A DNA stretch of 59,399 nt, filler included. It is 3 parts of 3 records of this genome, joined end to end, with 100 filler letters (N's around TTAATTAATTAA, not from the genome) between each part and the next. Parts side by side here need not be neighbours in the genome. Positions count along the whole stretch, not along the records: positions 25,739 to 43,571 come from DRR723986_8511; 2 more parts are not named here. One strand, written 5' to 3'. Numbering within the stretch: position 1 is the stretch's first letter; each line of letters begins with the position of its first letter. The position numbers and the translations under genes were made by a program. Shown here piece by piece: positions 1 to 59,399 of this stretch. Below the pieces are notes generated by a model that searched no databases, was not told the DNA's origin, and worked only from the letters and a program-made list of their open reading frames with translations.

Positions 1-224
1 GAACCGCAAGCTAACGCTTGGCGGCTGATGTGGGAACCGAAGCTGGCGCTTGGCGGCCAATGTGGGAGACCGCAAGCTAACGCTTGGCGGCTGATGGGAG
101 ACCGCAAGCTGGTGCATGGCGGCTGATGTGGAAACCGTAAGCTGGCGCTTGGCGGCGGATGGGAGACCGCAAGCTGGCGCTTGGCGGCTGATGTGGAAAC
201 CGCAAGCTGGCACTTGGCGGCTAC
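1..224. repeat. Tandem array of 7 REP-like imperfect palindromes (~31-34 bp units)
   Basis: Core CCGCAAGCTRRCGCTTGGCGG recurs at about 4, 37, 70, 102, 135, 167 and 200, with short similar linkers (CTGATG(T)GG..). It runs to the window edge. The last copy reads GTAG-CCGCCAAG on the minus strand and overlaps the TAG stop of the adjacent gene. Confidence 0.85.
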
Positions 225-598
225 TTTGGCTGGCGGCGGGGGGTAAAAGGTTCCGCCGCTGATGGGAAAATGCGGGTCTCGTCCAATCCGTGCTCCGAAA
301 GGACACGGGCAAGGCTGGTCATCAGCTTGTGCCATTGGTCGATCATTTGGGGCACTTCAAACTGTCCGGCTTCGCAGCGACCATTGCCGCGTTCGCTTAC
401 GTCCACTGAAGTTCCCAGGTGCATGAGGGCTTCGAGCACTAAGTGGTCGCGACGATCTTGTTCGGTCAGTTCTGCGTCGTCATAAATCCACATGTGAGCG
501 GATAGGCAGTCATCAATCATTTTGAATGCTGCTTGTTGAGCATTCTCGCACGCGACTACTTGTTGTTGGCAACCGCATGTAACGTAGAACTTGGGCAT
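221..598 (-). CDS. Hypothetical protein (125 aa)
   Basis: Clean ATG ORF (MPKFYVTCG...) with protein-like composition; no family recognised. Confidence 0.7.
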   Translation of the reverse strand: MPKFYVTCGCQQQVVACENAQQAAFKMIDDCLSAHMWIYDDAELTEQDRRDHLVLEALMHLGTSVDVSERGNGRCEAGQFEVPQMIDQWHKLMTSLARVLSEHGLDETRIFPSAAEPFTPRRQPK

Positions 599-1335
599 CT
601 ATAAAGTCCATCTTGAAGAGTTAACCGTTCGCTCGCGATTGTCGGCGATTAGCAGCCTTGTGAAGCTGAAGCATCGCCCTCGCATGAGCCGCAAGGAAAT
701 CCATTGCTTGACGGTTCCTAGTATCGCGTCGACCCGTGACACGTTGGGTCCACAGAATTCCGAAGCTCCGTGTCTGGATCGAAAAAATTCATGCATCCGG
801 ACCTTCTGGCAAATGCCAATCGGCCCCAACACGACCTTCGACGTAGATCGCAAAATATTCTGAAGTGGTTGCTAGCATCATCTTCTCTCGATGGAAAATT
901 CAGGCTCAAGAATGGTAGTACTTTCATGAAGCTTTAGCTCCGTTGATGAAACTGCGCGAAGAAATTCACACCGCCAGTTATTTTCTGAACCAGTCCGCGA
1001 TGCAGAATGCTGACTTGCAGCAGATTTTATTCCAGTCCAGACTGCCAACTGAATTTCAGTAATTTCAACCAATTCAACTTGAGGCGAGACTGCGCAGAAT
1101 TCTGCGGAAAGGTTTGGTGTCCACTAGCTGGATTAATCACATTCTGCCGGTAACAATTAGTGAGCGACCTTTCGCGGACTCCTGCCAATGAGGGCAATAA
1201 CAGTTAGATGCTCCTGATTGGCAGCGCGGGTAATTTTGCACTCAGTGAACGTGCTGGCTCTGACTACTCGATGTGGCACCGCCGCTAACCAAGGCACTGA
1301 AGTTGCCAGTCTGCCTTAGAAGGATTCCAAAACAG

Positions 1336-1836
1336 ATGAAAATTTGGATCGACGCAGACGCTTGCCCTGCGGAAGTCAAGCAGATCGTCTTCCGCGCGTC
1401 CCAACGGCGTGGCTTCGACGTCATGCTGGTTGCGAATCAGCAGATTGGATTCCCAAAGAACTTGACCCGTGTCGAATCCATCATCGTCCCGCATGGTGCC
1501 AACGAGGCTGACAAGTACATTGCGAGGACTGCGGTGCCGGGTGATATCGCAATCACTGCGGATTTGCCCCTGGCGGCTGAGCTCGTTGAGTTAGGAATAT
1601 GTGCAATCGATCCTCGAGGTGCAGAGTACACGGCTGACACCGTCCGCAGTCGCCTGTCTATGCGGGACTTTATGGATAACCTACGCGGTAGTGGCGTCGT
1701 TACAGGCGGAGCGGCACCATTCAATGAACTGGACAAGAAGGCTTTTGCTGCAGCCCTCGACCGACGACTTACGGCATACGAGAAAGCTAGCCGCGGAAAG
1801 ACCGCTGGCGACAACGACTCAGACACCGCGAGTTAG
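1336..1836 (+). CDS. yaiI: YaiI/YqxD family protein (DUF188, UPF0178)
   Basis: Motifs MKIWIDADACP, VANQ, ITADLPLA, IDPRG and LSMRDFM; start moved to ATG 1336. Confidence 0.92.
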   Translation: MKIWIDADACPAEVKQIVFRASQRRGFDVMLVANQQIGFPKNLTRVESIIVPHGANEADKYIARTAVPGDIAITADLPLAAELVELGICAIDPRGAEYTADTVRSRLSMRDFMDNLRGSGVVTGGAAPFNELDKKAFAAALDRRLTAYEKASRGKTAGDNDSDTAS

Positions 1837-1927
1837 AAACACGGAATTAGGCGCTTCCCAATCCAGTCGCTCGAGCTGACGGAAGTTGAGCGACCGCACT
1901 TGGACGTGCAATTTCGATCACGCTGCC

Positions 1928-2260
1928 TCACTTTGCTGCAGCGAGATTGAACGTCGTAAGCGGCGGCTCTGGCGGTGGTTGGGTCGTCTTGATGCTGAAG
2001 TGCTCGATGCCTAAGTAAAAAACTGGCGGCCCGGTCTGACGTTTGTGGTGTTCGTGAACGGTGAATGCCCAAGGATCGACCAACTGTTCCAGCTTCGAAA
2101 CAAACCCAGCGCACGATAGCCTCTTCACGCGCCAGTTGATCGGTTGCAAACCAACGTCCAGCCCCTTCTCTGTTGCGGCTCTTTCAATCACCAATCGGCG
2201 ACAAGACCGGGCTGCCAACTCTACGGTCTGCAACAACTGCGCCAATTCGCCGGGAAACAT
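1928..2260 (-). CDS. Possible hypothetical protein (110 aa)
   Basis: ATG ORF that fills the yaiI-EVE gap; no motif recognised. Confidence 0.3.
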   Translation of the reverse strand: MFPGELAQLLQTVELAARSCRRLVIERAATEKGLDVGLQPINWRVKRLSCAGFVSKLEQLVDPWAFTVHEHHKRQTGPPVFYLGIEHFSIKTTQPPPEPPLTTFNLAAAK

Positions 2261-2344
2261 GCTTGCTGGTACATCACAACTCTGTCAAGCTTTCCGTTTT
2301 GAGAGTCAACGTACCGAATAGCACAACTACTTTTGGGGGCCAAG

Positions 2345-2815
2345 ATGGCGAAGTATTGGCTTGTGAAGAGTGAGCCCGACGTTTTCAGCATTGATGATTT
2401 GATCGCGTCGGAAGATCAAACGACATGTTGGGACGGCGTGCGGAACTACCAAGCACGCAACACCATGCGGGATGATATGAAGATCGGCGACCAGGTGCTG
2501 TTTTATCACAGTAATGCAAAGCCACCGGGGGTGGCTGGAGTCTGTGAGATTGTCCGCGAAGGCTACGCGGATCACACTGCTTTTGACCCGAAGGACAAGC
2601 ACTATGATCCCAAGAGCAAGAAAAGTTCGCCTACTTGGATGATGGTTGACGTCAAGTTCGTTGAGAAGTTTGATCGCGTCATCGGCCTTCCCGAACTTAA
2701 GGAGATTAAAGCCCTTGAGAAAATGCCGCTGTTGCAGAAGGGCTCCAGGCTTAGCGTGCAACCCGTCGCCGCGGCTGAATTCAAGACCATCCTGAAACTT
2801 GGGCGAAAGGGCTGA
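2345..2815 (+). CDS. EVE domain protein (THYN1-like)
   Basis: YWLVKSEP, WDGVRNYQARN, GDQVLFYHS and RLSVQPV signature motifs. Confidence 0.95.
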   Translation: MAKYWLVKSEPDVFSIDDLIASEDQTTCWDGVRNYQARNTMRDDMKIGDQVLFYHSNAKPPGVAGVCEIVREGYADHTAFDPKDKHYDPKSKKSSPTWMMVDVKFVEKFDRVIGLPELKEIKALEKMPLLQKGSRLSVQPVAAAEFKTILKLGRKG

Positions 2816-3000
2816 GAGCTGGCCGGGCGGCTCCGCTGGCAGCTAGCGAACCCAAAATGCTTGCCGAGGTCGGGCGACTGTTACAGATTGCCATCCGATT
2901 CAATTTCGTAAATTGGAGCCGGTCTGGTTTCCGAAAAGAGCTTGGTGAAGGGAGACGGCCATAGTCTGCCGCATCACTGTTTCTTTAGGAGCCGGCTCGT

Positions 3001-3720
3001 TTGCAATTTCTGCGTCCAACCTTGCAAGAATCTAGTTCAGAACACTGGAGCTTAGACTGGCGAATTGACTCGTTGGATTCCAGTCGCCGTCGGTGTCTTT
3101 GTTCGCGGGCTGGCGGCACCGAACGGTTCACGCACTTTGGCAAGCTTTTCGTTGGTGCCCTGGATTCACCCGACCATGATCGGTTCTGCCGTCAAGCGGT
3201 CGTTGGGCTTCAACAAGTTAGCTCCGCGATCCTCCGACCAACAGGCGGCCGGTTGGAATGTGAATTGCCAATCATCGTCTATCCGCGACTCGACGCACAA
3301 ACCCTTGACGAGTGGCTCGACGTGACGGGACAGCCGGTTGTGGCCCGTTGTAGTGTTGTCGAGCAAATTATTGCATCGGTAGCCGAGCTGCATGAAGCAG
3401 GCGTTGTTCACGGAGCACTTAAGCCCGAGCATGTGCTTATCGATCGGAGCAACCAAGTCAGGGTCGTCGGCCTCGGCAACTTGGAATGGGGTGACGAAGA
3501 GAAGGTGCATTCTGATGTTTTAGGTAGTTCCGCGCGGGCGACAACCGCAAGCGATATGCGAGGCTTGGCCCGGCTGATGTCGCTTCTGATCGGAAGGCAG
3601 TTCTTGGCCACACCTCTCGGCCGTGCGATGCAGTCACCGGATGAGAGCTGTCCCACGGCCCGCCAACTACACACTTTGATGCAAACGTCTGTCCAAGAGG
3701 GTGGGCGCCGCGCGGCTTAG
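3001..3720 (+). CDS. Protein-kinase-fold protein, probably a pseudokinase
   Basis: LHEAGVVHGALKPEHVLI and VVGLG align to the HRDLKPxN and DFG motifs but lack both Asp residues; SDMRGLA resembles subdomain IX. TTG start after AGGAG. Confidence 0.65.
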   Translation: MQFLRPTLQESSSEHWSLDWRIDSLDSSRRRCLCSRAGGTERFTHFGKLFVGALDSPDHDRFCRQAVVGLQQVSSAILRPTGGRLECELPIIVYPRLDAQTLDEWLDVTGQPVVARCSVVEQIIASVAELHEAGVVHGALKPEHVLIDRSNQVRVVGLGNLEWGDEEKVHSDVLGSSARATTASDMRGLARLMSLLIGRQFLATPLGRAMQSPDESCPTARQLHTLMQTSVQEGGRRAA

Positions 3721-3744
3721 CCGAATCCTATGGCTCATGTGCCG

Positions 3745-4740
3745 CTATCGGCCGTGTACATAGCCGCTGGAGGTTAGCTGACGAATTCGCCCACCTTCTC
3801 GTGCCCACAGCCCGGTTCTGTTGGTAAATTCTCCGACGACCAACGCAGATTCTTCACCGACCGCGGCGCGCAGCGCTTCCAGTTTGCCTGGGGGAACGGC
3901 TAGCAGCAGTTCAAAATCTTCGCCATCTCCGAGAGCATGCTCGACCGCCTGCTTACCGCTCGTCTTCGACAGTTCATTGGCGGCGTCCGAAATCGGGATG
4001 TCGTCTAATCGCAAGATGGCTCCGCAATGAGATGCATCGCACATCCGCAGGAGGTCAACGCTCAGGCCGTCACTGATGTCCATCGCTGCGTGGACGATAT
4101 CGAGGCCTCGCAGTTTTTCAGCCAAGTCGAGCCGAGGTTTAAAATCTAGATGCTTGCCGAGGATGCTACCGCCAAGTGGGCCCGTGACAACGATTAAGTC
4201 TTCCGGTTCCACTCGGTCTCGCCGCCATGTGTGGCCATCGATTACGTCGCCAACCGCTGTCAGGTGCAGGACGAGTGGCCCCGACCAACAATTGGTGTCG
4301 CCGCCAGCTAGTGCAACGCCATGTTCTTCTAGTGCTTCGCAGACACCTTCGTAAATTTCAGCAGCCAACGCATCGTTGGCCATGGCTACCGTGGCAACCT
4401 CATCTGATTCGGATTCTGCGGCCGAGGTGCCCCGTGGAGCAACCAGCGTGGGGTCTTCAGGCAGGCAGAGTGATAGAAAGACCGCCGTTGGGCGGGCTGC
4501 CATCGCGGCTAAATCGCTCAGATTTACATTCACCAATTTTCGGCCGACAGCACGCGGGCAAACTTCAGCCAGTCGAAAGTGCACGCCTTCCATTTGGCTG
4601 TCTGCAGTGATGACACTATCCTTGCCGCTGGCCTCCAGAACGGCCGCGTCGTCGCCGATGCCCAATTTGACCTGCGGCAATCGACGGGCACGCATTTTGG
4701 CCCATGCTACGAATGATTGTTCCAACTTCTCTTGCTCCAA
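3745..4740 (-). CDS. thiL: Thiamine-monophosphate kinase
   Basis: GIGDDAA, EGVHF, NLSDLAAMAA, GGDT, DISDGL and GEDFELL motifs. Confidence 0.95.
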   Translation of the reverse strand: MEQEKLEQSFVAWAKMRARRLPQVKLGIGDDAAVLEASGKDSVITADSQMEGVHFRLAEVCPRAVGRKLVNVNLSDLAAMAARPTAVFLSLCLPEDPTLVAPRGTSAAESESDEVATVAMANDALAAEIYEGVCEALEEHGVALAGGDTNCWSGPLVLHLTAVGDVIDGHTWRRDRVEPEDLIVVTGPLGGSILGKHLDFKPRLDLAEKLRGLDIVHAAMDISDGLSVDLLRMCDASHCGAILRLDDIPISDAANELSKTSGKQAVEHALGDGEDFELLLAVPPGKLEALRAAVGEESALVVGEFTNRTGLWAREGGRIRQLTSSGYVHGR

Positions 4741-5055
4741 AAGCGATTCAGCTCACGTGCAGCGTCCAACACTGCGGGAAAAGTTATCGCGGATTGGCAA
4801 CGCCGCAAGGTCTGCTCAAGCATGAAAACTTGAGCAAGCTAGGTGTAAACGCTTTCCAATACGTTCCAAAGTCGCGATCGGCTATCTGCCCAAGCAAGGC
4901 TGGCGCTGTTAGTTTATTGCAGCCAACTGCTTCGATCGCACCGTAGTTTCTGCGCAGACTATTTCGACGTGCATCGCGATCGTAACCCGTTGAAGCAGTT
5001 TTTGGCAGGCGGCTGTACTTGGTGGTGAGAGATCCAGCGGTTTGGAGGAAGAGTC

Positions 5056-5841
5056 ATGCGAGTTGTCATTCTGCCGGATCCGGCTGCAGTCGCTGAACGG
5101 GCGGCGGAGATCGTCTGCCAGCAAGTCAATGCCGTTCCCGATTGTGTTCTAGGACTTGCTACCGGCAGCACGCCGCTGGCAACATACCGGTGCCTCGTGC
5201 AGCACCATGAAGCCGGGAATGTTGATTTTTCACAAGTGACATCGTTCAATCTTGACGAATACGTTGGACTGCCAAAGGAGCACGAGCAGTCATATAGCAC
5301 ATTTATGCATCAGAATCTGTTTAGCAAAGCTGGGTTTGATACTGAGCAGTGTTTCCTTCCTGATGGGGCGGCCACAGATTTCACCGCCGCTTGCGAGGAT
5401 TATGAGCGAAGGATTGATGAAGCTGGCGGAATCGATCTCCAGTTGCTCGGCATTGGGACCGACGGGCATATTGCATTCAATGAGCCCGGTTCGAGCTTGG
5501 CCAGCAGAACGAGAATTAAAACCCTGACCGCGAGAACGCGAACCGATAATGCTCGATTCTTTGAATCGATTGACCAGGTGCCAAAGCTGTCGATAACCGT
5601 GGGGATCGGCACCATTCTCGATAGTGAAAAGATCGTGCTGCTGGCGACCGGTCAATCAAAGGCTTCCGCAGTGCGTAGTTTTATTGAAGGGCCGGTTTCA
5701 GCAGCAGTCCCAGCATCAGCCTTACAGATGCATCCGAGCGTAACCGTGCTATTGGATGAAGACGCCGCGGGGTGGTTGGTGAGAGCCGATTACTATCGTG
5801 AAGTTGAATCGGTGCAACGCGAGCTCGAGTCGGCTGGCTAG
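5056..5841 (+). CDS. nagB: Glucosamine-6-phosphate deaminase
   Basis: LGLATGSTP, FNLDEYVGL, LLGIGTDGHIAFNEPG and PASALQMH motifs. Confidence 0.96.
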   Translation: MRVVILPDPAAVAERAAEIVCQQVNAVPDCVLGLATGSTPLATYRCLVQHHEAGNVDFSQVTSFNLDEYVGLPKEHEQSYSTFMHQNLFSKAGFDTEQCFLPDGAATDFTAACEDYERRIDEAGGIDLQLLGIGTDGHIAFNEPGSSLASRTRIKTLTARTRTDNARFFESIDQVPKLSITVGIGTILDSEKIVLLATGQSKASAVRSFIEGPVSAAVPASALQMHPSVTVLLDEDAAGWLVRADYYREVESVQRELESAG

Positions 5842-5899
5842 AATGCCAGGCCGACGCAGGTGTCGTGGAGATGAATGGCTGCTAAGGCGTGGAAGCAGG

Positions 5900-6388
5900 T
5901 TATCGAATTCTCTTGATGATGTGCCAACCGAAGGGGCTTACATCAGGATCGAAGGGCGCTAAGCCGTATTCGCCAACTTCCAGTTGAAAACCCACGTTTC
6001 CGAATGCTCCCGCCATGTCGCTGCGAGCATAGACTTTCCTGCTATTGATCCGGCTGCTCATATCGGCTTGCTGGCCATTGTTAGCCATCTGGTAGATGCC
6101 TGGAGGCGAATCGTCCGTGTATTCGCGAACCATCGCATCGAAGTCGGCACCAGCTTTCGCCTTTTCGAACAGTTCATTGGCCAACTGCTCAGCCTCTTCC
6201 ATTGTTCGAAACGCTCTGTCAGGAATTGTCTGCGAGCTCGCGATCAAGCAATGCTGAACGGTCACATAAGCCGGTTCGCCACTTGGCGTAGTTTGGCCCT
6301 CTTGATACACCCCATTTTGCATCTCTGCGCAGCCCGAAAGTAGAGCGAGGCCGATCGTGCAAACGGATCCAATGTAACGATTCAACAT
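5900..6388 (-). CDS. Parvulin-type peptidyl-prolyl isomerase, lipoprotein
   Basis: Lipobox LSGC after a hydrophobic leader; VQHCLI, GADFDAMVREYTDD and SPFGWHIIKR rotamase motifs; start at ATG 6388. Confidence 0.88.
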   Translation of the reverse strand: MLNRYIGSVCTIGLALLSGCAEMQNGVYQEGQTTPSGEPAYVTVQHCLIASSQTIPDRAFRTMEEAEQLANELFEKAKAGADFDAMVREYTDDSPPGIYQMANNGQQADMSSRINSRKVYARSDMAGAFGNVGFQLEVGEYGLAPFDPDVSPFGWHIIKRIR

Positions 6389-6492
6389 AATGAGCTTTCG
6401 ATTGTGCGGTGTTCTTTTATTGAACGATAGTGGTTCAGCGGGCCGGCTGGTCGCGGCATAGTCTATGCCGATTTCAGCTCGATTCGCGGCGG

Positions 6493-7536
6493 TCATGAGT
6501 TGTTTCGCCACTTCATGATGAACTCTTCGGTGGCTCGCAGCAACTTGTCAGGGCCATCTCTCACGGTATCTACGACGGGGAGCCCAAGCTGGTTTTCCAA
6601 CTCTTCGGCATATTGATTGGCCAGTGCGTTTGACAGTTTACTCCCGTTCATGGCAATCGCAAACACACGACACGGCTGGTAAATGCTGCCCATGGATTCG
6701 AATAGTCTGATTTGGGCTTCGATTGGTGGCAGTTCTACATGCTCTAGTCCACCGACCCCCTGCCGGCTTGCATCAAACACGAAGATGAGTCCGTGGGGTT
6801 GGGTGCCATGGAGCAGCCCAAGTGTGACGGCCGAATAAGCGGGATGGGCCAGGCTCCCCTGCCCCTCAACCACAATAACGTCATGGTGTTGGTTCGCGAC
6901 AACTAGACTTTCTGCGGCTCCGCTGACAAAGTCGGCAACAACACAGTCAATCGGCAGGCCCTCACCGCTGATCATGATTCCCGTCTGACCTGTGGCAATG
7001 AAATGAGCATCGATGCCCTTCGACTGTAGCCCACGCGCGACCTGCAAACTGACGAGCATCTTGCCAACTCCGCAGTCTTGGCCGACAGTGTGGATTCGAC
7101 AACACGAGTCGTTTAGAGAGCGTCGCGTTGCAATTTCGCGAAAGTTATTCTTGCGAACATCTATCAGTTCGACCTTCGCTTTTTCGGCAGCCGCAACCAG
7201 GTCTGGATCATCACTCAGGAAGTCGTGCAGGCCGCTAAGGATGGTCATTCCGCGACTGATCGCCTCCAGGAGCACCGGTTTCCAAGCGATCGGTATTTTG
7301 CCGCCAGGCGGCGCGATGCCTATGGCCAGAGTGTTTGCATTTGAAGCTTCGTCGAGCTGACCAATGATGGGCGTTCCTTTTCCGACGCCCAAGAGTACTT
7401 CGGTGTCTCCGCCTGCGTTGTCCGGGTCGAACACGGCAACGCACTCGTCGGCACACCATCGCAGCAGACCGGTTGCGGTCTTGGCAGTCCTGGGATCAGA
7501 GTGCCCCCACGTCAGTAGAACAATCCGACGCGTCAT
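6493..7536 (-). CDS. DUF1611 family P-loop protein (DgcN-like N-acetyltransferase family)
   Basis: AKTATGLLR, SGLH, VGQDCGVGKM, ATGQTGIMI, DFVSGAAE and VEGQGSL motifs. Confidence 0.9.
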   Translation of the reverse strand: MTRRIVLLTWGHSDPRTAKTATGLLRWCADECVAVFDPDNAGGDTEVLLGVGKGTPIIGQLDEASNANTLAIGIAPPGGKIPIAWKPVLLEAISRGMTILSGLHDFLSDDPDLVAAAEKAKVELIDVRKNNFREIATRRSLNDSCCRIHTVGQDCGVGKMLVSLQVARGLQSKGIDAHFIATGQTGIMISGEGLPIDCVVADFVSGAAESLVVANQHHDVIVVEGQGSLAHPAYSAVTLGLLHGTQPHGLIFVFDASRQGVGGLEHVELPPIEAQIRLFESMGSIYQPCRVFAIAMNGSKLSNALANQYAEELENQLGLPVVDTVRDGPDKLLRATEEFIMKWRNNS

Positions 7537-7982
7537 GGACTCGGTTTACCTGTTGCCGTTGCGTAAGCCGTCGCGTAATCCCGACAGTGCGAAATGCTGA
7601 TCATCATCTCATCAATGCCGCGTTCTCGGCTGATTCTCAAGGCTACGCCCGCCAGCACGATTGTGGGTTTCCCGCCTACTTGATTGACAACTTCTACGTC
7701 TGTCCACTGAATGCCGTGGGCCCAGCCGGTCCCGAGCGCTTTCAGGACAGCTTCCTTGGCCGCCCAACGCCCAGCATAGTGTTGGTTTGATGCCTTGCGC
7801 GCCTGACAGTACTCGATTTCGTCGGGCGTGTAGACTCGCTTCAGGAAGGTGTCGCCGTGCTTCTCGATCATGTCATCGATTCGGTGGCATTCGATGATGT
7901 CCGTTCCGATCCCCAGTACGATCGTGTTTTCAAACGTGCGACCAGACTGTGGGGGCACTTGAGATTCTGTCGATTCGGACAT
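7533..7982 (-). CDS. acpS: Holo-[acyl-carrier-protein] synthase
   Basis: GIGTDIIE, AGRWAAKEAVLKALGTG and ISISH motifs; 4-bp overlap with the DUF1611 start. Confidence 0.95.
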   Translation of the reverse strand: MSESTESQVPPQSGRTFENTIVLGIGTDIIECHRIDDMIEKHGDTFLKRVYTPDEIEYCQARKASNQHYAGRWAAKEAVLKALGTGWAHGIQWTDVEVVNQVGGKPTIVLAGVALRISRERGIDEMMISISHCRDYATAYATATGKPSP

Positions 7983-8034
7983 TTTCTTCCGTCTGAGTGG
8001 TTTGGTTTGTGACCCGCCGCCGGTCCACAATCTC

Positions 8035-9234
8035 TTATGTGGTGTACTCGGAATTAAATTTAACGTATTCAACGGTCAAGTCGCTCGTCCAGTGCGTGCA
8101 TTTGCCGCGTCCCTTGCCAACGTCGAGTTCGATGACGGCGACCGGAGAGTTCTCAATTGCTTTGCTGGCCGTTGCTTCATCAAACTCCAGCGGTTCCCCG
8201 TGTTTGTAAAGTTCGATGTTGTTGAGTGTTAGGCTGATGTCGCGGTTTTCTATCGCAACCGGAGCATAACCGGCGGCTGAAACTATCCGTCCCCAATTTG
8301 GGTCGCAACCACAGATGGCCGTCTTGACCAAATTGCTGTTTGCTACACAGTCGCAGATTGCACGCGCCTCGCTATCGTCCTGAGCGCCGCGGACCTGGAT
8401 CTCGATCAATCGCGACGCTCCTTCGCCATCGGCAGGGATCATTTTTGCCAGTTCGATGCAAGATTCTGTAAGGGCCGACTGAAACTGCTCAAGATCCCCT
8501 CCGGTCAAAGTGGGCGTCTCGGACGCGCCGTTGGCCAAAAGTGCCATCGTATCGTTTGTGCTCGTATGGCCTTCGACGGAGACATTGTTGAATGACAAAT
8601 CGGCTGTTGTCTGCAGTAGCCGTTGAGTGTCGGTTGGAGTCAGTTTCGCATCAGTCAAAACAACACACAGCATCGTTGCCATGTTTGGTCCAATCATCCC
8701 GGCACCTTTGGCAACCGCGGCGATGGTTACCGGCTTGCCCGCGATTTCCAAGCGACGGGTTGTCACTTTGCGACCCAAGTCGGTTGTCATGATGCCATCG
8801 GCCGCAGCGAGAAAGTCTGCTTCTGTGTTACCCAATTGCGCACTTGCGGCAGCGATGCCAGCGGAGACCTTTTCCATAGGCAGTTTTTGACCAATCACCC
8901 CAGTGCTCATCACCAAGCTTGAGCGATCCGGAATGCCGAGTGCCGTTTCGGTTAGCTCGCACATCTTGGTGGCATCGGCATCACCTTGTTCACCGGTACA
9001 AGCGTTTGCGTTTCCGCTGTTAATGACGACAGCTCGGGTGTCAGTTCCTGGCGTCCGCTGTCGGCAAATCAAAACTGGTGCGGCGACAACCTTGTTCTGT
9101 GTCGTCACTGCCGCTGCCGAACAGGGAGTGTCAGAGACAAACAGCGATACGTCGGGCTTGCCGGAGGCTTTGATTCCGCACGCAGTTGCCCCGAAACGAA
9201 AGCCCTTTGGCAAGTCAAGAGAAGGTTGCGTCAT
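8035..9234 (-). CDS. argJ: Ornithine acetyltransferase / N-acetylglutamate synthase
   Basis: NSGNANACTG, KGAGMIGPNMATML (autocleavage Thr), TSTND, DGEGA, DPNWGRI and C-terminal YTT. Confidence 0.97.
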   Translation of the reverse strand: MTQPSLDLPKGFRFGATACGIKASGKPDVSLFVSDTPCSAAAVTTQNKVVAAPVLICRQRTPGTDTRAVVINSGNANACTGEQGDADATKMCELTETALGIPDRSSLVMSTGVIGQKLPMEKVSAGIAAASAQLGNTEADFLAAADGIMTTDLGRKVTTRRLEIAGKPVTIAAVAKGAGMIGPNMATMLCVVLTDAKLTPTDTQRLLQTTADLSFNNVSVEGHTSTNDTMALLANGASETPTLTGGDLEQFQSALTESCIELAKMIPADGEGASRLIEIQVRGAQDDSEARAICDCVANSNLVKTAICGCDPNWGRIVSAAGYAPVAIENRDISLTLNNIELYKHGEPLEFDEATASKAIENSPVAVIELDVGKGRGKCTHWTSDLTVEYVKFNSEYTT

Positions 9235-9288
9235 GAGTGTTTGATTCGAAGACAGTTTTTGTGTGAGGAGTTCGACTGAGGACTTCGG

Positions 9289-10296
9289 CTACAGCAGTCC
9301 GAGCGTTTCTTCTTGTTCGGTCATCACGTTCAGGCACTGTACAGCGGCCCCAGACGCTCCCTTGACGACGTTGTCTATCGCAGACAGAAGAACGAGCCAC
9401 GGTCCGTTTTCGCGAACTGAAATATCGCAGTAATTGGTTCCAGCAACGTGCTTCGTCGCTGGTAAGTGGGAGACGACTCGTACGAACGGTTCGTTTGCGT
9501 AGGCGTTCAGTAGGCATTCGCGAACTTGATTGGCCGTTACATGGGACTTGGGACGAACGTAGATCGTCGACAAAATACCTCGATTCATCGGTACTAAGTG
9601 AGGTGTGAATGCGATCGTCGTTTCGGCTTCGGTGCTCCGCTGCAAGATATCAACGATTTCGCATTGGTGGCGGTGCGTGCCAACCGCATAAGCTGAAAAC
9701 GATTCGTTGACTTCTGAGTACAAATTGCCCAGCTTGGGCGTTCGACCTGCTCCACTCACACCGCTGGCTGAATCGACAATGATTTCCCCGTCGATGAGAG
9801 ATTCGCGAGCAATTGGTGCCAGCGGCAAAATGGCACTTGTCGGGTAGCAGCCAGGATTGGCAACCAGTTGTGCACCGTTGATCTGTTCACGGAACAGCTC
9901 GGGAAGGCCGTAAGGGGTCGATCCTAATCGTCCTGGATCGGTGTGCTGCAGGCCGTACCATTGTTCGTAAAGTGGTGCATTGCTGAGGCGGTAGTCGGCG
10001 CTCAAGTCAACAACTCGACCACCGTGTTGCAAGATCCCGGAAACGATCGGCGCGGATGCACCGTGGGGCAAGCAACAGAGTGCGACGTCGCAGCGATGCG
10101 CTACTTCCTCCGGTGTCAGGTCCTCCACCAGGCAATTCACTCTGCCGGTGAATTCGGGATGCATGTCGCAGAGGGTCGAGCCATTGGCCTGCCGACTCGT
10201 CGCGACCGAAATCTCCGCTCCAGGGTGCCTAGCCAGCAAGCGTATTGCTTCAATGGCCGTGTAACCTGAACAGCCGACGATACCAACTTTGATCAT
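9289..10296 (-). CDS. argC: N-acetyl-gamma-glutamyl-phosphate reductase
   Basis: GCSGYT, DLSADYRL, YGLPE, ANPGCYPT, SGVSGAGR and DNVVKGASG motifs. Confidence 0.97.
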   Translation of the reverse strand: MIKVGIVGCSGYTAIEAIRLLARHPGAEISVATSRQANGSTLCDMHPEFTGRVNCLVEDLTPEEVAHRCDVALCCLPHGASAPIVSGILQHGGRVVDLSADYRLSNAPLYEQWYGLQHTDPGRLGSTPYGLPELFREQINGAQLVANPGCYPTSAILPLAPIARESLIDGEIIVDSASGVSGAGRTPKLGNLYSEVNESFSAYAVGTHRHQCEIVDILQRSTEAETTIAFTPHLVPMNRGILSTIYVRPKSHVTANQVRECLLNAYANEPFVRVVSHLPATKHVAGTNYCDISVRENGPWLVLLSAIDNVVKGASGAAVQCLNVMTEQEETLGLL

Positions 10297-10415
10297 TTTC
10301 AATGTGACTTTTGGGAGACAGAACGGAAATGGGCCTGGGCGAGCCTGGCTGGGGCAGCAAAGTTCCATACGTGGATTACGGACGAGCCGCGAGCGGCACC
10401 ACCTACCCTGCGACA

Positions 10416-10421
10416 ATTATA
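10416..10421 (-). promoter_or_regulatory. Candidate sigma70 -10 box (TATAAT) for the argC operon
   Basis: Exact TATAAT on the minus strand ~120 bp upstream of argC; no clear -35. Confidence 0.4.
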
Positions 10422-10594
10422 GGCCCATAGGTGTTCGCTGCGCAGGTGCCGCATCCGCCAGTCGTGCTGCGTTCCCGCCCCTGAGTAAATCAGTCGCACG
10501 GCGATTCCAAGGGTGAGCCGATCTGCAAAAGAGTCCAAATTCAATTTTCTTGCTTTCCGCGCCCAAAACCAATGCTGGACAGGCCTATAGCAAT

Positions 10595-10625
10595 GTGATA
10601 TCACTTTAGTATCGCTGTGATACTG
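10595..10625. promoter_or_regulatory. Candidate RHH operator: three TGATATCA-like boxes at an 11-bp period
   Basis: Perfect palindrome GTGATATCAC (10595-10604); boxes TGATATCA 10596, TAGTATCG 10607 and TGATACTG 10618, upstream of the SPFH-RHH operon. Confidence 0.6.
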
Positions 10626-10708
10626 GTGAACGACGCGGAATAATGATGGTAAGTCTGTGCCGCTTCGATACGAGCTCCTTAGAAAAACAGTGAAAGAGGG
10701 AAGCCAGA

Positions 10709-11683
10709 ATGAGTGAAGAAAAAGTCGTCTACCACGAAAAGATCATCAAACCCAAGGCAGGTTGGGGGCCGTTGATCAGAATCATCCTGGGCATGATTGG
10801 CGCAGTCGCGCTATTCATTCTGACTATCGCCAACGAAGGTAATCTGCCTGAGGCGGGTATTGCCTGTGGAATCATATTGGCGGTTCTCGTTGCGGGATGG
10901 AGTTTCATAAGCATGTTCGGGTTGGTGGCGATTGCGCCGAATCAAGCGAGGGTTCTGCTCTTGTTTGGTGAGTATCGAGGTAGCGTAATTGAGTCCGGTT
11001 TCTACTACGTAAACCCGTTCTATTCCAAGCGGAAGATTTCGTTGCGGGTTCGCAATTTCGAGACAGGTTCGACCACAACACCTCAACAGAAGGATGCAGC
11101 CGGGCAAGTGGTCGCGCAAAAATCGCGTTCGCCCGGGCGCCCTTCGAAAGTGAACGATCGGGACGGCAATCCAATCGAGATCTCAGCGGTTGTTGTTTGG
11201 AAGGTCGTTGATACCGCGGAAGCAATGTTCGAAGTGGATGACTACGAAGACTTTGTTGCCGTGCAGAGTGAGGCTGCACTCCGCAACCTGGCGACTCGCC
11301 ACCCTTACGATAGTGAGGATCACGAGGTTTCTTTGCGAGGAAGTACGGCGGAGATTTCGAATCAGCTCGCTGGTGACATTCAAGAGCGATTGGAAAAGGC
11401 TGGGGTCAAAGTGATTGAAGCTCGCATTAGCCATTTGGCTTACGCTTCTGAAATTGCTGCGGCCATGTTGCAGCGCCAGCAGGCTCAGGCCGTTGTGGCT
11501 GCTCGAACCAAGATTGTCGAAGGTGCCGTGGGGATGGTCGAAATGGCGCTGGATCATCTTGCCAAGGATAACATCGTTGAATTGGACGATGAACGCCGGG
11601 CACAAATGGTATCCAACTTGCTAGTCGTGCTTTGTAGCGATCGGCATACACAACCCGTCGTCAACACAGGTTCACTGTACTAA
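10709..11683 (+). CDS. SPFH/band 7 domain membrane protein
   Basis: Two N-terminal TM segments; KVNDRDGNPIEISAVVVW, QSEAALR, HLAYASEIAAAMLQRQQA and MVSNLLVVLC. Confidence 0.93.
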   Translation: MSEEKVVYHEKIIKPKAGWGPLIRIILGMIGAVALFILTIANEGNLPEAGIACGIILAVLVAGWSFISMFGLVAIAPNQARVLLLFGEYRGSVIESGFYYVNPFYSKRKISLRVRNFETGSTTTPQQKDAAGQVVAQKSRSPGRPSKVNDRDGNPIEISAVVVWKVVDTAEAMFEVDDYEDFVAVQSEAALRNLATRHPYDSEDHEVSLRGSTAEISNQLAGDIQERLEKAGVKVIEARISHLAYASEIAAAMLQRQQAQAVVAARTKIVEGAVGMVEMALDHLAKDNIVELDDERRAQMVSNLLVVLCSDRHTQPVVNTGSLY

Positions 11684-11817
11684 CGATGCACTGGTGTGTT
11701 GGCGGATCCCATTCACTGCGCGAAGAATTTCCGGCAAGTGACGCAGACGCACCAATTTCGAACTGTGCTAGTAGCTGCGGCTGCTAGCGCAGGTGACTCT
11801 AGCAAGGCTGGTAGCCA

Positions 11818-12018
11818 ATGGCTAAGCGAGACTCGTTCTTGCTTCGCGTCGACCCAAAGATTTTGGCCGCAATTCGCAAGTGGTCGGATGATGAGATGCG
11901 GAGCATGAACGGACAAATCGAATATCTGCTGCGCGACGCGCTCAAGCGGGCCGGAAGACTGGAATCTGGCGGGAGTGCTAGCAAACGCGGCTCCAAGTCA
12001 CCTGACGACGCGGAGTGA
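11818..12018 (+). CDS. Arc-family ribbon-helix-helix DNA-binding protein
   Basis: KRDSFLLRVDP...WSDDEMRSMNGQIEYLLR is the Arc/RHH pattern typically found downstream of this SPFH subfamily. Confidence 0.88.
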   Translation: MAKRDSFLLRVDPKILAAIRKWSDDEMRSMNGQIEYLLRDALKRAGRLESGGSASKRGSKSPDDAE

Positions 12019-12181
12019 TTCCGCCGCCGGTGCCGCCGACCGCTGGGCTCGACGCGAGAGGCTGGAATTGGGTAGATTGCCCGATTGCAGACTACTTTAC
12101 TGCCGGAATATGCGGCGATCGGCACCCCAAAACTCTGCTCCACGATGGGGCACAATTGAGTGTAGAACGGATTCATTCGGT

Positions 12182-13378
12182 ATGAAGATTTTCTTCTCCG
12201 TCGGCGAGCCAAGCGGCGATTTGCATGCTGCAAAACTGATTGAGCAATTGCAAGTTGCTGCTCCCAATGTGCAGACGCTTGGACTCGGTGGTGAGAACAT
12301 GCGGGCGGCTGGATGTGACATCGAGTACGACCTAACGCAATTGGCCGTCGTCGGCTTTGTTGAAGTTGTGCCGAAGCTACGGGAATTCTTTCGCGTCGCC
12401 GATCTGGCTGCTGAAGTCATGGATCGTGAGAAACCCGACGCGGTCGTCCTGGTCGACTTCCCTGGTTTCAACTGGCACATCGCAAAACGAGCAAAGCAGC
12501 GCGGAATTCCGGTTTACTATTTCCTTCCACCGCAGCTATGGGCATGGGGTAGTTGGCGAGTTAAGAAGCTGCGGCGGTTGGTCGATCACGTTTTCTGCAA
12601 TCTACCCTTCGAGGCCCGCTGGTACGCCGACCAGGATGTGCCGAGCGAGTACGTTGGACATCCGTTTTTCGATGAAGTCGCCGAGCATCCAGTCGATCGG
12701 TCCTTTGTTGATCAACTCAGGTCAAGCGGCGAGCAGTCGGTAGCCGTATTGCCCGGTTCACGTAATCGTGAAGTGAAAACGATTTGGCCAATGCAGTTGA
12801 AGATTCTCGACGAGTTGTCGAGGCGGCATCCTGCGGCCACGTTTCATGTCGCTTGCCTCAGGCCCGAACACTACGAATTGTGTCAGCAGATTTTGAGCGG
12901 TCATGAATCAGGCGGTTCAGGACAAGTGCCGCTGGCTGATCGGCTTCAATTTCACGTTGGCAAGACGAGCGGTGTTATCGAGGCCTGCGATTGTGCGTTG
13001 ATGAAGTCTGGGTCGGTTAGCCTGGAAATGATGGCTCGTCAAACTCCGTCCGTGGTCGTCTATCAAGTTGGCTATACGCTCTACGCGGCCAGCCGGCTGT
13101 TGACGAATCTGAAGAGCATGACACTGCCGAATTTGATCGCCGAAAAAACGATCATGCCCGAATTTTTGGCGGTCGGCAATTCTGACAAGGCCACCGAACA
13201 AGCCATTGCGTCAATGGATCGCTTGATGTCTGATCCTGAGGAGCTTTGTCGGCAGCGACGGCAATTGCAAGAGCTAAACGATCAATTTGCCGCACCTGGA
13301 GCAGCTCGACGAACCGCAGAGGCATTGCTGGAGCGGCTGTCTATCAGAGCATTGTCGCAGCCAGCCAAAGCAGCTTAG
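12182..13378 (+). CDS. lpxB: Lipid-A-disaccharide synthase
   Basis: GEPSGDLH, VDFPGFN, PPQLWAW, YVGHP, LPGSR and KSGSVSLE motifs. Confidence 0.95.
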   Translation: MKIFFSVGEPSGDLHAAKLIEQLQVAAPNVQTLGLGGENMRAAGCDIEYDLTQLAVVGFVEVVPKLREFFRVADLAAEVMDREKPDAVVLVDFPGFNWHIAKRAKQRGIPVYYFLPPQLWAWGSWRVKKLRRLVDHVFCNLPFEARWYADQDVPSEYVGHPFFDEVAEHPVDRSFVDQLRSSGEQSVAVLPGSRNREVKTIWPMQLKILDELSRRHPAATFHVACLRPEHYELCQQILSGHESGGSGQVPLADRLQFHVGKTSGVIEACDCALMKSGSVSLEMMARQTPSVVVYQVGYTLYAASRLLTNLKSMTLPNLIAEKTIMPEFLAVGNSDKATEQAIASMDRLMSDPEELCRQRRQLQELNDQFAAPGAARRTAEALLERLSIRALSQPAKAA

Positions 13379-13394
13379 CGAGCCAAGCTGCTTT
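13367..13394. terminator. Hairpin between convergent lpxB and sulfatase
   Basis: AAAGCAGCTT-N8-AAGCTGCTTT, 10-bp perfect stem. Confidence 0.55.
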
Positions 13395-13440
13395 GCGTTT
13401 CTTGAGCCATTTACGCTGGTGTCGTTACTTCCTGGCGAGC

Positions 13441-15033
13441 CTATGGTACCTTGCGGTACTGGGCCTGCCACTGATCCGGTTTCACGGTCATGTCGGAGTC
13501 ATCGTCGTAGAGCTTGATCAGTCGATCCAGCTCAGTTTTCATCTCCTTGATCTGCGAAGCATACTCCGTGTTGCCGTATTGGTTTTGCAGTTCGTCTGGA
13601 TCGGTCTCTAGATCGTAGAACTCCCACTCATCGAACTGGTAGAAGTGAATCAGCTTGTACCGTTCGTTGCGAACGCCATTGTGCCGAGCAACTTGGTGAA
13701 CGCTGGGGTATTCATAGAAGTGGTAGTAGAGGCTCTTGCGCCAGTCTGCAGGCGATTCGCCCTTGAGAAGCGGTACAAGAGATTTGCCTTGCATGTCATC
13801 TGGGATATCGGTCTCGGCGACTTCGAGAAATGTTTCTGCATAGTCTAAATTCTGGATCATCGCGTCGGAGGTCGACCCGGGAGCGGTCACGCCAGGCCAC
13901 TTGGCAATGAACGGCATCTTGAGCGACTCTTCGTACATCCAGCGTTTGTCGTACCAACCGTGGTCGCCCAGATAAAAACCTTGATCAGATGAGTAAATAA
14001 CGATCGTATTGTCGGCTAATCCAGACTCATCCAAGTATTTCATCAACTGGCCCACACTATCGTCGACGGTCTTCACGCATCGAAGGTAGTTCTTCATGTA
14101 GCGTTGATATTTCCAGCGGACCAGTTCCTTGCCCTTGAGATTTTTTTGGCGAAACGCTTCGTTCTTTGGTCCGTATGCGGCATGCCAAGCTTCCAATTGT
14201 TCTGGAGTCATTTTCTGCATATTGCGAAACGCAGACTTGTCTGTGCCCACTTCTGCGGCGGGATCGAAGCCCTCTGGTGGATCCATGAAAAGATCGAAAA
14301 CCAAATGCATGTGGCGATCGATTTCCATCTCTTGATTGCGGGCTGGCGATGCGTTGTCTGAGTAGTCGTCGAAGAGCGTTTCTGGCTCTGGGATAGTGAC
14401 ATCGTCATACAGATTCAAATAACGGGTGGGCGGCATCCAGCACCGGTGAGGAGCTTTGTGCTGGCACATCAGCATGAAAGGCTTGTCCTTGTCACGCCCT
14501 TCCTTCAGCCACTCCAGAGCAAAGTCGGTCACAACGTCCGTGCAGTACCCTTCGTACCGCTGCTTGCCTTCAGCGGAGAGCATCATTGGGTTGTAGTACT
14601 CTCCCTGACCGGGAAGTACTTTCCATTGGTCGAATCCCTGAGGCGTGCTCTTCAGGTGCCACTTGCCGAACATGGCCGTTTGGTAGCCAGCTTTCTGAAG
14701 CAGTTTCGGAAACGTCTGTTGATCTGCATCAAAACGATTCCCGTTGTTCATGAAGCCATTCTTGTGACTGTGCTTGCCAGTCAGAATGACCGCTCGGCTA
14801 GGCCCGCAAATACTGTTTGAGCAAAAGCTATTGCGAAACACCATTCCCTGACGGGCCAGCGTATCGATGTTCGGTGTTGGGTTAATGTCCTTGTAAAGCC
14901 CCTCGTAGGCACCGATGGCGTGCGGAGCGTGGTCGTCGCTAAATACGAAGACGATATTTGGACGCTCGGCATTTGCCGCATGGCCAAGCAGGCTGGCAAG
15001 GCAAAAAGTTAACAGTAGCAGCACTCGATTCAC
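13441..15033 (-). CDS. Secreted formylglycine-dependent (S1) sulfatase
   Basis: Signal peptide; PNIVFVFSDDH, CGPSRA (CxPxR), GKWHL and SSDQGFYLGDHGWYDKR; GTG start 15033. Confidence 0.95.
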   Translation of the reverse strand: MNRVLLLLTFCLASLLGHAANAERPNIVFVFSDDHAPHAIGAYEGLYKDINPTPNIDTLARQGMVFRNSFCSNSICGPSRAVILTGKHSHKNGFMNNGNRFDADQQTFPKLLQKAGYQTAMFGKWHLKSTPQGFDQWKVLPGQGEYYNPMMLSAEGKQRYEGYCTDVVTDFALEWLKEGRDKDKPFMLMCQHKAPHRCWMPPTRYLNLYDDVTIPEPETLFDDYSDNASPARNQEMEIDRHMHLVFDLFMDPPEGFDPAAEVGTDKSAFRNMQKMTPEQLEAWHAAYGPKNEAFRQKNLKGKELVRWKYQRYMKNYLRCVKTVDDSVGQLMKYLDESGLADNTIVIYSSDQGFYLGDHGWYDKRWMYEESLKMPFIAKWPGVTAPGSTSDAMIQNLDYAETFLEVAETDIPDDMQGKSLVPLLKGESPADWRKSLYYHFYEYPSVHQVARHNGVRNERYKLIHFYQFDEWEFYDLETDPDELQNQYGNTEYASQIKEMKTELDRLIKLYDDDSDMTVKPDQWQAQYRKVP

Positions 15034-15300
15034 GGTTGGATCTTTCAAAGTGGACTTGGCTGGACTAGCGATTTGAGGGGCCAAACATCATAACATGAGT
15101 TGACACGAGATGGGGGCCTGCGCAGGATTTGGCCGTGCAGTTCAGAGTCTACTGGCAGGGGCTTTAGGGGGGATCAATCGAGTTTAATGCCCATTAGCCT
15201 CGATCGTTTCGCATTTTCGTTATCATGCGGGCTCACGATGTATTTCGACGAAGGAGCTTTGATGATGGTTCGGTGTAGCGTGTTGTATTGGGTCCCAGAG

Positions 15301-16245
15301 ATGCCGTTTAAGCGGGCATTCAGTTCGTTCGTACTCGCAGTTGTGTTTCTGGGCATGACGGCAGGAGTCCAGCGGCAAGTTTGCGCTGAAGAGTTCTTGT
15401 TGTTCTACCTTGGTGGCCAATCCAACATGGAGGGATTTGGGACTGTCGCGGAGCTTCCGGATGAGATGAAGGGGCCTGTCGAGGATGTGTACATTTACCA
15501 CACGCAGTCGACCCATGATCGCCTAGAATTTACGAGCGACACGGTATGGCAGGTGCTTGAACCGGGGCACGGTACTGAGTATCGAGCCGAAGGTTCTGAC
15601 GTCAAGCTTTCGCCACGGTTCGGCGTCGAAGTAAGTTTGGCGCATCGGCTAAAGAAACTCTACCCGGACAATAAGATTGCCTTGATCAAGTACGCTCGAA
15701 ATGGTTCTTCGATCTCAGCGGACGCTCCCGCCAAGAAGCGTTGGGGCTGTTGGGAACCAGACTTCAACGAAGGTGATGGTGAGTTTCGTGATGTGAACCA
15801 GTACGACCACTTCTTGGAAACGGTCAAATCGGCGATGAAACAAGCTGATATTGATGGTGATGGAGAAACCGACACGCTGTCACCAACCGGGATCGTATGG
15901 ATGCAAGGTGAGAGTGATGCAGCGGCATCTGAATCGGTTGCCCAAGCCTACGCCGCAAACCTCAAACGTTTAATGGATTTGATGCGAGCCGCTTTTCGTG
16001 AAGACGATCTGCCGGTGGTCGTTGGACAGATTTCGGATTCCGGGCAGAACGCACGCGGGCGGTTGTGGACCCATCTAGAGATCCTGCAAGCTCAGCAGCA
16101 AAAGTTTGTTGCCGAAGATGAAGCAGCCGCGCTCGTTACGACCACTGAGACCTACGGCTATTCCGATCCCGCGCACTACGACTCAGCGGGTTACTTGGAT
16201 TTGGGACGCCAATTCGCCGACGCATTGGCTGACTTGAATCGATAG
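15301..16245 (+). CDS. Sialate O-acetylesterase / SASA (DUF303, CE6-like) SGNH esterase
   Basis: Signal peptide; GQSNMEG, WMQGESD and DPAH (DxxH) motifs. Confidence 0.88.
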   Translation: MPFKRAFSSFVLAVVFLGMTAGVQRQVCAEEFLLFYLGGQSNMEGFGTVAELPDEMKGPVEDVYIYHTQSTHDRLEFTSDTVWQVLEPGHGTEYRAEGSDVKLSPRFGVEVSLAHRLKKLYPDNKIALIKYARNGSSISADAPAKKRWGCWEPDFNEGDGEFRDVNQYDHFLETVKSAMKQADIDGDGETDTLSPTGIVWMQGESDAAASESVAQAYAANLKRLMDLMRAAFREDDLPVVVGQISDSGQNARGRLWTHLEILQAQQQKFVAEDEAAALVTTTETYGYSDPAHYDSAGYLDLGRQFADALADLNR

Positions 16246-16336
16246 GCATCCCAGCCGAGCGGATTGGCCTGGCGTGCACCATTTGGCGCGACCGTGGCAG
16301 CCTGTTTTCTTCCTGTGACCACTCATGAGCGGCTCG

Positions 16337-16405
16337 CCGCATTTCTACTGTGTCCGCTTGCTTCTGCGTCCGCATTTCTACTTTGTCAGCTTGCTTCTGC
16401 GTCCG
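16337..16405 (+). repeat. Intergenic 33-bp tandem duplication (2 copies)
   Basis: CCGCATTTCTACT(G/T)TGTC(C/A)GCTTGCTTCTGCGT at 16337 and 16370, two mismatches. Confidence 0.85.
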
Positions 16406-16683
16406 GCGTTATGGAAATTGCCGACAGACTCTTCGCCTGCATCGAAATCGGGCGGCGTGCCTACTGAACGCGCCCGATTCGGTCGAAACCAAGCACCAGT
16501 ATCGCGATTGCTGGTCATCTTTCCCTGTGCTCGGCCTTAAGTTCAGAAATGCTCCCCTACTTGGTTTGGGGGGTGCCTCAATACGTGGCAATGCCGCATC
16601 TCGCCCCCGGACGTATACGGCGGTGGGCGGGCTCAATGGCCTGGTAGTTTCCCTTACGTCCTCTTTTCGCCATTTAAGGGAGC

Positions 16684-16699
16684 TGGCACGGGCTTTGCT
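16684..16699 (+). promoter_or_regulatory. Sigma54 (-24/-12) promoter
   Basis: TGGCACGGGCTTTGCT exactly matches TGGCACG-N4-TTGCW, ~90 bp upstream of the ORF at 16792. Confidence 0.75.
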
Positions 16700-16791
16700 T
16701 GAATGGCTTGCGTCTCTGCTGCAGCCGGGGCAGCAGAGATCTCCCGCCTTAACTCTCGGTACTTACTCGATCTATTCAGGAACACAGGAAG

Positions 16792-17211
16792 ATGAATAGC
16801 ATTCGACTCTACGCGCCTCGAGCGTTTGATATGCGTCCCATGATTGCCGAACTGGCTTCTGCGAGTCAGAAAGTCGTCAATAGTCCATATACGCTGCTTG
16901 TGTGCAAAATAATCATCGGGCTGGTTTCGGCCTACGATATTCACCAAACAATCAAGTACGTCGAATATTTGCCTCAAATGGAGCTAAATCCAATTGGGCG
17001 ATGGCTGATGAGTTTGGATGATGGTCCCAATTGCGATCTGCAGCAGGCGGCTTGCTTCATTACGTTGAAGTTTGCTGGCAACTTTGCCTGCGTCGCCGCC
17101 ATCGAGTTCGTTAGCAGTTGGAATCGAACATTGGCAACAGTCGCCGCTCTGGCGGTAGCCGCTTTCCAGGCATGGCTTCTCTTTTTCCTGCTGTTTTGCT
17201 GCAACGTTTGA
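16792..17211 (+). CDS. Small membrane protein, DUF5658-like
   Basis: Three hydrophobic segments with D..T...ELNPIGRWL...K.AG pattern; AGGAAG RBS. Start may be a downstream Met. Confidence 0.65.
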   Translation: MNSIRLYAPRAFDMRPMIAELASASQKVVNSPYTLLVCKIIIGLVSAYDIHQTIKYVEYLPQMELNPIGRWLMSLDDGPNCDLQQAACFITLKFAGNFACVAAIEFVSSWNRTLATVAALAVAAFQAWLLFFLLFCCNV

Positions 17212-17297
17212 CCGTAGCCAGTCCCGCGACTTGCCGATCCGGTCTCGTGCGTGAATAATCCAGCTAGAAAAATGACGCTGGCGCGGGATGTTCACGG

Positions 17298-18314
17298 ATG
17301 GCAAGAAACGAGCAACTGATTCGACAACACAAGATCCTCCAGATTTTGGAGCGATTGCGTTTTGGTGCAACACTAGAAGAGCTGCGCAATGCGGTCGTCG
17401 AAGAGCTTGGGCTCACGTCCCTTCACACCCGTAGCATCCGGCGGGACCTTGAGGCTCTTACGGCAGCCGGCATCCCAATCACTCAGGAAGAAAACCAACG
17501 TGGACGCGTTTGGAAACTGAGTCGATCGGACAAAGGGTTGCACAAGATCTCGATCACGGCGAGTGAATTAATCGCTCTGTCGATGGGCCGTGACCTGATG
17601 CTCCCGCTGGTTGGAACACAGTTTTGGATCGGGATTGAGTCGTTCTGGAATAAGGTAGGCGATCAGTTACCGGGAGCTGTGTGGGATCACTACGAGCGTT
17701 ATCGTCGGACGATGTACGTTCTGGGGTTGCCATTCAAGACCTACGAAAAGCACCAAGGGATTCTGAAGACAGTCAATCGAGCGATACAAGAGCATCGATT
17801 GCTGGAAATGGAGTACCAGGTTCCGGGCCGTCCGGCTTCGACGCGAACGATTGAGCCGTATGCGGTGGTTCTCTACCAGTCGAGTATTTACGTCGTCGCC
17901 ACAGAAGCAGGACGTGATGGCGATACTGCACAGATTCGTCACTGGAAACTAGATCGTTTTCAATCTGCGACCGCATTGGATAAGTGGTTCAAGCCTGATC
18001 AGGCGGTCGATCTGTCTCAGCACCTAGGGCAGTCCGTCGGGATCTTTAGCGGGGCGCAGACGCAAGACTATGTTATCCGCCTCTCACCCCAGGCAGCGCG
18101 TTGGGTGGAGGAAGATCCGTGGCACCCAGAACAGAAGCTTGAGCCCGAAGAAGAGGGCCGCGTCATCTTGACCGTCAAAGCATTCCACGACACCGAGATC
18201 ATCCAACGCGTCATGCGTCTCGGCTTGGAGGCTGAGCTGCTTTCGCCGTCTGGCTGCCGCGAAGAAATTGCGAAGATCGTCAAGGAACTCAGTGGCCGAT
18301 ACGACGAAAACTGA
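17298..18314 (+). CDS. HTH-WYL-WCX transcriptional regulator
   Basis: N-terminal wHTH (TRSIRRDLEAL), WYL domain (RTIEPY..IYVVA..RHWKLDR) and WCX tail (WHPEQ..RVMRLGLEAELLSP). Confidence 0.93.
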   Translation: MARNEQLIRQHKILQILERLRFGATLEELRNAVVEELGLTSLHTRSIRRDLEALTAAGIPITQEENQRGRVWKLSRSDKGLHKISITASELIALSMGRDLMLPLVGTQFWIGIESFWNKVGDQLPGAVWDHYERYRRTMYVLGLPFKTYEKHQGILKTVNRAIQEHRLLEMEYQVPGRPASTRTIEPYAVVLYQSSIYVVATEAGRDGDTAQIRHWKLDRFQSATALDKWFKPDQAVDLSQHLGQSVGIFSGAQTQDYVIRLSPQAARWVEEDPWHPEQKLEPEEEGRVILTVKAFHDTEIIQRVMRLGLEAELLSPSGCREEIAKIVKELSGRYDEN

Positions 18315-18558
18315 ACGCTGCCAACCGCCGCCAGAGTTGGGCGTTGAGGAATCCGGCGTAGGAGGCATCAGCTTCCAAGTCGAGTGTGCTGATTTCGCAG
18401 AAACCTCGAGCTAGGTGTAGCCAACTCCAGGCTATGTGCCCTGCGGTGCCCTTGGCTGGCAAGTTATGTCGGGAATCTGCGTCGCTTCGTGTTACAATGT
18501 TTGCACCTGCCTCGCAGCAACCCCTTCTCGTCTATCCTACCGCTGGAGTTCACTGCCG

Positions 18559-19332
<774 letters not shown>

Positions 19333-19368
19333 CGTTTCAGCTCACAGAGCTAAACACTTCGGCAAATG

Positions 19369-19408
19369 ATTGAGCGACCGGGACCACCAGCCTGGGCGGT
19401 CGCTCAAT
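19369..19408. terminator. Hairpin between convergent ThuA and glnA
   Basis: ATTGAGCGACCG-N16-CGGTCGCTCAAT, 12-bp perfect stem. Confidence 0.6.
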
Positions 19409-19411
19409 TAC

Positions 19412-20845
19412 CTAAGCATCGTAGTACAGGCAGAACTCATACGGGTGCGGCCTAACGTTCATTGGAGCAACCTCTTGCTCACGTTTGAACAGCACCCATT
19501 CTTTCAAGAGTGATTCAGAGAATACGTCGCCTCGTAGCAAGAAATCGTAGTCGTCTTCGAGTGCGTAGAGGGATTCATCCAGGCTGGCTGGCATGCGCCG
19601 GATTCGCTCTGTAGCCTCAGCCGAAAGCTGGTGCATATCTTCATCCATCGCTTCGCCGGGATCGAGCTTATTCTGAATGCCGTCAATTGCGGCCATCAGG
19701 ATGGCAGAGAATGCAAGGTAAGGATTGCAACTAGGGTCGGGAAATCGCAGTTCGAGCCGCTTTGACGCCGGCTTAGGGCTCGTCATTGGTATGCGGCAGG
19801 CGGCTGAACGATTTCGCTGCGAATAGGTCAGGTTGATGGGCGCTTCGAACCCTGGGACCAAGCGTTTGTAGCTGTTCGTCGTTGGATTTGTCAGTGCCAA
19901 TAACGCAGGTGCATGTTTTAGTATTCCACCGATTGCGTAAATCGCATCGTCGCTTAGTCCTGCGTATCCGTGTCCCGCGAAACTTGGCTCACCGCCCTTC
20001 CACAATGACATGTGGACGTGCATACCGCTGCCATTTTCATCCATCAATGGTTTGGGCATAAACGTCAGGCTCTTGCCGTATCGATTGGCAACATTCTTGA
20101 CGATGTACTTGTACGACATCAGCGTGTCGCAAACGGAAACGAGAGTGCTGTGTCGGAAGTCGATCTCGGCTTGCCCAGCAGATCCCACTTCATGATGGTG
20201 GCACTCTACCTCGATGCCGCAGCCAATCAGCGTCTGCATCATTTCATTGCGAAGGTGTGCTGTCTGGTCGGACGGAGGGTTGGGCATGTAACCTTCGCCA
20301 CGGCGGATCTTATGACCGAGATTTTCTGGCTGAGCGGTGCCGCGTGTCCACCAACCTTCGTTGCTTTCAACTTGATAGAACGACGTGTTTGCCCGTTGGT
20401 CAAAGTGGACGCTGTCAAAGATATAGAATTCGGCTTCGGGGCCAAATTCAGCAACGTCAGCAACGCCGGAACCACGCAGGTAGTTTTCGGCCCGAAGTGC
20501 AATTTGCCGGGGATCTTTCGAGTAAGCTTCGCGGGTGATTGGATCTTCGATCGCACAGGTTAAGACTGCGGTTGGGATTTCGCTGAAGGGATCGATCCAA
20601 GCGTTCTCGGGCTGGGGAATCAGCAAGAGATCCGACTGGTCGACGGTCTGCCAAAGTCGAATACTCGACCCGTCAAAGCCAATGCCATCCTGGAAAGTAT
20701 GTTCGCCCAACTGGCTGGAAGGGACGGTCAAGTGATGCTGGCGACCAAGCAGATCGCAGAACCGGAGATCAACGGCTCGAACGTCTCTTTCCCGGCAGAG
20801 TGACATCACTTCTTGTGGTGAACGAGTGCCAGTTCGACGATCCAT
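19412..20845 (-). CDS. glnA: Type I glutamine synthetase
   Basis: FDGSSI, GPEAEF, HHEV..GQAEI, NGSGMHVH, YKRLVPGFEAP, NRSA, RLELRFPD and RPHPYEF motifs. Confidence 0.95.
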   Translation of the reverse strand: MDRRTGTRSPQEVMSLCRERDVRAVDLRFCDLLGRQHHLTVPSSQLGEHTFQDGIGFDGSSIRLWQTVDQSDLLLIPQPENAWIDPFSEIPTAVLTCAIEDPITREAYSKDPRQIALRAENYLRGSGVADVAEFGPEAEFYIFDSVHFDQRANTSFYQVESNEGWWTRGTAQPENLGHKIRRGEGYMPNPPSDQTAHLRNEMMQTLIGCGIEVECHHHEVGSAGQAEIDFRHSTLVSVCDTLMSYKYIVKNVANRYGKSLTFMPKPLMDENGSGMHVHMSLWKGGEPSFAGHGYAGLSDDAIYAIGGILKHAPALLALTNPTTNSYKRLVPGFEAPINLTYSQRNRSAACRIPMTSPKPASKRLELRFPDPSCNPYLAFSAILMAAIDGIQNKLDPGEAMDEDMHQLSAEATERIRRMPASLDESLYALEDDYDFLLRGDVFSESLLKEWVLFKREQEVAPMNVRPHPYEFCLYYDA

Positions 20846-20870
20846 AGCATTCCCTTTAGGGCAATTTAAT

Positions 20871-23636
20871 TCAGACTTTGCAGCGCCAAACCACGAACGC
20901 TGGGACTAGGATACTGCGGACAACCAGCGTGTCCAGCATGACTCCACACGCGAGCGCGAATCCCAGTTCCGTAATGCCGCTTAAGACCAAAGAGCTGGCG
21001 AACTGCATTTGCGCTGGCAGAAAATCATTCATTGAACTCAACACCGCCGGGCTAGTCATCGCGACAAAGGTGCCCGCCATCACGAGTCCACAACTGGTGA
21101 TGATCCCGCCTGTGGCACTCAGGGCTCGGGTGACGGCGGTCGGTATCGAGTCCGATTTCTTGGCTTCTTCCATGATACGCGTGACCAGGTAAACGTTGTA
21201 GTCTTGGCCAACGGCGACCAAAATAACAAATAGAAACAGCGGCACTTTCCAGTCCAGGCCAACGTAGGAATCACCAGCCAACATTGCAAACCAAGCGTGC
21301 GTTATTCCCAGGGTAGCTAAATAACTCAAGAGCACCGTGGCGATCAAGTAGGCCGTTAACAGGGGTTTTCGAAGCATGATGAGAAGGACAAGCCAAACAC
21401 CGATGGTCACGAGAACCCTAATGCGGTTCTGATCCGCTTGTGTAACTCGACGCAAATCACCGATCCCAACGGCGGTTCCATTGAGCGTCGTCGTCATGCC
21501 ATACCAAGGGGAGTCGTTTCGTTTGGCTTCGGCTGCAAGAACCTGCTCAATCCTGCCAACGATCTCGTCTGCCTCAACAGAAAATGAACTTGCGTCCAAA
21601 ACGACGTCGAAACGTGCCACTCGCTGCTTGAGTCCAGGGGCAGAGCTAACGTATCGTTGCAGCGTCAGACGGTGGGACTTCAGGATCCTTTGCCGCCAAG
21701 CGTCTTTGTCGAACATGCCCTTGCGACGGCCCGGTGGGTAGTCACCGAGGGGATCTGAGATGTGTCGGACCGCAAGGACTCCGTCGATGTACAGTTCGCT
21801 TGCAAGCTCTGTGCAAGCGTCGCGGAGTGCTTCTTCTGTCGCAAACTTTTCGGGCAATTCAGCAACGACCGTTACTGGGCGATTGGCGTTTTCGACCGGG
21901 AAGAACTGTGCGGCCAGCTCCTGACCTCGGCGACTGGGGGCCTCCATCGATAGCTCGCTCGGTAAGTCGTAGGTGACGTACTGGACGTTGACAAAACCCC
22001 AAGCAGCGGGAATGGCTAGGCACCCAGCGGATATCATCAGTGAAAGGCGCGGGCGTTGTGTTACGAAGTGGGCAACTCTGGACCAAACGGTTTTCGCTCT
22101 GCCGTCATTGCGAACTACGCCATCGGTGTTTTCATTGCCAGCCTTCTGACGCCGTAGTCCAGTCGGCCAGTAGACGCCACGGCCAAAGGCAACACAAAGT
22201 GCTGGCGTGAACGTTAGGCTGGAACATAGCGTTACGCCAAGAGCGATAGCGATGATGGGTCCTGAGTACTGGAATTTTGCAAAGTCGCTGAACCACATTA
22301 GACCTAGCCCAACCATGGTCGTGACGGCACTGGCGATTAAGGCACGATGGACGCTCAGCCAGGCAGATGCAACACTTCGCTGCACTTGTTTGCGATTCAG
22401 CTTTTTCTTGGCAAGGATCAATTCTCGGTTTCTCGCCAAGAAGAAAAGGCAGAAGTCCGTGCCCGCGCCGAATAGCAATACGACGATAAAGATGCGAGTT
22501 GTCGTAAAGACTTGCAGGAAGCCGAACGATGAATCTGGGCTTTGGGCCAACAGTGCAATTAGACTGGTCGAGATCGACAGGCTGATTCCAATGCTGAGCA
22601 TCGGGATGAGTATGAGTAGAGGCGACCTGTAGAGGACGATCAGGATCAGGCAGACAAGTGAAATCGTGACGATTTCGGTAATGCGAACACCGCCCTCAGC
22701 GGCCTGAATAAGATCCGCGCCCACAGCAGCCGACCCAGCCAGCTCGATGCGGAGAGTCGAATCGACAATTGACGCGTACTTTTCGCGAAGCTGATCGTTT
22801 AGGGCCTCGACCCGTTGCAGTAAATCGACGTTGCGCGTCGAGGTGAAATCGGTCGATAACTGGAGCGTGATGACACGGGCAAGCTCATCTCGGTGCAGTA
22901 GCTTATGTCCAAGCAGCGGGTCACGCCACGTCCAAACGTCCTGGATGGGTTCCGCCCAGTCGGGAAACGGTAGCTCAAGCAGTTCTGTCAGGCCTTCGCT
23001 CGATTGCTCCTGCAGGATTTGTGCCGTCTCCAAGTCGGCGGCAATCTGTTCCGCGTCGCCCTTTTGCAAAGCAAGAACTTGGCTTCTGAGTTTGTAGGTG
23101 CCCAGGATTCGGGCGAACGGAAACTTGGGGTGCGAGGTCCCCAAGAATCGGGCCAATTCGTCATCGATACCGATAACAGCATCCACATTGTCGTAGGCGA
23201 TTTCGGCTAAGAACTTCTGTCTGCGAGTAAGCTCTGCGGTCTGCTGATCGGGCTCCAGTTGTTGCCACGCGGACTGAGCGACGTACCAATGCAGGTGTCT
23301 AGCCAGATCAAGTGTTTGAGCCAGAGCTTGCCCGGACATTGGGGCTTTGCCGTCGCCAGCGGCAACAATCACCAATTGGCTTTCGAATTGGTAACCCGGA
23401 AAGGCTTGTTCAAGCTTGCGTCGTCCGATGGCAACACGCGTATCGGCGGGCAAGAAACGCAGGTCTCCGTCGGCGGCGATGTCGTCCCAGGCAGGCGCGA
23501 TCATTCGAAGCGCTGCAGCGAGAGCTATCCATCCGATCAGCAACCATAACCAGTATTTGGTGATGAAATGGCCGGCGGCAAGGCGGACCAAGTCCATCCG
23601 CTTAACTTCAAGTGTTTGGGGGCCTGATGCACTCAC
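20871..23636 (-). CDS. MMPL family (RND) transporter
   Basis: Two TM repeats with LFGAGTDFCLF and VAVGQDYNVYL, TGGIITSCGLVMAGTF and LDTLVVRSILVPA. The GTG start overlaps the upstream stop (alternative ATG 23597). Confidence 0.92.
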   Translation of the reverse strand: MSASGPQTLEVKRMDLVRLAAGHFITKYWLWLLIGWIALAAALRMIAPAWDDIAADGDLRFLPADTRVAIGRRKLEQAFPGYQFESQLVIVAAGDGKAPMSGQALAQTLDLARHLHWYVAQSAWQQLEPDQQTAELTRRQKFLAEIAYDNVDAVIGIDDELARFLGTSHPKFPFARILGTYKLRSQVLALQKGDAEQIAADLETAQILQEQSSEGLTELLELPFPDWAEPIQDVWTWRDPLLGHKLLHRDELARVITLQLSTDFTSTRNVDLLQRVEALNDQLREKYASIVDSTLRIELAGSAAVGADLIQAAEGGVRITEIVTISLVCLILIVLYRSPLLILIPMLSIGISLSISTSLIALLAQSPDSSFGFLQVFTTTRIFIVVLLFGAGTDFCLFFLARNRELILAKKKLNRKQVQRSVASAWLSVHRALIASAVTTMVGLGLMWFSDFAKFQYSGPIIAIALGVTLCSSLTFTPALCVAFGRGVYWPTGLRRQKAGNENTDGVVRNDGRAKTVWSRVAHFVTQRPRLSLMISAGCLAIPAAWGFVNVQYVTYDLPSELSMEAPSRRGQELAAQFFPVENANRPVTVVAELPEKFATEEALRDACTELASELYIDGVLAVRHISDPLGDYPPGRRKGMFDKDAWRQRILKSHRLTLQRYVSSAPGLKQRVARFDVVLDASSFSVEADEIVGRIEQVLAAEAKRNDSPWYGMTTTLNGTAVGIGDLRRVTQADQNRIRVLVTIGVWLVLLIMLRKPLLTAYLIATVLLSYLATLGITHAWFAMLAGDSYVGLDWKVPLFLFVILVAVGQDYNVYLVTRIMEEAKKSDSIPTAVTRALSATGGIITSCGLVMAGTFVAMTSPAVLSSMNDFLPAQMQFASSLVLSGITELGFALACGVMLDTLVVRSILVPAFVVWRCKV

Positions 23637-24391
23637 GAGTGTTCGCCAGACTTTCCAAACTGCTCGCGAGCCCGCCGGCCAAATTCACTGGAAGCATCGC
23701 GTAGCAAATCTACTGTTTGTTGAGAGCCTTCGGGATGTTGGTTCTGTGCGGCGGTGATGACCGTCTCGCACTCGTTGATGTCCATCTGAACGGCAGCTCG
23801 AAGCAGGTCTTGCTCGTCGCCTTTCGGGATTGCGATAAATCCATGTTTGTCGGCGTGGATCAGTTGCCCCGGTTCAACCTTTGTTCCAAATACCTCGATC
23901 GACTCGCCCCAGGTTACGGGCGTGCTGTGTGCATGGCCGACGCACAACCGCCGTGCCAGCGCCTTAAAACCTGCGCTGGTCATTTCGTCAACGTCGCGAA
24001 TGGCCCCATCAACGATGGTCCCAACACAACCAAGACTCCGGTGAACGTTAGCGTTTACTTCGCCCCAGAATGATCCAATTACGCCGGGTTTGTCGAGATC
24101 TTGGACACATACAATCTTGGGGCCGGGAACTGAGGCGATGTACTGGCGATAGTCGTTCCAAGCATCCGACTTCGATTTGTGTTCGCTGCGACTGGGCTCG
24201 ATGACGAGAGTCACTGCGTAGCCAATCATTGGGCCCATTTGAGGCATAAAGTCGCGCGACTCTTCGAGGTTGGTCACGGGTGCGGCAGCGTCGAGCGAGG
24301 TAATTTGCTCCCAGCCGTTGTATATCGTCGGCGTATTCCAACGTTTGAGCTGAAGGAGCGTTCCATTATCGAGCGGCGGATCAGACGGCAT
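23633..24391 (-). CDS. RraA family protein (HMG aldolase/oxaloacetate decarboxylase-like)
   Basis: GYAVT, FWGEVNA, GTIVDGAIRDVDE and PGQLIHADKHG motifs. Confidence 0.88.
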   Translation of the reverse strand: MPSDPPLDNGTLLQLKRWNTPTIYNGWEQITSLDAAAPVTNLEESRDFMPQMGPMIGYAVTLVIEPSRSEHKSKSDAWNDYRQYIASVPGPKIVCVQDLDKPGVIGSFWGEVNANVHRSLGCVGTIVDGAIRDVDEMTSAGFKALARRLCVGHAHSTPVTWGESIEVFGTKVEPGQLIHADKHGFIAIPKGDEQDLLRAAVQMDINECETVITAAQNQHPEGSQQTVDLLRDASSEFGRRAREQFGKSGEHS

Positions 24392-24712
24392 GTCAGTGGT
24401 GGGGAGTAGGCTGAGGATGAGGCACCGGTCAAGATCGACAAGGGCGTGACGGTGGCGTTGAGAATCCTTATGGTAGCAAGAATTCTTTGCTGCGGGCATA
24501 ATGGACGCCACTGGTAATTGGCAAGTTGCAGAGTGAAACCAAGTGGCGGCCAGGCAAGCCTACCGGAAACTCTCACCTTGATTGTCGTTTTGCGGGATGA
24601 CCAAGCATTTATCGTCGTACGAGTTCCAATGCTATGCGATGAAGCGGACTCGCAGGGCAGTTTTTCTTGACGTTGTTTTCATGGTGCAGTTCTACCTTTC
24701 GGGAAGTAATCG

Positions 24713-25429
24713 ATGAGCGATTTTTGGCAGTTTTCCGATGGCGAAGCAGTAGCGGCCTTGCCAGACGGTGAAATTCGTCTCGATCCAACCAAGCCCACCG
24801 AAGGTGCGTTGCTAACCCACGGCGAAACCAAATGGCCAATTTTTTCCGTTCAAGCGATGCCGTCGCACGGTTCACGTGTCCTGGAGGCTTACGCTCGTAG
24901 TGCCGATGTGATCGCGCAGTATGGCGAGGGGAAGGACGACACCTATCGCTACCACCTGTACTGGCGAATTCTTGGGAAAGCTAAGAACCAGGACACCGAA
25001 ACAGCTTCAGCATCTGAGAATGGTGGAGCGGCTGGTGTTGAGTTGTGGCTCGGTGTTCAGACAGGGTTGCTGGATTCAACACCGCAGTTGAAGGTTACCA
25101 GCGGAAGCGATAACGATTCTTGGCAGGTCTACGAACATTCAGAACTGTGCAGCGACGGCACGACAAGTGGTAGTGAGGTTGCGGCGCTAGTATCACGCAG
25201 CGATAGCGACTCGGGCGTATGGCTGATTGAGCCATCGGATCAAATGCATGCGACGTTAACTACTGAGGGCGGACTGCCCAGCGTCGGCTTATTCGGCCAC
25301 TTCATGGAGAAAGGCGTCATTCGACGTGGTCGCATGAGGTTTCATGTCTTTCCCGGAGTCGTTTCCCTCGAACAGATCGTTGCAGCCTACAACGACTTCG
25401 CCACCAGTGAACTTCCGTTGACGGCCTAG
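24713..25429 (+). CDS. Hypothetical protein (238 aa)
   Basis: ATG ORF with upstream GGGAAG, protein-like, C-terminal EKGVIRRGR...LPLTA; no family recognised. Confidence 0.75.
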   Translation: MSDFWQFSDGEAVAALPDGEIRLDPTKPTEGALLTHGETKWPIFSVQAMPSHGSRVLEAYARSADVIAQYGEGKDDTYRYHLYWRILGKAKNQDTETASASENGGAAGVELWLGVQTGLLDSTPQLKVTSGSDNDSWQVYEHSELCSDGTTSGSEVAALVSRSDSDSGVWLIEPSDQMHATLTTEGGLPSVGLFGHFMEKGVIRRGRMRFHVFPGVVSLEQIVAAYNDFATSELPLTA

Positions 25430-25638
25430 CTTGGTCTGGTCGGTCCAGCGAATCAGTTTCAACAGATTGTTCAGAGTTGCGTCCCAAATAACTATCGTTG
25501 GGTCGCGCTGCCGACGATTCAAATCGCTCGAAGCGATAAGCGAACCGTCGGTGTTCATTTGGCAATCTAACCAAGTGGTGTTTAGAGCGCTTCCAGTTCG
25601 AATGTCGTGTTTCTGCGCCTATTTGAGTCAGCTATTCA

Positions 25639-25738
25639 NNNNNNNNNNNNNNNNNNNNNNNNNNNNNNNNNNNNNNNNNNNNTTAATTAATTAANNNNNN
25701 NNNNNNNNNNNNNNNNNNNNNNNNNNNNNNNNNNNNNN
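25639..25738. other. Artificial contig spacer
   Basis: N44-TTAATTAATTAA-N44 (stops in all six frames). Confidence 0.99.
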
Positions 25739-25971
25739 GTCATGATCGGCATGTTGTTGGTTTCGAGCATATAAAGCCCTGGCGTGAACACGTCGGCCAG
25801 TTGTCCTTCGTGCACAAAGACCGCTGCCTGACCTTCGCGAACCGTCAGCTTGGCGCCGTATTTGATTTCGTGGCCTTCGCGCTCGAACCGCATGACCATC
25901 GTGTCGCGGGTGTCATCCACCCAATGGATCACATCAATAAATTGGCCGGATAGAAAATCGAAAATACCCAT
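25739..25971 (-). CDS. SPFH domain protein (YdjI/Band_7_1-like), 3' end truncated by contig end
   Basis: FIDVIHW, EIKYGAKLTVREGQAAVFV and FTPGLYMLETNNMP motifs. Confidence 0.85.
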
Positions 25972-26002
25972 GGTTTGGTCCTTTTGTAATCTCATGCGCC
26001 GC

Positions 26003-26962
26003 CTATAGCGGCAGCCCCGTTTTTTCCGTTGCTATGGTTTGGATAAGGGGGCGAATTTCATCTGCGCCCATCCCCTGTTTCAGGCGAGGGTCATAGAGCA
26101 TCTGCAGCAGAAATTCATCGTGACTGGTCAGCAGCGCAAACTCGTCGTCGTCGTTGAAAATCGAGGGGCGCGCGCTGGGGGAGTCATTGGGCAGACCCAA
26201 GCCTTGTGCAATTTCTTCGTGGATACAGGACAGGCGGACCAAATCGGGATGTTCCGCCCGGATCAGGGCAACCGCCTGCGTATAGTTGAACGGACTATTC
26301 GTGTCTGAAACCGCAATCACAAGGCAATAGAACGACTTGGGCAGGGTGTTAAACAGAGTTAGCTGGCTGTCGGTCATGGTCGGGATCAGTTGTTTCAGAC
26401 GCTGCTGCACAAAGGGGGCATCGTCTTCGCCCGCCACAAAGACATGAAAGTTGGCATTTCTGGGCGTGGCGGTGATGGCGTGTCCGGTAATCCGTTTCAG
26501 ACGTGCGGCATAGGCGTCGACATTTCCCTTATCCAATGTGCGTTGGTCAAGCGGTACACTCGCACCAAATTCAGTGTTGATCCGGACGGGGCCTGACCAG
26601 CGGCTCAGCTGACCACTGGAGCGGCGTCCGTTTGGCGAAAGTGCGCCACCTGTGTATTCATCATACAGAGCGATGTTTTCAAAGTTTCGCACCAGATCTT
26701 CGGTATCAAAGGGCGTGTCTGGCCCGCCCCCATCTGTGCGCAACAGACCGCGCGTGAGCAGATCGCTCTGAACTTTGACATAATAGCGCTCCAGATCGAT
26801 GCTCTTTGCGGACCTAGGCATAACGGTGTCGCCGATAGGCGCCAGGCCCGCAGGCCTTGCCTGTGGAAACGGTGTCCGGCGCGGGGTTGCATCGCAGGCG
26901 GACAGCACCAAGAGCGCCGCGCATATCGCCGCCCCGGTGCAGAGTTTTATGCCAGCCCGCAT
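26003..26962 (-). CDS. DUF2927 domain lipoprotein
   Basis: Lipobox LSAC; CIHEEIAQGLGLPNDS, PSIFNDD and LYDPRL motifs. Confidence 0.88.
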   Translation of the reverse strand: MRAGIKLCTGAAICAALLVLSACDATPRRTPFPQARPAGLAPIGDTVMPRSAKSIDLERYYVKVQSDLLTRGLLRTDGGGPDTPFDTEDLVRNFENIALYDEYTGGALSPNGRRSSGQLSRWSGPVRINTEFGASVPLDQRTLDKGNVDAYAARLKRITGHAITATPRNANFHVFVAGEDDAPFVQQRLKQLIPTMTDSQLTLFNTLPKSFYCLVIAVSDTNSPFNYTQAVALIRAEHPDLVRLSCIHEEIAQGLGLPNDSPSARPSIFNDDDEFALLTSHDEFLLQMLYDPRLKQGMGADEIRPLIQTIATEKTGLPL

Positions 26963-26971
26963 GGTCACCAA

Positions 26972-28162
26972 TCAGCCTGGAACGGATGTGCTGGCGTTGT
27001 CGCCAACCCCATCTTTGCGCGCCTTTGCCGCGGCCAGGGTGTCGCGCAATTCGCCCTCCATCTTTTTCAGCTCCTCTTCGGCCGCCGCCCGGTTGGCCTT
27101 GCCTTGGTCGGCGATTTGCAGGCTTTCCTGAATTGTGCCAATCAGATCAGCGTTGGCCGCCTTTACGGCTTCGATATCAAAGACGCCGCGTTCCATTTCT
27201 TCGCGGATCATCTTGTTGGATTGACGCAGGTTTGCCGCGTTCGAGGTCAACAGCTCGTTCGTTAGGTCGTTTGCATCTCGTACTGCTGCCGCAGCTTCGG
27301 CGCTGCGTTGGATGGTGACGGCTTGGGCCAGTTGGGTTTCCCAAAGGGGAACCGTATTCACCAGTGTTGAGTTGATCTTGGTGACAAGGGATTTGTCATT
27401 TTCCTGAACCAAGCGGATCGATGGCAGCGATTGCATGGTGACCTGACGGGTGAGTTTCAGATCATGCACGCGGCGTTCCAGATCATCACGCGCCGCGCGC
27501 AGGTCCCGCAATTCCTGAGCGCGCATGACTTGCTGCTCTTCTGGCGCCGCGTCTACGGCTGCTTCCAATTCAGGAATATCGTGGCTGTCCAGCTCTGTCA
27601 GTTTTTCTTCGCCAGCCGCAATGTAGAGCGCGAGCTCATCGTAAAAATTCAGTGTCTTTTCATAGAGTAAGTCGAGCGACTTGATGTCCTTGAGCAGGAT
27701 ATGTTCATGACCCAACAGATCATCAGTGATCTTGTCGATCTGTCCCTGAACCTCTTCATAGCGCGCAGTGAACTGTGCAAAGGGGGCAGCGCGTCCCAAC
27801 ATCCGCTCCCACCAGCTTGGCTTGCGGCGGACATCCAGCTCGCTGACGGAAAACCCGCGAATGGTGGTGACGATGTTGCGCAATGAATCGCCTGCGGGGC
27901 CAACATCCTTGTTGCGCACATCGGCCAACATCGCTTGCGAGATTTCCTGCAGCTCGGCCTGCGCCCCTGAGCCAAACGAAACGATTGAGTTGGTGTTGCT
28001 CATGTCGACTTCGTTCATCCGTTTGCGGATTTCAGCGCCAACGGGGGCCTCTGCCTCTTCTAACGGGACGATGTCGGCTGTGGGTTCAGGCAGTACGATT
28101 GCGTTGACTTCTTCGACCAAGGTTTGGTTTTCCTGCGCTTTTTTACGGATCGTATCAGACAT
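26972..28162 (-). CDS. telA: Toxic anion resistance protein (TelA/KlaA family)
   Basis: Coiled coil with LERRVHDL, QSLPSIRLVQEND, NTVPLW and TNELL motifs. Confidence 0.92.
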   Translation of the reverse strand: MSDTIRKKAQENQTLVEEVNAIVLPEPTADIVPLEEAEAPVGAEIRKRMNEVDMSNTNSIVSFGSGAQAELQEISQAMLADVRNKDVGPAGDSLRNIVTTIRGFSVSELDVRRKPSWWERMLGRAAPFAQFTARYEEVQGQIDKITDDLLGHEHILLKDIKSLDLLYEKTLNFYDELALYIAAGEEKLTELDSHDIPELEAAVDAAPEEQQVMRAQELRDLRAARDDLERRVHDLKLTRQVTMQSLPSIRLVQENDKSLVTKINSTLVNTVPLWETQLAQAVTIQRSAEAAAAVRDANDLTNELLTSNAANLRQSNKMIREEMERGVFDIEAVKAANADLIGTIQESLQIADQGKANRAAAEEELKKMEGELRDTLAAAKARKDGVGDNASTSVPG

Positions 28163-28190
28163 GAATGGTTCCTCGTAACAGATGGGCCGG

Positions 28191-29108
28191 TCAATCCAGC
28201 CGGACACCTTCGCGTTGAAGCCGCTCGCGCAGCACATCGATTTCAACAGTCAGGTCGCTGCGATCATCCAGCAGCATCTTGCGCGTGCGCGCGGTGAAAT
28301 TTCGTTCTAGATCGTCCAGAAGATCAGTATAGTCGCGCAGCGCTTTGGGATCGCGACTGCGGGCATAGAAATCGGCAAATTTGACAGTCGCGTCGCGGGC
28401 TCCGCGCAAATAGACAGTCAGGTATTTTCGGGCCCCTGATAAGTCACGCGGGTCTTCTTCGACAGTGCGGAACAGGTCGCGTGCAGTGTGCTGAAACCGT
28501 TCTACGCGGGCTTCGATTTTGCGATCTTTGGCGCGCAAAATCGCGTCTGACATGTCGGCAAGATAGGTTTCGGCCTCGTCCACTGCCCGCGCGACACGGT
28601 TTTGTTGAAAGGTATCGATGCCTTCCATGCCTTTGTCTTTCATCGGATCAAAGCCAAAGGCCACGACATGGAGCGCGCTCGCGACAGCGCCGAACAACAC
28701 AGGAGCCAGAGTGGATGCGGCCGAAAGTGTCTCGGCATCCATGTAATCATGCTTGAACACAGCCAGAGCCACGCCCAGGCCAGTCAAAAGGGAAGCACCT
28801 GTTTTCCGTGGAAAAGCTGGGCGTTTGGCCACACGGCGTGCCTTGTAAGCCGCTTCGGCGCGTAGACCTTCGCGCAACAATAAGGCCGCGCCAGTCAAAA
28901 GACCCGCTGCCCCAAGGCCAAGCGTCAGCCCAATTGCGCCATCGTTTAAGGATGTAAACACAAGCGGGATCGCCGGGATGAACAGCAGGTTGGTGCGACC
29001 GCCAGCAGGATCAATCTGCGCCCCGTCAAACTGCCCGCGTTGCGGCACATCCTGATCAGCTGCCGGTTCCGCATCTGGGCTGAATTTACCGCCATAGCGT
29101 TGTGCCAT
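28191..29108 (-). CDS. 5-bromo-4-chloroindolyl phosphate hydrolysis (XpaC) family membrane protein
   Basis: TM N-terminus; EEDPRDL..ARKYL.VYL and DLTVEIDVL; usual position upstream of telA. Confidence 0.88.
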   Translation of the reverse strand: MAQRYGGKFSPDAEPAADQDVPQRGQFDGAQIDPAGGRTNLLFIPAIPLVFTSLNDGAIGLTLGLGAAGLLTGAALLLREGLRAEAAYKARRVAKRPAFPRKTGASLLTGLGVALAVFKHDYMDAETLSAASTLAPVLFGAVASALHVVAFGFDPMKDKGMEGIDTFQQNRVARAVDEAETYLADMSDAILRAKDRKIEARVERFQHTARDLFRTVEEDPRDLSGARKYLTVYLRGARDATVKFADFYARSRDPKALRDYTDLLDDLERNFTARTRKMLLDDRSDLTVEIDVLRERLQREGVRLD

Positions 29109-29110
29109 GC

Positions 29111-29200
29111 CTATACCCCCCCGAGCCAGCCGGTGCAGACACCAAACAGCAGTATGATGAGCGCGGTGTAGGCTGTCTTTTGTACGCCGGATTGTGACAT
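29111..29200 (-). CDS. 29-aa single-TM small protein (not in ORF track)
   Basis: MSQSGVQKTAYTALIILLFGVCTGWLGGV*, AGGGA RBS, stop 2 bp before the xpaC ATG. Confidence 0.7.
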   Translation of the reverse strand: MSQSGVQKTAYTALIILLFGVCTGWLGGV

Positions 29201-29283
29201 GCCGAATTCCCTAGTGTCCTGACTTGCAAGAAATCTAGGGGATGCGAGGCAGGCTTGCTAGGGGGAAGGTTGCACTAACTGGC

Positions 29284-30375
29284 TCAGGACCGAGGCTTTT
29301 TGGGGCCACCTCGGGTCTGAGCGGGGCGACCACCCCGGCTGGCGTCGGGGCGTTGACCGGGTTTGCTGCCGGGGCGACCTGTGGGTTTTCCGGACGGCTT
29401 TCCACCTGCGCGATCAAAGGATTTACCCGCAGGTTTACCGCCAGAGCGATCAAAAGTTTTGCCAGTGGGTTTTCCGGTTGAACGACCAGCTGGTTTGGCC
29501 CCGCCGCGTCCCGTGGGGCCGGCTGCGGGTTGTGCCGGGCCGGGACGTCCCGCCATGGTCGAGGGGCGTTTGCGCTGCGGACGAGTTGGGCGTTTGGGCG
29601 GGCCGTCAGGTTGTGGTTCAGCCTCTAGCCCCAACTGGTCTCGCATCACGCGGCGGCGGACTTCTTCGACCATGCCGGGTTTCAGGTCGCCCAGTTGGAA
29701 TGGGCCGTAAGATACGCGCATCAAACGATTTACTGTGAAACCGATGTCTTCAATCGCGCGCCGAATTTCACGGTTTTTCCCCTCGCGGATCGAAATGGTC
29801 AACCATGCATTCGCGCCCTGTTGCCGGTCCAGTGAGACCGTCATGGGCTGGAATTTTTCACCATCGATCACCAGACCACGACGCAGCGGGGTAAAGTCAT
29901 CCTCTTGCGGGCGGCCATTGATGCGGACGCGATATTTGCGCAACCATCCGGTCGAGGGCAGCTCGAGCTGGCGTTTGATTCCACCGTCGTTGGTGAGCAG
30001 CAGCAGACCTTCGGAGTTGATGTCCAAACGGCCGACGCTCATCACGCGGGGCATGTCTTCGGGCAGGTCGTCATAGATGGTCGAGCGGCCTTTTTCATCG
30101 CGGTCCGTGGTCACGAGGCCGGTGGGCTTGTGATAGAGCCACAAGCGCGCGGGTTCCGGTTCGCGCAGGGGCTTGCCCTCGACGGTGATCTTGTCCTTGT
30201 CGGTGACATTCAGCGCGGGGCTGGTGATTTTTGCGCCGTTGACGGTCACAAGACCTGCTTCGATCATGCGTTCGGCGTCACGCCGCGAGGCGACACCGGC
30301 ACGGGCCAGAACCTTGGCGATCCGGTCGCCTTTGGGGGTCGACGCAGGCGTCGCAGAGGGAGGTGTTTTGCTCAT
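29284..30375 (-). CDS. rluB: 23S rRNA pseudouridine synthase, RluB-like
   Basis: S4 domain (RIAKVLARAGVASRR), VGRLDINSEGLLLLTNDG and EGKNREIRR; G/K/P/R-rich tail. Confidence 0.92.
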   Translation of the reverse strand: MSKTPPSATPASTPKGDRIAKVLARAGVASRRDAERMIEAGLVTVNGAKITSPALNVTDKDKITVEGKPLREPEPARLWLYHKPTGLVTTDRDEKGRSTIYDDLPEDMPRVMSVGRLDINSEGLLLLTNDGGIKRQLELPSTGWLRKYRVRINGRPQEDDFTPLRRGLVIDGEKFQPMTVSLDRQQGANAWLTISIREGKNREIRRAIEDIGFTVNRLMRVSYGPFQLGDLKPGMVEEVRRRVMRDQLGLEAEPQPDGPPKRPTRPQRKRPSTMAGRPGPAQPAAGPTGRGGAKPAGRSTGKPTGKTFDRSGGKPAGKSFDRAGGKPSGKPTGRPGSKPGQRPDASRGGRPAQTRGGPKKPRS

Positions 30376-30437
30376 CCAATGGGCTTTAGACCATTCCGGG
30401 GGATTGCGAAAGGGGGGCACAAGGGGCAGGGTAGGGC

Positions 30438-30914
30438 ATGACCTTCAAATCCTATATGAATCAAGCGCTTGAGCAAGCACGTGCCGCCGCAGAACGGGGC
30501 GAAGTTCCGGTTGGGGCGGTGTTGGTCGACCCAAACGGGCAGGTTGTGGCTGTTGCGGGCAATCAGACGCGGGCCCAGTGCGACCCCACCGCCCACGCCG
30601 AAATCGTGGCCTTGCGCGCGGCCTGCGCGGCGGCGGGGTCTGAGCGGTTGGTGGGGTATGATCTGTATGTAACGCTGGAGCCCTGCGCCATGTGCGCGGC
30701 GGCGTTGGCGGCGGCGCGGGTGGGGCGGATTTACTATGGTGCGTCGGATCCTAAGTCGGGCGGCGTGGCCCATGGCGCGCGGGTGTTTTCCCACCCCCAA
30801 GCGCACCATAAACCCGAAGTGTATGACGGTATTTCCGGGGCTGAGTGTGAGCAGATATTGAGAGAGTTTTTCGCGCTGCGGCGCGGCGAAGATGGGTCTG
30901 ACACCGGGGGGTGA
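30438..30914 (+). CDS. tadA: tRNA adenosine deaminase
   Basis: GEVPVGAV, DPTAHAE, LYVTLEPCAMC and DPKSG motifs. Confidence 0.92.
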   Translation: MTFKSYMNQALEQARAAAERGEVPVGAVLVDPNGQVVAVAGNQTRAQCDPTAHAEIVALRAACAAAGSERLVGYDLYVTLEPCAMCAAALAAARVGRIYYGASDPKSGGVAHGARVFSHPQAHHKPEVYDGISGAECEQILREFFALRRGEDGSDTGG

Positions 30915-30974
30915 TATGCGTGCACCACACGTGCACCCCCCGTACACCGCCGCGGCGCAGCATGTTGTTGGTGG

Positions 30975-31599
30975 TTAAGCTAGTCCGTTTTTAACGATTT
31001 CCGCGTTCATCCAGTGCGTTTCACTTTGCACATGATTGGGGCGAACAAATTTGCCTAGATTGGTCGGCATTTGCGTCACTGTGAAGGCTGTCGAGGTGCG
31101 AACCACAAAACCCTCTTTTGTTGTGAGATCGAGGCCTGCGATGATCGCGTCTTTCTTAGCCTCTGAGAAAGGTCCGCGATAGAGGACTGGAACACTGGCT
31201 ATTCCAAGTTCGCTGAATTTGGCCACGGTATCATCCCAAGATTGAACCACGTCATCGACGATCCAGGCGAAACCTAAGAAATAGCTGGGCAGGTTGTCAT
31301 AGCTGATTGAATGATGCGCAAAGAGATATTCACCGACGATGCGTTCGTTGGGGGTGAGCATTGGGGATATACCTGCAGCGAAGGCTTTCACCCAGTCGCG
31401 AGAGGGGTGCCACCCGCGCGTCTGGGCTGCGCGGGTGGCACCCCTCAGAAAAAATCGTGGCGTTTTCACCGTCCATTTTTTCGGTAATGACAACCTCTGC
31501 TGCTGCGAGGAGAGGTGACATGTCGTGCATGATTTTGTCATCACTTGTGGCACCGGGCGAACCCGGGAGGTGAAACGTGCGCCCATATTTTTTCGACAT
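30975..31599 (-). pseudogene. ATP-dependent RNA ligase family protein, frameshifted (+1 nt at ~31411-31414)
   Basis: N-half (KYGRTFHLP, TEKMDGEN = motif I) is in ORF 31330..31638; C-half (HPSRDW, GEYL, EGFVVR, GKFVR) is in ORF 30975..31880. ATG-to-stop is 625 nt (3n+1). Confidence 0.88.
31402..31446. repeat. Perfect 18-bp inverted repeat inside the RNA ligase gene
   Basis: GAGGGGTGCCACCCGCGC-gtctgggct-GCGCGGGTGGCACCCCTC. Confidence 0.97.
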
Positions 31600-31867
31600 C
31601 GGTTTGGGCGCCTTTCTCTGGAAATAGTTGTTTTCCATTGTTTATGAGTTCGTTGCAGGAAATCAAGTCGCAGCTGTGTAATGGTGATGGATGAAACGAA
31701 GCTTGCGCATGAGACGGGGTTAACCTCAAGCGATGTCACCGGGCAAATGGGATAAGGGAGGTGCAAAAACAGCCCTGAATACTTCAAGCATAAAACATCT
31801 TGACGGAAGGTCGGGTTTCTAGAATGTCTTGAGTCGTAATCTGTGTGCGAACAGGGGGAGAGCAAGC

Positions 31868-33091
31868 ATGTCATGGCCATCCAATTCTGGTGTTTCCGAC
31901 GAACAACGACAGGACTGGAAGGACCGGTTTGCCGAAAGCGATGCGGCGGCGGGGATTGAGGTTACGGAGGATTTCGAGCCGTTCAAGCAGCGCAATGACA
32001 TGTTCACGCGGGCGTTCTGGGATGAGAGCGTGCGCAGCAAGCAGACGGATGCGTTTTTCTCGAGCTATCGGATGAAGGCGAGCTATCGCAAAGGCGATGG
32101 GTTCCGGCAAAAGGATTTCGCGCTGCGCAATGCGAGCTGGTTGATTTCGGACATCATCAGCAACCGGGGCGGGGATAGTGGCAAGCGCGAGGGGTTTCAG
32201 GCTCCGATTGATAATGACACGCCGGTGGCCGAGGCGCGGGTTGAGATTGACGATCCTAAGTTGATGAGCGCTGAAGTGAAGCGCATTGCCAAGTTCTTTG
32301 GCGCGGATCTGGCGGGGATCACGGCGATGGACGAGCGGTGGCTGTATTCATCGCGGGTGGATACACGGGATTTCTCGGAGGCGGAAAACGAACTGCCTGA
32401 GGGGATGACCAGTGTCATCGTTTTGGGCCATCAGATGGATAAAGAGCTGGTGGCGACGTACCCATCGGCCTTGGCCGGGGCGGCGACGGGGCGCGAGTAT
32501 TCCCATGAGGCGGCGATCATCATGCAGTTGGCGGCCTATATCCGCAATCTGGGGTATGAGGCGGTGGCATCGATGAATGACACCGGCTTGGTCATTCCCT
32601 ATGCGATCAAGGCGGGGTTGGGGGAATATGCCCGCAACCAGCTGGTGATCACGCCGGAGTATGGGCCGCGACTGCGGTTTTCCAAGATTTTCACCAACCT
32701 GCCGCTGGATCATGATCTACCGGCCAAGCTGGGTGTCGAAGAGTTCTGTAACATCTGCACCCAATGTGCGGATGCTTGTCCGGCCAAGGCGTTGCCGTTT
32801 GGCGAAAAGACGGTGAGCGAGGGGGATGCGGCCTCGGCCATCAAGGGGGTGCGCAAGTGGACCTCGGATGCGAAGGCGTGTTTTGGCTATTGGGCCAAGC
32901 TGCAGTCGGATTGTGCGATCTGCATGCGGGTGTGTCCGTTTAACCGAGAGTTTGATACGTGGCAGAACAAGCTGTGGCTCAAGGTGGCGTTGTCGCGGTG
33001 GCGCGAGTGGGCGCTGTGGTGGGACAAGCGCAGCAAACGTGCGGACCGGCTGAAGCCCAAGGAGTGGTGGGGTGGATCGCCCGAGGCCTGA
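31868..33091 (+). CDS. Reductive dehalogenase (RdhA-family cobalamin / 2x[4Fe-4S] protein), no TAT signal
   Basis: KFFGADLAGI, Y...LAAYIRNLGYEA, AGLGEYARNQLVITPEYGPRLR, CxxCxxCxxxCP and C-x10-CxxCxxxCP. Confidence 0.88.
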   Translation: MSWPSNSGVSDEQRQDWKDRFAESDAAAGIEVTEDFEPFKQRNDMFTRAFWDESVRSKQTDAFFSSYRMKASYRKGDGFRQKDFALRNASWLISDIISNRGGDSGKREGFQAPIDNDTPVAEARVEIDDPKLMSAEVKRIAKFFGADLAGITAMDERWLYSSRVDTRDFSEAENELPEGMTSVIVLGHQMDKELVATYPSALAGAATGREYSHEAAIIMQLAAYIRNLGYEAVASMNDTGLVIPYAIKAGLGEYARNQLVITPEYGPRLRFSKIFTNLPLDHDLPAKLGVEEFCNICTQCADACPAKALPFGEKTVSEGDAASAIKGVRKWTSDAKACFGYWAKLQSDCAICMRVCPFNREFDTWQNKLWLKVALSRWREWALWWDKRSKRADRLKPKEWWGGSPEA

Positions 33092-33093
33092 GG

Positions 33094-33228
33094 TCAGAGA
33101 CCTTGGTACAGATAGGCCTCGCGGTTGGCGCGGTGGTATTCCAGCGCCTCAGGATCGACGTTTGAGGGATCGCAGGCGGTCAGCACCATGAGGCTGAAAC
33201 AGGCGATAGTCACTTTGACGATGGACAT
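33094..33228 (-). CDS. 44-aa small lipoprotein (not in ORF track)
   Basis: MSIVKVTIACFSLMVLTAC-DPSNVDPEALEYHRANREAYLYQGL*, lipobox LTAC, AGGAGG RBS. Confidence 0.72.
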   Translation of the reverse strand: MSIVKVTIACFSLMVLTACDPSNVDPEALEYHRANREAYLYQGL

Positions 33229-33468
33229 GGGCGTGGCCTCCTGACTTTTTGAACGTGTGCACTTGCAGAATGAGCCGTTGTAGCGGCAAAGACAAACAGG
33301 TGTTTCCAGTTATCTGGGGCATTTTAAGAGGTTTGTAAGGCCAAAACGACAGCCAAGGCTTAGTCTACCCGCGTGCCGTTGGGGACAGGGTGTTCCGGCT
33401 GCGCCATCTCTTCGAATGAGACGAGGGGATTGGGAGAGGCAATTTCCGGCATGGGGCGGACCCGTTGG

Positions 33469-33891
33469 TTACGGGTGTTTGGCCTGATCTTGAAGCGCGG
33501 TCAGAATAGCCATGGCTTGGGTGCTGGCGCTGGCGCTGGCGGGAACAAAGACATGATCATGGTGGTGGGCAGCAACCATGTTGCAGGCGATGTTCTGTGC
33601 GCCAAGGGCTGCGGATACGGCTGCGGTCAAGCCAACCCCGGTGAGAGAAGAAAAGACGTTCAGGGTGATGCAGCGCATGGGGTCGTCAATGGGCAGGGCG
33701 TGGGATCGGGCCACATCGAGGGGCAGGATCAGCGAGAGACCTTCGGCCTCTTTGAAGGTAGCGATGGCTTGCGGGATAAGAGCGGCGGCCAGTTCGGTGT
33801 CTTGGGTGGTGGCAAAGACAAAGTCGCCCGCGATCAAGGTTGGGGTCATGCCGGAAATCATGTCGTGGGCGGATTCTGAGATTTTCTGCAT
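33469..33891 (-). CDS. ACT domain protein (DUF2241-type)
   Basis: FKEAEGLSLI, SSLTGVGLTAAVS and CNMVAAHHHDHVFVP motifs. Confidence 0.88.
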   Translation of the reverse strand: MQKISESAHDMISGMTPTLIAGDFVFATTQDTELAAALIPQAIATFKEAEGLSLILPLDVARSHALPIDDPMRCITLNVFSSLTGVGLTAAVSAALGAQNIACNMVAAHHHDHVFVPASASASTQAMAILTALQDQAKHP

Positions 33892-33948
33892 CTGGGCCTC
33901 TTTGTGTGGGGCATCGGCCCCGAGGGCTGGGGCCGATGGTTTGGTTTG

Positions 33949-35121
33949 TTAGGGGACCGCGACGATGTTGAGCGGGGTGTCAGCCAGAGCCTTTCCACCT
34001 GTTGGGGTTACAACAAAGCTTTCGGTGATGGCGACGCCCCAATCTGGTGTCCACAGGCCGGGCATTAAATGGAAGGTCATACCGGTTTCCAGGCGGGTGG
34101 TGTCGCCGGGGCGCAGGCTCATGGTGCGCTCGCCCCAATCGGGGGGATAGCTGAGGCCGATGGGATAGCCGGTGCGGTTGGCTTTGACGTAACCCGCGCG
34201 GGAAAAGCTGTCGTAGACGCAGGTTGCGATCTCTTCACAGGTGACACCGGGGCGGGCGGCGGCGAGCGTGTCGGAGATCGCGGTCAGCACCGCCTCTTCG
34301 GCGCGGCGGATGTCGGCGGGGACCTCGCCCAAGAACAGCGTGCGGCTGACGGGGCAATGGTAGCGGTGGAAACAGCCGGAGACCTCGAAATAAGTTGCCT
34401 CGCCCCGTGTCAGGGGGCGGTCGTTCCATGTGATGTGCGAGGCGGAGGCCTCGAGCCCCGAGGGGGCGATGGGGGCAATAGCGGGGTAATCGCCCGCCAG
34501 TCCGGGCAGACCGGCAATGCCTGCGGCCTGGACCTCGGCGACGAGTTCGTTTTTGGGGCGGCCTTCGCGGAAACCGTCGCGCAACACAGCATGCATATGG
34601 GCGGTCAGGCGCCCGGCTTTGCGCATCATCTCAAGCTCAGTCTCGCTTTTGACGGCGCGTTGCCAGTTCACAAGCCCGGTGGCATCGGCAATGGCGGTGC
34701 GCCCAAAGGCGGTTTCCAGAATGCGGTGGGCGGCGGCAGAGTAATAGTAGTTGTCCATCTCAACCCCCAGCGCGCCGGTCCAGTCGTGATCCTGCAACAA
34801 GGTGACGAGGGCGTCATAGGGGTGGTGATCTGGGTGCTGGACGTGCTCTTCGGGCCAGTCGAACAGGTTTTCCACGCCGATCCATGTGGTTTGTGCAGCG
34901 CCTGCCTTGTCCTGTGTGCGGCCCCACCAGAGCGGTGTGCCCTCAGACGGGACGATGACCACTTGGGGGACATAAAAGCTCCAGCCGTCATAGCCGGTGA
35001 GCCATGCCATGTTCGAGGGGTCGGCGACGATCAGGGTTTCGATCCCTTGCGAGGCCATGGCCGCGCGGGTTTTGGTCAGGCGCTGGGCGTATTCTTGGGG
35101 CGTAAAATCGGATGCAGGCAC
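33949..35121 (-). CDS. M24 (pita-bread) family amidohydrolase, ectoine hydrolase EutD/DoeA-like
   Basis: DPSNMAWLTGYDGWSFY, LVNWQRAVKS, SHITW, RYHCP, RTGYPIGLSYPPDWGE and ITES; GTG start after GAGGA. Confidence 0.85.
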   Translation of the reverse strand: MPASDFTPQEYAQRLTKTRAAMASQGIETLIVADPSNMAWLTGYDGWSFYVPQVVIVPSEGTPLWWGRTQDKAGAAQTTWIGVENLFDWPEEHVQHPDHHPYDALVTLLQDHDWTGALGVEMDNYYYSAAAHRILETAFGRTAIADATGLVNWQRAVKSETELEMMRKAGRLTAHMHAVLRDGFREGRPKNELVAEVQAAGIAGLPGLAGDYPAIAPIAPSGLEASASHITWNDRPLTRGEATYFEVSGCFHRYHCPVSRTLFLGEVPADIRRAEEAVLTAISDTLAAARPGVTCEEIATCVYDSFSRAGYVKANRTGYPIGLSYPPDWGERTMSLRPGDTTRLETGMTFHLMPGLWTPDWGVAITESFVVTPTGGKALADTPLNIVAVP

Positions 35122-35305
35122 TTTTGCCCCTTTCTCTTCCTCTGGCGGGATGGCTCCCGCATTTTGGGGTCAGGCAATGTTTAAACGGAAGCGCTGTCTA
35201 GTCTGAAAGCGAAACCATCGGGTCGGTGTTGGTTTTTTGCAAGAGAAAGAGACGGTCTAGAGAGAGCGGGTCAGGATCAGCCGGATCGTTTGGACCGGAT
35301 GATTT

Positions 35306-35335
35306 AATGGCGGCGACGCGGACAAAATCACCGTT
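35306..35335. repeat. 30-bp dyad site A (GACAAA core type)
   Basis: AATGGCGGC-GACGCGGACAAA-ATCACCGTT; 20/30 identical to site C. Confidence 0.6.
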
Positions 35336-35487
35336 GCCGAAATTGCTCATTTCATTTTTGTGGCCAAAAGGAGTTGGCTTTTGACGGCTTACCACGCCAA
35401 GCGATGCGCAACATAAACCTTGCTATGAGATCACTCTATGGACAATGCTCTGTTCGTACTGGTTGTTCACAGAATAAAGGAAAACCG

Positions 35488-35847
35488 ATGTCAGCGACAC
35501 TTTTTGATCGCCTTGGCGGTACGAAGGGCATTTCCAAAATCGCCTCCGATCTTGTCGATAATCACATGGCCAACCCCCTTATTTCTTCTCGGTTCGCTGG
35601 CAGCGATGCCGATAGTATGAAAAAGAAAGCAGCAGATTTCTTTTCTACGGGGTCCGGGGGGCCGCAAGTCTACGATGGAAAGGACATGTTGAGTGCCCAC
35701 AAACACATGAATATTTCTGACAATGAATATATGGCAGCCGTAGACGACTTGATGGCGGCACTTTCAAATTCCGGTGTGGGCGACGCAGAAAAAGCGGAAG
35801 TGCTCTTTATCTTTTACACACTTCGTCCGGAAATTGTTGGCGTATAG
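35488..35847 (+). CDS. Group I truncated hemoglobin (2/2 globin), atypical distal pocket
   Basis: TLFDRLGG, GSGGPQVYDGKDMLSAH (proximal His) and MNISDNEY motifs; AAGGA RBS. Confidence 0.9.
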   Translation: MSATLFDRLGGTKGISKIASDLVDNHMANPLISSRFAGSDADSMKKKAADFFSTGSGGPQVYDGKDMLSAHKHMNISDNEYMAAVDDLMAALSNSGVGDAEKAEVLFIFYTLRPEIVGV

Positions 35848-35848
35848 C

Positions 35849-35878
35849 ATAGTCTGCATTGGGCTCAAAGCCGCCGTT
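35849..35878. repeat. 30-bp dyad site B (GGCTCRAA core type)
   Basis: ATAGTCTGC-ATTGGGCTCAAA-GCCGCCGTT, 1 bp after the globin stop; 16/30 identical to site E. Confidence 0.55.
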
Positions 35879-35919
35879 CGCCGCGCCACCTCACCGGATC
35901 GGCACTCAGACCTGAGGTC

Positions 35920-35949
35920 AAGGGCGGTGGAACCGACAAAACGGACGTT
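35920..35949. repeat. 30-bp dyad site C (GACAAA core type)
   Basis: AAGGGCGGT-GGAACCGACAAA-ACGGACGTT. Confidence 0.6.
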
Positions 35950-36029
35950 GGCGTCTGTAGCTACGCGTTCAAGTCAAATTCGTGGGCTTGCGATCCAATC
36001 TGGGCGGACATTGCAACATACCGCCAATC

Positions 36030-36545
36030 TTATTTGTCCTCGCGATCTTCCATCCTGGCAATTAGAAACTGCCGAATTCCAAACAATAGCAAAAGAGGGA
36101 TTCCGATTTCGGAAAATCTCCCAGCGTTCACTGTAAACGTCCAAACGATAGATAGAAAACTCACGCCAAGCAATAATAACGAATACCGAATGACTTGTTT
36201 ACGGTGTTTGTTGGGAGCGCCGAGAAATCCATGTTTCGTAAACGCGGTCATCACGCATCCAGTTAGAAATATGGCAACTAGAACAAATGATTGAGCGTTG
36301 GCAATCAGCATGTCCGCCCAAGCATTCATGTCCAGAAAAACGAGAATTTCAATACTCGGCGTTATCAACAGCATATATATGTTGATTCCCAGTAATATGG
36401 CGTGTGGCTTGATTGTTCGGGTTATGTAGGCCGTACAAACGGCTGCGGCAAATATGGTACCAGACCATCCTGCAAGTCTTAGATCACCGACCCAGTGAAG
36501 GAGACCGAGAAAAAAGATTGAAGGCGTATTCTCGAACAATGCCAT
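36030..36545 (-). CDS. AT-rich hypothetical multi-pass membrane protein
   Basis: About 6 hydrophobic segments; visibly lower GC than flanking genes; start at ATG 36545. Confidence 0.7.
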   Translation of the reverse strand: MALFENTPSIFFLGLLHWVGDLRLAGWSGTIFAAAVCTAYITRTIKPHAILLGINIYMLLITPSIEILVFLDMNAWADMLIANAQSFVLVAIFLTGCVMTAFTKHGFLGAPNKHRKQVIRYSLLLLGVSFLSIVWTFTVNAGRFSEIGIPLLLLFGIRQFLIARMEDREDK

Positions 36546-36625
36546 CAATAAGGAACGCTGGCGAAAAGTGATCAACAGTATTTCTCCCGGAAGAGTTGCT
36601 GTAATAACGCGCCGGGAAGCCAATT

Positions 36626-36655
36626 AAAGTCAAGGAAAGGCTCGAACTGGGCATT
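36626..36655. repeat. 30-bp dyad site E (GGCTCRAA core type)
   Basis: AAAGTCAAG-GAAAGGCTCGAA-CTGGGCATT. Confidence 0.5.
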
Positions 36656-36779
36656 GAATTGCTGCGCTCTTCGCTTCCTCTTTTTCGCGCGCGGGTTCGA
36701 ACTCTTTGGGTGCCTAACTCGCTCTGCCGTCCGAAAAAAGAGTCCAAATCCAGCGGCAGATCTACCCTGTCAAATACCC

Positions 36780-36808
36780 AAAACAGAGCCAACGGTGGGC
36801 GTTGGCTC
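36780..36808 (-). terminator. Intrinsic terminator of the MBL hydrolase gene
   Basis: GAGCCAACG-N5-CGTTGGCTC followed by TGTTTT on the minus strand. Confidence 0.6.
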
Positions 36809-36834
36809 CGGGCTCGGGTGCATGGGGGGGAGAC

Positions 36835-37527
36835 TCAGAGTGTGATGGCCTTCATCACCTCGGGTTCGATCACGTCTACCTCGGGCAGGGCGTCGATCAT
36901 CACTTGTGCGGACTGTTCCAAAATCGGGAAGGTTTTGTAGTGGCAGGGGATCACTGTTTTGAAGTTGAAATAGCGTTTTGCCGCGTAGGCTGCGCCCTTC
37001 ATATCCATGGTGAAATGGCCCCCGGCGGAGAGAATGCCGATGTCGGGTTTGTAGTAGTCGCCCATCCAGTCCATGTCGGCCATGATGTCGGTATCACCCG
37101 AGACGTAGAGCGTTTTGCCCTCGGATTGAATCATGAAGCCGACCTCGGTTCCGCCCGTGCGAATGCCGTCTGGGGTGTTGAAGGTCGAGGAGTGTGAGGC
37201 CGCGACCATCGACACGTGGACCCCGTTTAGGTCAACGGTGCCGCCCTTGTTGAAACCAACGGTGTCGACGCCTTCGGTTTCGCCCCAATAGCCCATCAGA
37301 TCGTATTGGCCGACCAGCGGCACGTTCAGGCGTTTGGCCAGCGCAAGCACGTCGATCACGTGATCAAAATGGCCGTGGGTCAGCAGGATATGGGTGGCGC
37401 CCGAAATGGCGGCGTCATGCTGATCTTCGGGGAGGGAGGGGTTGCCGGTCAGCCAAGGGTCGATGAGCAGAACCTGTCCTGCAGTTTCGATGCGAAAGCT
37501 GCCGTGACCGAGCCAGATGATGTCCAT
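36835..37527 (-). CDS. UPF0173 metal-dependent hydrolase (metallo-beta-lactamase fold)
   Basis: WLGHGSF, IDPWL, THGHFDH, HSS, SGDT and PCHY motifs. Confidence 0.92.
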   Translation of the reverse strand: MDIIWLGHGSFRIETAGQVLLIDPWLTGNPSLPEDQHDAAISGATHILLTHGHFDHVIDVLALAKRLNVPLVGQYDLMGYWGETEGVDTVGFNKGGTVDLNGVHVSMVAASHSSTFNTPDGIRTGGTEVGFMIQSEGKTLYVSGDTDIMADMDWMGDYYKPDIGILSAGGHFTMDMKGAAYAAKRYFNFKTVIPCHYKTFPILEQSAQVMIDALPEVDVIEPEVMKAITL

Positions 37528-37640
37528 TGAGATTCTCCTATAGCGTTTGGCAGGAGCCTAGCACCGGGAGACAGGAATGCTATGGATTGGGTGTACAAAT
37601 TTGGGAGGGGGGGGCGATTCCGGGTTTGTGGCCCGAAATG

Positions 37641-37669
37641 AAAAACGCCGCCCGATGAGGGGCGGCGTT
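37641..37669 (-). terminator. Intrinsic terminator of the desaturase gene
   Basis: AACGCCGCCC-N6-GGGCGGCGTT with a T-run on the minus strand. Confidence 0.7.
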
Positions 37670-37696
37670 GAGGTTGAATGACCTGTTGTGTGTAAC

Positions 37697-38734
37697 TTAG
37701 CCGTAGAGTGTACGGGCTTGGGCAAACGACATCAGGCGTTTTGTTTTTTCATCCCACAGATGCAGCCGCGCGTTGACCAGGCTTTCACCGATGGTCATGT
37801 GGTTGCTGGCATCGTTCAGCTCGGGTTGATCGCGCAGGACCTCGGTCAGGCGATAGAACGGGATGCGGCTGTACAGGTGGTGCACATGATGGATGCCGAT
37901 GTTGGCGCTGAACCATTGCAGAACGGCGGGCATCACGTAGTGCGAGCTGCCGTGCAGGGCCGAATCGTGCAATTGCCAGTCTTCTTCGTGATCCCAGTTG
38001 GTGTGTTCGAACTGGTGCTGAACGTAGAACAACCACATGCCAGCGGTGGCGGCCAGCAGGGTCGAAGGCAGGAAGATCAGAAAGATCGGAGCCAGTCCGC
38101 CAAAGTACCAGATGGTGACCAGTGCCACGACCAGTGTCAGGTTGGTGCCCATGGCGCTGACCCAGTATTTTGCTTTGTCCGTCACACCAAAGGGGATGCG
38201 GTTTTGCAGCAAAAACAAGTAGCTGGGCCCAAAGCCAAACAGAACAACGGGGTGGCGATACAGGCGATACATGATGCGGTCCCAGCGGGACATCGCGCGG
38301 TATTCTTCGACGGTGGCGGTGTGGATATCGCCCATGCCGCGTTTGTCGAGGTTGCCGGCGGCGCTGTGGTGCACCGAATGGGTGTGGCGCCAGACTGCGT
38401 AGGGGGTCAGCGTCAGAACGCCCAGAACCCGTCCGACCCAATCGCTGAGCGCGCGGCTTTTGAAGAACGCGCCGTGGCCGCAGTCGTGTTGGATGGTGAA
38501 CAGGCGCAGCAAGAACAGCGCGTTCAGAACGGAAATGCCAAAGGTCAGCCAGTAGCTGATGGACATCGACCACCACGCCAGTCCCCAGAGCAGTAGGAAC
38601 GGGCCAAAAGTGACGGCCAGTTCAAAAATACTGCGCAGCTGATTGGGTTCCCGATACTGGGCCAGAACCTTGACCCAATCACGAGGAGACATGGTGCCCG
38701 GTTTGATCCGGGGAAACTCGGAGTGTTGATTCAT
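37697..38734 (-). CDS. Membrane fatty acid desaturase
   Basis: Three His boxes (HDCGH, HSVHH, HHVHH) plus TM segments. Confidence 0.93.
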   Translation of the reverse strand: MNQHSEFPRIKPGTMSPRDWVKVLAQYREPNQLRSIFELAVTFGPFLLLWGLAWWSMSISYWLTFGISVLNALFLLRLFTIQHDCGHGAFFKSRALSDWVGRVLGVLTLTPYAVWRHTHSVHHSAAGNLDKRGMGDIHTATVEEYRAMSRWDRIMYRLYRHPVVLFGFGPSYLFLLQNRIPFGVTDKAKYWVSAMGTNLTLVVALVTIWYFGGLAPIFLIFLPSTLLAATAGMWLFYVQHQFEHTNWDHEEDWQLHDSALHGSSHYVMPAVLQWFSANIGIHHVHHLYSRIPFYRLTEVLRDQPELNDASNHMTIGESLVNARLHLWDEKTKRLMSFAQARTLYG

Positions 38735-38936
38735 GCGCCTGCTTTATCTCGTTTTCACAGGTTCGGATAAACGATCAGCCCAACATAGCAAGTTAAATTT
38801 GAAGATTTGGGTGCCATAAACTTGGGACTATTGCGCGCAGGGAACGGCCATGCGCGCGGTTTGAGCGGGGGATCGCCGAGTGTTGATTGGCTGGGGGATG
38901 AATTGAAGTTTCACATTGAAACTTGGTCGGGCACTC

Positions 38937-39248
38937 CTAAACGCTGCCGGCGGTTTCGATCACCAGAACCCGTGCCGGGCCTTGGGGGTGGGCAACGTGC
39001 TCATCTCCGTCTTGGGCGTGGAAGATGTCGCCGGGGGAGAGGGGGTGATGTGTGACGTGACCATTCTGACGGCAGTGCATGGTGATATGGCCATCCAGCA
39101 CCACGAACACCTCGGCGCCGTCGTTGATATGCCATTTATAGGGCTGGTCGGTCCAATGCAGTCGGATGGTGGCGCTGCCGATCTGTTCGATATCCAGTGC
39201 CTCCCACGCTGTTGTGCCGGTAAAGGATGTTGGGTTGATGATGCGCAT
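38937..39248 (-). CDS. Cupin domain protein
   Basis: WHINDGAEVFVVLDG and GDEHVAHP motifs; ATG 39248 after GAGG. Confidence 0.85.
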   Translation of the reverse strand: MRIINPTSFTGTTAWEALDIEQIGSATIRLHWTDQPYKWHINDGAEVFVVLDGHITMHCRQNGHVTHHPLSPGDIFHAQDGDEHVAHPQGPARVLVIETAGSV

Positions 39249-39347
39249 GGGGTACCTCTGATGTTCTGAGGGGTTTAGCACCCTTGGCTGACAGTCGACA
39301 TTTGCGATTCGTCGGAAAGCACCTGCGTTTGAAAGGATCTGCACTGC

Positions 39348-39767
39348 ATGACGTTGGATCGCACGAATTTGCATATTCTGGCCCTGTTGGAGCAGAACGC
39401 GCGTCTGAGCAGTGCCGCCATCGGGCGCGAAGTCGGGTTGTCGCGCCCCGCCGTGCAGGATCGCATTGCCAAACTGGAACGCGATCAGGTGATTACGGGA
39501 TATCGGGCTGAGATCAGCCGCGAAGCGGATCAATCGGTGCGCGCGGTGGTCTTTGTCCATATTGCCGAGCGTCCGTGCGGCCCGGCGCTCAGTTGGTTGG
39601 CGGGTCTGCGCGGTGTGCAATCGGTGGTGTCGCTGGCGGGTGAATATGATGCGGTGGTGCAGGTGGCGGTGGCCTCGACCGAGGATTTGGCACGGCTGAA
39701 TGATACCATTGGGGCGCATCGGTTGATTGCCCGATCCAAGACGCAGATCGTTTTGCAGACGCTTTAA
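39348..39767 (+). CDS. Lrp/AsnC family transcriptional regulator
   Basis: LEQNAR..IGREVGLSRPAVQDRIAKLE HTH and AGEYD; divergent from the cupin gene. Confidence 0.92.
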   Translation: MTLDRTNLHILALLEQNARLSSAAIGREVGLSRPAVQDRIAKLERDQVITGYRAEISREADQSVRAVVFVHIAERPCGPALSWLAGLRGVQSVVSLAGEYDAVVQVAVASTEDLARLNDTIGAHRLIARSKTQIVLQTL

Positions 39768-39867
39768 GGGGCGTTAAACTGCAAGAGGGGGCGTGTGAGG
39801 GTCCATGCAGGCTTGCGGGTCGCGAGCGTGCGCGGTAAATGCGGGCCTGACGCAGATGAGGGTTCCC

Positions 39868-40155
39868 ATGTCGATTGACCAAAGCACCGCCGCCAAGGTG
39901 GCCAAACTGGCCCGGATCAAGGTCGAGGATGACGCGCTTCCGGCGCTGGCCTCGGAATTTAATACGATCCTGGGGTTCATCGAGCAGCTGAACGAAGTGG
40001 ATGTTGAAGGGGTCGAACCGATGACCTCGGTCACGCCGCAGCGTTTGAAGCGCCGTGTTGACGTGGTGAATGACGGAAATCAGCAAGAGAAGGTGCTGAA
40101 AAACGCACCCGACGCCCGCGAAGGCTTTTTCGCGGTCCCGAAAGTGGTGGAATAA
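39868..40155 (+). CDS. gatC: Asp/Glu-tRNA amidotransferase subunit C
   Basis: VAKLARI, EQLNEVD.EGVEPMT and FFAVPKVVE motifs. Confidence 0.96.
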   Translation: MSIDQSTAAKVAKLARIKVEDDALPALASEFNTILGFIEQLNEVDVEGVEPMTSVTPQRLKRRVDVVNDGNQQEKVLKNAPDAREGFFAVPKVVE

Positions 40156-40158
40156 GAC

Positions 40159-41646
40159 ATGAGCGATCTGAACAAACTGGGCTTGGCCGAAGCACGCGAT
40201 CTGCTGCGTAAGGGCGAAACCACCAGCGTTGAGCTGACCGAATCTTGTCTGTCTGCAATTGATGCGGCGGATGCGTTGAACGCGTTTGTGCATAAGACAC
40301 CTGAAATTGCTCTGGAGCGCGCCAAGGCGGCGGATGCTCGCATTGCCGAGGGCGACGCACCCGCAATGTGTGGGTTGCCGATTGGTATCAAAGACCTGTT
40401 CTGCACCAAAGGTGTGCCGTCTCAGGCGGCCAGCCGGATTCTCGAAGGGTTCAAGCCCGAGTATGAATCGACCGTCAGCCAGAACTTGGCCGATGCGGGT
40501 GCGGTCATGTTGGGCAAGCTGAACATGGATGAGTTCGCGATGGGCTCGTCGAACGAAACCAGTGCGTATGGCAATGCGATCAGCCCATGGCGGCGGGATG
40601 GCGACACGGCGGATATCACGCCGGGTGGGTCGTCCGGTGGCTCTGCCTCGGCTGTGTCTGCGGATTTGTGTCTGGCGGCAACTGGGACGGATACGGGCGG
40701 GTCTATTCGTCAGCCTGCGGCGTTTACTGGTATCACTGGCATCAAGCCGACCTATGGCCGCTGTTCGCGTTGGGGCGTTGTCGCCTTTGCCAGTTCTCTG
40801 GATCAGGCCGGTCCGATGACCAAGAACGTGCGTGACGCGGCGATCATGCTGGAAGCGATGTGCAGCCACGATCCCAAGGATTCGACCAGCGCCGATCTGG
40901 CGGTGCCGAATTTTGAGGCGATGTTGACCGGTGACATCAAGGGCAAGAAAATCGGTATCCCCAAAGAATACCGTATGGACGGTATGCCCGGTGAGATCGA
41001 AAAGCTGTGGGCCGAAGGCGCGGAAATGCTCAAGGCGGCGGGGGCCGAGATCGTTGATATCAGCCTGCCACACACCAAATACGCTCTGCCTGCCTATTAC
41101 GTGATCGCACCGGCTGAGGCGTCGTCGAATCTGGCGCGCTATGACGGTGTGCGTTATGGCCACCGCGCGACGTTGGAAGCCGGCGATGGCATCACCGAGA
41201 TGTACGAAAAAACCCGTGCACAGGGCTTTGGCACCGAAGTGCAGCGCCGTGTGATGGTTGGGACATATGTTTTGTCGGCTGGTTTCTATGACGCCTATTA
41301 CAACCGCGCCCGCAAAGTGCGCACGCTGATCAAGAAAGATTTCGAAGATGTGTTTGCGGCGGGTGTAGATGCGATCCTGACCCCTGCGACGCCTTCGGCA
41401 GCCTTTGGTCTGGGTGAAATGACGGATGCGGATCCGGTGCAGATGTACCTGAATGACGTGTTCACCGTGACTGTGAACCTTGCTGGTTTGCCAGGTATTT
41501 CAGTCCCAACGGGTGTGAATGCACAGGGCTTGCCCTTGGGTCTGCAGCTGATCGGGCGTCCATGGGAAGAGGGCGATTTGCTGAACACCGCCTATGCGCT
41601 TGAGGGTGCAGCCGGGTTTGTAGCCAAACCCGGGAAATGGTGGTAA
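40159..41646 (+). CDS. gatA: Asp/Glu-tRNA amidotransferase subunit A
   Basis: [29 protein letters not shown] and [13 protein letters not shown] motifs. Confidence 0.97.
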
Positions 41647-41689
41647 CTCTCAACCCAAAGCAAGAGCAACAAACGGCAGGACGGCAGCC

Positions 41690-42502
41690 ATGCGCGCATA
41701 TTATCTGATCCCGGTTGTCGGGGTTTTGACAGCTTGTAGCCCGGCAATTCCGGATTCGGCTGCGGGGGTTGGGTTCAACTCTCCGCAGGAACAAGCCGCG
41801 CGCGAAGCCGCGCTGGCGGGACAGACCGTCACCGGGGATCCGCTGATCCCACCGTCGGCTGTTGCGTCAGAGACCTTGCCAGATTCGCAGCCTCTGACCG
41901 CGACCAGCACACAAACGGCTGCGGTTGAAAGCAGCACGTTGTTTGGCGGGTCTACATCGAGCGCGAGCAGCGCAGCCCCCGTTGCGACGGGAACATCTGA
42001 TGATATCGCGTTGGAAGCCGCGGCTGCTTTGGCAGCGTCTAACCAGAATTCAGGCGTTGCCCCACTTGAGGCGAGCCCGTCCAATCCGGCGCCGTCTCTG
42101 ATCAATAATCCCGGCATTTCTGACGAAAACGATTTCGCGGCGGTGTCGAGCCGTCAGTCGATCGAAAGCGATGCGGAGCGGATCGCCCGCATTCAGGAGC
42201 AGCGGCAGATCATCACGCCGACGGCTGTGCCCGAACGCAGCGGATCGGCGCAGCCAAATATCGTGTCCTATGCGTTGGAAACCACACATCCTATCGGGAC
42301 CAGTGTGTACACCCGCGCCGGGTTCAACCTGCGGGCCAAGTCCGAGCGCAACTGTCGGGCCTATGCCTCGGCTGATCAGGCGCAGCAGGCGTTTTTGGAT
42401 AGCGGCGGGCCACGCAAGGATCGCAAGGCTCTGGACCCCGATGGGGATGGTTATGCCTGTGGCTGGAATCCAGCGACATTCCGCAGTGCAATCAAGCAAT
42501 AA
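41690..42502 (+). CDS. Lipoprotein with C-terminal Excalibur-like Ca-binding motif
   Basis: Lipobox LTAC, A/S/P-rich linker, C...AQ...LDPDGDGYAC. Confidence 0.8.
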   Translation: MRAYYLIPVVGVLTACSPAIPDSAAGVGFNSPQEQAAREAALAGQTVTGDPLIPPSAVASETLPDSQPLTATSTQTAAVESSTLFGGSTSSASSAAPVATGTSDDIALEAAAALAASNQNSGVAPLEASPSNPAPSLINNPGISDENDFAAVSSRQSIESDAERIARIQEQRQIITPTAVPERSGSAQPNIVSYALETTHPIGTSVYTRAGFNLRAKSERNCRAYASADQAQQAFLDSGGPRKDRKALDPDGDGYACGWNPATFRSAIKQ

Positions 42503-42512
42503 GGTGGATCGG

Positions 42513-43172
42513 GTGATTTGGCACCCGTCGCCTAATTTTGGCCCGCGCCGGGATGGTTTACTGCCATCGCTGGTGGTTCTTCATTATACGGCTATGAACA
42601 GTGCTGAGGCGGCTTTGGCGCGGCTCTGCGATCCGGATGTTGAAGTGTCTGCACATTATCTGATCGGCTCTGATGGCACAGTGTGGCAGATGGTTGATGA
42701 AGCGCAGCGCGCGTGGCATGCGGGCGCGGGTGAATGGGCCGGGCAGGGGGATGTGAATTCACGCTCGGTCGGCATCGAGTTGGATAATCGGGGCGGCCAT
42801 CCCTTTGCTGAGCGGCAGATGGCGGCGTTGGAAAGCCTTTTGCCACAAATTATGACCCGGTGGGATATTCCTGCGGAAGGGGTCATTGGACATTCTGATA
42901 TGGCGCCCGGGCGCAAGTTTGATCCCGGGTGCCGGTTTGACTGGCAGCGATTGGAGCGACAAGGACTGGCTGGTGGGCGCGGTCAGGGCGATTGTCCGCA
43001 AGAGGCGCAATGGAGCGCTTTTCGTGCTTTGGCGCGAGAGGGTGGGTTCACTGCTGAAGTTGATGATGCAACGCTGCTGACTGCTGTGCGGTTGCGGTAT
43101 CGTCCTGGCGCGCGCGGCCCTTTGGTGCCTGAGGATTTTTCTCCGCTCGGGCATGCGGCGCTTGGGACTTGA
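42513..43172 (+). CDS. N-acetylmuramoyl-L-alanine amidase (Amidase_2, AmpD/AmiD-like)
   Basis: SPNF, VLHYT, VSAHY, RAWHAG, SVGIEL and GHSD.APGRKFDPG; GTG start approximate. Confidence 0.92.
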   Translation: MIWHPSPNFGPRRDGLLPSLVVLHYTAMNSAEAALARLCDPDVEVSAHYLIGSDGTVWQMVDEAQRAWHAGAGEWAGQGDVNSRSVGIELDNRGGHPFAERQMAALESLLPQIMTRWDIPAEGVIGHSDMAPGRKFDPGCRFDWQRLERQGLAGGRGQGDCPQEAQWSAFRALAREGGFTAEVDDATLLTAVRLRYRPGARGPLVPEDFSPLGHAALGT

Positions 43173-43437
43173 TTTCTCTATACGTACGCCATCCCAGTAG
43201 CACTCCCGCCCGTCGGTCGCGCATCAAAGATGCCCGCCTCCGGTTGGGCTGGGCCGCCGCGCTACGCACGGCGGCGGGCGCTGCGCCACGTCCGGCGGGT
43301 TGAGGCCCGCATTGTCAGCCACAGTCGGGACCGCGCCGAGCCGATAGGCGAGGCGCTCGGCCCAAGGCCGCCAGCGTCCTCTGCGCAGCAGGGGGCAGCG
43401 CGGGCGCGGGAGCACCGCTCTCTTTTTCCTATACCCC

Positions 43438-43466
43438 TTGACGCCTCCCCATGCAGAGCATAACCC
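43438..43466 (+). promoter_or_regulatory. Sigma70 promoter of rnpB
   Basis: TTGACG-17 bp-TAACCC just upstream of the RNA; a -10 lacking the last T is common in alphaproteobacteria. Confidence 0.6.
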
Positions 43467-43474
43467 ACTGCCTG

Positions 43475-43571
43475 CGCGGAGGGCCGGATGGCCGCGTGAG
43501 GGGCAACCCTTGCGAGGAAAGTCCGGACTCCACATGACAAAGGTGCCGGGTAACGCCCGGGCAGGGCAACC
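43475..43571 (+). ncRNA. rnpB: RNase P RNA class A, 5' part (truncated by contig end)
   Basis: GAGGAAAGTCCGGACTCC universal motif, preceded by GGCCGGATGGCCGCG and followed by GCCGGGTAACGCCCGG. Confidence 0.95.
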
Positions 43572-43671
43572 NNNNNNNNNNNNNNNNNNNNNNNNNNNNN
43601 NNNNNNNNNNNNNNNTTAATTAATTAANNNNNNNNNNNNNNNNNNNNNNNNNNNNNNNNNNNNNNNNNNNN
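43572..43671. other. Artificial contig spacer
   Basis: N44-TTAATTAATTAA-N44. Confidence 0.99.
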
Positions 43672-44715
43672 GTCGATCTTGAGCTTGTCGAGGAAGGGCA
43701 CGGCAAAGACAACGATCACACCGCCCACTGCACCAATCCACAGCGCGCCAAACAGGGTTGGGTCAAGCGGCCCGGCGGTGATGGAGACCAGACCGGCCAG
43801 CGCCCCATTGAGGACCATTGTCAGGTCAACCTTGCCATACATCATCTGCGTCAGGATCAGCGCGGCAACAGCGCCCGCTGCAGCGGCCATGTTGGTATTG
43901 GCGAAGATCTGCGCGACGGCATCGACATCTTCGAGCGTGCCCATGGCCAGCTGTGATGCGCCGTTAAACCCGAACCAGCCCATCCAGAGGATGAAAGTGC
44001 CCAAGGTGGCCAGCGCCAGATTGGAGCCCGGCAGCGGGATCACACGGCCTTCTTTGCTGTATTTGCCCAGACGTGGTCCGAGGATGATGGCACCGGCCAG
44101 TGCGGCAAAGCCACCGGCGGCATGTACGAGGGTCGAGCCGGCAAAATCGCTAAAGCCCATGGCGCTCAGGAAGCCGCCGCCCCACTGCCAGCTGGCTTCG
44201 ATCGGGTAGATGATGCCGGTCAGGACAACCACGAAGATCAGGAAGGGCCACAGTTTGACCCGTTCAGCCATGGTGCCAGACACGATGGAAGCCGTTGTGG
44301 CGCAGAACATCAACTGAAAGAAGAAATCAGACGCGTTGGAATAGCCGCCTGCATCTATGTCTGTCTTGATGTCTTTGGGCGAAACGGTGCCGAATACCCC
44401 TTCGATGATCCAATTGCCATCGCCGGGATACATGATGTTGTAGCCGATCAGCCAGTACATGATGGCGGCAATGCCAAACAGGCCCATGTTCTTGGTCAAC
44501 TGCGTGGTCACGTTCTTGGAGCGGACAAGCCCGGCTTCGAGCATGGCAAAGCCTGCGGCCATCCAGAACACCAGAAAGCCGCCAATGAGGAACAGCAGGG
44601 TGTTAAAGATGAAGGTGGTTTGTGCGAGGCTGGCAAATTCGGCCTCTTGAGCGGCGCCCAATGTGGGCACCAGCGCAATCGCGGCGGCCAGCGGTAGATA
44701 TTTGATCTTGGTCAT
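43672..44715 (-). CDS. amtB: Ammonium transporter, 3' end truncated
   Basis: GFAMLEAG, FFFQLMF, DFAGSTLVH, WFGFNG and NGALAGLVSIT motifs. Confidence 0.95.
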
Positions 44716-44745
44716 GGATGGGGTTCCTTTTGATCAGGGAGGAGA

Positions 44746-45084
44746 TCAGATGGCGTCTTCGCCGGTTTCACCGGTGCGCACGCGCATTGTTTGGTTGACG
44801 TCGAGAACAAAGATTTTGCCGTCGCCAATTTTGCCCGTGCGGGCGGAGGTCGAGATCACCTCGACGATCTGGTCGGCCATGTTGTCAGCGACGACCAGTT
44901 CCAGTTTTACTTTGGGGACAAAATTCACGACGTATTCGGCGCCGCGGTAGATTTCGGTATGGCCTGACTGTGCGCCAAAGCCTTTGACTTCTGTGACCAT
45001 CAAACCGCGAATGCCTGCTTCGGTCAGCGCTTCGCGGACCTGTTCCAGTTTGAATGGTTTGATCGTTGCAATGATGAGTTTCAC
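44746..45084 (-). CDS. glnK: P-II nitrogen regulator
   Basis: 112 aa from [20 protein letters not shown] and [11 protein letters not shown]; directly upstream of amtB. Confidence 0.96.
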
Positions 45085-45202
45085 CTTATGGCCCTCTTCC
45101 GGTTGGCAGGGTTGCCCTGCATTGTGCAGGTGCAGAAAATCGGAACAGGTGGCGGTAATGGAAGGAGTCGGAGGTGAATCCGGGGATGGAATCGCCCGGA
45201 AG

Positions 45203-45248
45203 CGCCCAAAATTTGTGCGCCAGCGACATGTTGCCCAAAAAGAGGGCG
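45203..45248. promoter_or_regulatory. Tandem NtrC-like binding sites upstream of glnK-amtB
   Basis: CGCCCAAAATTTGTGCG (45203-45219) and TGCCCAAAAAGAGGGCG (45232-45248) fit GCMC-N7(AT-rich)-GKGC. Confidence 0.65.
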
Positions 45249-45338
45249 AAAATTTGATGTTCAATAGAGGTGACGGCGCTAAACAATCAGGTGCTGCCAA
45301 GGTAGAGTGTGAAAAAAACAGGCCGGGCAGGCAACGAA

Positions 45339-47552
45339 ATGAGTGACCAATCCAAGCGCAAACGCCCGTTGGTGGCGGACAAACGCTATCCGAGCAAGGG
45401 CAAGGCCGCGGCGAAAAAGCCGGCCAAGAAACCTGCGCCGAAGAAACCTGCAACCAAACGCAAGGCCGCGCCCAAGCGCGCCAAACGGGGCGGGATCACC
45501 GGATTGTTCTCGGCCTTGTTCCGGTGGGTTTTCCGGCTGATCTGGAAAATCACCTGGCGGATCACCGCTGTTGTGGTTTTGGTGCTGTCTTTGGCTGTCG
45601 GCTATTTCTACACCACATTGCCGCCGCTTGAGGCGCTGCTGGATGGCCGGGCGCGTGGGTCGGTGACCATGCAGGACCGCTACGGCGATGTCTTTGCATG
45701 GCGCGGCGATCAGTTTGGCGGCGTGGTGACCGCAGACAGCGTGTCGCGGCATCTGAAAAATGCGGTGATCGCGACCGAGGACAAACGCTTTTATCGTCAT
45801 TTCGGGATCAGCCCGCGCGGCATCGCCTCTGCGGTGCGCATCAACCTCAGTGAGGGGCGCGGCCCCTTGCAGGGTCATGGCGGCTCAACCATCACCCAGC
45901 AGGTTGCGAAACTTTTGTGTCTGGGCGAGCCGTTTGACCCGAACGCGGGGCTGACCGAAAAGGAATATGAATCCGCCTGCCGCCGGACGTCTTTGCAACG
46001 CAAGGCGAAAGAGGCGCTGTTCTCCATGGCGATGGAGGTGAAATACACCAAGAACGATATCCTCTCTATCTATCTGAACCGCGCCTATATGGGGGGCGGT
46101 GCATTTGGTGCCGAAGCGGCGGCGCAGCGGTTCTTTGGCAAACCCGCGGCAGCGGTGAATGCGGCGGAGGGCGCGATGCTGGCCGGGCTTTTGACGGCGC
46201 CGACAACGCTTTCGCCCACCAACAATCTGGACCGGTCGCAAAGCCGTGCCGCCACTGTGATCCGGCTGATGCGCGAACAAGGCTATCTGACTGAGGCCGA
46301 GGCGGCACAGGCGCAGGCCAATCCGGCAGAATTGTCCGAGGCGGCAGAGGCCAAGGCAGGTGGCTATTTCGCCGATTGGGTGATGTCGACCGGACCTGAA
46401 TTTTTCACCCGAAACACCACAGAAGATGTGATCATCAAGACAACTCTGGACCAGCGGATGCAAAGCGCTGCTGAGGAGGGGTTGAAATGGGTGTTCGAAA
46501 ATAAGGTGCGCAAGGGCTCAAAGGCGCAGGCGGCAATCATCGTGATGTCGGCGGATGGCGCTGTGCGTGCGATGGTGGGCGGGCGCAAGACCAAGGTTGC
46601 GGGTGCCTTCAATCGCGCCACGCAGGCGCTGCGCCAAACCGGGTCTGCGTTCAAACCGTTTGTCTATGCGGCCGCATTGGATCTTGGCTATTCGCCCAAT
46701 GATCTGATCGACGATTCGCCATTTTGCATGACGATCCCCGGATCGGGCGAATGGTGCCCCAAGAACTACACCAAGCGGTTTGAAGGCATGGTCACAATGA
46801 CACAGGCCTTGAAGGATTCGCTGAATGTTCCGGCGGTGAAAATTTCCGAAAGCGTTGGTCGTGATCTGGTCAGCCAGGTCGCCAGCCAATTTGGCATTCA
46901 AAGTGATCTTGCCGCTGGTCCGGCTTTGGCGCTGGGCGCATCAGAAAGCACCTTGATCGAGATGGCAGGCGCCTATGCAGGCATTCTCAATGGCGGCTCT
47001 TCGGTGACACCCTATGGTCTGGTCGAACTGCGGTTGCAGGGGGATGAAGAGCCGTTGATGGGCACCGGCGGCGGGATCGGCGAACGTGTCATTCAGGAAA
47101 GCGCGGCGCGGCAGCTGGTCTATATGATGGAGAAGGTCATTTCCGAAGGGTCCGGGCAACGGGGGCAATTCGGCGGGCGGCAACTGGCGGGCAAGACCGG
47201 CACCACATCGGCAGCCAAGGACGCATGGTTCATTGGGTTCTCCGCCGACTATGTTGCCGGGGTCTGGATGGGCTATGACGACAACACTCCGCTGTCCGGC
47301 GTGACGGGCGGGGGCCTGCCCACTGATATTTGGCGCGAGGTGATGAGCCGGGTGCATGAGGGGTTGCCGCTTAAGGATCTGCCGATGTCGGCGCCAGCAC
47401 CGCTGAGCGATTTTTCGGATGAGGGCCAAGATGGCCAGAACACAGGCAATGGTGGTGGGTCCGGCACGGTGATCGACCAAATCCTGAACGAGATTTTCGG
47501 GTCAAGCGGTTCTGGCTCCTCTGCTCCCAACCCGGAGGGTGGCGACAGATAG
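45339..47552 (+). CDS. Class A penicillin-binding protein (PBP1A family)
   Basis: EDKRFY.H.G and GGSTITQQ (transglycosylase); GSAFKP, SLN and GKTGT (transpeptidase). Confidence 0.95.
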
Positions 47553-47653
47553 TGTGGCACGCATTCTGAATGTTGATGGTATGGCGCACATTCATTCATT
47601 TTCGTTTGACTGGAGTATGTGTCAACTTCGCCTGATACATTGAAAGGCGTAAC

Positions 47654-48502
47654 ATGACCCCCTTACATATCTCCTCCTTCTCTCAGGGTGACAGCGGCGG
47701 CAATCCGGCGGGAGTGGTGATTGCTGATCAGCTTCCGACCTCTGCAGAAATGCAGCAAATCGCGGCTGATCTGGGCTATTCCGAAACCGTATTTGCCACC
47801 CCGGATGCCGAGGCTTGGAAGGTGCGTTATTACGCGCCGGTGGGAGAAGTGGCGTTTTGCGGTCATGCCACAATCGCACTGGGCGCAGCCTTGGGCCGCC
47901 AGAACGGGGCAGGCACCTATGAGCTGCATTTGCGCGATGATGACATCACGGTAGACGCAATGCAGGTCGGCACGGATTGGCATGCGGCATTACAATCCCC
48001 GAACACATGGTCCAAACCGATGGCGGATGACCTGTTGTTGGCTTTGCTGAGCTATTTTGGTCTTGATCGGGATGATCTGGATCCTGCTTTTCCGCCCACA
48101 CTTGGCTTTGGCGGTGTGCGGCATGGGATATTGGCGTTGAAGGACCGCGCGACATTGGCGGAAATGTCCTATCCGTTTGAGGCGATGCAGGCGCTGATGC
48201 ATGATCATGAACTGGTCACGGTCAGCCTGCTGCATTTTCGCGGCCCACGAGACATTGTGTCCCGCAATGCCTTTGCCAGCGGCGGTGTGGTCGAAGATCC
48301 CGCAACAGGCGCAGCGGCGGCGGCGCTTGGGGGTGCCTTGGTGGATCTGAACTGGGACGGTCTGCAAGACGGGGGCCAGTTTGTGATCGCGCAGGGTCAG
48401 GATATGGGCATGCCATCTGAACTGACGGTCGAAGTGTCCGGGGTGCCCGGCGCATCTGTCCGGGTCAGCGGCGCGGCCCGCTGGATGGCTTTCGGAGAAT
48501 AG
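47654..48502 (+). CDS. PhzF family isomerase/epimerase
   Basis: GGNPAGV, YSETVF, EVAFCGHAT, EDPATGAA and QGQDMG motifs. Confidence 0.93.
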   Translation: MTPLHISSFSQGDSGGNPAGVVIADQLPTSAEMQQIAADLGYSETVFATPDAEAWKVRYYAPVGEVAFCGHATIALGAALGRQNGAGTYELHLRDDDITVDAMQVGTDWHAALQSPNTWSKPMADDLLLALLSYFGLDRDDLDPAFPPTLGFGGVRHGILALKDRATLAEMSYPFEAMQALMHDHELVTVSLLHFRGPRDIVSRNAFASGGVVEDPATGAAAAALGGALVDLNWDGLQDGGQFVIAQGQDMGMPSELTVEVSGVPGASVRVSGAARWMAFGE

Positions 48503-48595
48503 CAGCAACAAGATATTAAACACCCTGTGGTCAAATCCCACGTCCCGCCCCGGTGCTGCGCCGGGGCGCGGGCGGTTAAGGTCGGGGTCTGCCAA

Positions 48596-50332
48596 ATGAA
48601 ATCCGGGGCAATCAAACGCGGCGAGGCAGAGCTGCGCCGTGTGCGCGGCAAAAGCCGGTCGCTTTACCTTGTTGTTGTGGTGTTTAGCCTGTTTGCAAAT
48701 CTGCTTTTGCTGACAGGGCCGGTGTTTATGCTTCAGGTCTATGACCGCGTGCTTGGCTCTGGCTCTCAGGAAACGCTTGTTGCCTTGTCGGGCTTGGTGC
48801 TTTTCCTGTTTTGCGTTCTAGGGCTGCTGGATCATCTGCGGGGCCGGATCATGACACGGATCGGCCTTCGATTTCAGGCGGATCTGGAGAAACGGGTGCT
48901 TGATGCGGTGTTGCGCAAATCGGCGCTTTTGCCGGATGATGGCACGCGGCAGGGCCTTCGGGATCTTGACGCGGTGCAGCGGCTCATCACCTCTCCGGTT
49001 TTGATTACGGTGTTCGATTTGCCTTGGACACCACTTTTCTTTGCCGCGATTTTTGCCTTTCACCCGGTTCTTGGGCTGGGGGCATTGGCCGGTGCGGTGC
49101 TTTTGGTTTTGGCCACAATCGCCAACCAAATCCTGTCACGTGATCCGCAGGCCAAGGCGGACCTTGCCGCGCAAGCGGCAGAGGTGATTGAAAGGCAGGC
49201 ACGCGCCGAAGCGGAAACCGTGCATGCGCTTGGCATGGCCAAGGCCGTGTTTCACCGCTGGCAGGACGCGCGGGCGGCGGCCCTGACAAACCAGTTGGCC
49301 GTGGCGGATATTGGCGGCGGTTTTGGCGTTTTGACCCGAACTCTTCGGCTTGCGCTGCAATCGGTGATGCTGGGCCTTGGCGCATGGTTGGTGCTGCGGG
49401 GGCAGATGACGGGCGGGGCGATGATTGCCGGATCGGTCCTGATGGGGCGGGCGCTTGCCCCTGTTGAGGCGCTGCTGAACCATTGGCCGGTTTTGCAGCA
49501 AGGGCGCAAAGGCTGGTGCAGTTTGGCGGCACTGTTGGGCGAGGTTGGCGAACCGCCGCCACGAATTGATCTGCCAAGGCCCGCCGCGCGGTTGAGCGTG
49601 GATGCGCTGACCGTCGTGCCGCCGGGGCACAAAGGCGCTACTTTGAAGTCTGTCAGTTTCGAATTGGAACCGGGGCAGGCTGTGGGGGTCATTGGACCCT
49701 CTGCCAGCGGAAAATCCACGCTGGCCCGCGCTGTGATGGGGGCTTGGCCGGTGGCGGGGGGGCAGGTGCGGCTGGATGGTGCAACCGTGGGCCAATACGG
49801 GCCACAAACGCTGGGCGGATACATTGGATACCTGCCCCAAAAACCAACCTTGTTTGATGGCACGATTGCGCAGAACATTGCGCGGCTCAGGCAAGACGCC
49901 GAAGACAGCAAAGTTGTGATCGCCGCGCAAAAGGCCGCTGCCCATGACATGATACTGGCCTTGCCCCAAGGGTATGACACCGTCATCGATGCCGGGCAGG
50001 TGCGATTGTCGGGTGGTCAGATACAGCGGATTGGCCTGGCACGGGCGCTCTATGACGATCCGGTGCTGTTGATCCTGGATGAACCCAACGCAAACCTCGA
50101 CAACAGCGGGTCACTGGCCCTGAACCATGCGGTGCGGCAGATGAAGGACAACGGCAAGGCGGTCTTGATCATGGCACACCGCCCCGCCGCCATTCAGGAA
50201 TGTGATATGCTGCTGGTTTTGGATGGCGGGATGCGCGTTGCCTTTGGCCCAAAGAACGAGGTGTTGGCTGGTATGGTCAAGAATGCAGGCGCAATTCAGC
50301 AGGTGCCAGCGCAGGCCGGTGGGTTGAAATGA
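48596..50332 (+). CDS. Type I secretion ABC transporter (PrtD/AprD family)
   Basis: MLQVYDRVL, FDLPW, GPSASGKS, LSGGQIQRIGLARA and LDEPNANLD motifs. Confidence 0.93.
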   Translation: MKSGAIKRGEAELRRVRGKSRSLYLVVVVFSLFANLLLLTGPVFMLQVYDRVLGSGSQETLVALSGLVLFLFCVLGLLDHLRGRIMTRIGLRFQADLEKRVLDAVLRKSALLPDDGTRQGLRDLDAVQRLITSPVLITVFDLPWTPLFFAAIFAFHPVLGLGALAGAVLLVLATIANQILSRDPQAKADLAAQAAEVIERQARAEAETVHALGMAKAVFHRWQDARAAALTNQLAVADIGGGFGVLTRTLRLALQSVMLGLGAWLVLRGQMTGGAMIAGSVLMGRALAPVEALLNHWPVLQQGRKGWCSLAALLGEVGEPPPRIDLPRPAARLSVDALTVVPPGHKGATLKSVSFELEPGQAVGVIGPSASGKSTLARAVMGAWPVAGGQVRLDGATVGQYGPQTLGGYIGYLPQKPTLFDGTIAQNIARLRQDAEDSKVVIAAQKAAAHDMILALPQGYDTVIDAGQVRLSGGQIQRIGLARALYDDPVLLILDEPNANLDNSGSLALNHAVRQMKDNGKAVLIMAHRPAAIQECDMLLVLDGGMRVAFGPKNEVLAGMVKNAGAIQQVPAQAGGLK

Positions 50333-51624
50333 TGCAGGCAAACCTTGGGTGCCATCGTCATGTGATTACGGGCGCTATAGTGCTTTTGGCTCTTTTGGGC
50401 GGCGTCGTGTTTTGGGCGGTTCAGGTCGAAATTTCCGGGGCGATTGTGGTGCAAGGCCAGCTCGCGGTTGAGCGGAGCAGCCAGAGTGTGCAGTCCGAAA
50501 TCGGCGGGCGGATAACGGGCGTGTTTGTCGCCGAGGGCGAACACGTGCGGGGCGGTGATGTGCTGTTGCAGCTTGATCGTGCTGCGGAACGATTGCGAGA
50601 GGACGCCGTCAACCAAAGCATCGCCGAACTTACCCTGCGACGCGCCCGTCTACAGGCAGAACAGAACGGTGCCGTGCAGATCAATTTTCCACAGGTCGCC
50701 GGCAACGTCGATCCACAAGAGGTTGCCCGCATCAAGGAAGGCGAGCGGCGCCATCTGGCGGCCCGCGACGCGATGTTTCGGGACGGGCAGGCCCAGATCG
50801 CCACCGCCAAAGATCAGATCTCGGCGCAAATCTCGGGCATTCGGGCGCAGCGGGCTGCGGTTGTTTTGCAGATCAACCTGATAGAAGAGCAATTGACCGC
50901 GCAAGAGGCATTAAAGGCGCGCGGCCTGACACCGGCGGCATCGGTGCTTGCGCTTAGGCGGGAGCATGCGCGGCTGACCGGACGACAAGGAGAGCTACGC
51001 AGCGCCGAGGCCGCTGCCAATGAACGGATCGCGGGCCTGAATTTGGACGCATTGCACCAAAAAGAGGCCCGACGAGAAGAGATCATCGCGCAGCTCAACA
51101 CCCTGTCCAGCGATTTGTCGCGACTGACCGGCGCACGAGAGGCCGTTTTGCAAGAGCTGGACAAATTGGTGATCCGCGCACCCGTTTCCGGGATTGTCCA
51201 CCGGATGACCGTACAACACCAAGGGTCGGTGATCCGTGCGGGCGAAACGTTGTTGCATATTGTGCCGCAAGACAGACCGATGACCGTCATTGCGCAGGTC
51301 ACGCCCAAAGCGGTGGATCAGGTGCATATTGGTCAAACCGCCCGGCTTAGGCTGACAGGGTTCAACTGGCCGGAAACACCCGAATTGACCGGGCAGGTTG
51401 TGCATCTGTCCCCCGATGCCATCACGGACCAGACCGGGGGGCAAAGCCACTATAGCATTACCGTACAATTGCCGGCGTCTGCGCTACAGGTGTTGGGCCC
51501 CGATATATCGCTGCTGCCGGGGATGCCGGTCGATGTTTTTGTTGTTCAAGCGCCCAGATCGGCGATGTCCTACCTGGTGAAACCGCTGACTGATTATTTC
51601 GTCCGGGCATGGCGGGAAAGTTGA
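50329..51624 (+). CDS. HlyD/PrtE family T1SS membrane fusion protein
   Basis: N-terminal TM, GGRI.GVFVAEG, coiled coil, IRAPVSG, LLPGMP and YLVKPL motifs. Confidence 0.92.
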   Translation: MMQANLGCHRHVITGAIVLLALLGGVVFWAVQVEISGAIVVQGQLAVERSSQSVQSEIGGRITGVFVAEGEHVRGGDVLLQLDRAAERLREDAVNQSIAELTLRRARLQAEQNGAVQINFPQVAGNVDPQEVARIKEGERRHLAARDAMFRDGQAQIATAKDQISAQISGIRAQRAAVVLQINLIEEQLTAQEALKARGLTPAASVLALRREHARLTGRQGELRSAEAAANERIAGLNLDALHQKEARREEIIAQLNTLSSDLSRLTGAREAVLQELDKLVIRAPVSGIVHRMTVQHQGSVIRAGETLLHIVPQDRPMTVIAQVTPKAVDQVHIGQTARLRLTGFNWPETPELTGQVVHLSPDAITDQTGGQSHYSITVQLPASALQVLGPDISLLPGMPVDVFVVQAPRSAMSYLVKPLTDYFVRAWRES

Positions 51625-51694
51625 TGTGGGCTCTTTTCTGCGGCGCTGAAAGTGACTAGCGTCCCGCGTGAAAACCAATCTGAGGAATAACGCC

Positions 51695-52153
51695 ATGAGC
51701 TTTACTGCACGTCTGTCCGAACTGGGTGTGACCCTGCCCGATGCACCTGCCCCTGCGGCGAATTACGTGCCGTTTGTGCAGGTCGGAAACCTCGTCCATG
51801 TGTCAGGTCAAATCTCGATGGGCCCGGACGGGTTGATCACTGGCAAGCTGGGCGCGGACATGGATGTCGCCGCAGGGGCGGATGCCGCCAAAACCTGCGC
51901 GATCAGCCTGCTGGCTCAGGTCAAGGCGGCCTGTGGCGGCGACATTGAACGGCTTGTTCGCGTTGTCAAATTGGTCGGCTTTGTGAACTCCACTGCCGAT
52001 TTCACCGATCAGCCCAAGGTGATCAACGGCGCGTCCGACTTTATGGTTGAGGCATTGGGCGATGCAGGGCGGCACGCCCGATCCGCGGTCTCTGCGGCCT
52101 CTCTGCCGCTTGGCGTTGCGGTTGAGATCGAAGGCATCTTTGAAATCAAATGA
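51695..52153 (+). CDS. RidA/YjgF family protein
   Basis: AANYVP, SGQ, NGASD, GRHARSAV and VEIE motifs. Confidence 0.93.
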   Translation: MSFTARLSELGVTLPDAPAPAANYVPFVQVGNLVHVSGQISMGPDGLITGKLGADMDVAAGADAAKTCAISLLAQVKAACGGDIERLVRVVKLVGFVNSTADFTDQPKVINGASDFMVEALGDAGRHARSAVSAASLPLGVAVEIEGIFEIK

Positions 52154-52911
52154 CCTTGCCGCGTGGATTTGTTAATCTGCCATTGGCGCATCGTGCCTTG
52201 CATGATGTGGCGCAGGGGCGGCCCGAAAACAGCCGGGCTGCCATTCGCGCCGCAATAGAGGCCGGTTATGGCATCGAGATTGATGTCCAGCTGAGCGCCG
52301 ATGGCGCGGCCATGGTATTTCATGACTATGCGCTGGATCGTTTGACCCATGACAGCGGCGCGGTGCGGTTGCGCAGCGCGGCCGATCTGAAAGGGGTGCC
52401 GCTGAAGGGCGGGGATGAGGGTATTCCCGACTTGCCTGAAGTGTTGCAGTTGGTCGCGGGGCAGGTGCCGCTGTTGATTGAGCTGAAAGATCAGGACGGC
52501 GCCATGGGCACCAATCTGGGGCCGTTGGAGCAGGCAACTGCCGCCGCGCTCAAAGGGTATGCGGGGCCGGTTGCGGTCATGTCATTCAATCCCAATTGCG
52601 TGGCGATGATGCGCGACTTGCTGCCCGATGTGCCGCGCGGACTTGTGACCAGCGCTTACCGATATGATGAATGGCCGCTGTCCAAGCGCACCTGTGACCA
52701 TCTTCGCGAGATCCCCGACTACGACAGGACCGGATCCTGTTTCATCAGCCATGAGGTGGATGATCTGGACCGTGCGCGTGTGGCAGAGATCAAAGCGCAG
52801 GGCGCGATGATCTGTTGTTGGACGGTGCGCAGCTTTGAGGTTGAACAACAGGCCCGCCAGATTGCGGACAACATCACCTTTGAGGGGTACAACGCCGCGC
52901 TTGATGCTTGA
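52150..52911 (+). CDS. Glycerophosphodiester phosphodiesterase family protein
   Basis: AHRALH, PENS, IEIDVQ, VFHD, IELK and ITFE motifs. Confidence 0.92.
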   Translation: MTLPRGFVNLPLAHRALHDVAQGRPENSRAAIRAAIEAGYGIEIDVQLSADGAAMVFHDYALDRLTHDSGAVRLRSAADLKGVPLKGGDEGIPDLPEVLQLVAGQVPLLIELKDQDGAMGTNLGPLEQATAAALKGYAGPVAVMSFNPNCVAMMRDLLPDVPRGLVTSAYRYDEWPLSKRTCDHLREIPDYDRTGSCFISHEVDDLDRARVAEIKAQGAMICCWTVRSFEVEQQARQIADNITFEGYNAALDA

Positions 52912-52959
52912 TCCTTGCTTCGAAAGCCACACATTGGATCACAGGCAAAAGGGCAGAAT

Positions 52960-54147
52960 ATGAGCGCGCAAGAAATAGAAATCACCGTGGTTCCGCATCT
53001 GGCCGAGATTGGCCAGGAACAGTGGGATGCATGCGCCTGCCCCGAGGCGGCGGATGGCGCGAGAGCTTCCGATCCCTTTACCACCTACCGGTTTCTGTCA
53101 GCGCTGGAGGAAAGTGGCAGCGTTGGCCCCGGCACGGGCTGGCAACCACAATATCTGACGGCGGCGGTTGGCGGGCAGATCATCGCAGTGGCGCCGCTTT
53201 ATGCCAAATCCCACAGTCAGGGCGAATACATCTTTGATCACAACTGGGCCCATGCCTATGAGCGGGCGGGGGGCCGGTATTATCCCAAGCTACAGATCGC
53301 TGTCCCGCACACGCCGGCGACCGGACGCCGGTTTCTGACCCGTCCGGGGTTTGAGGACACAGGCATGGCGGCCTTGGTGCAGGGCGCGGTGCAACTGACG
53401 CAGAACAATCATTTGTCCTCGTTGCACGCCACGTTTTGCACTAAAGACGAGGCACTGCGCGCGCAGGACATGGGTCTGATGATCCGCAAGAACCAGCAGT
53501 TTCATTGGCGCAATGACGGCTATTGTGACTTTGACGACTTCCTTGCCAGCCTCAATTCACGCAAGCGCAAAAACATCCGCAAGGAACGCAAACAGGCACA
53601 AGCCTTTGGCGGCACGATTGAGACCTTCACCGGGGATCAGATCGAACCGGAGCACTGGGATGCGTTCTGGCAGTTTTACCAAGACACCGGGGCGCGTAAG
53701 TGGGGATCACCCTATCTGACGCGAGCATTTTTTGACATCGCGCATGAGACCTTGCAGGAGGACATCGCGCTGGTTCTGGCGCGGCGCGACGGGTGCTGGG
53801 TGGCGGGTGCATTGAACTTTATCGGCGCTGATGCGTTGTACGGAAGGTATTGGGGGTGTGCAGAGCATCACCCCTGTCTGCATTTTGAGCTTTGTTATTA
53901 CCAAGCCATTGATTTTGCGATTGCAAATAGGTTGGCCACGGTAGAGGCGGGCGCACAGGGCGAACACAAGCTGGCGCGCGGCTATTTGCCGACGCCAACA
54001 TGGTCGGTGCACTGGCTGCGCGACGAAGGGTTTGCAAATGCAGTTGGTGAATACCTTGAGGCGGAACGCGATGCGGTGGACCGCGAGATTGAAATACTGA
54101 CGGACTACGGACCTTTCAAACAGGTCCAGATTGAGGAACAGGAATGA
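52960..54147 (+). CDS. FemAB-like GNAT protein (DUF482)
   Basis: [35 protein letters not shown] and [11 protein letters not shown] motifs. Confidence 0.92.
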
Positions 54148-54452
54148 CAGAACGACTAAGCGAAGAAACACGCAAGACCGTGTTGCAGCCGCTTTTTGAT
54201 ACAGGATGGGCGATGGTCGACGGACGCGATGCGATCTGCAAAACCTTCAAATTCCCTGATTTTACCGATGCATTCGGCTGGATGACCCGCGCGGCGTTCT
54301 GGTCGGAGAAGTGGGATCACCATCCCGAATGGCAGAACACCTACAATCGTGTGACGGTGACATTGACCACACATAGCGTGGATGGGCTCAGCACGCTTGA
54401 CGCCAAGCTCGCACGCAAGATGGACGGCCTGTTTGCGCCTGACAACGGATAG
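54144..54452 (+). CDS. phhB: Pterin-4-alpha-carbinolamine dehydratase
   Basis: DHHPEW.N.YN.V and LTTH motifs. Confidence 0.93.
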
Positions 54453-54462
54453 GGGGTCTGAA

Positions 54463-55308
54463 ATGGAAAACCTGATGAACACCGAAGTTTGGCAAGGCAA
54501 AACCATTGGTGATTTGCTGACCATCGAATTTCTGGCCAGCGCGGTCGGCTCAGTCATGGGCGCACTTGCGATCCTGCTTTTGGGTTGGATCGTGTCGAAA
54601 TGGCTTCAGGGCCGGGTGCAACAGCTGGGCAAGAACAACAAGCATCTCGATGAGATGCTGTTTGATTTCCTGGCCTCGATCGTGCGCTATGTCGTCCTCG
54701 GCTTTACCGTCCTGTTTGTTCTCAACACGTTTGGCGTGCAGACAACATCGGTTGTCGCGGTCATCGGTGCTGCGGGTCTGGCCATCGGGCTGGCGCTGCA
54801 GGGCACTCTGTCCAATGTTGCGGCGGGCGTGATGCTGATCCTGTTCCGTCCGATCAAGATCGGCGATTTTGTCGAGGTCGCAGGCGAGATGGGGACAGTG
54901 AAACAGATCAACCTGAATTTTACCGAGCTGGCCGACCTCAGCAACGTGCAGGTGATCGTGCCCAATTCCGAAGTCTGGGGCAATGTGATCACCAATTATT
55001 CCGTCAATCAAAAGCGCCGCGCCGAGTGGACCTTTGGTGTGGGCTATGGTGCCAATCTCAAGACCGCAGAGGGGATCATCCGCGATACGATCATGGGCGA
55101 CAGCCGGTCTCACTCAGACCCCGAACCGTTCATTCAGGTGACAAATCTGGGCGACAGTTCGGTTGATTTTCTGGTGCGGGTTTGGTGCGATGCATCCGAT
55201 TACTTTGCGTTCAAGGCCGACATGACCCGCAAAGTCAAAGAGGCGATGGACGAGGGCGGTGTCGATATCCCGTTCCCAACTCGGACGATTGTTCAAGCGG
55301 CGGAATGA
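54463..55308 (+). CDS. mscS: Small-conductance mechanosensitive channel
   Basis: GAAGLAIGLALQGTLSN, RPIKIGD, VPNS and DIPFP motifs. Confidence 0.93.
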   Translation: MENLMNTEVWQGKTIGDLLTIEFLASAVGSVMGALAILLLGWIVSKWLQGRVQQLGKNNKHLDEMLFDFLASIVRYVVLGFTVLFVLNTFGVQTTSVVAVIGAAGLAIGLALQGTLSNVAAGVMLILFRPIKIGDFVEVAGEMGTVKQINLNFTELADLSNVQVIVPNSEVWGNVITNYSVNQKRRAEWTFGVGYGANLKTAEGIIRDTIMGDSRSHSDPEPFIQVTNLGDSSVDFLVRVWCDASDYFAFKADMTRKVKEAMDEGGVDIPFPTRTIVQAAE

Positions 55309-55331
55309 TACGCCGGACAAGCCACAAGCAT

Positions 55332-55365
55332 CGGGGCGCAGGCAAACTGCGCCCCGTTTTTCTTT
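55332..55365 (+). terminator. Intrinsic terminator after mscS
   Basis: CGGGGCGCAG-GCAAA-CTGCGCCCCG-TTTTTCTTT. Confidence 0.8.
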
Positions 55366-55852
55366 ACATGTTTTCCAGCAGGCCTTCGCCACCTGACAGA
55401 TCGCAGACACCGGCCTGAATCTCGGGCTGGAACAACGTTACCTTGCCGTCATCGACCAGCATCGCGTAACGCTTGGAACGTGACATCAGCCCGGCTGGAG
55501 CGGCGTCAAATTCCATGCCGATGGCCTTGGTAAATTCAGATTGCGCATCGGCCAGCATGGTGATCCCAGCAGCCGTGGCACCCGTTGCCTCGCCCCAGGC
55601 TTGCATCACAAAAGGATCGTTACAGGACACGCAGATGATCTCATCCACGCCTTTGGCATCGTATTGATCCTTGGTGCGCACAAAGCTGGGAACATGTGCG
55701 GAATGGCATGTCGGGGTAAAGGCACCGGGCACAGCAAAGATCACAACCTTACGTCCCTTGACTTTGTCGGCCATTTTCACGGGCGTTGGCCCCTCAGCGC
55801 CCATTTGCACCAGCGTGGCGTCGGGCAGCGTGTCCCCTTGTGAGATTGTCAT
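55364..55852 (-). CDS. Peroxiredoxin (Prx5 family)
   Basis: PGAFTPTCH..HVP, NDPFVM.AW and RSKRYAM motifs. Confidence 0.94.
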   Translation of the reverse strand: MTISQGDTLPDATLVQMGAEGPTPVKMADKVKGRKVVIFAVPGAFTPTCHSAHVPSFVRTKDQYDAKGVDEIICVSCNDPFVMQAWGEATGATAAGITMLADAQSEFTKAIGMEFDAAPAGLMSRSKRYAMLVDDGKVTLFQPEIQAGVCDLSGGEGLLENM

Positions 55853-55942
55853 CAGCTAGACCTTTCATGACATTGCGTTTGCTATGTCGCTCAATATAGG
55901 TTTCCGGCGACAGGCGACCAGCGAATTCGGGAGAATGAAACC

Positions 55943-57151
55943 ATGGGCCAAGTAATCGTGATCGGAGCAGGGCAGGCAGGTGCCTCTTGCGTGGCCAAGC
56001 TGCGCAACAATGGCTTTGAAGGGGGCATCACACTCATCGGGGCCGAGCCGGTGCCGCCCTATCAACGGCCACCGCTAAGCAAGGCCTATTTGCTGGGAGA
56101 AATGAGTTTGGACCGCCTTTTCCTGCGGCCAGAGACCTTCTACGGGGAGCATGATATCACTCTGCGTATGGGGCAGAGTGTGGATGCGATTGATACCGCC
56201 GCTCAAACCGTCACACTGGGCGATGAAGTGCTGCCCTACGACGATCTGGTGCTGACCACTGGGTCTGTTCCGAACCGTTTGCCTGCGGCCATTGGTGGCG
56301 ATCTGGATGGGGTGTTCACCGTGCGTGATTTGGCGGACGTGGACGCCATGGCACCGCGATTTACCGAAGGGGCGCGGGTGCTGATTGTCGGGGGTGGATA
56401 TATCGGGCTTGAAGCGGCGGCGGTGGCGGCCAAGCTGGGGCTCAAGGTGACATTGGTCGAAATGGCCGACCGCATCCTGCAACGGGTCGCCGCGCCCGAG
56501 ACCAGCGATTTCTTCCGTGATCTGCATCGCTCGCATGGGGTCGAAATTCTTGAGGGTGTGGGATTGGATCATCTGACCGGAACTGGCGCGGTGAGCGGGG
56601 CGAAGCTGACCGATGGCTCCGAGATCGCGGCGGATTTTGTGATTGTGGGCGTCGGCATACGCCCCGGTACCGCATTGGCCGAGGCGGCAGGTATTGAGAT
56701 CGACAACGGGATCAAGGTGGATGCGCATGGGCGAACCTCCGCTGCGCATGTCTGGGCGGCCGGGGATTGCACGTCTTTCCCTTATCAAGGCGGACGTATC
56801 CGGCTGGAATCGGTGCCCAACGCAATTGAACAAGCAGAATGCGTCGCGCAGAACATCATGGGCGCAGGCGAGGATTATCTGGCAAAGCCGTGGTTCTGGT
56901 CGGACCAATATGACGTGAAATTGCAGATCGGCGGGCTGAACACGGGGTATGACAGGGTCGTCACGCGGCGTGCCGATGAAGACAGCGTCAGCTTTTGGTA
57001 TTATCAGGGCGATCAGCTTTTGGCAGTGGATGCGATGAACGATCCGCGCGGCTATATGGTTGGGAAACGCCTGATTGAGGGCGGCAAATCCCCAGATCCG
57101 GCTCTGATCGAAGATCCAGCGACCAATCTGAAGGCGCTTTTGAAGGCGTGA
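55943..57151 (+). CDS. NAD(P)/FAD-dependent ferredoxin reductase
   Basis: IGAGQAG, PYQRPPLSK, GGGYIGLE, RLESV.NA and PWFWSDQY motifs. Confidence 0.93.
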   Translation: MGQVIVIGAGQAGASCVAKLRNNGFEGGITLIGAEPVPPYQRPPLSKAYLLGEMSLDRLFLRPETFYGEHDITLRMGQSVDAIDTAAQTVTLGDEVLPYDDLVLTTGSVPNRLPAAIGGDLDGVFTVRDLADVDAMAPRFTEGARVLIVGGGYIGLEAAAVAAKLGLKVTLVEMADRILQRVAAPETSDFFRDLHRSHGVEILEGVGLDHLTGTGAVSGAKLTDGSEIAADFVIVGVGIRPGTALAEAAGIEIDNGIKVDAHGRTSAAHVWAAGDCTSFPYQGGRIRLESVPNAIEQAECVAQNIMGAGEDYLAKPWFWSDQYDVKLQIGGLNTGYDRVVTRRADEDSVSFWYYQGDQLLAVDAMNDPRGYMVGKRLIEGGKSPDPALIEDPATNLKALLKA

Positions 57152-57708
57152 GGATCATCGCGGGCAAATTTCGGGGCACAGCGCTGGCCAATGTTGGCAA
57201 GGGGGATACCGCGGCGCATTTGCGTCCGACCTCAGACAGGGTGCGGGAAAGCCTGTTTTCAATGCTGACCCACCATGACGTGATTCATGGAGCGCGGGTG
57301 CTTGACCTTTTTGCGGGCACCGGAGCCTTGGGGCTTGAGGCCTTGTCGCGCGGTGCGGCAGAGGTCTGTTTTGTGGAGAATGGCCGCGCCGGGCAAAAGC
57401 TTCTACGCGAGAACATTGAAAAACTGCGGGCGGAGGGAGAGACAACCCTCATGCGCAACGACGCAACACGGCTCGGCCCTTGGCCCAATGCCCGGTTTGA
57501 TCTGGTGTTTCTGGATCCGCCCTATGGCAAGGGCATGGGCCAGACCGCGCTGGCGGCTGCGCGTGCAGGGGGGTGGCTGGCCCCCGATGCGATGATCATC
57601 TGGGAGGAAAACGCCCCGATGAACGCGCCAGAGGGGTTTGAGCGGCTCGACAAACGCAAATACGGTGACACCCACGTGACGCTGCTGCGCCACGTGGCGG
57701 CAGGTTAA
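57148..57708 (+). CDS. rsmD: 16S rRNA m2G966 methyltransferase
   Basis: RIIAG, RPTSDRVRESLF, LDLFAGTGALGLEALSRG and DPPY motifs. Confidence 0.95.
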   Translation: MRIIAGKFRGTALANVGKGDTAAHLRPTSDRVRESLFSMLTHHDVIHGARVLDLFAGTGALGLEALSRGAAEVCFVENGRAGQKLLRENIEKLRAEGETTLMRNDATRLGPWPNARFDLVFLDPPYGKGMGQTALAAARAGGWLAPDAMIIWEENAPMNAPEGFERLDKRKYGDTHVTLLRHVAAG

Positions 57709-58916
57709 AGCGCTGCGCGAATGGCCGCGCCCAGCCTTGTGATGCCTTCGGCGATCTGGGCGTCATCGGCCAGAGAGAAACTAAGCCGGAGGGTGTTCTT
57801 GCCGGACCGATCCGCAAAGAATGCCTGGCCCGGGACAAAGGCCACGCGCTGTGTCTCAAGCGATTGGCGCAACAGTTCGCCGCCGTCCATGTGCTTGGGC
57901 AAGGTGAGCCAGACAAACATGCCGCCTTCGGGTTTGGTCCATGTCACACCATCGGGCATCTGTGCCTCCAGTGCGGAAAGCATCGCATCGCGGCGGGCGG
58001 TGTAGGTCTGGCGCAGCTTTGCGGTGTGTTCCTCGAAAATCGTGTTGGCAACCTCCGCGATCGCCATTTGGTTGATGGTAGATGAATGCAGATCGCTGGC
58101 CTGTTTCATCAGCACCAGTCGCGAGATGACATCTGCCGCACCGCAGATCCAGCCAACCCGCAATCCGGGGGCAAGCGATTTGGAGAAGCTGCCGCAATAA
58201 AGGGTCCGGCAGGCGTCTATCGAGCCCTTGCGTGCCACTTCCAAAGCCAGCACCGGCGGGATCGGATCGCCGTCAAAGCGCAGCGCCTGATAGGCGGCAT
58301 CTTCGATCACCGCAATGTCCAGATCATCGGCCAGATCCAGAATGTTCTCACGGGCCGTTTGGTCAAGCGTTTCGCCGGTCGGATTGGCAAAATCCACGGA
58401 CATATAGGCAAATTTGACCCGCCCGCCGTTGTCTTTGGCGGTTTGGGCGTAGTCTTCGGCGGATCGGTTGCCGCCGGGGATCAGCCGGTCATAATGCGGC
58501 TCATAGGCGTTGAACGCTCCCAATGCGCCCAGATAGGTCGGCCAACCCAGTAGGGCGGTGTCATTGGGGGACAGCATCAGTTTGCCCAGATAATCCAGCG
58601 CCTGTTGCGAGCCGGAGGTGATCAGGACGTTGTCGCGGGTACAGGGCACGCCGATCTCGGTCATTTTTCCCACAATCCAGTCGCGCAGCGGGCCGTAACC
58701 TTCGGAAACCGAATATTGCAAAGCGGTGCTTTGGTTCTCGGGCGACAGGGCGTTGCCAAGCGCCTTTTGAAAGGCTTCGGTCGGGAACAGCGCCGGATCG
58801 GGAATGCCGCCGGCAAAGGAAATGATGTCCGGCTGGTCCAGCAGTTTGAGCAGTTCACGGATCTCGCTGGCCTTCATCCGGTCCATGCGGGTTGCAAAAA
58901 TGTCCTGCCAGTTCAT
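57705..58916 (-). CDS. PLP-dependent class I aminotransferase (LysN/ARO8-like)
   Basis: ISFAGGIP, GSQQALD, NPTG, EDAAY and SFSKSLAPGLRVGW motifs. Confidence 0.92.
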   Translation of the reverse strand: MNWQDIFATRMDRMKASEIRELLKLLDQPDIISFAGGIPDPALFPTEAFQKALGNALSPENQSTALQYSVSEGYGPLRDWIVGKMTEIGVPCTRDNVLITSGSQQALDYLGKLMLSPNDTALLGWPTYLGALGAFNAYEPHYDRLIPGGNRSAEDYAQTAKDNGGRVKFAYMSVDFANPTGETLDQTARENILDLADDLDIAVIEDAAYQALRFDGDPIPPVLALEVARKGSIDACRTLYCGSFSKSLAPGLRVGWICGAADVISRLVLMKQASDLHSSTINQMAIAEVANTIFEEHTAKLRQTYTARRDAMLSALEAQMPDGVTWTKPEGGMFVWLTLPKHMDGGELLRQSLETQRVAFVPGQAFFADRSGKNTLRLSFSLADDAQIAEGITRLGAAIRAAL

Positions 58917-59004
58917 GTGCCGTCCTCCCAAATTTCGGGCAAATGAACATGATTCTACAATTATGGCAACACTTCTTACCTAAAGCGACGATTATTCCAC
59001 AATC

Positions 59005-59037
59005 AAAAAAGCCGCGCTGTGGCGGGCGCGGCCTTTT
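59005..59037. terminator. Intrinsic terminator downstream of map
   Basis: AAAAAA-GCCGCGC-N8-GCGCGGC-CTTTT. Confidence 0.7.
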
Positions 59038-59057
59038 GATGTGTTGTCATTGCGGGT

Positions 59058-59399
59058 TTAACCGTAGGTCGGGTGAAACCTGTTGGCCGGTGACAGTGTG
59101 AAAATCTCAACGCCGTCTTCGGTCACGCCAACGGAGTGTTCAAACTGCGCCGAAAGTGATTTGTCACGGGTCACGGCAGTCCAGTCATCGGCCAGCGTTT
59201 TGGTTTCCGCGCGGCCCAGATTGACCATCGGCTCAATCGTAAAGAACATGCCCGGTTCCAATACCGCGCCTGTTCCGGGGCGACCGTAGTGCAGGACGTT
59301 GGGCGGCGAATGGAACACCCGGCCCAGACCATGACCGCAGAAATCGGTCACAACGCTCATCCGGTGACCTTCGACAAAGCTTTGGATCGCATGGCCGAT
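59058..59399 (-). CDS. map: Type I methionine aminopeptidase, 5' end outside the window
   Basis: FCGHGLG..FH, FTIEPMVN and SAQFEHS motifs. Confidence 0.95.
   Translation of the reverse strand: MGHAIQSFVEGHRMSVVTDFCGHGLGRVFHSPPNVLHYGRPGTGAVLEPGMFFTIEPMVNLGRAETKTLADDWTAVTRDKSLSAQFEHSVGVTEDGVEIFTLSPANRFHPTYG

What the first reader, a model, noticed from the sequence alone, without database searches (positions are those of the whole stretch)
35306..36655. Cassette-like array: AT-rich cargo genes bracketed by alternating 30-bp dyad sites
Seen in sequence: four 30-bp elements share one layout, two imperfect inverted 9-bp arms (consensus AANGKCNGY...RCNGMCRTT) around a 12-bp core. A 35306 AATGGCGGC-GACGCGGACAAA-ATCACCGTT; B 35849 ATAGTCTGC-ATTGGGCTCAAA-GCCGCCGTT; C 35920 AAGGGCGGT-GGAACCGACAAA-ACGGACGTT; E 36626 AAAGTCAAG-GAAAGGCTCGAA-CTGGGCATT. 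A lone arm, GCGGACATT, sits at 36004-36012. Core types alternate: A and C share GACAAA (20/30 identical), B and E share GGCTCRAA (16/30). The order is A-[globin]-B, 41 bp, C-[membrane protein]-E; B starts 1 bp after the globin stop, and both cargo genes are more AT-rich than the flanks. Established knowledge: dyad sites of about 28-34 bp with asymmetric cores are typical tyrosine-recombinase substrates (dif, lox), and alternating pdif sites delimit mobile modules. These sites match neither the XerCD dif consensus nor integron attC (no RYYYAAC/GTTRRRY ends). Inference: a non-integron gene-cassette capture system served by a recombinase encoded elsewhere; none is present in this window. The sites are degenerate, so this is a hypothesis.
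Basis: partly seen in the sequence, partly recalled or inferred. Interest (0 to 1): 0.8.

Follow-up and report, generated by a model that had tools for sequence, protein, structure and literature searches.

The report
Repeat linkers bracketing a globin gene
Three of the four reported sites are pieces of a short repeat family, widespread in marine Rhodobacteraceae, that sits between swappable accessory-gene modules; the globin gene here looks like one such module, but no enzyme that moves it is known.

Summary

Three of them are real in another sense. B, the 41 bp and C (35837-35949) form one copy of a mosaic linker repeat of Rhodobacteraceae. It is built from a 21-nt unit, TGsGswC-AAAGCsGyCrTTCG. 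A is the 3' part of a decayed copy. E is not supported.

Profiles built only from other genomes rank B first, and A and C first and second, among 118,278 window positions.

The two AT-rich genes are a group I truncated haemoglobin and a rare membrane protein. They are absent from all 10 relatives holding both flanking genes; these genes abut in 8.

Elsewhere the linkers stand co-oriented in arrays (30 of 32 neighbour pairs). They separate modules of one to eight accessory genes, on chromosomes and conjugative plasmids. One single-gene module is shared by two genomes, with breakpoints inside linkers. In one metagenome, related contigs diverge from the window inside A and at B's core.

No integron integrase or RAYT was found, and no recombinase is linked.

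Verdict: the cassette-like reading is partly supported and the tyrosine-recombinase dyad reading is not. The mechanism is unresolved.

The parts
33949..35121 (-). Left flank: M24 peptidase of the ectoine-hydrolase (DoeA) type
   Evidence: Pfam Peptidase_M24 4e-35 and Creatinase_N. Plasmid homologues are annotated doeA. Its start abuts the MBL gene's stop in 8 of 10 relatives.
35193..35227 (.). Possible remnant of the 3' end of a SnoaL-cyclase gene. Four such genes occupy this junction in the closest relative, L001.
   Evidence: 30 of 35 nt identical to L001 7878-7912, E=0.001 among 80 loci. The L001 genes are SnoaL_3 + Guanylate_cyc. Weak evidence.
35304..35350 (+).
   Evidence: S2 matrix from other genomes: rank 1 of 118,278 positions, 15.3 bits. 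nhmmer island-only E=0.047, aligned to profile positions 94-133. An X4 contig diverges after 35313.
35488..35847 (+). Group I truncated haemoglobin gene (119 aa)
   Evidence: PF01152 2e-10. 102 homologues, some named group I truncated hemoglobin by their sources. Found in 11 of 401 family genomes at E<=1e-20.
35837..35949 (+).
   Evidence: nhmmer E=6e-13 with a profile lacking this copy. 87% identity to L101 over 35858-35940 and 79% to L102 over 35861-35946. 83 of 401 genomes match at E<=0.01. S1 is rank 1 and C is S2 rank 2.
36004..36012 (.).
   Evidence: No nhmmer hit at E<=50 in the island. It lies in DNA that a relative's protein (P0004) reads through.
36030..36575 (-). Small multi-pass membrane protein of no known family (181 aa from TTG 36575; the open frame runs to 36623)
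   Evidence: No Pfam hit. 11 homologues, the best 96% identical and starting at the residue equivalent to 36575. Found in 5 of 401 family genomes, none of which holds the globin.
36626..36655 (.).
   Evidence: S1 matrix -4.2 bits, rank 111 of 118,278. No nhmmer hit.
36656..36834 (.). Right-hand non-coding part of the insert, with a terminator-like hairpin at 36784-36810 (- strand) just after the MBL stop. Polymorphic among strains.
   Evidence: Terminator scan. No homology in relatives. About 20 differences and several indels at 36716-36830 in window-like contigs of X1, X2 and X4.
36835..37527 (-). Right flank: MBL-fold hydrolase
   Evidence: Lactamase_B_2 6e-18. 74-87% identical in 10 relatives.

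Best explanation
SHOWN.
- The finding sits in a 1.7-kb AT-rich insert (35122-36834). The insert holds a group I truncated haemoglobin gene and a rare membrane-protein gene. It lies between an MBL-fold hydrolase gene and a doeA-like gene that directly abut in most relatives.
- Sites A, B and C are not recombinase dyads. They are units of a 21-nt motif S (head TGGGCTC or GCGGAC, tail AAAGCsGyCrTTCG).
- S units build a mosaic linker element of about 50-130 nt: upstream box, S1, an inverted copy of the S tail (or a variant middle), then S2.
- This linker family is spread through Rhodobacteraceae chromosomes and conjugative plasmids.
- B+C is one complete linker, A is the 3' part of a decayed one, and E is chance.
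- In linker-rich genomes the linkers stand co-oriented in arrays. They separate modules of one to eight accessory genes, and the genes lie in either orientation.

INFERRED.
- Linkers are the joints at which accessory modules are swapped. A module runs from the tail of one S unit to the head of the next.
- The globin segment between A and B (about 35323-35859) is such a module, and the membrane gene with the B-C linker is its neighbour.
- Either an unidentified site-specific enzyme acts at the head/tail junction of S, or homologous recombination occurs between linkers of incoming and resident DNA. The data do not decide between these.
- In this species the linkers are probably relics.

CONFIDENCE. 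The figure of 0.55 is for the whole statement. The shown part alone I hold at about 0.9.
For: Family membership:
- A DNA search with 35840-35965 hits 83 of 401 family genomes.
- The strict core pattern gives 123 matches against 16 for the reversed control in 201 genomes. G097 has 40 against 2 and G366 has 38 against 4.
- A window-independent profile and matrices single out B, A and C.

Arrays:
- Neighbouring copies within 15 kb are co-oriented in 18 of 20 pairs in G097 and 12 of 12 in G366 (counted).
- On the Tritonibacter scottomollicae conjugative plasmid NZ_CP136707.1, three co-oriented copies about 700 nt apart tightly bracket a ClbS/DfsB gene and immediately precede a GNAT gene.

Module behaviour:
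- G366 and G406 share only a 1.9-kb one-gene segment at 90% identity. It is flanked by linkers in both genomes and has different neighbours in each.
- That shared part runs from GGACAAAGC... to ...TGGGCTC.

Globin association:
- Among loci L001-L100, the only two linker hits lie beside globin homologues.
- In G366 a 55%-identical globin lies between two co-oriented linkers 567 nt apart.

At this locus:
- In run X4 a 298-nt contig matches 35110-35313 with 22 differences, then runs on unlike for 94 nt.
- A 488-nt contig runs unlike for 231 nt, then matches 35860-36116 with 27 differences.

Insert status:
- MBL and doeA abut in 8 of 10 relatives. Neither cargo gene occurs in any of the 80 loci.
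Against: - No recombinase is tied to the family. Y1_Tnp (RAYT) was found in 0 of 5 genomes. The integron integrase model was over its cut-off in 0 of 5.
- Large serine recombinase counts only loosely track linker counts, and G128 has 7 linkers and none.
- Only one clean inter-genome module pair was found. G097 had no close relative among those searched.
- Because the heads are conserved in all copies, breakpoints cannot be placed more finely than 'within the linker'.
- The globin is inverted relative to its linkers in G366 compared with the window.
- The left junction with ancestral DNA (about 35228) lies about 75 nt outside A, and nothing marks the right end (E fails).
- Three of four window-like metagenome strains carry an 8-bp deletion in the S1 tail at 35869. 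One has C>A in A's GGAC. There is therefore no constraint in situ.
- That the two diverging X4 contigs come from one organism is inferred from depth (40 and 30.5) and similar divergence only.
- The window's own genome is not held.
Confidence: 0.55

Rival explanations
1. Passive intergenic mosaic repeats of the REP/BIME, RIME or neisserial NIME type. They spread or persist in poorly constrained accessory DNA and play no part in moving genes. Their position at module boundaries reflects only that they sit in intergenic DNA of variable regions.
For: - Copies occur in every kind of intergenic region. Of 45 classifiable copies, 15 are tandem, 14 convergent, 9 tandem-opposite and 7 divergent.
- The inverted arms pair in 79.6% of cells but show no covariation beyond shuffles.
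- Tandem 60-nt units occur at contig ends.
- The window copy decays freely among strains.
- No dedicated enzyme was found.
Against: - It does not explain why 30 of 32 neighbouring copies are co-oriented although the genes between them are not.
- It does not explain the one-gene module shared by G366 and G406 with linkers at both ends.
- It does not explain the identical linker bodies with sharp edges at GGGCTC and GCGGAC at four G097 loci.
Confidence: 0.3
2. One reading: four 30-bp dyad sites with 9-bp arms and 12-bp asymmetric cores are substrates of a tyrosine recombinase encoded elsewhere. The site types alternate as in pdif modules.
For: - Two motif types do alternate around the globin: the GACAAA type in A and C, and the GGCTCAAA type in B.
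- Breakpoints fall in A and at B.
Against: - The arms are 5-6 of 9 complementary, like 5.4% of all 30-mers.
- B and C are parts of one element that is colinear in relatives.
- E is not a member.
- Linkers in arrays are co-oriented, not alternating.
- No dif-like site layout is seen.
Confidence: 0.05
3. A regulatory or RNA element, such as a terminator, UTR element, small RNA or protein-binding site, attached to certain paralogous gene families (adenylate cyclase fusions, Trans_reg_C proteins) and copied along with them.
For: - 11 of 54 proteins in the G366 array contigs carry Guanylate_cyc, and so does the shared G366/G406 module.
- In G366 about half of the copies lie 10-160 nt upstream of a gene start when read on the opposite strand.
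- 29 of 45 copies follow the 3' end of a co-oriented gene.
Against: - No Rfam family matches.
- The window copy shows no folding signal (z = -1.1 and +1.1).
- There is no covariation.
- Orientation relative to genes is inconsistent.
- The flanked genes are of many unrelated families.
Confidence: 0.1
4. Pure chance: none of the four sites is anything.
Against: B scores 36 bits on a matrix from other genomes and is homologous to copies in 83 of 401 genomes. A and C are the two best S2 matches in the window.
Confidence: 0.02

Closest known systems
Integron gene cassettes and attC sites (including clusters of attC sites without an integrase)
   Same: Imperfectly palindromic sites of roughly 60-130 nt between accessory genes. 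The sites are co-oriented in arrays. Single-gene units are bracketed by sites, and unit boundaries fall inside the site.
   Different: No RYYYAAC/GTTRRRY boxes (box consensus recalled; sequences read). No IntI over the cut-off in 0 of 5 genomes. Several arrays per genome and on plasmids. Modules hold up to eight genes in either orientation. No attI-integrase platform was seen.
Neisserial intergenic mosaic elements (dRS3 repeats flanking variable RS segments) and minimal mobile elements. Recalled, not tested here.
   Same: A unit of about 20 nt is repeated at short, variable spacing (46 or 60 nt here), forming intergenic mosaics next to exchangeable genes.
   Different: The sequence is unrelated and the phylum differs. 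Here the arrays extend over kilobases with genes between units. No prophage or IS110-type enzyme is shown to target the unit.
REP/BIME elements with RAYT transposases
   Same: Short imperfect palindromes in intergenic DNA, often after gene 3' ends, built as mosaics.
   Different: No Y1_Tnp in 0 of 5 genomes. Copy number is low: 0-25 per genome by the strict pattern, and 150 of 201 genomes have none. Copies are co-oriented over kilobases.
   Same: Accessory modules bounded by short conserved sites, on plasmids as well as chromosomes.
   Different: pdif sites are 28-bp dyads that alternate in orientation. Here the units are 21 nt, barely symmetric, and co-oriented.

Membership tests
Integron (attC / IntI) | attC with R''/R' boxes (RYYYAAC ... 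GTTRRRY) | tested here: not met
   The core reads TGGGCTCAAAGCCGCCGTTCGC, with no such boxes at the element ends. The box consensus is recalled.
Integron (attC / IntI) | Integron integrase in the genome | tested here: not met
   TIGR02249 is over its cut-off in 0 of 5 genomes, including three linker-rich ones. The window's own genome is not held.
Integron (attC / IntI) | Sites co-oriented along an array | tested here: met
   30 of 32 neighbouring pairs within 15 kb are co-oriented in G097 and G366. Three of three full copies (E<=1e-9) are co-oriented on plasmid NZ_CP136707.1; weaker partial hits lie on both strands.
Integron (attC / IntI) | Each cassette ORF co-oriented with its site | tested here: not met
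   The upstream gene is co-oriented in 29 of 45 intergenic copies and opposite in 16 (crude ORF calls).
XerCD dif / pdif modules | 28-bp site with two 11-bp inverted arms around a 6-bp spacer | tested here: not met
The S unit has only a GGC...GCC mini-dyad.
XerCD dif / pdif modules | Sites alternate in orientation around modules | tested here: not met
   Linkers are co-oriented.
REP/BIME with RAYT | Imperfect palindromes in intergenic DNA | tested here: met
   The S tail and the inverted arm pair in 79.6% of cells, against 23-50% when slid. 45 of 63 distinct copies are intergenic, 12 lie inside crude ORF calls and 6 are at locus edges.
REP/BIME with RAYT | Cognate Y1 (RAYT) transposase | tested here: not met
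   PF01797 is found in 0 of 5 genomes. The control search rings in 6 of 14 known genomes.
Mosaic repeats of the NIME/dRS3 kind | Unit of about 20 nt repeated around short variable segments, in intergenic arrays | tested here: met
   21-nt S units lie 46 nt apart within linkers and 60 nt apart in tandem runs. Likeness is in form only; sequence relatedness was not tested.
Group I truncated haemoglobin (cargo gene) | Bac_globin domain over the full length of about 119 aa | tested here: met
   PF01152 2e-10, residues 4-111. Homologues 56-76% identical are named group I truncated hemoglobin by NCBI.
Known RNA family (Rfam) | Match to any Rfam 15 model | tested here: not met
   Nothing near a gathering score for 35000-37000 at E<=10. 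In four linker-rich loci only RNase P and a tRNA matched, away from the linkers.

The most novel reading that the evidence does not exclude
The 21-nt S unit is the crossover site of a dedicated gene-module exchange system of Rhodobacteraceae that is not an integron. Modules would excise as circles carrying one S unit (module head joined to module tail). They would integrate at any resident S unit, building co-oriented arrays on chromosomes and conjugative plasmids. The enzyme is unidentified; large serine recombinase/DUF2924 pairs and IS110-type genes seen near some arrays are candidates. A softer form is also not excluded: linkers may be portable homology that lets DNA delivered by gene transfer agents or conjugation replace modules by double crossover.
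Probability: 0.17. Interest if true: 0.85.

Novelty: new variant of a known kind. Interest (0 to 1): 0.6.

Why it matters
Roseobacters are major marine bacteria with very fluid accessory genomes. From memory (not checked here), Alphaproteobacteria are reported to lack integrons.

A family of co-oriented linkers that punctuates arrays of accessory modules would give a concrete, testable handle on how small gene sets are shuffled in this group. The modules seen here include globins, cyclase fusions, GNATs, hydrolases and transporters.

My searches found no description of the repeat. The sequence words gave nothing relevant. Searches on REP, MITE and cassette terms with roseobacter or Rhodobacteraceae gave nothing relevant. 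The repeat matches no Rfam family. No feature is listed under it in the two plasmid records, whose PLSDB gene tables hold protein-coding genes only.

For this window the practical result is an annotation. The truncated-haemoglobin gene is a horizontally acquired module flanked by linker relics.

Tried and rejected
- Metagenome collection scans with the membrane protein, alone and as an alignment, found nothing. The context of the 81%-identical JGI relative P0004 could therefore not be read.
- The window's own genome is not held. Copy number in this organism and its recombinases could not be examined.
- No tRNA or tmRNA lies in the window or next to arrays, apart from one unrelated tRNA-Thr in L160. 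Tandem accretion at a tRNA att site is not supported.
- Folding of 35840-36035 on either strand is unremarkable (z = -1.1 and +1.1).
- RNAalifold on five window-type copies gives a hairpin without covariation support. On 18 G097-type copies it gives only a 3-bp stem.
- G097 arrays could not be compared with close relatives because none was among the 25 searched.
- The ClbS/GNAT array of the Tritonibacter plasmid has no close copy on other plasmids.
- Large serine recombinase homologues were counted. In linker-rich genomes: G097 at least 5, G194 at least 5, G018 2-3, G019 a fragment, G128 none. In linker-poor genomes: G005 one, G010 one, and G063, G009 and G012 none at that level. This is a trend only, and the G097 copies are not adjacent to the arrays examined.
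- In X4 the contigs of about 90% identity leave 35344-35861 and 36602-36823 without cover. Lack of cover is not counted as evidence; only the two contigs that run on unlike are used.
- The promoter and terminator scan of 35000-37000 is at shuffle level.
Full report
1. THE OBSERVATION

The four 30-mers and the lone arm are in the sequence exactly as written. These layout facts are also correct:
- B begins one base after the globin stop (TAG 35845-35847).
- B and C are 41 bp apart.
- GC falls to 0.43-0.51 over the two genes, against 0.58-0.68 in the flanks.

As 30-bp dyads the sites are weak.
- The 9-bp arms are 5, 5, 6 and 6 of 9 complementary. 5.44% of all 59,112 window 30-mers reach 5 of 9 or more, including 98 of the 1,684 in the insert.
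- Pairwise identities are 14-20 of 30. Four direct 30-mer pairs in the insert reach 20 of 30 and 337 reach 17 of 30.
- Six of those hits are A, B and C themselves on both strands. The other six match expectation.
- The window also holds four masked N stretches, which were removed for the shuffles.

2. THE GENES AND THEIR PLACE

- 35488-35847 (+) is a 119-aa group I truncated haemoglobin. It matches PF01152 at 2e-10 and has 102 homologues.
- 36030-36575 (-) is a small multi-pass membrane protein with no Pfam family. It has only 11 homologues. The closest is 96% identical and starts at the TTG at 36575.
- The flanks are a DoeA-type M24 peptidase (33949-35121, -) and an MBL-fold hydrolase (36835-37527, -).

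Eighty loci were fetched with the peptidase, and ten hold both flank genes.
- In eight (Ruegeria, Shimia and relatives) the MBL stop abuts the peptidase start.
- In one the two genes are 73 bp apart.
- In the closest (L001, a Tropicibacter, 87% identical) four tandem SnoaL-adenylate/guanylate cyclase genes fill 3.9 kb.
- Neither cargo gene occurs in any of the 80 loci.

So 35122-36834 is an insert at a junction that is variable in this lineage. A 35-nt stretch (35193-35227) matches the 3' end of the last L001 cyclase gene at 30 of 35 positions. This suggests the insert replaced such genes, but the evidence is weak.

In 401 sampled genomes of the family, the membrane protein is found in 5 and the globin in 11 (E<=1e-20). 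No genome has both.

3. WHAT B AND C REALLY ARE

Laying contigs of four metagenome runs from four studies gave three results.
- Contigs about 98% identical span the whole insert in the same place, for example X1 35048-36966 and X2 35018-36876. No joints were seen.
- A short stretch around 35854-35925 also lies in other contigs with unlike sequence on both sides.
- A DNA search with 35840-35965 then hit 83 of 401 family genomes at E<=0.01. Matches were often near contig ends, and four were long and colinear.

The colinear matches are L101 (87% over 35858-35940), L102 (79% over 35861-35946), L103 and L104. Hence B, the 41 bp and C are one element.

The conserved core is TTGGGCTCAAAGCCGCCGTTCGC. 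The pattern TGGGCTCNNNGCNNCCGTTCGC gave these counts against the reversed-pattern control:

| Genomes | Mismatches allowed | Matches | Control |
|---|---|---|---|
| G097 | 2 | 40 | 2 |
| 201 family genomes | 1 | 123 | 16 |
| G366 (slightly looser pattern) | 1 | 38 | 4 |

In the 201 genomes, 51 have at least one copy. A few have many: G097 25, G194 10, and G018, G019 and G128 7 each. G001, the window's closest relative, has 1.

Alignment of 45 copies shows the anatomy:
- an upstream box (GCAGCAT...GTCCGC);
- unit S1 (TGGGCTC-AAAGCCGCCGTTCG);
- about 24 nt;
- an inverted copy of the S tail (CGAAyGrCnGC);
- unit S2 (GCGGAC-AAAGCGGTCATTCG).

S1 and S2 are variants of one 21-nt unit. They lie 46 nt apart within elements and 60 nt apart in tandem runs. 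The window copy and L101-L104 have a different middle part.

The S tail and the inverted arm pair in 79.6% of cells, against 23-50% when slid. There is no covariation beyond shuffles. No Rfam family matches, and no tRNA adjoins arrays.

4. TESTING A, C AND E WITH WINDOW-INDEPENDENT MODELS

An nhmmer profile of 44 copies without the window copy finds 35837-35921 at E=6e-13. It finds nothing else below E=0.1 on the + strand.

Position matrices built only from other genomes (S1 n=41, S2 n=17) were scored over 118,278 positions:

| Site | Matrix | Position | Score (bits) | Rank | Next best |
|---|---|---|---|---|---|
| B | S1 | 35860 | 36.1 | 1 | 6.1 |
| A | S2 | 35317 | 15.3 | 1 | - |
| C | S2 | 35931 | 13.8 | 2 | 13.7 |
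| E | S1 | 36637 | -4.2 | 111 | - |

- The best S2 hit of a 59-kb window would fall in the 366 nt upstream of the globin on the right strand with probability about 0.003.
- One caveat applies: I chose the seed used to collect S2 sites after having seen A and C.
- In an island-only nhmmer search, which is seed-free, A's region 35304-35350 aligns to the inverted arm plus S2 at E=0.047. E gives nothing at E<=50.
- For E, about 0.5 hits of that strength are expected in the 520 local positions.

So A, B and C are family units and E is not.

5. HOW THE FAMILY BEHAVES ELSEWHERE

Co-orientation.
- Neighbouring copies within 15 kb are co-oriented in 18 of 20 pairs in G097 and 12 of 12 in G366. I counted these from the coordinates.
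- The profile also finds one head-to-head pair in L146.

Gene content.
- Between copies lie one to eight genes in either orientation and of many families: EamA, PLP decarboxylase, hydrolases, GNAT, thioesterase, LysR, MFS, sulfotransferase and DMSP lyase.
- There is a striking excess of adenylate/guanylate cyclase fusions, 11 of 54 proteins in the G366 array contigs.
- Of 63 distinct copies, 45 are in classifiable intergenic DNA: 15 tandem, 14 convergent, 9 tandem-opposite and 7 divergent. This rests on crude ORF calls. There is thus no fixed relation to gene direction.

Plasmids.
- On the conjugative plasmid NZ_CP136707.1 of Tritonibacter scottomollicae, three co-oriented copies lie about 700 nt apart. 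Two of them tightly bracket a ClbS/DfsB gene, and the third immediately precedes a GNAT gene.
- Partial copies and an IS110 gene lie beside them.
- A Phaeobacter inhibens plasmid holds another copy.
- No feature is listed under either match. The PLSDB gene tables hold protein-coding genes only.

Module behaviour.
- G366 and its relative G406 share, out of 10.5 kb, only a 1.9-kb segment at 90% identity. It holds one cyclase-TPR gene.
- Linkers flank it in both genomes and the neighbours differ.
- Read on the element strand, the shared part begins at GGACAAAGC (S2 head and tail). It ends at GTCTGCnnTGGGCTC (S1 head), and the tails beyond differ.

Identical linker bodies.
- In G097, four loci carry an identical linker body from GGGCTC to GCGGAC, with unlike sequence outside it.

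Link with the globin.
- Among loci L001-L100, the only two profile hits (E<=0.01) lie beside globin homologues, L092 and L093.
- In G366 a 55%-identical globin lies between two co-oriented linkers 567 nt apart. Its direction relative to them is opposite to that in the window.

6. BACK AT THE WINDOW

Run X4 holds contigs of about 89-92% identity beside the near-identical strain.
- One (298 nt, depth 40) matches 35110-35313 with 22 differences, then runs on unlike for 94 nt. Its first letters restore a consensus-like ...GCGGA before diverging. The break therefore lies in A, after the S2 head.
- One (488 nt, depth 30.5) runs unlike for 231 nt, then matches 35860-36116 with 27 differences. The break is at the left edge of the S1 head.
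- Further contigs of like depth and identity cover the membrane gene (36087-36302, 36384-36587) and the MBL gene (36834-37100).

I infer one related organism that has the flanks, the membrane gene and the B-C linker, but not this globin segment. That the contigs belong together is not shown.

Against any function in situ, the window-like contigs of X1, X2 and X3 lack 8 bp at 35869 in the S1 tail. X4's strain has C>A at 35323 in A's GGAC.

7. MECHANISM

Shown:
- a linker family;
- co-oriented arrays;
- modules between linkers;
- three junction sets compatible with exchange at or next to the S heads.

Not shown: any enzyme.
- Y1_Tnp was found in 0 of 5 genomes.
- The integron integrase model was over its cut-off in 0 of 5.
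- One large serine recombinase with DUF2924 lies inside a G366 array, but its homologues track linker numbers only loosely.

My best reading is that linkers are joints for module exchange. Two routes stay open: site-specific recombination at the head/tail junction of S, or double crossover between homologous linkers of incoming and resident DNA.

The left junction of the insert with ancestral DNA (about 35228) lies outside A, and no unit marks the right end. The insert as a whole therefore did not arrive by a linker event at this junction. Only the globin segment behaves as a module here.

8. KNOWN COMPARISONS AND NOVELTY

- The system works most like integron cassette arrays or neisserial mosaic elements (the latter recalled). 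It fails the defining tests of integrons, pdif modules and REP/RAYT (see the membership table).
- Literature searches gave nothing pertinent. The terms were the core words, REP with Rhodobacteraceae, MITE with roseobacter, and cassettes, direct repeats and islands with Rhodobacteraceae. Only listings and abstract starts were seen.
- (integron, attC, Alphaproteobacteria, absent) was seen as a listing only. The statement that integrons are lacking in Alphaproteobacteria is recalled, not verified.

9. VERDICT

- The cassette-like interpretation is partly supported.
- The dyad and tyrosine-recombinase anatomy is not supported.
- Interest 0.6.

Noticed in passing
window 25639-25682, 25695-25738, 43572-43615, 43628-43671: Four masked N stretches of 44 nt, arranged as two pairs with 12 nt between the members. 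The content is withheld.
   Followed up: no
L001 4095-7985: In the closest relative (a Tropicibacter), the same MBL|doeA junction holds four tandem, slightly overlapping paralogues of a SnoaL-like + adenylate/guanylate cyclase gene (323-328 aa). This gene expansion sits exactly where the window has its insert.
   Followed up: partly
L180-L186 and L157 (G366 contigs C98-C126): The linker arrays are crowded with cyclase-domain fusions (to TPR, alpha/beta hydrolase, GFA, lectin, AAA_16, GAF) and Trans_reg_C proteins. 11 of 54 proteins scanned carry Guanylate_cyc. Many of these contigs begin or end at a linker.
   Followed up: partly
L147 7959-8173 (G097:C1) and at least 10 other places in G097: A different repeat of about 213 nt, 85-89% identical, some copies 729 nt from contig ends. 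It covers two 83-aa ORFs with no Pfam hit.
   Followed up: no
L146 8335-8856, L147 1676-2005, L148 18-1382 (G097): P27-type small terminase paralogues and a VapE-like primase lie beside the linker arrays. This hints that some arrays are cargo regions of satellite-like or prophage-derived islands.
   Followed up: no
L193 9093-10557 (NZ_CP136707.1): An IS110-family transposase gene lies directly beside partial, inverted linker copies on the Tritonibacter plasmid. From memory, IS110 relatives are known to target palindromic repeats.
   Followed up: no
window 35974-36030 and protein P0004: The membrane protein ends about 23 residues earlier than its 204-aa homologues. An 81%-identical relative reads through into DNA matching 35974-36025, so the 3' end of this gene has shifted recently.
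   Followed up: partly
window 31829-33091: An ORF with a reductive-dehalogenase-like region and 4Fe-4S double-cluster domains (Dehalogenase 1e-4, below Pfam's cut-off; Fer4_16 4e-10).
   Followed up: no
window 36716-36830: The non-coding stretch after the MBL stop is far more polymorphic among near-identical metagenome strains than the rest of the insert. It shows about 20 substitutions and several indels.
   Followed up: no
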